Assembly (NCBI GenBank): GCA_964514235.1
Contig: CAZEPV010000009.1
Span: 1-24,000 of the forward strand
Direction of reading: 5' to 3'
Length of the DNA: 24,000 nt
DNA from: an uncultured Syntrophomonadaceae bacterium
Lineage (GTDB): Bacteria > Bacillota > Syntrophomonadia > Syntrophomonadales > Syntrophomonadaceae
Shown: piece by piece, positions 1 through 24,000 of the stretch
Position numbering within the stretch: position 1 is the stretch's first letter
Layout of the letters: the number at the start of each line of letters is the position of its first letter
Translations under genes and position numbers: made by a program
The notes under the pieces: model-generated
Told to the model about the DNA's origin: nothing
What the model saw: only the letters and a program-made list of their open reading frames with translations
Database searches by the model: none

Positions 1-71
1 TGGCTAGTGATGAAGCTTCTTATATAACTGGACAAGTAATTCACTGTGATGGTGGCATATTTAGACCCTAG
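1..71 (+). CDS. SDR-family oxidoreductase (FabG-like), C-terminal fragment; gene begins upstream of window
   Basis: Frame starting at nt 3 reads ASDEASYITGQVIHCDGGIFRP, then TAG at 69-71. The ASYITGQ...DGG tail is the canonical short-chain dehydrogenase C-terminus. A terminator hairpin follows. Confidence 0.7.
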   Translation, partial: ASDEASYITGQVIHCDGGIFRP

Positions 72-90
72 ATTTATGAAAACTTATTAA

Positions 91-121
91 GAGGGGGATA
101 GACCTATTCCCCCTCTTTTTA
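91..121 (+). terminator. Rho-independent terminator of the SDR gene
   Basis: GAGGGGGA (91-98) pairs with TCCCCCTC (108-115) across a 9-nt loop, followed by TTTTT (116-120). Confidence 0.85.
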
Positions 122-298
122 TGCCCAAGATTAGGTAAACTAAACTTTACTGAAAGGCCTACTTAGCATACCTTTTCAAATATAAATGGATAAATGGACC
201 TACATCATTTCTTCTTAATTATGCTATACTCAGTTTAGTCATGTAGCTTATCTAATGTGCCTGGCTATAGAAGTAGCCCTAGAAGGAAGTGTTGATTA

Positions 299-1264
299 AT
301 GGATTTCCACCAGCTAAGAATTTTTATCGAAGTTGCTCGCCAAAAAAACTTTTCCAAGGCCGCTGATACTATTTACCTTACCCAGCCTACAGTCAGTAGC
401 CACATTAAGGCTCTGGAGGAAGAAATCGGGGTTTTATTATTTGATCGCACACAACGCGAGTTGCAACTAACTGTTGCAGGAAAAACCCTTTTTCAATATG
501 CCCAGCAACTAATAAGTATAAAAGAGGAGGCTTTTTTCGCTGTACAAGAGGAATACCAGACTATTAAGGGCCATCTAGAGTTAGCTGCCAGTAGTGTCCC
601 AGGTACCTATATCTTACCCCGCCTAATGAAGGATTTTTCAACCAAATATCCTGGAGTAACCTTTGCAGTTACACTTCGTGATTCCAAACAGATTCACGAA
701 AACATCAGAGATTATACCTATAACTTAGGGTTTGTAGGGGAAGCAGTAAAATCCAGTGACTTAGAAGAAATTAAACTACTGCAAGATGACTTAGTATTAG
801 TAACTGCCCCAGGAATAATCTTGCCAGGGGAGAAAGCTAGCACAAAAGAAATGCATACCCCCCAACTATACGAAATCGACCTGCACTCTGGCACGAATTC
901 AGAAAGTTTTTTAAAGCTCCCCTTTATTCTAAGGGAAACAGGTTCAGCCACCCGCCAGGTTTTTGAAAATGCTTTACAGAAATTCTACGGTGATAAGGAG
1001 GCAAATATTAACGTCTTAGCTTATTTGGAGAGTCAGGAAGCTATTAAGGAAGCGGTCAAAAATGGCCTGGGGGTAACTGTAATTTCCCTGTATGCAATTC
1101 GTAGTGAAGTTGAAGCTGCTACCTTGAAAGCCTATAGAATACCTGCTTTGCAAATCAAACGCGACTTCTACTTAATTTACCATAAAAACCGAGTATTTTC
1201 ACCTTTATATAAGGCCTTTCTAAAATATTCTTTGGCATATTTCCAGAAAACATTAGATTTTTAG
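299..1264 (+). CDS. LysR-family transcriptional regulator (LTTR)
   Basis: N-terminus MDFHQLRIFIEVARQKNFSKAADTIYLTQPTVSSHIKALEEEIGVLLFDR is a textbook LTTR winged-HTH. The ~320 aa length and C-terminal periplasmic-binding-like domain fit. Its stop overlaps the selD stop by 4 nt (convergent). Confidence 0.9.
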   Translation: MDFHQLRIFIEVARQKNFSKAADTIYLTQPTVSSHIKALEEEIGVLLFDRTQRELQLTVAGKTLFQYAQQLISIKEEAFFAVQEEYQTIKGHLELAASSVPGTYILPRLMKDFSTKYPGVTFAVTLRDSKQIHENIRDYTYNLGFVGEAVKSSDLEEIKLLQDDLVLVTAPGIILPGEKASTKEMHTPQLYEIDLHSGTNSESFLKLPFILRETGSATRQVFENALQKFYGDKEANINVLAYLESQEAIKEAVKNGLGVTVISLYAIRSEVEAATLKAYRIPALQIKRDFYLIYHKNRVFSPLYKAFLKYSLAYFQKTLDF

Positions 1265-2304
1265 TAGCAATATATTGCCCGACTTGATTTTTTAACAACT
1301 TGCCCAATAATACTGGCTGAAAGAGTATTTCTTTCTTTAAGTTCTTGGAGCAAATAAGGAGCTTTTTCCTCGGGAACGGATATCAACAAACCCCCAGAAG
1401 TTTGGGGATCTGATATAATATCTTTAAGAATAGGCTCTACAGATGGAGCAATCTTAATATACTGCGACAAAAATTCTTGGTTCACATAACAGCCACCCGG
1501 CACTAGTCCCATGGAAGCAAAGGTTTCAGCTTCAGGAATAATCGGAACCTTGGATGTATCAATTCTGATTTCTACATTACTAGCTTGTGCCATTTCGAGA
1601 CAGTGCCCCAAAAGACCAAAACCAGTAATATCAGTACAGGCATTTACACCCACTTTCATCATGGCTTCTGCCCCATTCTTATTAAGAGTAACCATCAAGT
1701 TAGTCAATTGCCTACTAGTCTTTTCATCCAACATATCTGCCTTTAAAGCTGTAGCTAGTATGCCAGTCCCCAATGGTTTAGTGAGTATAAGAAGATCACC
1801 AGGCTGAGCCCCGGCATTGGATAAGAATCTTTCGGGGTGGACAATGCCCGTAACCGATAAACCGTACTTTAATTCGGGATCCTCGATACTATGACCGCCA
1901 ACTATAGTTGCATCAGCCTCATTGACTAGCTCATGCCCCCCTTTAAGTATCAAATGCAAAATTGATTTGTCCATTTCATTAATGGGAAAACAGACAATAT
2001 TCATAGCAGTTAAAGGAATACCACCCATGGCATAAACATCGCTAAGGGCATTGGCAGCGGCAATCCGACCAAAATCATAAGGGTTGTTTACGATAGGGGT
2101 GAAAAAATCCAGAGTCTGCACCAGGGCTATTTCATCAGTTATTTTATATATGCCTGCATCATCTGAAGCATCAATCCCTACCAAAAGATTAGCATCCTTT
2201 TTTAATATTATATCTTCTAGAATGTCTTTTAAGTCCCCTGGACCTATTTTGGCTGCTCAGCCAGCAGCCCGTGCATTTTCGGTTAATTTATAATTATGAG
2301 GCAT
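1261..2304 (-). CDS. selD: Selenide, water dikinase (selenophosphate synthetase) SelD, selenocysteine-containing (UGA at 2259-2257 read as Sec)
   Basis: The ORF-track part (1261-2184) has AIR-synthase-like SelD motifs (VGIDASDDAGIY, DFFTPIVNNPYDFGRIAAANALSDVYAMGG). The same frame extends upstream through a single TGA to ATG at 2304, with GGAGGT 9 nt upstream. This gives MPHNYKLTENARAAG-U-AAKIGPGDL, matching the E. coli GAGCGCK loop with Sec in place of Cys17 and the Lys 3 residues later. Total 347 aa. Confidence 0.9.
2231..2259 (-). promoter_or_regulatory. In-frame UGA (Sec) codon of selD plus candidate bacterial SECIS hairpin
   Basis: Minus-strand UGA lies at 2259-2257. Eleven nt downstream, AGGUCC-AGG-GGACUU (2245-2231) can form a 6-bp stem (one G.U pair) with a G-rich apical loop. 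The UGA also sits in the loop of GCUGC-UGGCUGA-GCAGC. Structure assessed by eye only. Confidence 0.5.
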
Positions 2305-2324
2305 GATTTTTTTACCTCCAATTA

Positions 2325-3182
2325 TCAGTTTTCAAAAACCTGTTTTAGTGCATAAGGAATCTGTTTAATAATATCATATACTTGGGTAGCAGGAGTAGGC
2401 TCAGCCAAGAACCCAGCGATACGGTTTACCTTGGCTGCCTTTGTAGCAGAAGTTACGGTATCAATACCTGCAGCTACAAGTGCTGAAACAATGCCAGTTA
2501 GGGTATCTCCAGTGCCACCTATGGCTTCTAAGACTTCTTCATTAGGTGTGTCAATCTGGGCAAGTATTCCGTCTTGGTTGACCACATAATCAATTACCCC
2601 TTTAACCAGCATGTATTTAGAAGCATTATTATGCTGGTAGGCCTTTCGAATAAGATCAGGCACTCGATTATCTTCATGCAAAATAAAGCCCCGCGTGTAA
2701 AAAGGATGGGGTGCTTTTTCATCAGCTAAATAGGCAAGCTCACCCACATCTGGGGTAAACAAATCAAAAGATGGGGCATCACCACCCATTTTAGCCACAT
2801 ACATAAAGCCCGCATCAGCAATTAAGGTCGGTACTTGGGGCATGGTATTTACAGCGGCCAACAATTCTTTAAACAAAAGCACATCTGGTTGGAAATAGTG
2901 TAATGCCAAAGTTTTGAGGGGTATAGTACGGATCTTGCTTGTTAAGTACTTATAAAGTTTTTCGCACCCCCTGCCATCACCGATGTCCCCAACTAAATAG
3001 GCTGTGGGCTTAGCTTTCCCCATATAATTTAGGGTTGCAACTGCGGCTGCAATCATAGCTGGAGTACCCCGATTTACTGGAATAAGTTTTTCCCCTAAAA
3101 GTAAGTTTTCCCCTTTTAAAGAAACTTCATCATAAACAAGCGGGAAATCCTTTTGGGGAATTGTCCCCACTATGCCGAGCAT
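2325..3182 (-). CDS. Divergent ribokinase-fold protein related to the YjeF-C/NnrD carbohydrate-kinase family; substrate unknown
   Basis: C-terminal GGTGDTLTGIVSALVAAG anion-hole motif, LIADAG...TPDVGELAYL and MLVKG blocks, and the ~285 aa length all resemble the PF01256-type family. The start ATG overlaps the upstream gene by 13 nt. The stop lies 20 nt before the selD start. Confidence 0.7.
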   Translation of the reverse strand: MLGIVGTIPQKDFPLVYDEVSLKGENLLLGEKLIPVNRGTPAMIAAAVATLNYMGKAKPTAYLVGDIGDGRGCEKLYKYLTSKIRTIPLKTLALHYFQPDVLLFKELLAAVNTMPQVPTLIADAGFMYVAKMGGDAPSFDLFTPDVGELAYLADEKAPHPFYTRGFILHEDNRVPDLIRKAYQHNNASKYMLVKGVIDYVVNQDGILAQIDTPNEEVLEAIGGTGDTLTGIVSALVAAGIDTVTSATKAAKVNRIAGFLAEPTPATQVYDIIKQIPYALKQVFEN

Positions 3183-3712
3183 AGCTTCACCACCCGATCA
3201 TAAGCAATTTGCAAAGCATAAGCACAAAGAGTGTGCCCTATATCTAAAGGCTGAGGGCTAACGTCTAAATGTTTATTTACCATTTCCTCAGCTAAATAAG
3301 GAACATCTGGACAACCCCCACCAGAAACATTAACAATTAGCTGGCTGTCTCTATCAATAACAATTTTCATATTTGCTGCCCGAACCATAAGGTATTTTCC
3401 GTATTCCTTTTCATGTAAAAGGTCAACTGGCTCCAACAAAGGACTGTTGACTGGTACAACTTGGGCCGGTTTTATCTTAACTTCGGATAGCTTTCTAATT
3501 ATGAATAATTCCTCTATAAGTGGAAATTCTATCACCAAATCACAACCACTTCGTATTTCTGGAGGTGGGCCTTTTACCTCTATCTTTAGACCTGCAAGTT
3601 CCAAGGTCTTTTTTGCCCTAATAACCTCGGTAGTGTTCTCAAAAACCAATATGCCCCGTTCTATATTTTGTATATTGGGCTTGGCCCGCTTTTTCCGCAA
3701 AAGATTCCTCAT
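3170..3712 (-). CDS. DUF3343-like (putative Se/S carrier) N-terminal domain fused to an uncharacterised Cys-containing C-terminal domain
   Basis: Residues ~20-75 (ILVFENTTEVIRAKKTLELAGLKIEVKGPPPEIRSGCDLVIEF) fit the DUF3343 pattern with its conserved Cys (C57). The C-terminal ~95 aa carry GGGCPDVPY (C134), GHTLCAYAL (C163) and KLCSA (C178). RBS AAAGGGA lies 6 nt upstream of the ATG. Confidence 0.7.
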   Translation of the reverse strand: MRNLLRKKRAKPNIQNIERGILVFENTTEVIRAKKTLELAGLKIEVKGPPPEIRSGCDLVIEFPLIEELFIIRKLSEVKIKPAQVVPVNSPLLEPVDLLHEKEYGKYLMVRAANMKIVIDRDSQLIVNVSGGGCPDVPYLAEEMVNKHLDVSPQPLDIGHTLCAYALQIAYDRVVKLCSA

Positions 3713-3715
3713 ATT

Positions 3716-3934
3716 TTATCCCTTTCTTATGGTAATCCTATAATCGCTATCCTCCGACAGTATTTCTACAAGTTCCCAACCTTTGGATTTGGAAGCACGG
3801 CTTACATTCTCTTTGGCTGTATCGGTGTCTACCATAATTACAATATCACCTTTTTTAAGCTTTTTTATTTTGTTTAAGGTCATAATTACTGGTTGAGGAC
3901 ATGAAAATCCTCTAGCATCAACAATATTATCCAT
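3716..3934 (-). CDS. yedF: TusA/SirA/YedF-family sulfur/selenium carrier protein
   Basis: 72 aa with the N-terminal DARGFSCPQPV motif (CPxP active-site Cys) typical of the TusA/YedF family. It starts 2 nt after the yedE stop, with GGGGGAG as RBS. Confidence 0.85.
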   Translation of the reverse strand: MDNIVDARGFSCPQPVIMTLNKIKKLKKGDIVIMVDTDTAKENVSRASKSKGWELVEILSEDSDYRITIRKG

Positions 3935-3936
3935 TA

Positions 3937-5031
3937 TTAAACTCCCCCTAAAATTCCTTCACGCATGGAAAAACCGATAAGCAAACATACTACAAATCCA
4001 ATCACTAGTGCAATTATTCCCGCTGATGTAACCCCAGCAGCAGAGCTAGCTAGACCGAAATTATGGGCAAAAGCAGCACCTATCACCATACCTAACACAA
4101 ATACGGCTGCATCACCATCGCCTTCCCCGGATAAAAATAGTTGGCGTCCAGGACAACCACCAGCTAAGGTAAAGGCAAGTCCTGAAAGAGCCATACCCGC
4201 GAAATTCCAAAAGTGCATAGTATGGGCTACAGATTGTCCTACAAAGCCTGGATTAAATTGATTAATTAACAAATTGGTAAGAAAAGCAGCTATAAGCAAA
4301 CCGACAATACCAGTAAATAAATGCGCCTGTCTAAATAGGATTAAGTCCCTTATAGCACCCATAGTACAAAAGCGACTCCTTTGAGCTAAAAATCCTATTA
4401 AAAGTCCAATTCCTATGGAAATCATAAGTGGTGCATGCATAGAACCTGGACCCTCTACACTATAGAAAAGCACGCCACTTTGGGCTTGACCTGCAATAAA
4501 TGGATTGAAAATGATTAAAAGCAAAAGGCCAAGCATAATTATAGGAAAGATTAAGCCCGCAGCTTTGTAGGACTTATGGCTGGGCCCCAAATTATAACCA
4601 TTACTAAGGAATCTTGTGCCAATCCAAACACCCACAACCAGTCCTAGTATCCCTAATATAGCATTCCAGTCGCCACCTGCTAAACGAAGCACGGCTCTCC
4701 AGGGACAACCCAAAAATATAAGGGCCCCAATCATAGCAAAAGCACCTAAAACAAATCTGACTATTGGTGCAGAGCCTAAGCGTGGTTTAAATTCCTTGAA
4801 AGCAAATGCTGCTACAAAGGAACCTAAGACAAAACCAATGATTTCTGGCCTTAAATACTGTACAACTGGAGCCCTATGTAAACCCAATGCCCCAGTTATA
4901 TCACGCACAAAACAAGCTACACAAATACCCATATTGGCTGGATTACCCCAAAACTGTAGCAATGATGCTAAAATGCCGATTAGAGCCCCAACCCCTATAA
5001 TGCCCCATCTAGTTGCCAATACATTCCTCAT
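3937..5031 (-). CDS. yedE: YedE-family selenium-metabolism membrane protein (YeeE/YedE sulfur-transport fold)
   Basis: Polytopic membrane protein with paired Cys motifs (GNPANMGICVACFVRD, RSRFCTMGAIRD, GGCPGRQL) characteristic of YedE/YeeE. The ORF track begins at GTG 5046. ATG 5031 is preferred because AGGTGGGG lies 9 nt upstream of it. Confidence 0.85.
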   Translation of the reverse strand: MRNVLATRWGIIGVGALIGILASLLQFWGNPANMGICVACFVRDITGALGLHRAPVVQYLRPEIIGFVLGSFVAAFAFKEFKPRLGSAPIVRFVLGAFAMIGALIFLGCPWRAVLRLAGGDWNAILGILGLVVGVWIGTRFLSNGYNLGPSHKSYKAAGLIFPIIMLGLLLLIIFNPFIAGQAQSGVLFYSVEGPGSMHAPLMISIGIGLLIGFLAQRSRFCTMGAIRDLILFRQAHLFTGIVGLLIAAFLTNLLINQFNPGFVGQSVAHTMHFWNFAGMALSGLAFTLAGGCPGRQLFLSGEGDGDAAVFVLGMVIGAAFAHNFGLASSAAGVTSAGIIALVIGFVVCLLIGFSMREGILGGV

Positions 5032-5203
5032 AAATATAATCCCCACCTATAAAAATTTTGTATACTATGAATTAAATAACAGTATAATCCAACATCTTGT
5101 ATAGGGGAAATAGATTTTTTCTGGATAAAAATTTATTTTAATTGGTTTTTCCTATAGTTAAAAAATTATTCATGCTAGCCTTGAATGCTTAAGTAGATTT
5201 ATC

Positions 5204-5250
5204 CGAATAAAAGACCCCCGAAATTAGACTTTCTTTCTAACTTCAGGGGT
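5204..5250 (-). terminator. Rho-independent terminator of the 5322-6284 gene
   Basis: The minus strand reads ACCCCUGAAGUUAGA-aagaaag-UCUAAUUUCGGGGGU, a ~14-bp stem with G.U pairs, followed by CUUUUAUU. Confidence 0.75.
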
Positions 5251-5321
5251 AGACGAGCTGGATTTATTCCAAAGCAACATTTTAATTATTTTTGCATTTT
5301 AATAGTTCCATTTATTTGACT

Positions 5322-6284
5322 TTACACATCCTCAATTTTTTTAGTAAGCAGAATTTCCTTTCTCTTTCTTACCATTTCATCATATTTAAAATAATATCTT
5401 TTTTTATTATAATATCTGTTAAAGGTAGTAACATATTGTTTTGAATCAAAATATCTTTTTAACCGATTAGAAACTGAATGGATCTGCTCCCCAGGATCAT
5501 ATACTGCAGGGGTACCTTTATGATAATCTATAATGGTTCCCGTAATTACCCCCCAGGAAATATCAGCTAGTGAATATCTCCTAAGATCCCGCACGGCTGC
5601 CCTAAGTATGGCCTCCTGAATTGGGTCAAAAAATTGAAATTCTTTAGAATACATTATAGCACCATGCATATGATTGGGAATATCTAAAAAACCGTCTTTA
5701 AAGACTTGTCGCGATATGTCCCGCAGGAGTTGAAAACAATATTTAAGTATGCCTAGACCCGGGGTAGTTTGACCTGGCAATTGTGGTCTACTACCATCAA
5801 AAACCGCCCGTGGGTTTTTGGCTGACAACCATTCAATAAGAATCATATTGTAGGGTTCAATCCTAGTTCCTTCCTCAAAAAAGCGCTCATGGGGAATAAA
5901 GGTATGTTCACTAACCCTGAGGTCAATAAGCTGGTTTTCTATAGTTTTATCCTTCCAGTAGAGTTTAAAATAGTTTATGTAGTTTGCGTCTCGGTCAATA
6001 TCAATATCAATATCGGAAAAACCCATAGATTCAAGATGCTTTAATAGTCCAATAGATTCAATAACACTAAATATCTCTTCCTTTGAAAACCTCCCCATGA
6101 ATTTCGTTTGGGCAGAACTCTGAAAATTATCAAATGCACTACTTAAATCAATTTGACTAAAATCAAATTCGAAGGAATCAGAAAGACTAAATGTATCTGT
6201 AATGCTGGGATTAACCCTTCTAAAGCTTTTTAATCTATTTGCCTTGCTTCTTCTTGGTGCCAATGGAATACTCCTTTCAGTCAT
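5322..6284 (-). CDS. Hypothetical protein, no family recognised (320 aa from ATG 6284)
   Basis: Long ORF with its own terminator. ATG 6284 has GGAAGG 11 nt upstream, whereas the track start at 6314 has no RBS. The N-terminus is an acidic, Ser-rich low-complexity region, and the C-terminal ~200 aa look globular (RPQLPGQTTPGLG, IPNHMHGAIMY). Confidence 0.7.
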   Translation of the reverse strand: MTERSIPLAPRRSKANRLKSFRRVNPSITDTFSLSDSFEFDFSQIDLSSAFDNFQSSAQTKFMGRFSKEEIFSVIESIGLLKHLESMGFSDIDIDIDRDANYINYFKLYWKDKTIENQLIDLRVSEHTFIPHERFFEEGTRIEPYNMILIEWLSAKNPRAVFDGSRPQLPGQTTPGLGILKYCFQLLRDISRQVFKDGFLDIPNHMHGAIMYSKEFQFFDPIQEAILRAAVRDLRRYSLADISWGVITGTIIDYHKGTPAVYDPGEQIHSVSNRLKRYFDSKQYVTTFNRYYNKKRYYFKYDEMVRKRKEILLTKKIEDV

Positions 6285-6435
6285 AAATAAAATGACCTTC
6301 CAACCCCAAATCATAAAAACATAAACCTATTAATAGTCTATCCTACTTGCCAAAGTATTGTTAGTAAAAAAGTATCTTTATAAAGCATGAATATAAAATC
6401 CTAGATTTCTCCACATAATCCACACTATCCCCTTC

Positions 6436-6464
6436 TTGACTAGATTCCAAAAACCAAGTATAAT
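6436..6464 (+). promoter_or_regulatory. SigA-type promoter upstream of smpB
   Basis: TTGACT (6436-6441), a 17-nt spacer, then TATAAT (6459-6464), about 100 nt upstream of the smpB ATG. Confidence 0.7.
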
Positions 6465-6565
6465 AAGTAACGAAGCGAACGCTATAATAACCCTGGCCTG
6501 CTAATAATAATATTAGTCATAAAAGGCGAGGGATTTATTTTCTTTTATTATAATGAGGTGCAATT

Positions 6566-7033
6566 ATGGCTAAAAAGGGTATTAAGCCTGTAGTAAGTAA
6601 TCGCCGAGCTAGATATAATTACCATATAAAAGATGTCTACGAAGCTGGTATAGTCTTAAAAGGAACTGAGGTAAAATCACTGCGCATGGGCAAGGGTAAT
6701 CTACAGGATGCTTTTGCTGTTGTGAGAGATGGTGAAGTATGGTTGAATAATTTTCATATTAGTCCATATGATAAGGGTAACCGTTTTAATCATGATCCGG
6801 TAAGACCTCGAAAGCTCTTGTTACACCGCAGGGAAATTAACCGATTGCTGGGTTTGCAACAGGAAAAAGGCTATACTTTGATACCTTTACAAATATATTT
6901 TAAAAATAGTTTAGCCAAAGTTGAATTGGCCGTAGCAGTAGGTAAAAAACTTTATGATAAAAGGGAAGATATAGCTAAACGCGATGCTAAAAGGGATATG
7001 GAAAGGGCTTTTAAAGAAAAAACTTTAACTTAA
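6566..7033 (+). CDS. smpB: SsrA-binding protein SmpB
   Basis: 155 aa with NRRARYNY...[15 protein letters not shown]...LLLHRREI motifs typical of SmpB. RBS is GAGGTG. The gene lies immediately upstream of tmRNA. Confidence 0.95.
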
Positions 7034-7084
7034 TAGCAACTATCTCAAAACCTGATTAAATCTAGTATGCAGTTATAAATATAT

Positions 7085-7437
7085 GGGGGCGTACTGGTTT
7101 CGACGGGGGAAAAGATGGGTTGAGTAGCGAGCCGAGTTGTCGCCAGCTCGTTAAAAAGGTGAAAACATTAAATTAACTGCAGAAGATAATTTTGCACTAG
7201 CAGCGTAAAGCTGCTCGTCCGGCTAAGTAACCTCGTGGCTTAGTGCAGGGCGTCACATAGCGAGGGTACCCTAAGGTCTTCTTTCTCGAGGGGCTTTAAG
7301 GGGAAATTTATCGAGGATAGCCTTAAACAGCCAGTTCATGGGCGGTGGTTAGGCGAAATTCAAAACATGGACTGCGCTCGGAGAGACTCTGCTGGTCTTT
7401 CTTTCGGACGGGAGTTCGACTCTCCCCGCCTCCACCA
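7085..7437 (+). ncRNA. ssrA: tmRNA (ssrA), tag peptide ...AEDNFALAA
   Basis: The 5' end is GGGGGCGUACUGGUUUCGACGGGG. The 3' end is GGACGGGAGUUCGACUCUCCCCGCCUCCACCA (T-arm, acceptor and CCA). The internal tag frame GCA GAA GAT AAT TTT GCA CTA GCA GCG TAA sits at 7179-7208. The gene is adjacent to smpB. Confidence 0.95.
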
Positions 7438-7516
7438 TTATTATGCAAAAATTGTAAAATTAATAAAATTGTGATTATCAATAGGTTTATGAAATGTTTA
7501 TCTTATTATTAATAAA

Positions 7517-7553
7517 GCCTGCGGGGATATAAAAACCCCTGCGGGCTTTTTTG
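7517..7553 (+). terminator. Rho-independent terminator downstream of ssrA
   Basis: GCCUGCGGGG (7517-7526) pairs with CCCCUGCGGGC (7536-7546), giving 10 bp with one bulged U and one G.U, followed by UUUUUU. Confidence 0.85.
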
Positions 7554-7851
7554 TATGTTAGGCAAGTGTGGATAATAGTAAAAGAACAGGAAGATAGACA
7601 TGATATGATACCCCCAAAGTAGACACTTTAATTAATTAAAATTAGGAAGGTAAAAAAATACCCAAACAATTTACGAAACGATTTGGGAAAGATGCCTTAC
7701 TTTGGGCCTTTGTTTTTCAATAAGATCTTTAACTGGTTTTTATTGTTTTCTCCGTAGTATATAATATTCCAATTCATAAATAAATTAAGGGTGTATTTTA
7801 ATGGGTGTCCTATGCACTGCTTATACTAACCCCAAAATAGCCCGCTTAAGT

Positions 7852-7876
7852 GGACGGAGTGACTCTCCATCCAACC
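7852..7876 (+). repeat. Degenerate direct copy of the tmRNA 3' end (candidate relic attR)
   Basis: GGACGG-AGT-GACTCTCC-AT-CCAACC aligns with the tmRNA segment GGACGGGAGTTCGACTCTCCCCGCCTCCACCA (7406-7437). It shares collinear 6-mer, 3-mer and 8-mer blocks in the same orientation. Confidence 0.5.
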
Positions 7877-7949
7877 CCTTTTAGACAGACCAATATTTAC
7901 AAAAAAGAATGATAGTAACCCTACCCAAAAGAATTAATGTAAAGTAGGC

Positions 7950-7978
7950 TTGACAATTTAATTGTAAATACTTATATT
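7950..7978 (+). promoter_or_regulatory. SigA-type promoter of the XRE/membrane-protein operon
   Basis: TTGACA (7950-7955), a 17-nt spacer, then TATATT (7973-7978). The -35 region overlaps a small dyad ACAATT-T-AATTGT (7953-7965). Confidence 0.75.
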
Positions 7979-7980
7979 TT

Positions 7981-8000
7981 AAGTAAAGCTAGCTTTACTT
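7981..8000 (+). promoter_or_regulatory. Perfect 20-bp palindrome, candidate operator (or 5'-UTR hairpin)
   Basis: AAGTAAAGCT|AGCTTTACTT is perfectly self-complementary. It lies between the -10 box and the RBS AGGTGGTG (8003-8010) of the XRE gene. Confidence 0.6.
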
Positions 8001-8015
8001 TTAGGTGGTGTTATA

Positions 8016-8222
8016 GTGAGAAATCGATTAAAAGAGCTAAGAGAGCAATTTAGTCTCACCCAGGAGGATTTAGCAGGTAAAGTAGGGGTTTCTAGGCAAA
8101 CTATTATATCCTTGGAGAAAGGGAGGTACAGCCCCTCACTCCTTTTAGCCTTTAAACTCGCTAAGGTCTTTAATCTCCCCATAGAGGAGGTCTTTATTTT
8201 TGAAATAAGAAAGGAAGATTAG
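8016..8222 (+). CDS. Small XRE-family HTH transcriptional regulator
   Basis: 68 aa. LKELREQFSLTQEDLAGKVGVSRQTIISLEKGRYSPSLLLAFKLAKVF is a classic HTH_3 (Cro/C1-type) domain. The start is GTG with a strong RBS. Confidence 0.9.
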   Translation: MRNRLKELREQFSLTQEDLAGKVGVSRQTIISLEKGRYSPSLLLAFKLAKVFNLPIEEVFIFEIRKED

Positions 8223-8223
8223 T

Positions 8224-8622
8224 ATGGACAGCAAAAAAAGATATCTATATATGGTGATAACCCTGGCCATTTTATTAGGCATAGGAATTTGGAACATTCA
8301 AAATGGTAAGATTGCTTTTGGAGCCAGTTTAATGGGGGCTGCCCTAGGTGTAGGAATTATGCGCTATATTAAAGAAAAGCGTTTGGCAAAATTAAGGGCT
8401 AAGGGACTTGAACCACGCGATGAGCGTGCTATGCATGTAGCAGGATTAGCATCTACTATGACTCTTAATATCACTATCTTTTTAATTGCGATAATAATAC
8501 TATTAGGTATGATAATTGGCCCAGAAATAATGGTTAATCCTTATGATTTATTAGGTTTTTGCTTGGCTGCTATTGTTCTGGTATATATTGTGGCCTTCTA
8601 TTTCTATAATCGGCAAAGCTAG
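8224..8622 (+). CDS. Small integral membrane protein (about 4 TM helices), partner of the XRE regulator; tentatively DUF2178-like
   Basis: Starts 1 nt after the XRE stop. Four hydrophobic segments are visible (YLYMVITLAILLGIGIW, FGASLMGAALGVGIM, LNITIFLIAIIILLGMIIG, LLGFCLAAIVLVYIVAFYF). The family assignment is from memory of the common XRE plus DUF2178 gene pairing. Confidence 0.7.
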   Translation: MDSKKRYLYMVITLAILLGIGIWNIQNGKIAFGASLMGAALGVGIMRYIKEKRLAKLRAKGLEPRDERAMHVAGLASTMTLNITIFLIAIIILLGMIIGPEIMVNPYDLLGFCLAAIVLVYIVAFYFYNRQS

Positions 8623-8766
8623 GTAACTGCCATGAGAAATAGTAAAAAATATTTCCCCCGCCCTTAAATATGGGGAAGATGTCCTTTTTGCTTTAGGACA
8701 AGTTGGCATCGGGGCTATTTTTCTAGATAGTGCTGATACTGTTTATGGGTAATTTTACTGCTAATA

Positions 8767-8811
8767 GGGGCTTTAATAATTATGACCATAACTATTAAAG
8801 CCCTTGTTTTT
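8767..8811 (+). terminator. Rho-independent terminator of the XRE operon
   Basis: GGGCTTTAATA (8768-8778) pairs with TATTAAAGCCC (8793-8803), followed by TTGTTTTT. Confidence 0.75.
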
Positions 8812-8855
8812 GTGAACGATCTTAGCCAGGCAGTACAAAGATTAAAAATTGCAAT

Positions 8856-9536
8856 CTAGTCAGTGCATTTTGTAATAGGATTATGCACACTGTCACCATA
8901 TGGTAATAAGAATTCCCTTATACCACTGGAATAGGGGGCTATATCATATTGTTGATAATATACTACCAAACCCTCTGGCCTACAATAAAAACTATTCTCA
9001 TTAAAATTCTGTTCTGCTAATTCTTCATAATTATCGAAATAAATATCGGGGTTTTTCTTAACCTCCTCGATTACTTGCTGGACGATATATGTTTTATAAT
9101 CAAATGAAGGGGCAAATAGCTCCTTAAGTTCAAGCATTTCACCGATTTGTAAGTTCCAAGTCTGTGAAGATCTATTAGTTAAACCGTGGGCTCCACCAGT
9201 ATATTCATAATTATCAAAGTACAAGCTAATTATACAAGCCTTATTAAAGGTGAGCTTAAAAGTCTGCAAGGCTTCAAATACCCGAATGGGGAAACCGTTT
9301 TCGATATCATCTAGGTACTGATCAACTGCCATTTGATATAGCTTAGTGCGTAAATAAGTCCTTAGTTCAAAAGCCTTATCTCTATAAAATTGATTTATAT
9401 CTTTAATATGTTCCTTATAGACAAGGGCCTTAAATTCTGGATACTCTATCCTGTATTTTAAAACCGTAACCCCATCATATTTCATTTCCTCGGTAATTAC
9501 TTTTTTGTTATAGTTTACCGCCTTTTTCAATTTCAT
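8856..9536 (-). CDS. DUF3298/DUF4163-like protein (RsiV/PdaC C-terminal-domain family), no signal peptide evident
   Basis: IEYPEF...INQFY...YEYTGGAHG...YDIAPYSSG blocks are typical of DUF4163+DUF3298. The track start at 9608 is a TTG inside the selO 3' end with no RBS. GAGGTG lies at 9542-9537, so the start is ATG 9536 or TTG 9530. Confidence 0.75.
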   Translation of the reverse strand: MKLKKAVNYNKKVITEEMKYDGVTVLKYRIEYPEFKALVYKEHIKDINQFYRDKAFELRTYLRTKLYQMAVDQYLDDIENGFPIRVFEALQTFKLTFNKACIISLYFDNYEYTGGAHGLTNRSSQTWNLQIGEMLELKELFAPSFDYKTYIVQQVIEEVKKNPDIYFDNYEELAEQNFNENSFYCRPEGLVVYYQQYDIAPYSSGIREFLLPYGDSVHNPITKCTD

Positions 9537-9595
9537 CACCTCATCATAATATATGAAAAAGTATGATTTTTGGTGATAGTTTTCCCTACTATTTA

Positions 9596-11068
9596 CTAGG
9601 TTCCACAAAAGGTTTGATATGGAATTAGGGACGGTTCAGGTAAAATACTATATTCGTCTTGTTCTGCTGCATAAGCAAATGGTGCCGAAAGTGCATTTAT
9701 AAGACGGTGCGCAATTGCCAAATCACCATCTACCACAGCACCCTCAAGTGCCTCTTCCACCCTATGATTACGGGGTATTATAGCTGGATTAGTTTTGCGC
9801 ATTAGTATCTGCACAGCATCTTGGGGACTGTTTTGCCTAGCTAATCTAGTTTGCCATGCCTTATGCCATTCACGAAATTCCGCCTCATCGTATATCCTAG
9901 TTGCCTTTATTTCCCCCAAAGTTAAGCTGCGAAATGTATTGGTATAATCCTCTTCATGTTTTTCCATTATAGCCAGCAAATCCTTTATAAGGGTTTCATC
10001 TGTGGCATCTTCCCCAAAAAGTCCTAATTTGGCCCGCATTCCGGCTGACCAATTGCAGGCATACAAATTATCATATTCCACCAGGGCTTTTTCGGCTATT
10101 TCCACTGCTCGGTCTATATTTTCGTCTAATAGCGGTAATAGGGTCTCGGCAAATCTAGCTAAATTCCATTTACCTATAATAGGTTGGTTTTCGTAGGCAT
10201 AGCGCCCTTGGAGATCAATAGAAGAAAATACTGTTGCGGAGTGGTAAGTGTCCATAAAGGCACAGGGCCCATAATCAATAGTCTCCCCACTTATCAGCAT
10301 ATTGTCGGTATTCATTACCCCATGAATAAAGCCTACTAACATCCATTTAGCAATTAGTCTAGCTTGACCCTCTACTACTTCTTGTAGAAATAATAAATAT
10401 TTATTTTCGGCCGAGCAAATTGCTGGAAAATGTCTTTCTATAGTATAATCGGCCAAAATTTTAAGTTCCTCTACTGTGCCCCACTGGGCAATATATTGGA
10501 AAGTGCCTACCCGAATATGGCTGGATGCTACTCGGGTAAGGATAGCCCCTGGCAAAATATCTTCCCTGTAAACCTTTTCCCCAGTCCTTACAAGGGCTAG
10601 ACTTCTAGTAGTTGGTATATTAAGGCCATGCATAGCCTCACTTATTATATATTCCCTCAGCATAGGCCCAAGGCTGGCCCTGCCATCACCCCCACGGGAA
10701 TAGGGAGTCCTACCCGAACCCTTTAACTGGATATCGTACTTTTTATCCCTAGGAGTTATTTGTTCACCGAGTAAAATGGCCCGCCCATCTCCCAACTTGG
10801 TAAAATGGCCAAATTGGTGGCCCGCATAAGCCTGAGCCAATGGTATTCCACCTTCCGGGATTTTATTGCCAGCGAATATATTGACCCCATCTGAGCTTTT
10901 TAATAATTTAGACTTCAGCCCTAAGTATTCAGCCAAAGGTTCATTTAATATTACTAACTCTGGTGAAATAACTGGAACCGGTTTTAATTGGGCAAAAAAC
11001 ACATCTGGTAAAGCTGCATAAGAATTTTCCAACTTCCAGTCCGATGTTTTTAATAGTTTATTGGTCAT
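9596..11068 (-). CDS. selO: Protein adenylyltransferase SelO (YdiU/UPF0061 pseudokinase-fold AMPylase)
   Basis: 490 aa with [36 protein letters not shown] and [23 protein letters not shown] motifs. It ends ...TFCGT, placing Cys at the antepenultimate residue. RBS AAGGAG lies 5 nt upstream. Confidence 0.9.
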
Positions 11069-11145
11069 TTTAACTCCTTAATATGATTCAATATCACTTC
11101 TTATAAAACTATGTTCTGCTGGAGATAGATTTATTATTCCTTCTA

Positions 11146-11188
11146 TTATTAAAAAGGGTAATCCTAGTCATATGACAGATTACCCTTT
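11146..11188 (-). terminator. Rho-independent terminator after the crotonase gene
   Basis: The minus strand reads AAGGGUAAUC-loop-GAUUACCCUU (plus-strand 11154-11163 / 11178-11187), followed by UUUUUAA. Confidence 0.75.
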
Positions 11189-11212
11189 AATAAAATTTAT
11201 GCTTTTTTTGTG

Positions 11213-12001
11213 CTAGCGCCCCTTAAATACAGCTTCCCGCCTTTCTACAAATGCTTGTACACCTTCAGCTGCATCTTCGCTTGACATTAATGGTTGCATA
11301 TCGGGCAATAGCAATTCTATCGCTTTTCTGGCCCCATCTACCCTAGCGATACGGGCTGACCTTAAAGCAGCTTGCACCGCCAAAGGCGCTGCTTTGGCAA
11401 TTCGACTAGCCATTTCAATAGCCTTATCTAATTGTTCACCTGGTTCAGTTACCGCTTGCACTAGACCTAAGCGATAAGCCTCTGCAGCACTCATTTCGTC
11501 ACCAGTTAAAATATATTGCATGGCATTGGCCCAGCCAATTTCCTCAAACATGCGGACTGTTGCCCCACCCACTGGATAAATACCCCGCTGTACTTCTAGT
11601 TGGGATAATCTTAAATCAGAAGCAGCAACTCTGACATCTGTAGTAAGCAGTAACTCAATTCCATAAGTGTAGCACAGACCTTGAACCGCCATAACTAGTG
11701 GTTTTTTAAGCCTACGATCCTCATCTAGTCCAAAAGGATCGATATGGTCATCGGGCATGTCGGGGAATTTACCCTCAGCAAATACTGGTGCCCATTGGAC
11801 TAAATCTAGTCCAGAAGTAAAGTGTTTACCATGGGCAAACAAAACCCCGCATCTTAACTCTGGATTATTATGTAATTCCCCTAATGCCTGAGCTAAACCC
11901 CAATACATATCCAAGTCAAGGGCATTAAGTTTATCCGCACGATTAAGTCCGATGAGGAGTAGATGACCCTGCTTTTCTACTGAAATTTTCTGTTCACTCA
12001 T
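11213..12001 (-). CDS. Enoyl-CoA hydratase/isomerase (crotonase) family protein
   Basis: 262 aa with the crotonase-fold signature LLLIGLNRADKLNALD...FTSGLDL...YGIELLLTTDVRVA. RBS is GGGGGA. Confidence 0.85.
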   Translation of the reverse strand: MSEQKISVEKQGHLLLIGLNRADKLNALDLDMYWGLAQALGELHNNPELRCGVLFAHGKHFTSGLDLVQWAPVFAEGKFPDMPDDHIDPFGLDEDRRLKKPLVMAVQGLCYTYGIELLLTTDVRVAASDLRLSQLEVQRGIYPVGGATVRMFEEIGWANAMQYILTGDEMSAAEAYRLGLVQAVTEPGEQLDKAIEMASRIAKAAPLAVQAALRSARIARVDGARKAIELLLPDMQPLMSSEDAAEGVQAFVERREAVFKGR

Positions 12002-12093
12002 TTTTTTTCCCCCTTAAATATTTTGTTATTAAACATTATAACAATTAATCAAAGCTAATTCATGAGTAAACCTTCCAAAAATTTGTATAAATA

Positions 12094-13911
12094 TTATTCA
12101 CCCTCATATAATTCTGCAATATCGTCTTTAAACTTGTCTATTATAACTTTACGCTTTAGTTTTAGGGTAGGAGTTAACTCACCATTTTCTTGCGTAAATT
12201 CTTGGGGCATAAGCTTGAATTTTTTTATCTGTTCAACCCGACTAAAGTTTTGATTTAATTCATTTATTATTTCCTCATATTTTGCTATAACCTCAGCACT
12301 TGACACTAAATCTGGGGCACTTAAATCAGTTAACCCTTCAGCACTAGCCCATTCTTTAAGTGCCTCGAAGTCTGGTACAATCAAAGCTACGATATATTTT
12401 TTTCCATCCCCTAATACTGCAATTTGTTCAATAAGCGAATGGGAAGCAAAAGTATTTTCTAGGACTTGGGGAGCTACGTTTTTACCGCCAGCTGTAATAA
12501 TTATATCCTTTTTCCTATCTGTAATTTTGAGATAGCCTTCATCATCTAAAACTCCTATATCACCCGTTTTAAGCCAGCCGTCTTCTGTAAACATTTCTTT
12601 AGTATCTTCGGGCTTATTTAAATAACCGATCATCACCCCAGGGCTTTTTGCGAGTATTTCCCCATCTTCAGCTATTTTAATATTTGCACCAGGGAAAGGT
12701 GCTATCCAACCATCTGATTTAATGGGCAATATGGAAGGATCGCCATCAACATTAAGGGTAGGGGCAGTTTCAGTTAAGCCGTAGCCTTTCCTAATCTGCA
12801 TATTAAGTCCCCAGAAAAAATCGTGTATTTCTGGTAAAAGTGGAGCACCTGCCGATCCAAATACTCGCGTCTTCTCCAAGCCTAAAGTCTCTTTTAATTT
12901 GGAATAAAGCAATTTATCAAAAACCTTGTATTTTAAATTAAGATCTAAAGGTAACTTTTTATTAGCCATAAAATAAGGGGCTGCTTCACGCCCTACTTGA
13001 ACCGCTTTGGCAAATATCTTTTGTTTATTTGCGGGGGCATTAGCCACACTATTGTGTATGCCATTGTAAAGTTTCTCAAAAACTCGAGGGACGAAAATAC
13101 CTATAGTCGGCCTAATCTCTACTAAATCTTCGGCAAAGTAGTCCGTTCCCCTAGAATAGGCAATAGTGCCTCCTGCAATTATAAAGGCATAGTAACTCAT
13201 GGTCCTTTCTACTGAATGAGCTAATGGTAAGAGAGATAAGAGGGTGTCATCTTCCTGCAACAATTCTATACGTTGGAAAGTAGTGGCGATATACATAATA
13301 TTGGAATGGCTGAGCATTACCCCCTTAGGTTGTCCCGTAGTACCAGAGGAATAAATTAAGGTCATTAAGTCAGCAGGGTTAATAGCTGCTATCCTAGACG
13401 CTATTTCATCTAAATGCAGATTATTTTGCCCCTCCTTTATCGCGTCACTAAATTTTATTACCATATCATCACTGTAATCAAGCTCCTTAAAAACAATGAT
13501 CTTTTGTAAATCTGGCAGATTAGCCCTTTGGGCCAAAACATTATCAACCTGAAATTCCTCTTCACAAAAACATACTTTCGAATTCGTATCTTGGAGAATA
13601 AAGGCAGCCTCTGGAGCAGAATTAGTTGGGTATATTGTAGCATTAGCTGCTCCAGTAGATAGACTAGCATAATCAGCTACTACCCATTCGGGCCTATTTT
13701 GCGAATAAATAGATACAATATCCCCCTTTTGAATGCCTAAGTCTACTAAATATGAGGCCAAAGCATCCACTTGTGAATTTACTTGATTCCAAGAGTACTC
13801 TACCCAACCGCCATCAAGCCTAGCCTTAAGAAAAGCTCGATCTCGATAAATGTTTACTGCATCTCGGAAGATATCCAAGACTGTATCCGTCTTATAATCA
13901 TATTTCTTCAT
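12094..13911 (-). CDS. Long-chain fatty-acid--CoA ligase (AMP-forming acyl-CoA synthetase)
   Basis: AMP-binding motifs IYSSGTTGQPKGVMLSH, GYGLTET and GWLKTGDIG...ITDRKKD. ATG 13911 has GGGGGT 7 nt upstream, so it is preferred over the track start at 13941. Confidence 0.9.
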   Translation of the reverse strand: MKKYDYKTDTVLDIFRDAVNIYRDRAFLKARLDGGWVEYSWNQVNSQVDALASYLVDLGIQKGDIVSIYSQNRPEWVVADYASLSTGAANATIYPTNSAPEAAFILQDTNSKVCFCEEEFQVDNVLAQRANLPDLQKIIVFKELDYSDDMVIKFSDAIKEGQNNLHLDEIASRIAAINPADLMTLIYSSGTTGQPKGVMLSHSNIMYIATTFQRIELLQEDDTLLSLLPLAHSVERTMSYYAFIIAGGTIAYSRGTDYFAEDLVEIRPTIGIFVPRVFEKLYNGIHNSVANAPANKQKIFAKAVQVGREAAPYFMANKKLPLDLNLKYKVFDKLLYSKLKETLGLEKTRVFGSAGAPLLPEIHDFFWGLNMQIRKGYGLTETAPTLNVDGDPSILPIKSDGWIAPFPGANIKIAEDGEILAKSPGVMIGYLNKPEDTKEMFTEDGWLKTGDIGVLDDEGYLKITDRKKDIIITAGGKNVAPQVLENTFASHSLIEQIAVLGDGKKYIVALIVPDFEALKEWASAEGLTDLSAPDLVSSAEVIAKYEEIINELNQNFSRVEQIKKFKLMPQEFTQENGELTPTLKLKRKVIIDKFKDDIAELYEGE

Positions 13912-14046
13912 ATGCCGACCCCCAAAACTTTTATTTGCCATTACATTTAGACATTTATTTCGACATATAACAATATTATTCCTCCCCGTAATATACCAAT
14001 GTGGTTATTTCCGCTGGTAAATTTCGCTATGCCAAATTTTCGGCAG

Positions 14047-14092
14047 AATAAAACCTTAGCCTTTCTACAGTTTGTTAAAATAGACTAAGGTT
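14047..14092 (-). terminator. Possible terminator after rnr
   Basis: AACCTTAG (14052-14059) pairs with CTAAGGTT (14085-14092), with an inner TCTA/TAGA extension. On the minus strand UUUUAUU follows. The loop is large, so this is a weak call. Confidence 0.4.
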
Positions 14093-14127
14093 AGAACCCA
14101 ATCTGGGATAATTTTAATTTTTGTTAA

Positions 14128-16242
14128 TTATATTAATTCAAAATCTATTTTCGCATCATCCGTATCTACCCTTACTAATTGAACCTTTACTTGATCACCA
14201 ATAGAAAACTTACGGCCCCCATGATTACCAACTAGGGTATAATTTTGTTCATTAAAGTGGTAATAATCATCTATAATACTTGAAATGTGTACTAACCCTT
14301 CCACCGTATTATCTAACTCCACAAAAAAGCCAAAAGATTGCACTGAAGATATACGCCCCACAAACTCCTCCCCGACAAATTGAGACATATATTGGGCTTT
14401 TTTAATATCTACTAACTCCCGTTCAGCCTCCTCAGCTTTCATTTCCTGTTGGGTAACATGTTCACCGATAGCTACCATTTTCTTAGCCAGGTTGGCCCTT
14501 TTATCAGTCGATAAATTACCTTCCAACATTAGGCTTAATACACGATGTACCATTAAGTCTGGATATCTACGAATCGGACTTGTAAAATGGCAATAGTATT
14601 TAGATGCCAGCCCAAAATGGCCTAAAGCCTGAGGCACATAACGGGCATGTTTCATGGAACGCAGCAGGATTAAAGATAGTAACTGTTCCTCGGGTTTATT
14701 TTTAATATTGGCCAAGATTTTCTGATAAATTCTAGGTTCAACTTTGTCACCCGAAATTTTATAACCAAATACCCCCAGGACCCTATTAACTTTACCTAAT
14801 GCTTCATCCTCTGGCTTCCCATGCACCCGATATAATATGGGTATTTCTTGCCAATACATATGCTGGGCCACAGTTTCATTCGCTTTAATCATGAAATCTT
14901 CAATTATCATTTCCCCGGCTCCCCTACTTAGCTTTTGGATTTCAATCGGGAAGCTATCTTCATCCACAATAACCTTAGATTCAGGAAAATCAAATTCTAA
15001 GGCCCCACGTTGCAGCCTTTCCCGCCGAATAATATTAGCCAACTCCTGCATTAAATAGAAATCTTCTGCCAAGTCTTTATACTTCGACTTGGTTCTTTTA
15101 TCCTTATCGGTAATTATTTTATTGACATCGGTATAAGTCATACGCTGATCGACATTGATTACCGATTTGCACAAATCATACTTTAGAACCCGTCCTTTTT
15201 CATCTATATCCATAAGGCAACTTATAGCCAGCCTATCTTGCCCAGCATTAAGACTACAAATATCATTAGATAACTCCTTAGGTAACATAGGTAATACCTG
15301 GTCAATTAAATAAACACTGGTACCCCGAGCTAAGGCTTCCTTATCCAACCTGCTGCCTTCTGTAACATAATGTGAAACATCTGCTATATGGACCCCTAAA
15401 CGATAACCCGCTTTAATCTTTTCGATGGAAACCGCATCATCCAAGTCCTTAGCATCTTCCCCATCTATAGTAACCATTCGTAGCTTCCGCAAATCTTTTC
15501 TATAATTCATTTGCGCCATATCAATAGGTCCTAGAGCTTCCTTAGCCTCATTAATTACGGCTTCGGTAAATATATTTCTTAAGCCATGTTTTTTAATGAC
15601 GATTATTAGATCTAGTCCTGGTTCACCTTTGCGCCCGAAAACCTCCACTATTTTGCCTTCAGGATTTCTGTCCTTTGTAGGCCAAGAGGTTATGCTAACC
15701 AAGACCTTGTCGCCATTATTAACCTTAAGCTTTTTAGATACCTTAACAAAGATTGGATATATCTGTCTTTCATCATCAGGGATAACTTGGTTGGCGTGTC
15801 TACCTCTTTCAAAAGTCCCGACTAGTTCTTTGTTAGATCGTTTGATTACTCGAATTACCTTACCTTCGGGGCGCTCGGAATCCGACTCCACCCTAGTATA
15901 ATTTTTTCTCACCATAACCCTATCATTATGCATAGCCCCATTAAGATTACTGCCGTATACGAATACTTCGGAATCCCTCCCTTCATCTGGAAGGAAAATT
16001 CCATATCCTCTTTTACTCAAACGGATTGTCCCCCGAGCTAAATTCATCATTTCGGGTAAACCGTATTTATTCTTGCGAGTTTGTACTATCTCGCCTTCCT
16101 TTTCTAACCTACCGATTACCTTACTGAATTTAATTTCTTCCTCTACCTCAAATATCTCAAAGACATCTAGAAGTTCCCTGTAACTCAAGGGCCGGTAAGT
16201 TGCTTGCTGCATATGTTCCATTATTTTTTCCTTAGTTATCAT
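14128..16242 (-). CDS. rnr: Ribonuclease R
   Basis: RNB catalytic motifs (VTIDGEDAKDLDDAVS, HFGLASKYYCHFTSPIRRYPDLMVHR) and a C-terminal S1 domain (GRISSVQSFGFFVEL). ATG 16242 has AAGGGGGA 7 nt upstream, whereas the track start at 16296 has no RBS. Confidence 0.95.
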   Translation of the reverse strand: MITKEKIMEHMQQATYRPLSYRELLDVFEIFEVEEEIKFSKVIGRLEKEGEIVQTRKNKYGLPEMMNLARGTIRLSKRGYGIFLPDEGRDSEVFVYGSNLNGAMHNDRVMVRKNYTRVESDSERPEGKVIRVIKRSNKELVGTFERGRHANQVIPDDERQIYPIFVKVSKKLKVNNGDKVLVSITSWPTKDRNPEGKIVEVFGRKGEPGLDLIIVIKKHGLRNIFTEAVINEAKEALGPIDMAQMNYRKDLRKLRMVTIDGEDAKDLDDAVSIEKIKAGYRLGVHIADVSHYVTEGSRLDKEALARGTSVYLIDQVLPMLPKELSNDICSLNAGQDRLAISCLMDIDEKGRVLKYDLCKSVINVDQRMTYTDVNKIITDKDKRTKSKYKDLAEDFYLMQELANIIRRERLQRGALEFDFPESKVIVDEDSFPIEIQKLSRGAGEMIIEDFMIKANETVAQHMYWQEIPILYRVHGKPEDEALGKVNRVLGVFGYKISGDKVEPRIYQKILANIKNKPEEQLLSLILLRSMKHARYVPQALGHFGLASKYYCHFTSPIRRYPDLMVHRVLSLMLEGNLSTDKRANLAKKMVAIGEHVTQQEMKAEEAERELVDIKKAQYMSQFVGEEFVGRISSVQSFGFFVELDNTVEGLVHISSIIDDYYHFNEQNYTLVGNHGGRKFSIGDQVKVQLVRVDTDDAKIDFELI

Positions 16243-16308
16243 AGAAAAATCCCCCTTAAAAGGTAGAATAGCTATACTTTTATTATTACCAGCCAAACTA
16301 AGTCTAGT

Positions 16309-16860
16309 CTATAATCCCAATTCATCGGCTACCTTTTGCATACTTCCTAAACATATAGTTAGAAATTCATCTAATTCCAGGCCTAGTTCAGCACAAGTAG
16401 CCATTTGTTCCCGACTAGCACCTTTGGCAAAAGCCTTCTCTCTAAATCTTTTTTTCAGTGATTTAAGCTTAACTTCTGCTAATTTTTTATCTGGTCTTAC
16501 TAAGGCTGCAGCAGTTATAAAACCACTAGTTGGATCTGCAGCATATAAGGCTTTGTCCAATAAAGTGTTACGTTTTAATCCATGTGCCTCATTATGTACC
16601 TTTATTGCATAAACAATATCAGCTTCTATACCCTGTTTTTCCAATATTTCTGCCCCTAGCAAGGAATGACGTCCGATTTCATCGACTGTCATGTCATAAT
16701 CTATGTCGTGCAGTAAACCAGCCAAGCCATACTTTTCCACATCTTCCCCTAGCCTTTCGGCTAATCCTATCATTATCGCTTCTACTGCTAAAGAATGTTT
16801 TATTAAGTTGTCATTTTTTAAATATTTCTTTAATAAATCTAAAGCCTTCTCCCTTTGCAT
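16309..16860 (-). CDS. HD-domain metal-dependent phosphohydrolase
   Basis: 183 aa with H...HD signature (IKHSLAVEAIM...GLLHDIDYD). RBS is GGAGGA. Confidence 0.8.
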   Translation of the reverse strand: MQREKALDLLKKYLKNDNLIKHSLAVEAIMIGLAERLGEDVEKYGLAGLLHDIDYDMTVDEIGRHSLLGAEILEKQGIEADIVYAIKVHNEAHGLKRNTLLDKALYAADPTSGFITAAALVRPDKKLAEVKLKSLKKRFREKAFAKGASREQMATCAELGLELDEFLTICLGSMQKVADELGL

Positions 16861-16879
16861 TTATAATCCTCCTAGTTTT

Positions 16880-17629
16880 TTATATATTTATCCTTATAAA
16901 ATCTATAATTAAACCTGCAATTTCCGGCACATCTTTACCCATCGTAACCACATGCTGGGCTTCCCTTATTTCAACTAGTTGCGCTTTACCAGGGACTTTT
17001 TGTTTTATTAGGTGAATACCTGCTGGATTTACAGATTCATCAGCTTGGGATTGAATCAAAAGTAAAGGTGCTTCGATATTATCTAATACTTGCAAGGTCT
17101 TGTTTCTTAATTTCATCATGCTTCTAAAGGCCTTAACGGGAATATAATCGTAAGCAAATCTCCCCAACCTTTTAAGTGCTAACTGATTTTCCCTAGGCTT
17201 TTTAAAATAGGGCTTCACCCAGCCAGCTAAGGGGGCTATAAGTTCCAATAGCCCATATCTTAATCTTATCGGTGGATTTATAGCCACTACCCCTTTTATA
17301 TCGGGCATATTAGCTCCCAGATACAAAGATAATAGACCTCCTAAGGACAAGCCTACCACAAAAACTTTATCATAATTAGCTAGTAGGTATTCACATTCCT
17401 TCTCTACAGAACTATACCAATCCTGCCAATCAGTAATATTAAGCAAGCTAGGGTGGCTGCCATGGCCTGGTAATAGTATACCACTCGCTGTAATGCCAAT
17501 ACCTTGGTGTAATAATTGTGCTAGCTGATAAATTTCGGAGGGTGAAGCTGTAAAGCCGTGAATAAATAATATAGCAGTATTGCTACCACTAAAATAAAAT
17601 GGTTCCGCACGCGGATGAATGTATATCAT
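16880..17629 (-). CDS. est: Carboxylesterase / alpha-beta hydrolase (Est/YvaK-like)
   Basis: ILFIHGFTASPSE plus the nucleophile elbow GLSLGG and late Asp/His blocks. It occupies the position between secG and rnr, as in Bacillus. Confidence 0.8.
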   Translation of the reverse strand: MIYIHPRAEPFYFSGSNTAILFIHGFTASPSEIYQLAQLLHQGIGITASGILLPGHGSHPSLLNITDWQDWYSSVEKECEYLLANYDKVFVVGLSLGGLLSLYLGANMPDIKGVVAINPPIRLRYGLLELIAPLAGWVKPYFKKPRENQLALKRLGRFAYDYIPVKAFRSMMKLRNKTLQVLDNIEAPLLLIQSQADESVNPAGIHLIKQKVPGKAQLVEIREAQHVVTMGKDVPEIAGLIIDFIRINI

Positions 17630-17650
17630 TTAAATAATCTTCCCCCAGAT

Positions 17651-17686
17651 TAAAAAAAGGCAGGTGGTAAATATACCCACCTGCCT
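17651..17686 (-). terminator. Rho-independent terminator after hppA
   Basis: The minus strand reads GGCAGGUGG-guauauuua-CCACCUGCC followed by UUUUUUU (plus-strand 17659-17667 / 17677-17685, A-run 17652-17658). Confidence 0.9.
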
Positions 17687-17706
17687 TTCTATACTTTTTA
17701 TTGCTT

Positions 17707-19692
17707 TTACAAGAATAAAGGAATAAGTACCAAAGAAACAATAGTCATTAACTTAATTAAAATATTAAGTGAAGGACCAGAAGTATCTTTACATGGGTCA
17801 CCTACTGTATCGCCAACAACTCCTGCGGCGTGGGCTTCACTACCTTTACCCCCATAATTACCCGCTTCGATAAATTTCTTGGCATTATCCCAGGCACCAC
17901 CGGCATTGGCCAGCATAATAGCTAGACATACCCCAGAAGCCAGGGCACCAGCTAACATTCCAGCTAGGGCATTAACATTCCACAAGCCCATGGCTAGAGG
18001 AGCTACAACCGCTAATACACCAGGAATAATCATTTCTTTAATAGCAGAGGAAGTACTTATATCAACACACTTAGCATAATCGGGTTTTCCTGTACCTTCC
18101 ATTATACCAGGTATTTCCCTAAATTGACGTCTAACTTCATTAACCATTTCGGCTGCTGCTCTACCTACTGCACCCATAGTCAAGGCGGAGAAGAAGAAAG
18201 GTAACATAGCACCGAACAATAGTCCTACGATGACTTCAGGGTTTAAGAGACTTAAATCTGTAGCTTGTATCCCAGCAACTTGAGCAAAAGCGGTTAATAG
18301 TGCTAAAGCGGTAAGAGCCGCTGAACCTATGGCAAAACCTTTGCCTATTGCTGCAGTAGTATTACCGACTGAATCTAGTCTATCCGTAGTTTCCCTAACC
18401 TCATGGGGTAATTCAGCCATTTCTGCTATACCCCCAGCATTATCAGCGATAGGACCATAAGCATCAACCGCTACTACCATTCCAGTTGTAGCCAGCATAC
18501 CTACAGCTGCCATAGCTATGCCATAAACACCACCCGTTAAAAAGGCGATCATTATAGCTATACAAATTACTGCAATAGGGAATAAAGTAGATAACATACC
18601 TACTCCTAAACCCGCAATAATAGTTGTTGCTGGACCAGTTTGAGCTGATTTAGCAATACCTTGAACTGGCTTATATTCATCAGAAGTATAATATTCGGTA
18701 ATTAACCCGATTAGGGTCCCAGCAATTAGGCCAGCTACTATAGACCAGAAAACATTGAAAAATTCTGCAGGAAGTATGTACTTAACTGCCAAAAAGGCAA
18801 TTACAAGTAATATAGCCGCAGAACCGAAAGTTCCCGCATTAAGGGCTTTGAGTGGGTTAGAATTTTCATCAGTTCTCACAAAGAATGTACCAATAATAGA
18901 GGCAAGAACTCCACCCGCTGCAATAACCATAGGTAATAGGATTCCACCAATATCCATAGCAGCAAAACCTACCATACCCAAGGTCATAGCCGCAATTATT
19001 GAACCAACATAGGATTCAAAAAGGTCTGCACCCATTCCAGCAACATCACCAACATTATCACCTACATTATCGGCAATAGTTGCAGGGTTTCTAGGATCAT
19101 CTTCTGGTATTCCAGCTTCTACTTTACCTACTAAGTCTGCACCAACGTCAGCAGCCTTAGTATAAATACCACCACCAACTCGGCCGAACAAAGCTATGGA
19201 ACTAGCACCTAGGGCAAAACCATTTACTATGGTAGGATCCCTAAAAATAATATAAAGGATACCTAGGCCTAGTAGACCTAAACCTGTCACCGACATCCCC
19301 ATAACAGCCCCACCTGAAAATGCAATGCCTAAAGCTGCATTTTGGGAAGAACGTGCTGCATTAGCAGTCCTTACATTAGCCTTAGTAGCAACTGTCATAC
19401 CTATGTAACCAGCTAAAGCCGAACAAGTAGCACCAACTATGAAGGATATAGCTGTTTTCCAGGAATTTTCGGGCAGAACCAGGCCTAAACCCAAAAATAC
19501 AATTACTACAAATATAGCTATAGCACGATATTGTCTCGATAGAAAAGCCATAGCACCTTCATGAATATAGTTGGAAATCTCAACCATCCGCTCTGTTCCT
19601 GTGTCTGCTTTTTTAACTTTTGAAGATAAATATAAAGCAAATAAGAGAGCCAAAGCCCCCCCAGCAGGAGCATATAAAACTAAGTTTTCCAT
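17707..19692 (-). CDS. hppA: Membrane-bound ion-translocating pyrophosphatase, K+-dependent subfamily
   Basis: 661 aa polytopic protein with [46 protein letters not shown] and [21 protein letters not shown] motifs. Confidence 0.95.
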
Positions 19693-19761
19693 GTTAAATC
19701 CATCATCTCCTCGAATATTAAGTTATATATCAAAAATTTTATTCCCTACCTATATATATCT

Positions 19762-19989
19762 CTATAGTAAGGCTAAGGCTAAGGTTAAAATTAAAAAACC
19801 TGCCGCAACGTACCCAGTCACTTTAGAAAGTAATTCATCGACCCCTTTACTCTTACTTCCGAACAGGGCCTCGCCTCCACCAGCAATACTGCCGGATAAT
19901 CCTGCACTTTTACCAGATTGTAAAAGTATTACAGTAACAAGTCCGATAGCAAAAATTACCTGGAATACAAGCAATATGGTTTTAACCAA
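19762..19989 (-). CDS. secG: Preprotein translocase subunit SecG
   Basis: 75 aa, two TM helices flanking a Gly-rich loop (LLQSGKSAGLSGSIAGGGEALFG). TTG start with GGAGGTG 5 nt upstream. Confidence 0.9.
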   Translation of the reverse strand: MVKTILLVFQVIFAIGLVTVILLQSGKSAGLSGSIAGGGEALFGSKSKGVDELLSKVTGYVAAGFLILTLALALL

Positions 19990-20075
19990 AATTTCACCTC
20001 CATTACTTCACCACTCCGAGAGCCAAAATATATTCTAGCACAAGAATATCAAAAAAAACAGTATTTGTCTCCTAA

Positions 20076-21383
<1,308 letters not shown>

Positions 21384-21398
21384 TTATACGTTTTACCG

Positions 21399-21475
21399 AT
21401 GTCACTCTGAGCGAATTGCGAAGACTCTTAACCATTCCCAGATAGAACGATCCTTCACTTGGTTCAGGATGACAC
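21399..21475 (-). repeat. Imperfect ~28-bp inverted repeat / long RNA hairpin in the gpmI-eno spacer
   Basis: In the minus-strand RNA, arm 1 GUGUCAUCCUGAACCAAGUGAAGGAUC (plus-strand 21475-21449) pairs with arm 2 GAGUCUUCGCAAUUCGCUCAGAGUGACAU (plus-strand 21427-21399). The outer block has 11/12 pairs and the inner block 9/10, including four G.U pairs that exist only in the sense transcript. Confidence 0.55.
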
Positions 21476-21513
21476 CAGGTAAATTAGCCCTTTATTTTCT
21501 CACGTCTTACTTT

Positions 21514-23070
21514 TCACGTTTCACGTTTTTTTACTAAAGGTTTTCCCGTCATTTCTTCTGGTATTTCTAGGCCCAGTAAATATAAAATTGTTGGTGCAAT
21601 ATCGCTTAATGAAGCATCTTCGTACAAGGTATAATCCCGATAACTCCCGTTTACCAAAATAAAAGGAATCGGCTCCACCGTATGGGCCGTATATGGTCCA
21701 CCTGATAGAGGGCAAACCATCTGTTCACAGTTCCCATGATCAGCCGTTACAATTACTGTACCCTTTTTGGCCAAAACTAAATCCACCACTTCCTGCAAAC
21801 ATTCATCTACTACTTTTACCGCCTCCACCGCAGCCTCTAAAACCCCAGTATGCCCGACCATATCGGCATTAGCGTAGTTTAAGATGATTACATCATAAAT
21901 ATCCTTGGCTATTTCTTCCTTAACCCGCGCTGTAATTTCATAAGCACTCATTTCAGGTTTTAGGTTATATGTTGCCACCTGTGGAGAAGGAATCAGAATT
22001 CTTTTTTCCCCCTCATTAGGCTCCTCTACCCCACCATTAAAAAAGAAGGTCACATGAGCATATTTTTCCGTTTCTGCTATTCTAAGCTGCTTTAAACCAT
22101 GGGCAGCCAAGACTTCACCTAAAGTATTATTAAGATTTTGGGGTGGGAAGGCTACTGGGGCATCAATATTTATATCATATTGGGTCATACATACGAAATG
22201 GACTTTAGGCAATAACCCCCTGGGGAAATGGGAAAATTCCTTGTCAACAAAGGTCTGGGTGATTTGGCGCGCCCTATCAGCCCTAAAATTGAAAAATATA
22301 ATACTGTCCCCATCCCTAACTGGCCCGATGGGCAAGCCATCTTTATCTACCATAACTACAGGCTCCACAAATTCGTCACTTACTCGTACATCGTAACTAT
22401 TGCTTATAGCTGCATGGGGGTTAGTTGCTTTAACCCCTTCCCCTTTAACCATGGCTAGATAGAATAGTTCAATGCGCTCCCAACGGTTATCCCTATCCAT
22501 ACCGTAAAAACGGCCAGACAAGCTTGCGATTTGTCCGATCCCTAATCTAGCACAATCTTCTTCTACCCTATTGATATACTTTAGAGCACTTTTAGGTGCT
22601 ACATCACGACCATCTAAAAACCCGTGGATAAAGACCTTGTCTAGCCCTTGGGTTTTACACAGTTCTAATAAGGCCGCCAAGTGTTCAATATGGCTATGCA
22701 CACCCCCATCGGATAATAAGCCCATCAAGTGCAGGACACCCGAATTTTCCTTAGCATAATTAATGGCTTCTATAAATTTCTCATTCTGAAAAAAGTTTCC
22801 CTCTTCAATAGCATTACTAATACGGGAAATTTCTTGGTAGACTACCCTACCTGCCCCTATATTCAAATGTCCCACTTCCGAATTGCCCATTTGCCCAGGA
22901 GGTAGCCCCACATCTTGGCCAGAACATTTTAGTAATGAAGTTGGATAAGTAGCCCTTAAATTATAAAAGTTCTTAGGATTTGCCAGGAAAATGGCATTAT
23001 CTTCAGTTTCAATTCGATGGCCCCATCCATCCAGTATCATTAAAACGACTGGTCTACCCAATATTTTCAC
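21514..23070 (-). CDS. gpmI: 2,3-bisphosphoglycerate-independent phosphoglycerate mutase
   Basis: VVLMILDGWG, NSEVGHLNIGAGR, HLMGLLSDGGVHSH and ADHGN motifs. GTG start overlapping the tpiA 3' end by 17 nt. Confidence 0.95.
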   Translation of the reverse strand: MKILGRPVVLMILDGWGHRIETEDNAIFLANPKNFYNLRATYPTSLLKCSGQDVGLPPGQMGNSEVGHLNIGAGRVVYQEISRISNAIEEGNFFQNEKFIEAINYAKENSGVLHLMGLLSDGGVHSHIEHLAALLELCKTQGLDKVFIHGFLDGRDVAPKSALKYINRVEEDCARLGIGQIASLSGRFYGMDRDNRWERIELFYLAMVKGEGVKATNPHAAISNSYDVRVSDEFVEPVVMVDKDGLPIGPVRDGDSIIFFNFRADRARQITQTFVDKEFSHFPRGLLPKVHFVCMTQYDINIDAPVAFPPQNLNNTLGEVLAAHGLKQLRIAETEKYAHVTFFFNGGVEEPNEGEKRILIPSPQVATYNLKPEMSAYEITARVKEEIAKDIYDVIILNYANADMVGHTGVLEAAVEAVKVVDECLQEVVDLVLAKKGTVIVTADHGNCEQMVCPLSGGPYTAHTVEPIPFILVNGSYRDYTLYEDASLSDIAPTILYLLGLEIPEEMTGKPLVKKRET

Positions 23071-23818
23071 CGATCCTAACTAAATTTGCCAAAGAAAGAG
23101 GGTTAAGGCTAGCTCCTCCTACCAATGCACCATCAAGATCAGGCATATTTAAAAAGCCAGCTAGATTTTCCTCTTTGACACTACCACCGTATAAAATTAT
23201 AGTTGCTTGTGCAGTGCTTTCATCGTATATAGCTTTTAATTCCTGGCGGATAATAGCACACATTTCCTGAGCATCATCTGCACTTGCATTAATTCCTGTC
23301 CCAATAGCCCAGACAGGTTCATAAGCAATAATAATAGGGGGCTTGATTCCCTGCAAACTAGCTAATTGGGCTTTTACAATTGGGATAGCTTGCTTACTTT
23401 CCCGTTCTGCTAAAGTTTCTCCTACACAGAGAATAGGAATTAAACCAGCCTCTATAGCTACCTGTAATTTACGCTTAATAACATCATCATCTTCAGCCAA
23501 TATATGACGGCGTTCTGAATGGCCAATAAGCACATATTTACAGCCAGTATCTTTTAGCATGTCAGCTGCAATTTCACCCGTAAATGCCCCGCTCTTTTCA
23601 TAAAATAGATTTTGTCCCCCTAAAAAAACCTTGGTGTCAACCAGCTTTTGCTGCATCCTATCTAAACAAGTAAAAGGAGGACAAATGGCCATTTCCACTT
23701 GATCGACATCCTGGATTAAAGGCAAAAACTCTTGCAAAAATTCTTCAGCTTCAGCAAGAATTTTGTTCATTTTCCAATTGGCAATAATAACTTTTTTTCG
23801 GATTAAACCCACCTCCAT
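23054..23818 (-). CDS. tpiA: Triosephosphate isomerase
   Basis: IIANWKMN, VLIGHSERR, AYEPVWAIGTG and YGGSV motifs. The ATG lies 3 nt after the pgk TGA. Confidence 0.95.
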   Translation of the reverse strand: MEVGLIRKKVIIANWKMNKILAEAEEFLQEFLPLIQDVDQVEMAICPPFTCLDRMQQKLVDTKVFLGGQNLFYEKSGAFTGEIAADMLKDTGCKYVLIGHSERRHILAEDDDVIKRKLQVAIEAGLIPILCVGETLAERESKQAIPIVKAQLASLQGIKPPIIIAYEPVWAIGTGINASADDAQEMCAIIRQELKAIYDESTAQATIILYGGSVKEENLAGFLNMPDLDGALVGGASLNPLSLANLVRIGENIG

Positions 23819-23821
23819 TAA

Positions 23822-24000
23822 TCAGCGACTACAAGCAAGGACCCCTGGTAAGGGCAGACCCTCTAAAAATTCTAGTGTAGCCCCACCTCCAGTTGAAATA
23901 TGGGTTATACCTTTTTCCAAACCCATGTTTTTAACTGCAGCAGCCGAGTCTCCCCCCCCTATTACAGTAACTGCATTAGACTTAGCCATAGTTTTGGCTA
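23822..24000 (-). CDS. pgk: Phosphoglycerate kinase, C-terminal fragment (gene starts beyond window)
   Basis: The minus-strand frame reads ...[53 protein letters not shown], then TGA at 23824-23822. This is the canonical PGK C-terminus. Confidence 0.9.

Follow-up and report, generated by a model that had tools for sequence, protein, structure and literature searches.

The DUF3343::DUF8182 fusion protein and the kinase-like protein (Kin) encoded next to it have been conserved as partners in hundreds of anaerobic species, which points to an undescribed, probably nucleotide-dependent step that supplies selenium for selenocysteine synthesis. In the window analyzed here, a 24,000-nucleotide stretch of DNA from an uncultured Syntrophomonadaceae bacterium, their genes form the middle of an operon that we read, with fair though not strong confidence, as a YedE selenium-acquisition cassette of type B (the type with DUF8182 and Kin), directly upstream of selD and beside a selenium-associated LysR gene. 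The selenium link and the partnership of the fusion protein with Kin are both well supported, as is the view that the two genes are core members of a selenium-linked cassette without an assigned function.

The operon lies on the minus strand and runs from yedE (3937–5031, with an ATG start; a GTG at 5046 would give a slightly longer ORF), which encodes a membrane protein of the YeeE/YedE family, through a yedF-like gene of the TusA family (3716–3934; 72 aa), the fusion gene (3170–3712; 180 aa) and the gene for Kin, a YjeF_C/ThiM-like member of the ribokinase superfamily (2325–3182; 285 aa), to the selenocysteine-containing selD, which encodes selenophosphate synthetase (1261–2304). The original prediction had described five minus-strand ORFs, each with its own Shine-Dalgarno sequence and no terminator between them; the ORFs, their coordinates and their junctions (in order, gaps of 2 and 3 nt, an overlap of 13 nt, and a gap of 20 nt) are found exactly as described, a Shine-Dalgarno-like purine-rich stretch stands 6–10 nt before every start, and a terminator scan returns 6 terminator-like sites against 4.7 expected from shuffled sequences, which is no excess. 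The sole strong site, an intrinsic-terminator-like hairpin with a 15-bp stem followed by a T-run (5214–5250, minus strand), is upstream of yedE; it terminates the preceding gene (330 aa) and delimits the operon on its 5' side. The five-gene selenium operon is real; a single transcript has not been shown.

Chance is far from accounting for this arrangement: 160 independent loci share both the order of the genes and the overlapping junction. A genome scan found a relative of Kin in at least 566 species, and the best 80 loci, from 80 species genomes in at least five phyla (Bacillota, Synergistota, Atribacterota, Nitrospirota, and Desulfobacterota), were analyzed in detail. In these best 80, the gene for Kin is preceded by the fusion gene (79/79 loci), by a yedF-like gene between this and yedE (73/74), and by yedE itself (64/65); the start of Kin overlaps the stop of the fusion gene by 4–16 nt in 72 of 74 loci, the overlap being 13 nt in 50 of them and 4, 7 or 16 nt in the other 22. 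The same order is seen in 80 further, more divergent metagenome loci, human gut included, where Kin is 40–59% identical. The idea of a selenium cassette would have fallen had the two middle genes been found mostly in genomes without selD and yedE; their homologs instead adjoin yedE and yedF nearly always. The five-gene unit coupled to selD that had been proposed holds for the window, where selD is adjacent, but not for the family: the conserved unit comprises the four genes from yedE to Kin, and selD is adjacent only in a minority, immediately downstream in 17 of 65 loci.

Five proteins (P0249, P0250, P0274, P0289, and P0299) join DUF3343, DUF8182, a linker and the kinase domain in one polypeptide; the fusion protein and Kin are thus very probably partners that work together. 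In a decayed relic on a Nostoc plasmid, DUF8182 still stands beside the kinase gene, and in one locus (L109) the pair occurs alone, without yedE or yedF. A DUF1858-like CxCC protein is encoded 3' of the kinase gene in 31 of the 80 loci, and in three (L066, L075, and L079) this domain, which has a sub-threshold match to the redox-disulfide model TIGR03980, is fused to the C-terminus of Kin. Together with the invariant cysteines of the fusion protein, this speaks for thiol chemistry. A linear relay with two successive middle stations, as the original prediction had it, does not fit these gene fusions, which indicate that the two proteins form one unit; the order of the relay is only inferred.

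Profile and structure work on the two middle proteins, for which the original prediction had called, recognized DUF8182 in the first and a divergent YjeF_C/ThiM-like ribokinase fold in the second. The N-terminal domain of the fusion protein is DUF3343/Se_S_carrier (PF11823, 62.8 bits) with an invariant Cys57; the C-terminal half is DUF8182 (PF26554), as given by precomputed Pfam matches for an identical protein (P0121) and for the loci L081 and L082. In the alignment, DUF8182 contributes three further invariant cysteines, Cys134 (in GGGCPDVPY), Cys163, and Cys178, giving four in the fusion protein. Its AF2 model has a pLDDT of 86.9, and no relative was found in the PDB by either sequence or fold. 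DUF8182 is rare, with 97 cluster representatives in a set of 1.84 billion proteins, and is seen almost exclusively in the DUF3343-DUF8182 architecture. The two middle genes had been thought undescribed, which stands for DUF8182 and Kin but not for DUF3343, already proposed as a Se/S carrier (PMC5322559). No paper linking Kin or DUF8182 to selenium was found in our literature search, the papers searched on YedE/YedF/DUF3343 clusters mention neither, and within that literature these two alone among the parts of the cassette are truly undescribed.

Kin matches PF01256 (Carb_kinase) at 41 bits, above the gathering score, and is named NAD(P)H-hydrate dehydratase by NCBI; on these grounds it could be taken for an ordinary NAD(P)HX dehydratase (NnrD), present in the operon incidentally. 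This is scarcely credible. Kin fails every NCBIfam equivalog cutoff, reaching 37.8 bits on TIGR00196 against a required 129.85, and the public annotation is therefore probably wrong; a Kin profile search of the PDB does not find NnrD, and a single Kin sequence gives only E = 0.19. Two features further set Kin apart: the invariant loop LADExAPHPFYTRGF, specific to its family, and an N-terminal third that is distinct. Across phyla, moreover, a conserved overlapping junction and gene fusions tie it firmly to DUF8182, which would not be expected of a housekeeping repair enzyme. The AF2 model (pLDDT 88.7, pTM 0.91), in which the N-terminal third carries a beta-hairpin subdomain, retrieves ThiD, ThiM, PdxK and YjeF_C with Foldseek at TM 0.5–0.6 and 10–18% identity, and sequence and fold searches found no close solved relative; as modeled, Kin has the fold of the ribokinase superfamily and is far from all characterized enzymes of that fold. 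It shares with NnrD/YjeF_C and ThiM the phosphoryl-transfer motifs TPxxGE and GxGD, but differs from them in its N-terminal third, in an invariant 25-residue insert, and in being the obligate partner of a cysteine-rich carrier.

The corresponding motifs of Kin, TPDxGE and GGTGDTLTG, are invariant in the family, strictly so from 40% to 100% identity (alignment A1 and the divergent loci), and hhalign places opposite them the E. coli Nnr sequences TPHPGE and GGMGDVLSG, in a weak profile match (probability 39%). Kin is probably an active enzyme; nucleotide binding is inferred from the motifs and this weak match, and use of ATP has not been shown. Conversely, none of its cysteines is essential (at the position of Cys61 the window protein has Ala, and that of Cys73 varies between Cys and Ser in the family), which, with its distance from every characterized enzyme of the fold and its fusion to carrier and redox domains, would also suit a non-catalytic scaffold or nucleotide-sensing subunit that keeps the DUF8182 carrier in place or gates it, for instance tying the hand-off of selenium to energy status, without any selenium chemistry of its own. 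We consider a role of this kind unlikely, as the Asp of GGTGD and the TPDxGE motif are strictly invariant, beyond the usual need of nucleotide binding alone, and retain Kin as a probable enzyme.

YedE scores 484.7 bits on TIGR04112 (seleno_YedE; cutoff 200) and also matches PF04143; it belongs to the selenium-associated subfamily with conserved cysteines and is a putative selenium channel. The yedF-like protein, which carries a CPxP motif (FSCPQPV), matches TusA (PF01206) at 68.8 bits but does not reach the thresholds of TIGR03527 and NF008242, the NCBIfam equivalogs for YedF. Among the closest known systems is thiosulfate uptake by YeeE/YeeD (TsuA/TsuB). There too a membrane protein, homologous to YedE, has conserved relay cysteines, and its small partner from the TusA family takes up the substrate with a CPxP cysteine at the exit on the cytoplasmic side; the two also occur as natural fusion proteins. 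The system works by a cysteine relay and group translocation, its downstream acceptor proteins being still unidentified, and in contrast to the cassette it is not known to have a DUF3343, DUF8182 or kinase partner (PMC11073785). Against selenium acquisition stands a deletion of yedE(-yedF) in Methanococcus maripaludis, for which a clear selenium-transport phenotype was not seen (PMC11097638).

selD matches TIGR00476 at 369.7 bits and has an in-frame TGA (2259–2257) in the motif ...RAAG-U-AAKIGPG, with hairpins at 2269–2251 and 2246–2230 (RNA fold −20.4 kcal/mol, z −2.4), the latter a candidate SECIS. Convergent with it, the stop regions overlapping by 4 nt, is a LysR gene (299–1264, plus strand) that scores 303.5 bits on LysR_Sec_metab (NF040786; cutoff 250) and had not been stressed before. 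Across the family, selD is found within the 8–10 kb flanks in 43 of 160 loci (36/80 and 7/80), in 43/43 cases with a Sec codon, the in-frame stop always being at the same position; 27 of 80 related loci include a LysR gene, and 5/5 distant LysR proteins pass NF040786. Since members of the YedE, TusA and DUF3343 families act on sulfur too, specificity for sulfur or selenium cannot be read from the sequence, and the cassette might move thiosulfate or sulfane sulfur, its proximity to selD reflecting shared thiol chemistry or regulation: PF04143 is a sulfur-transport family and TusA a family of sulfurtransferases, Lin et al. saw no selenium-specific clade of DUF3343 (PMC5322559), and most type-B loci lack selD within 8–10 kb. 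We judge this improbable, given that YedE reaches only 37 bits on the thiosulfate-transporter model TsuA (cutoff 400), that selD is far more frequent in the flanks than chance would allow for a single-copy gene and always has the Sec codon, that the LysR neighbors pass a selenium-specific model, and that genes of sulfur assimilation are not a recurrent feature of the loci examined; selenium remains the substrate that we favor.

YedE/YedF/DUF3343 clusters also occur in a second form, type A, in which a NifS/Sec-lyase-like gene stands beside yedE, tusA and a short DUF3343 gene (Lin et al. 2015, PMC5322559; TIGR04112). Both types have a YedE recognized by TIGR04112, a TusA-like partner, a conserved-Cys DUF3343, and a link to selD, selA, selB and the selenium-associated LysR; type B adds DUF8182 to DUF3343 and the YjeF_C-like enzyme, and lacks the adjacent class-V PLP enzyme. 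In our sample, which is small (n = 6, relatives of one query and two plasmid hits), 6/6 type-A cassettes have an Aminotran_5 gene (NifS/Sec-lyase-like) adjoining yedE and neither DUF8182 nor Kin, and the loci carry selA and selB, whereas only 3 of 160 type-B loci have a NifS-like gene in their flanks. The YedE of the window is 68–83% identical to those of type-B cassettes in other phyla but only about 51% to a type-A YedE of another member of the Clostridia; YedE of type A and YedE of type B are only about 50–55% identical even within one organism, and the short type-A DUF3343 can barely be aligned to the fused one. As the PLP enzyme replaces the DUF8182/Kin pair in type A, the simplest reading of the pair is that it makes carrier-bound selenium by a second route. 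NifS, CsdB and selenocysteine lyase, PLP enzymes whose substrate is free selenocysteine, are the established biochemical proposal for selenium delivery to SelD and would resemble the pair as makers of protein-bound activated selenium for selenophosphate synthetase; a nucleotide-dependent fold and a three-Cys domain in place of a PLP enzyme imply a different selenium source and a different chemistry. Conceivably the cassette serves not to feed SelD but to buffer, store or detoxify selenium or a related chalcogen, for instance tellurium, as its many cysteines could hold selenium as selenotrisulfide and adjacency to selD is facultative. This is nevertheless very unlikely, for where selD is adjacent it is co-oriented and 20–120 nt downstream, the regulators linked to the cassette are of the family associated with Sec-decoding genes, and type A has a NifS/Sec-lyase-like enzyme at the equivalent position, in loci with selA and selB.

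If the cassette does feed SelD, a selenium species would cross the membrane through YedE along its conserved cysteines, by analogy with YeeE/YeeD, be captured at the cytoplasmic face by the CPxP cysteine of the TusA-like YedF, and be handed over to the two-protein unit of the DUF3343::DUF8182 carrier, with its four invariant cysteines, and the YjeF_C-like enzyme. The latter may then spend ATP or ADP in activating an oxygen-bearing selenium intermediate, for instance by phosphorylating the Se-OH of Cys-bound selenite; this is proposed by analogy only and has no direct support. NnrD activates a hydroxyl in a nucleotide-dependent manner, elimination following, and is a plausible template for such a reaction; sulfiredoxin phosphorylates a chalcogen oxyacid (Cys-SO2H) at the expense of ATP, enabling its reduction by thiols, and offers the same logic for Se-OH, as an untested mechanistic analogy from an unrelated fold without homology to Kin. 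The carrier thiols would reduce and trap the selenium as protein-bound selenotrisulfide or perselenide and pass it to SelD, whose Sec/Gly-rich loop would receive it for the synthesis of selenophosphate. Gene content, order, overlap, fusions, the link to selD and the selenium-associated LysR, the retained motifs, and the dichotomy of types A and B are observed; what is transported, in which direction it is transferred, whether a nucleotide is used and which reaction takes place are all matters of inference, with no experimental evidence for any step.

The intergenic region 5' of yedE (5047–5213, minus strand), by inference a promoter/operator region, contains a sigma-70-like promoter, TTGGAT...TAGTAT, and a dyad, TATACT-N12-AGTATA, whose 5-bp core ATACT-N14-AGTAT was also found by computed search. 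The region further has a ATCTATTTCCCCTAT element in common with locus L005, where it is seen in a repeat. Function, as a LysR-type box, is inferred; a related dyad, CTAT-N16-ATAG, occurs 5' of yedE in 13 of 110 orthologous loci, against 0.47 in shuffled sequences.

The genes under study form a tight minus-strand array, read in the order yedE (3937-5031), a TusA/YedF-like gene of 72 aa (3716-3934), the gene for a 180-aa DUF3343::DUF8182 fusion protein (3170-3712), the gene for a 285-aa kinase-like protein (2325-3182), and selD (1261-2304), whose 16th codon is TGA (2259-2257). Five co-directional genes with successive junctions of 2 nt, 3 nt, a 13-nt overlap and 20 nt had been placed by the original prediction, and its coordinates agree exactly with the ORF list and the sequence. 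The Shine-Dalgarno sites and the absence of an internal terminator that it had claimed are borne out as well: a purine-rich ribosome-binding stretch can be read ahead of each of the five starts, and a terminator scan finds no excess of terminator-like sites inside the array over shuffled expectation. With a single strand, short or overlapping junctions and no internal terminator, the criteria for an operon are met from yedE to selD, the transcript itself being inferred; its 5' limit is set by a strong terminator (5250-5214) that ends the preceding gene. At the other end, a LysR regulator gene on the plus strand (299-1264) converges on selD, the two stop codons overlapping by 4 nt (1261-1264); there is thus no terminator between these two genes. 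No Pfam or NCBIfam model matches the 330-aa minus-strand ORF (5322-6314) that lies directly 5' of the operon and has a strong terminator hairpin after it.

YedE scores 484.7 bits on the selenium-associated subfamily model TIGR04112 (cutoff 200) and fails the model of the E. coli-type YedE/FdhT (NF033796; 22.8, cutoff 350). A reading of the cassette as serving sulfur trafficking alone is rejected, in part on the same protein, which lies far above the TIGR04112 cutoff and reaches only 36.9 of the 400 required for the thiosulfate transporter TsuA (NF052577). The 72-aa protein belongs to the TusA family (PF01206, 68.8 bits, gathering 28.6) and carries the CPxP motif in the form FSCPQPV; it stays below both YedF equivalogs, TIGR03527 (49.7, cutoff 110, with only positions 1-67 of 194 covered) and NF008242 (37.1, cutoff 79), and is therefore YedF-like by context only. 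The portion of SelD after the TGA scores 369.7 bits on TIGR00476 (cutoff 125), the in-frame TGA yielding ...AAG-U-AAKIGPG, and the LysR regulator passes the model for selenium-metabolism-associated LysR proteins (NF040786; 303.5 bits, cutoff 250). Two hairpins lie at the selD UGA, one spanning it (2269-2251) and one beginning 11 nt downstream with a G-rich loop (2246-2230); combined, they fold at -20.4 kcal/mol (z -2.4), and the downstream hairpin is plausible as a SECIS candidate. A comparative-genomic study proposed that YedE, YedF, DUF3343 and the selenium-associated LysR are selenium genes (PMC5322559); later work still describes the role of yedF and DUF3343 as 'as-yet-unidentified' (10.1101/2022.04.13.486033). 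The locus is a variant of this known candidate system; what sets it apart is an obligate pair of carrier and enzyme, widely conserved and without a known function. No paper that connects DUF8182, YjeF or 'hydrate dehydratase' with selenium came up in full-text literature searches.

The carrier of this pair is the fusion protein. Its N-terminal domain is DUF3343/Se_S_carrier (PF11823, 62.8 bits, gathering 25), and its C-terminal domain is DUF8182 (PF26554), as given by the precomputed Pfam match of a 100% identical public protein (P0121) and present in all 120 homologues listed. Four cysteines are invariant: Cys57 in the DUF3343 domain, Cys134 within the motif GGGCPDVPY, Cys163 and Cys178. The AF2 model (pLDDT 86.9) predicts a ferredoxin-like N-domain and a C-domain of four strands and three helices, in which Cys134 and Cys163 would each stand a few residues ahead of a helix start. 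No solved relative of the C-domain was found by sequence or by Foldseek, and the profile of the whole protein has no meaningful match in the PDB; against the Pfam set without PF26554, the isolated C-terminal domain gives only a sub-threshold match to DUF749. In an exhaustive HMMER search of 1.84 billion proteins, DUF8182 is represented by 97 clusters, nearly all with the domain after DUF3343; in five of the cluster representatives DUF3343, DUF8182, a linker and the kinase-like domain form one polypeptide.

Public records name the 285-aa partner NAD(P)H-hydrate dehydratase, a reading that would make it a housekeeping NnrD enzyme. It does meet the superfamily model PF01256 (Carb_kinase/YjeF_C; 41 bits, gathering 27), over residues 118-270 only. 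That reading is rejected, as the protein falls far below both NnrD models, TIGR00196 yjeF_cterm (37.8, cutoff 129.85) and NF007856 (15.2, cutoff 703); the ThiM models NF006830 (30.2, cutoff 180) and TIGR00694 (14.6, cutoff 256) are not met either. The public label is thus not supported by the membership test and is flagged here as a widespread database mis-annotation, though only from sequence, there being no assay data on dehydratase activity. The family profile has no match in the PDB at E <= 0.01, and the single sequence reaches only E = 0.19, to TM0922 and ThiM. On the strength of a confident AF2 model (pLDDT 88.7, pTM 0.91) and its Foldseek matches to ThiD, ThiM, PdxK and YjeF_C (E about 1e-7, TM 0.5-0.6, 10-18% identity), the protein is predicted to have a ribokinase-superfamily fold, without a close characterised relative. 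Its invariant motifs TPDxGE and GGTGDTLTG align to TPHPGE and GGMGDVLSG in E. coli Nnr, as well as to their counterparts in TM0922 and ThiM. A further invariant loop, LADExAPHPFYTRGF, is specific to the family and flexible in the model. There is no essential cysteine: position 61 is Ala in the window's protein, and position 73 varies between Cys and Ser across the family.

Relatives of the kinase-like protein occur in at least 566 genomes, according to a pattern scan in which a single genome stood for each species, and the best 80 loci, which were taken for neighbourhood counts, span Bacillota, Synergistota, Atribacterota, Nitrospirota and Desulfobacterota. Where the flanking sequence permits judgement, the DUF3343::DUF8182 gene is observed directly upstream of the kinase-like gene in every case (79/79), with yedF upstream in 73 of 74 loci and yedE in 64 of 65. 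Among 74 loci, the stop of the fusion gene overlaps the start of the kinase-like gene by 13 nt in 50; another 22 show an overlap of 4, 7 or 16 nt. A metagenome scan seeded with divergent fused proteins added 80 loci, several of them from human gut and with kinase-like proteins 40-59% identical, in which the four-gene order is identical with one clear exception. In this exception (L109:7965-9370) the fusion and kinase-like genes stand alone, without yedE or yedF within 8 kb, between a diguanylate cyclase gene upstream and a sigma-54 activator gene downstream. The locus defines a sharply delimited four-gene module present in hundreds of species.

A copy on plasmid3 of Nostoc carneum NIES-2107 is a decayed relic of the cassette. 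It has a truncated DUF8182 of 59 aa directly before a kinase-like gene (L085:8819-9891) that is 46% identical and eroded in its invariant motifs; about 140 kb away lies a truncated yedE (L167:5914-6717), and both remnants sit beside annotated hypothetical genes of equal sizes (387 nt and 1707 nt). Because order and overlap are conserved, the two proteins occur naturally fused, and the pairing persists even in this decayed copy, the fusion and kinase-like proteins almost certainly act as one unit, as far as comparison of sequences can establish this.

Apart from a HAD-like protein in 6 loci, clustering of the ORFs over the 80 genome loci brings up, in addition to the core four, selD and LysR, only one small protein that recurs. 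It is DUF1858-like, of about 77 aa with a CxCC motif, and is found directly after the kinase-like gene in 31 of 80 loci, mostly in Desulfobacterota and Nitrospirota; examples with the gene immediately downstream are L034, L035, L041, L044, L052, L055, L056, L058, L070, L074, L076, L077 and L080, as well as L029, where it follows selD. In three loci (L066:10001-11098, L075:10001-11110, L079:10001-11116) it is fused to the C-terminus of the kinase-like protein, and the fused part gives a sub-threshold match to TIGR03980, the 'hybrid cluster protein-associated redox disulfide domain'. No DUF1858-like gene occurs anywhere in the window. The HAD-like protein (156 aa) is encoded between the kinase-like gene and selD in five Desulfobacterota loci (L060, L063, L069, L074, L080) and elsewhere in a sixth (L011); in Dehalobacterium formicoaceticum a MoaE-like protein of 137 aa follows the kinase-like gene (L082:10898-11311).

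The connection of the module to selenium extends beyond the window. A selD gene lies in the fetched flanks of 36 of the 80 genome loci and 7 of the 80 metagenome loci, and follows the kinase-like gene immediately in 17 of 65. All of these selD genes (43/43) have an in-frame stop at the Sec position; their hosts thus decode selenocysteine. Within the cassettes selD is the sole carrier of such a codon, no in-frame TGA being found at the conserved cysteines of YedE, YedF or the fusion protein in 160 loci. LysR genes accompany 27 of the 80 genome loci, and the selenium-LysR model is passed by each of five distant examples, which share only 32-37% identity with the regulator in the window. A CTAT-N16-ATAG dyad stands 90-160 nt upstream of yedE in 13 of 110 loci (L002, L004, L010, L011, L016, L017, L022, L023, L025, L027, L029, L126, L151), against 0.47 expected from shuffles; being of the LysR-box type, it is a candidate operator of the selenium LysR, inferred from sequence alone. 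The upstream region of the window (5047-5213) holds no perfect copy of this dyad; it carries ATCTATTTCCCCTAT, an element that L005 has as well, and its putative promoter is overlaid by a different dyad, TATACT-N12-AGTATA.

A second type of yedE cassette bears on what the pair might do. Six such cassettes, a small sample, were found from YedE homologues on plasmids and from relatives of the YedE of Pusillibacter: those of Pusillibacter faecalis (L166), Enterococcus raffinosus (L168), the chromosome of Peptoclostridium acidaminophilum (L169), a Sphaerochaetaceae contig and two further metagenome contigs (L170-L172). In all six, a gene for a class-V aminotransferase, NifS- or selenocysteine-lyase-like, directly adjoins yedE, divergently in five and co-directionally just upstream in E. 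raffinosus. After yedE come a TusA gene in five of the six and a short stand-alone DUF3343 gene in five; selD, selA, selB, the selenium LysR or YqeC is often in the vicinity. Neither DUF8182 nor the kinase-like gene occurs in any of the six; of the 160 loci of the window's type, in turn, only 3 have a NifS-like gene within 8-10 kb. P. acidaminophilum, a cultured classical selenoprotein organism, carries both types, the second on its megaplasmid (L084) beside a selD gene. Its two YedE proteins are 55% identical, whereas YedE proteins of the window's type are 68-83% identical to the window's across phyla, a pattern that marks the two cassette types as distinct lineages travelling as units, within the limits of the small sample. 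Two unstudied proteins, obligate partners in one type, replace the NifS-like enzyme of the other, and the simplest reading is that DUF8182 with the kinase-like protein and the NifS-like enzyme represent alternative routes for loading selenium onto the carrier system.

The original prediction had read the operon as a relay from membrane entry through thiol carriers and an ATP-utilising step to selenophosphate synthesis, and this interpretation is supported overall, with corrections: the linear order of the relay is an inference, gene fusions point to the two middle proteins acting as one unit and not as successive stations, and the conserved cassette comprises four genes, with selD adjacent in a minority of loci. 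By analogy with YeeE/YeeD (PMC11073785), YedE would pass a selenium species along its cysteines and the CPxP cysteine of YedF would capture it. The carrier-kinase unit would then process this species and hand it to SelD. Its kinase-like subunit has intact phosphoryl-transfer motifs, no essential cysteine and cysteine-rich partners; nucleotide-dependent activation of a hydroxyl-bearing selenium intermediate is therefore proposed, to be followed by thiol attack and reduction. A model for the step is the ATP/ADP-dependent dehydration chemistry of the NnrD relatives, and the logic of sulfiredoxin may be invoked likewise. A role of the module in the uptake and trafficking of selenium on behalf of SelD has much stronger support than this chemistry, though in the absence of experimental evidence and of a whole-genome test for co-occurrence with selD; selenium transport, nucleotide use and the reaction remain inferences. 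In general form, the DUF8182 carrier and the YjeF_C-like protein may constitute an unknown selenium-activating enzyme, which, at the expense of ATP or ADP, would turn an imported selenium species that bears oxygen or is otherwise unreactive into a perselenide or selenotrisulfide bound to cysteine and reserved for SelD. This is a tentative proposal, more doubtful than probable; the specific sequence of hydroxyl activation, thiol attack and reduction is speculative and unlikely to hold as drawn. If true, the proposal would provide a PLP-independent counterpart of NifS and selenocysteine lyase, and would supply the specific step of selenium delivery that is missing for many anaerobes, gut bacteria among them.

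How cells take up trace selenium specifically and deliver it to selenophosphate synthetase remains an open question. According to a study of 2024, a dedicated transporter for selenium is not known from any organism, and deletion of yedE in M. maripaludis gave no clear phenotype (PMC11097638); a review of 2026 states that a specific, high-affinity system for selenium transport has yet to be identified among prokaryotes (PMC13188914). To this question the locus contributes a concrete and testable candidate for a new enzymatic step of selenium metabolism.

About 4.5 kb from the operon, the window encodes a homologue of the SelO/YdiU-family protein adenylyltransferases (9596-11068, minus; PF02696, 387 bits), which is probably unrelated to selenium in bacteria. 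A 155-aa ORF (6566-7033), which by eye and without a profile scan looks like SmpB, precedes a tmRNA gene (7085-7437) with the tag AEDNFALAA. Together with RNase R, a proton-pumping pyrophosphatase, enolase and iPGM, the tmRNA and the SelO/YdiU-like protein make up the housekeeping remainder of the window, whose proteins have their closest public counterparts in a Syntrophomonadaceae MAG.

Follow-up and report, generated by a model that had tools for sequence, protein, structure and literature searches.

A DUF3343-DUF8182 protein paired with a ribokinase-superfamily protein: a probable chalcogen relay subunit encoded in a selD operon

Within the 24,000-nt stretch of DNA analysed here (the window), a 180-aa protein is encoded in an operon that ends with selD. 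The protein is best explained as the cysteine form of a selenium (chalcogen) relay or processing subunit that acts ahead of SelD together with a partner that binds ATP, a reading to which a probability of about 0.6 was assigned and whose chemistry we infer. The ribokinase-superfamily protein from the overlapping downstream gene would be its obligate complex partner. A selenium species would be brought in by YedE and first accepted by the TusA/YedF-like protein. It would then pass to the cysteines of the 180-aa protein, among which C134 would be the main nucleophile, and the bound adduct would be processed with the aid of the nucleotide-binding partner before the product is handed to SelD for selenophosphate synthesis. 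Selenium rather than sulfur as the cargo, the order of transfer, the use of ATP by the partner on a carrier-bound adduct and the delivery to SelD are all putative. The same applies to the persulfide/perselenide hand-off that an earlier note on this DNA had suggested for the protein; the interpretation of that note as a whole is partly supported.

To our knowledge, it is still open how trace selenium is captured, separated from abundant sulfur and delivered to SelD in bacteria. Since 2015, YedE, YedF and DUF3343 have been computational candidates only. The locus constitutes a defined, testable unit with three near-invariant cysteines, one of them Sec-interchangeable, coupled to a predicted nucleotide-dependent enzyme. 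Through it, two domains of unknown function and an orphan branch of the ribokinase superfamily become accessible to functional study, and a set of Dehalococcoidia genes comes to light that are predicted to encode selenoproteins and are shortened at UGA in current annotation.

The gene and its two domains

The target gene was located from the ORF listing and translation of the window as a 180-codon ORF on the minus strand (3170–3712). The translation contains RSGCDLVIEF (C57), NVSGGGCPDVPY (C134), GHTLCAYAL (C163) and KLCSA (C178), exactly as the earlier note had quoted them, and the carrier-like stretch at residues ~20–75 described there was confirmed. Database searches yielded more than 4,300 homologous proteins at E ≤ 1e-3, and full-length identity to the 180-aa protein was 66–100% in the best 120 homologues. 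The ORF at 3170–3712 is therefore evidently a real, strongly conserved gene and no chance ORF. Relatives occur across several anaerobic phyla, in at least 573 species genomes. A PDB sequence search with the 180-aa protein gave a chance match to L19 only, and zero NCBIfam models matched the protein or its Sec-type forms.

For residues 20–86 (3455–3655, minus strand), the Pfam family PF11823 (DUF3343, Se_S_carrier) was matched with E 2e-17 and 62.8 bits against a gathering cut-off of 25, over profile positions 2–68 of 69. The conserved cysteine of this family is present as C57 (codon 3542–3544) in the motif PPPxxRxGCD (here RSGCD) and was kept in 259 of 260 full-length homologues, so the N-terminal DUF3343 domain proposed in the earlier note holds. 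In the AF2 model of a natural fusion protein (see below), the homologous domain has the secondary structure beta-alpha-beta-beta-alpha-beta. DUF3343 has a highly conserved cysteine and was proposed as a Se/S chaperone tied to selenium trafficking (Lin et al. 2015, PMC5322559); it is found in organisms without SelD, too (PMC5322559). Stand-alone DUF3343 proteins share the cysteine equivalent to C57 and likewise cluster with yedF, yedE and selD (PMC5322559). However, the described proteins comprise 80–100 aa, whereas the 180-aa protein adds a DUF8182 domain of ~95 aa with two further invariant cysteines, and members of its family, unlike them, invariably have a ribokinase-superfamily protein as a partner or fusion part.

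The second domain comprises residues 87–180 (3173–3454, minus strand). The earlier note could not place it in any family, but it is already catalogued: the precomputed label PF26554 (DUF8182) is carried by a 100%-identical database protein (P0001) and by all close homologues. Membership of the 180-aa protein in PF26554 is very likely, the assignment being taken from these precomputed labels on identical and related proteins. In the AF2 model of the domain (pLDDT 91.9, pTM 0.81), a four-strand beta-meander (residues 99–131) is combined with three helices (137–144, 155–158 and 162–179). Together with the conservation of C134 and C163 described below, this agrees with the earlier description of the C-terminal ~95 aa as a conserved, well-folded, cysteine-bearing domain. 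DUF8182 alone or in other architectures was represented by nine odd proteins only, which resemble frameshifted or chimeric singletons.

For structural relatives, the DUF8182 model was compared with the PDB using Foldseek, and no significant match was obtained. The best hit, a LacZ beta-meander (E 0.17, TMq 0.35, ~37 residues covered), was rejected as the fold of the domain. PDB sequence and profile searches returned nothing on the DUF8182 region, the profile matches being confined to the kinase part of the alignment, and a literature search gave no paper mentioning DUF8182 or PF26554. In a permissive Pfam scan, DUF749 was matched by the window domain at E 0.068 and by 25 of 121 family members (best 0.017), and FKBP26_IF by 82 of 121 over ~20 residues (best 1.9e-5). 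These matches span short beta-hairpins, find no support in Foldseek and were kept as weak leads only.

TusA (PF01206) was matched neither by the 180-aa protein at E ≤ 0.1 nor by residues 85–180 at E ≤ 10. TusA/YedF/YeeD and DUF8182 both place a nucleophilic Cys-Pro at a helix N-terminus after a beta strand (CPxP versus GGGCPDVP), and in YeeE-YeeD (TsuA-TsuB), as here, a small carrier is found beside a YeeE/YedE-family transporter. However, the predicted topology of DUF8182, a beta-meander plus three helices, is different, only the 'C-P' at the helix start is alike, and the gene directly upstream already provides a genuine TusA-like protein. DUF8182 was accordingly rejected as a member of the TusA/SirA family. 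Sec forms are known among SirA/YedF-like carriers. For rhodanese-like and DsrE-like carriers, which are TusA/YedF-related, Sec forms are tabulated in PMC13188914.

Operon and selenium context

The target gene lies, as the earlier note had stated, between a YedF-like and a kinase-fold gene, all on the minus strand. The first operon gene, yedE (3937–5046, minus strand), encodes a putative selenium transporter that matched TIGR04112 (seleno_YedE) with E 1.5e-145 and 484.6 bits at a cut-off of 200. It is divided from the preceding gene by a terminator-like hairpin (5214–5250). The second gene (3716–3934) encodes a TusA/YedF-like protein of 72 aa with a CPxP cysteine motif (FSCPQP), which matched Pfam TusA with E 3.7e-19 and positions 1–67 of TIGR03527 (YedF) with a score under the cut-off; its counterpart is immediately upstream of the target gene in related loci as well. 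The target gene is followed by the kinase-like gene (2325–3182) and, after a gap of 20 nt (2305–2324), by selD as the last operon gene (1261–2304, minus strand; TIGR00476, E 1.1e-110). An in-frame UGA (Sec) is present at codon 16 of selD (2257–2259; translation AAG*AAK). An ORF on the plus strand (299–1264) encodes a LysR-family regulator, a candidate LysR_Se, and is convergent with selD, the 3' ends overlapping at 1261–1264. In 10 loci, among them L004, L009, L013 and L029, the gene directly past the kinase gene or selD encodes a LysR homologue with 56–67% identity. A LysR_Se subfamily was proposed in PMC5322559.

The cassette order yedE, tusA/yedF-like gene, target gene, ribokinase-superfamily gene was the same in 83 of 83 related loci where the contig allows. 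Within the flanks fetched, selD was present at 30 of the 83 loci and absent at 53, many of the latter contigs being short. A DUF1858-like CxxC protein was encoded beside the module in 15 loci, and a weak MoaE-like gene was seen downstream in one locus. YedE has been reported from selenium-utilising organisms only (Lin et al. 2015, PMC5322559), and yedF and duf3343 are among the top genes overlapping selD (bioRxiv 10.1101/2022.04.13.486033). When yedE was deleted from Methanococcus maripaludis, selenium uptake showed no clear phenotype (PMC11097638), so that the role of the transporter, too, is putative.

The same gene set could serve sulfur. YedE would then import thiosulfate or zero-valent sulfur, and TusA, the DUF3343-DUF8182 protein and the kinase-like enzyme would pass on or activate persulfide sulfur that is destined for a thio-cofactor or for assimilation, the link to selD being secondary. 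Characterised members of the YeeE/YedE family move thiosulfate, TsuA/YeeE, a thiosulfate transporter, is a homologue of YedE, and the TusA fold is that of a sulfur carrier. The occurrence of DUF3343 in SelD-lacking organisms (PMC5322559), the 53 loci without selD in the flank and the single MoaE-like gene are also compatible with sulfur. However, the match of YedE to TsuA (NF052577) is weak, with 36.9 bits versus 484.6 on the selenium-linked TIGR04112. selD is the sole non-module enzyme that recurrently adjoins the module, with LysR homologues alongside, and in the window it lies 20 nt past the kinase gene and carries a Sec codon. A module dedicated to sulfur was therefore considered unlikely.

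Conserved cysteines and selenocysteine forms

In the earlier note, the three additional cysteines had looked conserved by their contexts. Conservation was confirmed for C134 and C163, each kept in 259 of 260 full-length homologues, but not for C178. C134 (codon TGT, 3311–3313, minus strand) is located in the loop S-G-G-G-C-P-D-V-P between strand 4 and helix 1 and is the proposed catalytic/carrier residue; in the homologue alignment, S130, G131, G132 and G133 are invariant and C134 is near-invariant. C163 (TGT, 3224–3226, minus strand) is placed by the AF2 secondary structure in the first turn of the long C-terminal helix, in the motif [TS]-[LI]-C. The sole exception among the 260 homologues, the degenerate paralogue P0210, is without C57, C134 and C163 together. 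C178 (TGC, 3179–3181, minus strand) was present in 100% of the closest 120 homologues and in 203 of 260 overall, L, F, Y, W or A being found otherwise, and it is missing from the DUF3343-DUF8182-kinase fusion proteins. By the homologue alignment, it is a clade-specific and not a family feature. The observations named beforehand as speaking against the earlier interpretation, i.e. a poorly conserved or disordered C-terminus, cysteines that are not conserved, or an N-terminus without a DUF3343 match, were not made.

For detection of selenocysteine forms, metagenomic sequences were matched to a pattern demanding TGA at the C134 codon (Sec-form loci L084–L109). In 25 of 26 matches, the frame reads through the TGA; DUF3343 (GCD) is preserved ahead of the TGA in these 25, and PD[IV]P...[TS][IL]C follows it. 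C163 is retained in the Sec-type clades, and the next gene downstream of Sec-type genes is always a kinase homologue. In the databases, ~60 clusters from Dehalococcoidia/Chloroflexota terminate exactly at '...IVNISGGG'; relatives 70–82% identical to the clade-A query go on past this endpoint as SGGGCPDIP. Public gene calls of the predicted TGA forms are cut off directly before the Sec codon. The window gene itself is a Cys form with TGT at codon 134. Since TGA occupies the C134 codon in 25 contigs and close relatives carry Cys, C134 is, as far as gene sequences tell, a catalytic position at which Cys and Sec are interchangeable, a finding that is new here. Neither the 2026 selenoproteome review nor the BSepDB paper mentions DUF3343. 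A chalcogen-handling role of C134, as predicted for the relay, gains support from the natural Cys-to-Sec replacement at the same codon.

Short SECIS-like hairpins were located 17–38 nt past the TGA, with one compensatory pair. In folding energy they have no advantage over shuffled sequences (z about -1 to 0), and the Sec claim therefore rests on frame conservation and Cys/Sec pairs, not on SECIS. A comparable exchange occurs in SelD, where a residue of the glycine-rich loop can be Cys or Sec, depending on the organism. The N-terminal loop of SelD (AAGUAAK in the window) and that of DUF8182 (SGGG[C/U]PD) are both glycine-rich and hold Cys or Sec by organism, but folds and proteins are unrelated, and the likeness concerns the loop only.

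Alternatively, the three conserved cysteines might constitute a redox site, with a C134/C163 dithiol-disulfide with or without C57 that reduces, for example, YedF- or SelD-bound selenium, or a metal or Fe-S site that regulates the kinase-like enzyme. The simultaneous loss of all three cysteines in P0210 would fit such a site, as would the replacement of Cys by Sec in many thiol-oxidoreductases and some metal sites (selenoprotein table of PMC13188914) and the DUF1858-like CxxC protein found with the module. On the other hand, the spacing of the cysteines is not of the CxxC type, and a fourth conserved ligand is lacking, His160 not being conserved. Where a glycine-rich loop sits at the N-terminus of a helix, an anion- or nucleophile-type site is the more typical function, and the N-terminal domain comes from a family with a proposed carrier role (PMC5322559). 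A purely redox or metal function was judged improbable, although such functions and the selenium relay do not fully exclude each other.

The kinase-like partner

The partner in the proposed selenium relay is a 285-aa ribokinase-superfamily (NnrD/ThiM-like) protein (2325–3182, minus strand). PF01256 (Carb_kinase) was matched with 41 bits (cut-off 27), whereas the NnrD equivalog TIGR00196 was matched with 37.8 bits at a cut-off of 129.85 and the ThiM NCBIfam equivalog far below its cut-off. The protein is 44% identical to the C-terminal part of the natural fusion P0129. Foldseek of the fusion model returned YxkO/NnrD, EF1790 and ribokinases, a profile match to the ThiM-like 3dzv spans the GTGD region, and the GGTGD anion-hole/catalytic motif is retained. 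On these matches, the partner has a ribokinase-superfamily fold and is no bona fide NnrD. Its closest relatives, NnrD (B. subtilis YxkO, 1kyh/3rph) and ThiM, are lid-less members of the superfamily with the same fold and GGxGD. NnrD and ThiM enzymes phosphorylate a hydroxyl using ATP or ADP, and NnrD then eliminates. Unlike them, the partner has motifs of its own (ADAGFMYxAK and FTPDxGELAFLADExAPHPFYTRGF) and is fused or coupled to a Cys/Sec carrier; identity to solved NnrD structures is 13–15%. In the literature, no paper connecting a kinase with yedE and selD was found.

The stop codon of the target gene (3170–3172) falls 13 nt inside the kinase-like gene, whose ATG is at 3182–3180, and the overlap (3170–3182) reads ATGCTCGGCATAG on the minus strand from 3182 to 3170. 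The overlap, the coupled translation and the possible complex had all been suggested in the earlier note, and they recur well beyond the window: of 81 related loci, 78 have a stop/start overlap of 7–16 nt, which is exactly 13 nt in 48. Natural DUF3343-DUF8182-kinase fusions with low-complexity linkers form ~43 protein clusters. The AF2 model of one such fusion (P0239) is compact (pLDDT 90.2, pTM 0.90) despite a disordered linker. Conserved overlap, natural fusions and the compact model together point to a complex of the 180-aa protein with the kinase-like protein, and this predicted complex and translational coupling are strongly supported.

A bolder version of the selenium relay can be put forward tentatively, in which the DUF3343-DUF8182 protein and its ribokinase-like partner would be an unrecognised ATP-dependent selenium-activating enzyme. 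A selenium oxyanion or Se-OH on Cys/Sec134 would be phosphorylated and then reduced by C57, C163 and the TusA cysteine to a protein-bound perselenide, which would supply SelD. The kinase-subunit chemistry would formally resemble the ATP-driven activation of sulfinic acid by sulfiredoxin and the phosphorylate-then-eliminate reaction of NnrD. This version is speculative, and its probability is low. If true, it would provide the specific step that has been missing in anaerobes between the import of selenium and the synthesis of selenophosphate, and DUF8182 would represent a new catalytic fold and a new, now mis-annotated selenoprotein family.

The Carb_kinase match and the public names 'sugar kinase' and 'NAD(P)H-hydrate dehydratase' might suggest an ordinary sugar kinase or NAD(P)HX dehydratase whose adjacency is functionally meaningless, but this is effectively refuted because natural fusions exist, and the low TIGR00196 score, the low identity to NnrD structures, the gene order constant across phyla, the overlap in 78 of 81 loci and the persistence of the pairing in divergent Sec-type clades likewise argue against it.

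Operon and related loci

The 180-codon ORF at 3170-3712 (minus strand) was taken from the window's ORF listing, and its translation contained every cysteine motif quoted in the earlier note: C57 (RSGCDLVIEF), C134 (NVSGGGCPDVPY), C163 (GHTLCAYAL) and C178 (KLCSA). Since it matched more than 4,300 database proteins, the best 120 of them full length and 66-100% identical, the ORF is a real gene. The DUF3343-like N-terminus suspected by eye was recovered as a Pfam Se_S_carrier/DUF3343 match (residues 20-86, E 2e-17), and the N-terminal half was assigned to DUF3343.

As had also been noted, the gene lies between a TusA/YedF-like gene upstream and a Carb_kinase-like gene downstream. Gene order is yedE (3937-5046; selenium-linked equivalog TIGR04112, 484.6 bits), tusA/yedF-like (72 aa, 3716-3934), target, kinase-like (285 aa, 2325-3182; starting with its ATG, it overlaps the target's end by 13 nt) and, after a 20-nt gap (2305-2324), selD (1261-2304, minus strand). 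With spacers of 2-3 nt or less than zero among the first four genes and of 20 nt ahead of selD, these form one tightly packed operon. Beyond selD, a LysR-family gene lies convergently on the opposite strand (3' ends overlapping at 1261-1264). The host organism decodes selenocysteine, and an in-frame UGA at codon 16 of selD (2257-2259, reading AAG-U-AAK) makes this a Sec-containing SelD. The ORF listing shows only the post-UGA part (1261-2184), and a 7-bp hairpin (2251-2269, GGCUGCU...AGCAGCC) surrounds this UGA. Ahead of yedE, a strong terminator-like hairpin (5214-5250) follows a 330-aa ORF (5322-6314, minus strand) for which no significant Pfam or NCBIfam match was obtained (best Pfam hit at E 0.033, well short of the cut-off). 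Farther upstream, a 155-aa ORF (6566-7033, plus strand), smpB-like by eye, is directly followed by a tmRNA gene (7085-7437, plus strand; Rfam RF00023, 187 bits).

At least 573 genomes contained relatives of the target when each species was represented by a single genome. The lineages among the matches listed are all anaerobic (Bacillota, Desulfobacterota, Synergistota, Atribacterota, Thermodesulfovibrionales, Leptospirales). Wherever contigs reach, the order yedE, tusA, target, kinase-like gene is invariant in 83 loci, the last being found in 81. Hypothesis-free clustering of neighbouring ORFs returned only three further recurrent neighbours: selD (30 of 83 loci by tblastn), LysR (25 loci) and a DUF1858-like CxxC mini-protein (15 loci, Desulfobacterota). 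The latter (~75 aa, DUF1858-like by eye, C-x-C-C motif …AGECICCQALF…) is often encoded downstream of the kinase-like gene (L035:4586-4819, L039, L040, L044, L045, L048, L050 and others) and is possibly a small dithiol partner; Sec forms (CxxU) of DUF1858 are known (PMC13188914). In Dehalobacterium formicoaceticum only, the gene directly after the kinase-like one encodes 137 aa that match MoaE weakly (L001/L002:9437-9850), and a connection with molybdopterin or with selenium-dependent molybdenum hydroxylases is conceivable. The orthologue P0111 on Peptoclostridium acidaminophilum plasmid CP007453 (L003:8001-8546) is publicly named 'carbohydrate ABC transporter ATP-binding protein, CUT1 family', an evident mis-annotation.

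DUF8182 domain and conserved cysteines

No Pfam profile match was obtained for residues 85-180 with a library copy without the PF26554 model. The precomputed label PF26554 (DUF8182) is carried by the target's identical database protein and by all relatives. The domain, which the earlier note could not place, is therefore already catalogued; no function is assigned there, and DUF8182 was not mentioned in the literature searched. The family is narrow, as only 99 clusters were matched by HMMER with residues 85-180 among 1.84 billion representative proteins: 41 with the domain C-terminal to DUF3343, 49 short fragments and 9 odd singletons, frameshifted or chimeric in appearance. AlphaFold2 (pLDDT 91.9, pTM 0.81) predicted a four-strand antiparallel meander (99-131) followed by helices 137-144, 155-158 and 162-179. 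Foldseek of this model against the PDB gave no significant match (best E 0.17, TMq 0.35), the best-matching LacZ beta-meander (~37 residues) being rejected as a fold assignment, and PDB sequence and profile searches returned nothing for the region. As modelled, DUF8182 appears to be without detectable structural relative. It shares with TusA only a Cys-Pro pair where a helix begins; the membership tests did not recognise it as a TusA family member.

None of the four cysteines varies among the 120 closest homologues. Among 260 full-length homologues (distant clades, fusion proteins and the 83 loci included), C57, C134 and C163 were each present in 259 and C178 in 203, with L/F/Y/W/A in the remainder; the proposed conservation thus held for three of the four. 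The sole exception, P0210 (a 195-aa representative protein), lacks all three at once and is a degenerate paralogue with fold motifs (IVNISGGGFPDIPF) kept. Conservation is highest around C134, with S130, G131, G132 and G133 invariant and C134, P135, D136, V137 and P138 nearly so. In the AlphaFold2 model, C134 lies in the strand 4-helix 1 loop at the helix N-terminus and C163 within the opening turn of the final helix.

Cysteine/selenocysteine interchange at position 134

Metagenome contigs were searched with the back-translated motif V-N-x-S-G-G-G-TGA-P-D-[VI]-P, which was found on 26 contigs. The frame reads through the TGA in 25 of these, with an intact DUF3343 domain (GCD kept) upstream and ~45 conserved codons downstream, including PD[IV]P and [TS][IL]C (the C163 equivalent). 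Single tblastn alignments with the window's DUF8182 domain span the TGA. TGA-containing forms split into two divergent clades. A kinase-like homologue follows every TGA-type gene whose contig extends; split YedE/YeeE-like membrane proteins and TusA-like proteins are among the other products encoded nearby.

Searching the database with a sequence from clade A, one of the two clades, returned ~30 full-length Cys forms (172-213 aa, 70-82% identical, with SGGGCPDIP) and ~60 clusters of 125-131-aa proteins from Dehalococcoidia/Chloroflexota ending '...SGGG' (in P0385, on 62 contigs, '...SGGA'), annotated hypothetical or 'DUF3343 domain-containing protein'. Judged from sequence, the short entries are gene calls halted at UGA; the family thus has genuine Cys/Sec pairs at position 134, and Sec forms of it exist, SGGG-U-PD[IV]P (L084-L109; P0365-P0427). 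Such pairs usually mark a residue that is catalytic, redox-active or chalcogen-transferring. SECIS evidence is weak, since the short clade-A hairpin (GGU loop, ~17 nt after UGA, one compensatory change) is no more stable than shuffled sequence. The window protein itself is a Cys form and not a selenoprotein form. The interchange is new in this analysis. No NCBIfam model covers the DUF3343-DUF8182 family, Sec forms included, these forms are absent from the 2026 selenoprotein family table, and DUF3343 is mentioned neither in the 2026 selenoproteome review nor in the BSepDB paper. Contigs L092 and L101 each carry two carrier-kinase pairs, a Cys-type set (yedE-carrier-kinase-tusA) and, a few kb downstream, a Sec-type pair.

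Kinase-like partner and proposed role

The overlap of the target's stop with the neighbour's start, from which coupling was suspected earlier, recurs in 78 of 81 loci (7-16 nt; 13 nt in 48). Among the representative proteins, several (500-590 aa) are fusions in the order DUF3343-DUF8182-linker-kinase; a dedicated search gave ~43 fusion clusters, one occurring on 37 contigs. The linkers are of low complexity, and the fusions are therefore genuine rather than read-through artefacts. In fusion P0129, the kinase part shares 44% identity with the 285-aa protein over the latter's full length. Fusion P0239 was modelled with AlphaFold2 at pLDDT 90.2, only the linker being disordered; for three domains, a pTM of 0.90 indicates that they are confidently packed together in this model. 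By Foldseek, the kinase part belongs to the ribokinase superfamily, with YxkO/NnrD (1kyh, 3rph) and EF1790 as lowest-rmsd matches (13-15% identity). The GGTGD anion-hole/catalytic motif is kept. Although the fold is that of NnrD and ThiM, scores fell well short of both equivalog cut-offs; the reading as a NAD(P)HX repair enzyme was rejected, and the protein is classed as an orphan branch of the superfamily.

The target is probably (about 0.6) a selenium relay and processing subunit that forms a complex with the kinase-like enzyme and acts after YedE/YedF-mediated uptake and before SelD. Selenium taken up by YedE/YedF would be handed from YedE to YedF, then to C57/C134/C163 and on to SelD, while the partner would spend ATP on the carrier-bound adduct. 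YedE's part in this is putative, as M. maripaludis showed no clear phenotype when yedE was deleted (PMC11097638). A role in sulfur rather than selenium is unlikely: the window's yedE matches a selenium-linked equivalog and selD linkage recurs. Similarly improbable is a purely redox or metal-binding role of the cysteines. An ordinary NnrD or sugar kinase adjacent by coincidence is effectively excluded by the natural fusions. As a whole, the system is a member of an already described class, the YedE/YedF/DUF3343 Se/S trafficking modules (Lin et al. 2015, PMC5322559), to which it adds the DUF8182 domain and an obligate, putatively nucleotide-dependent partner.
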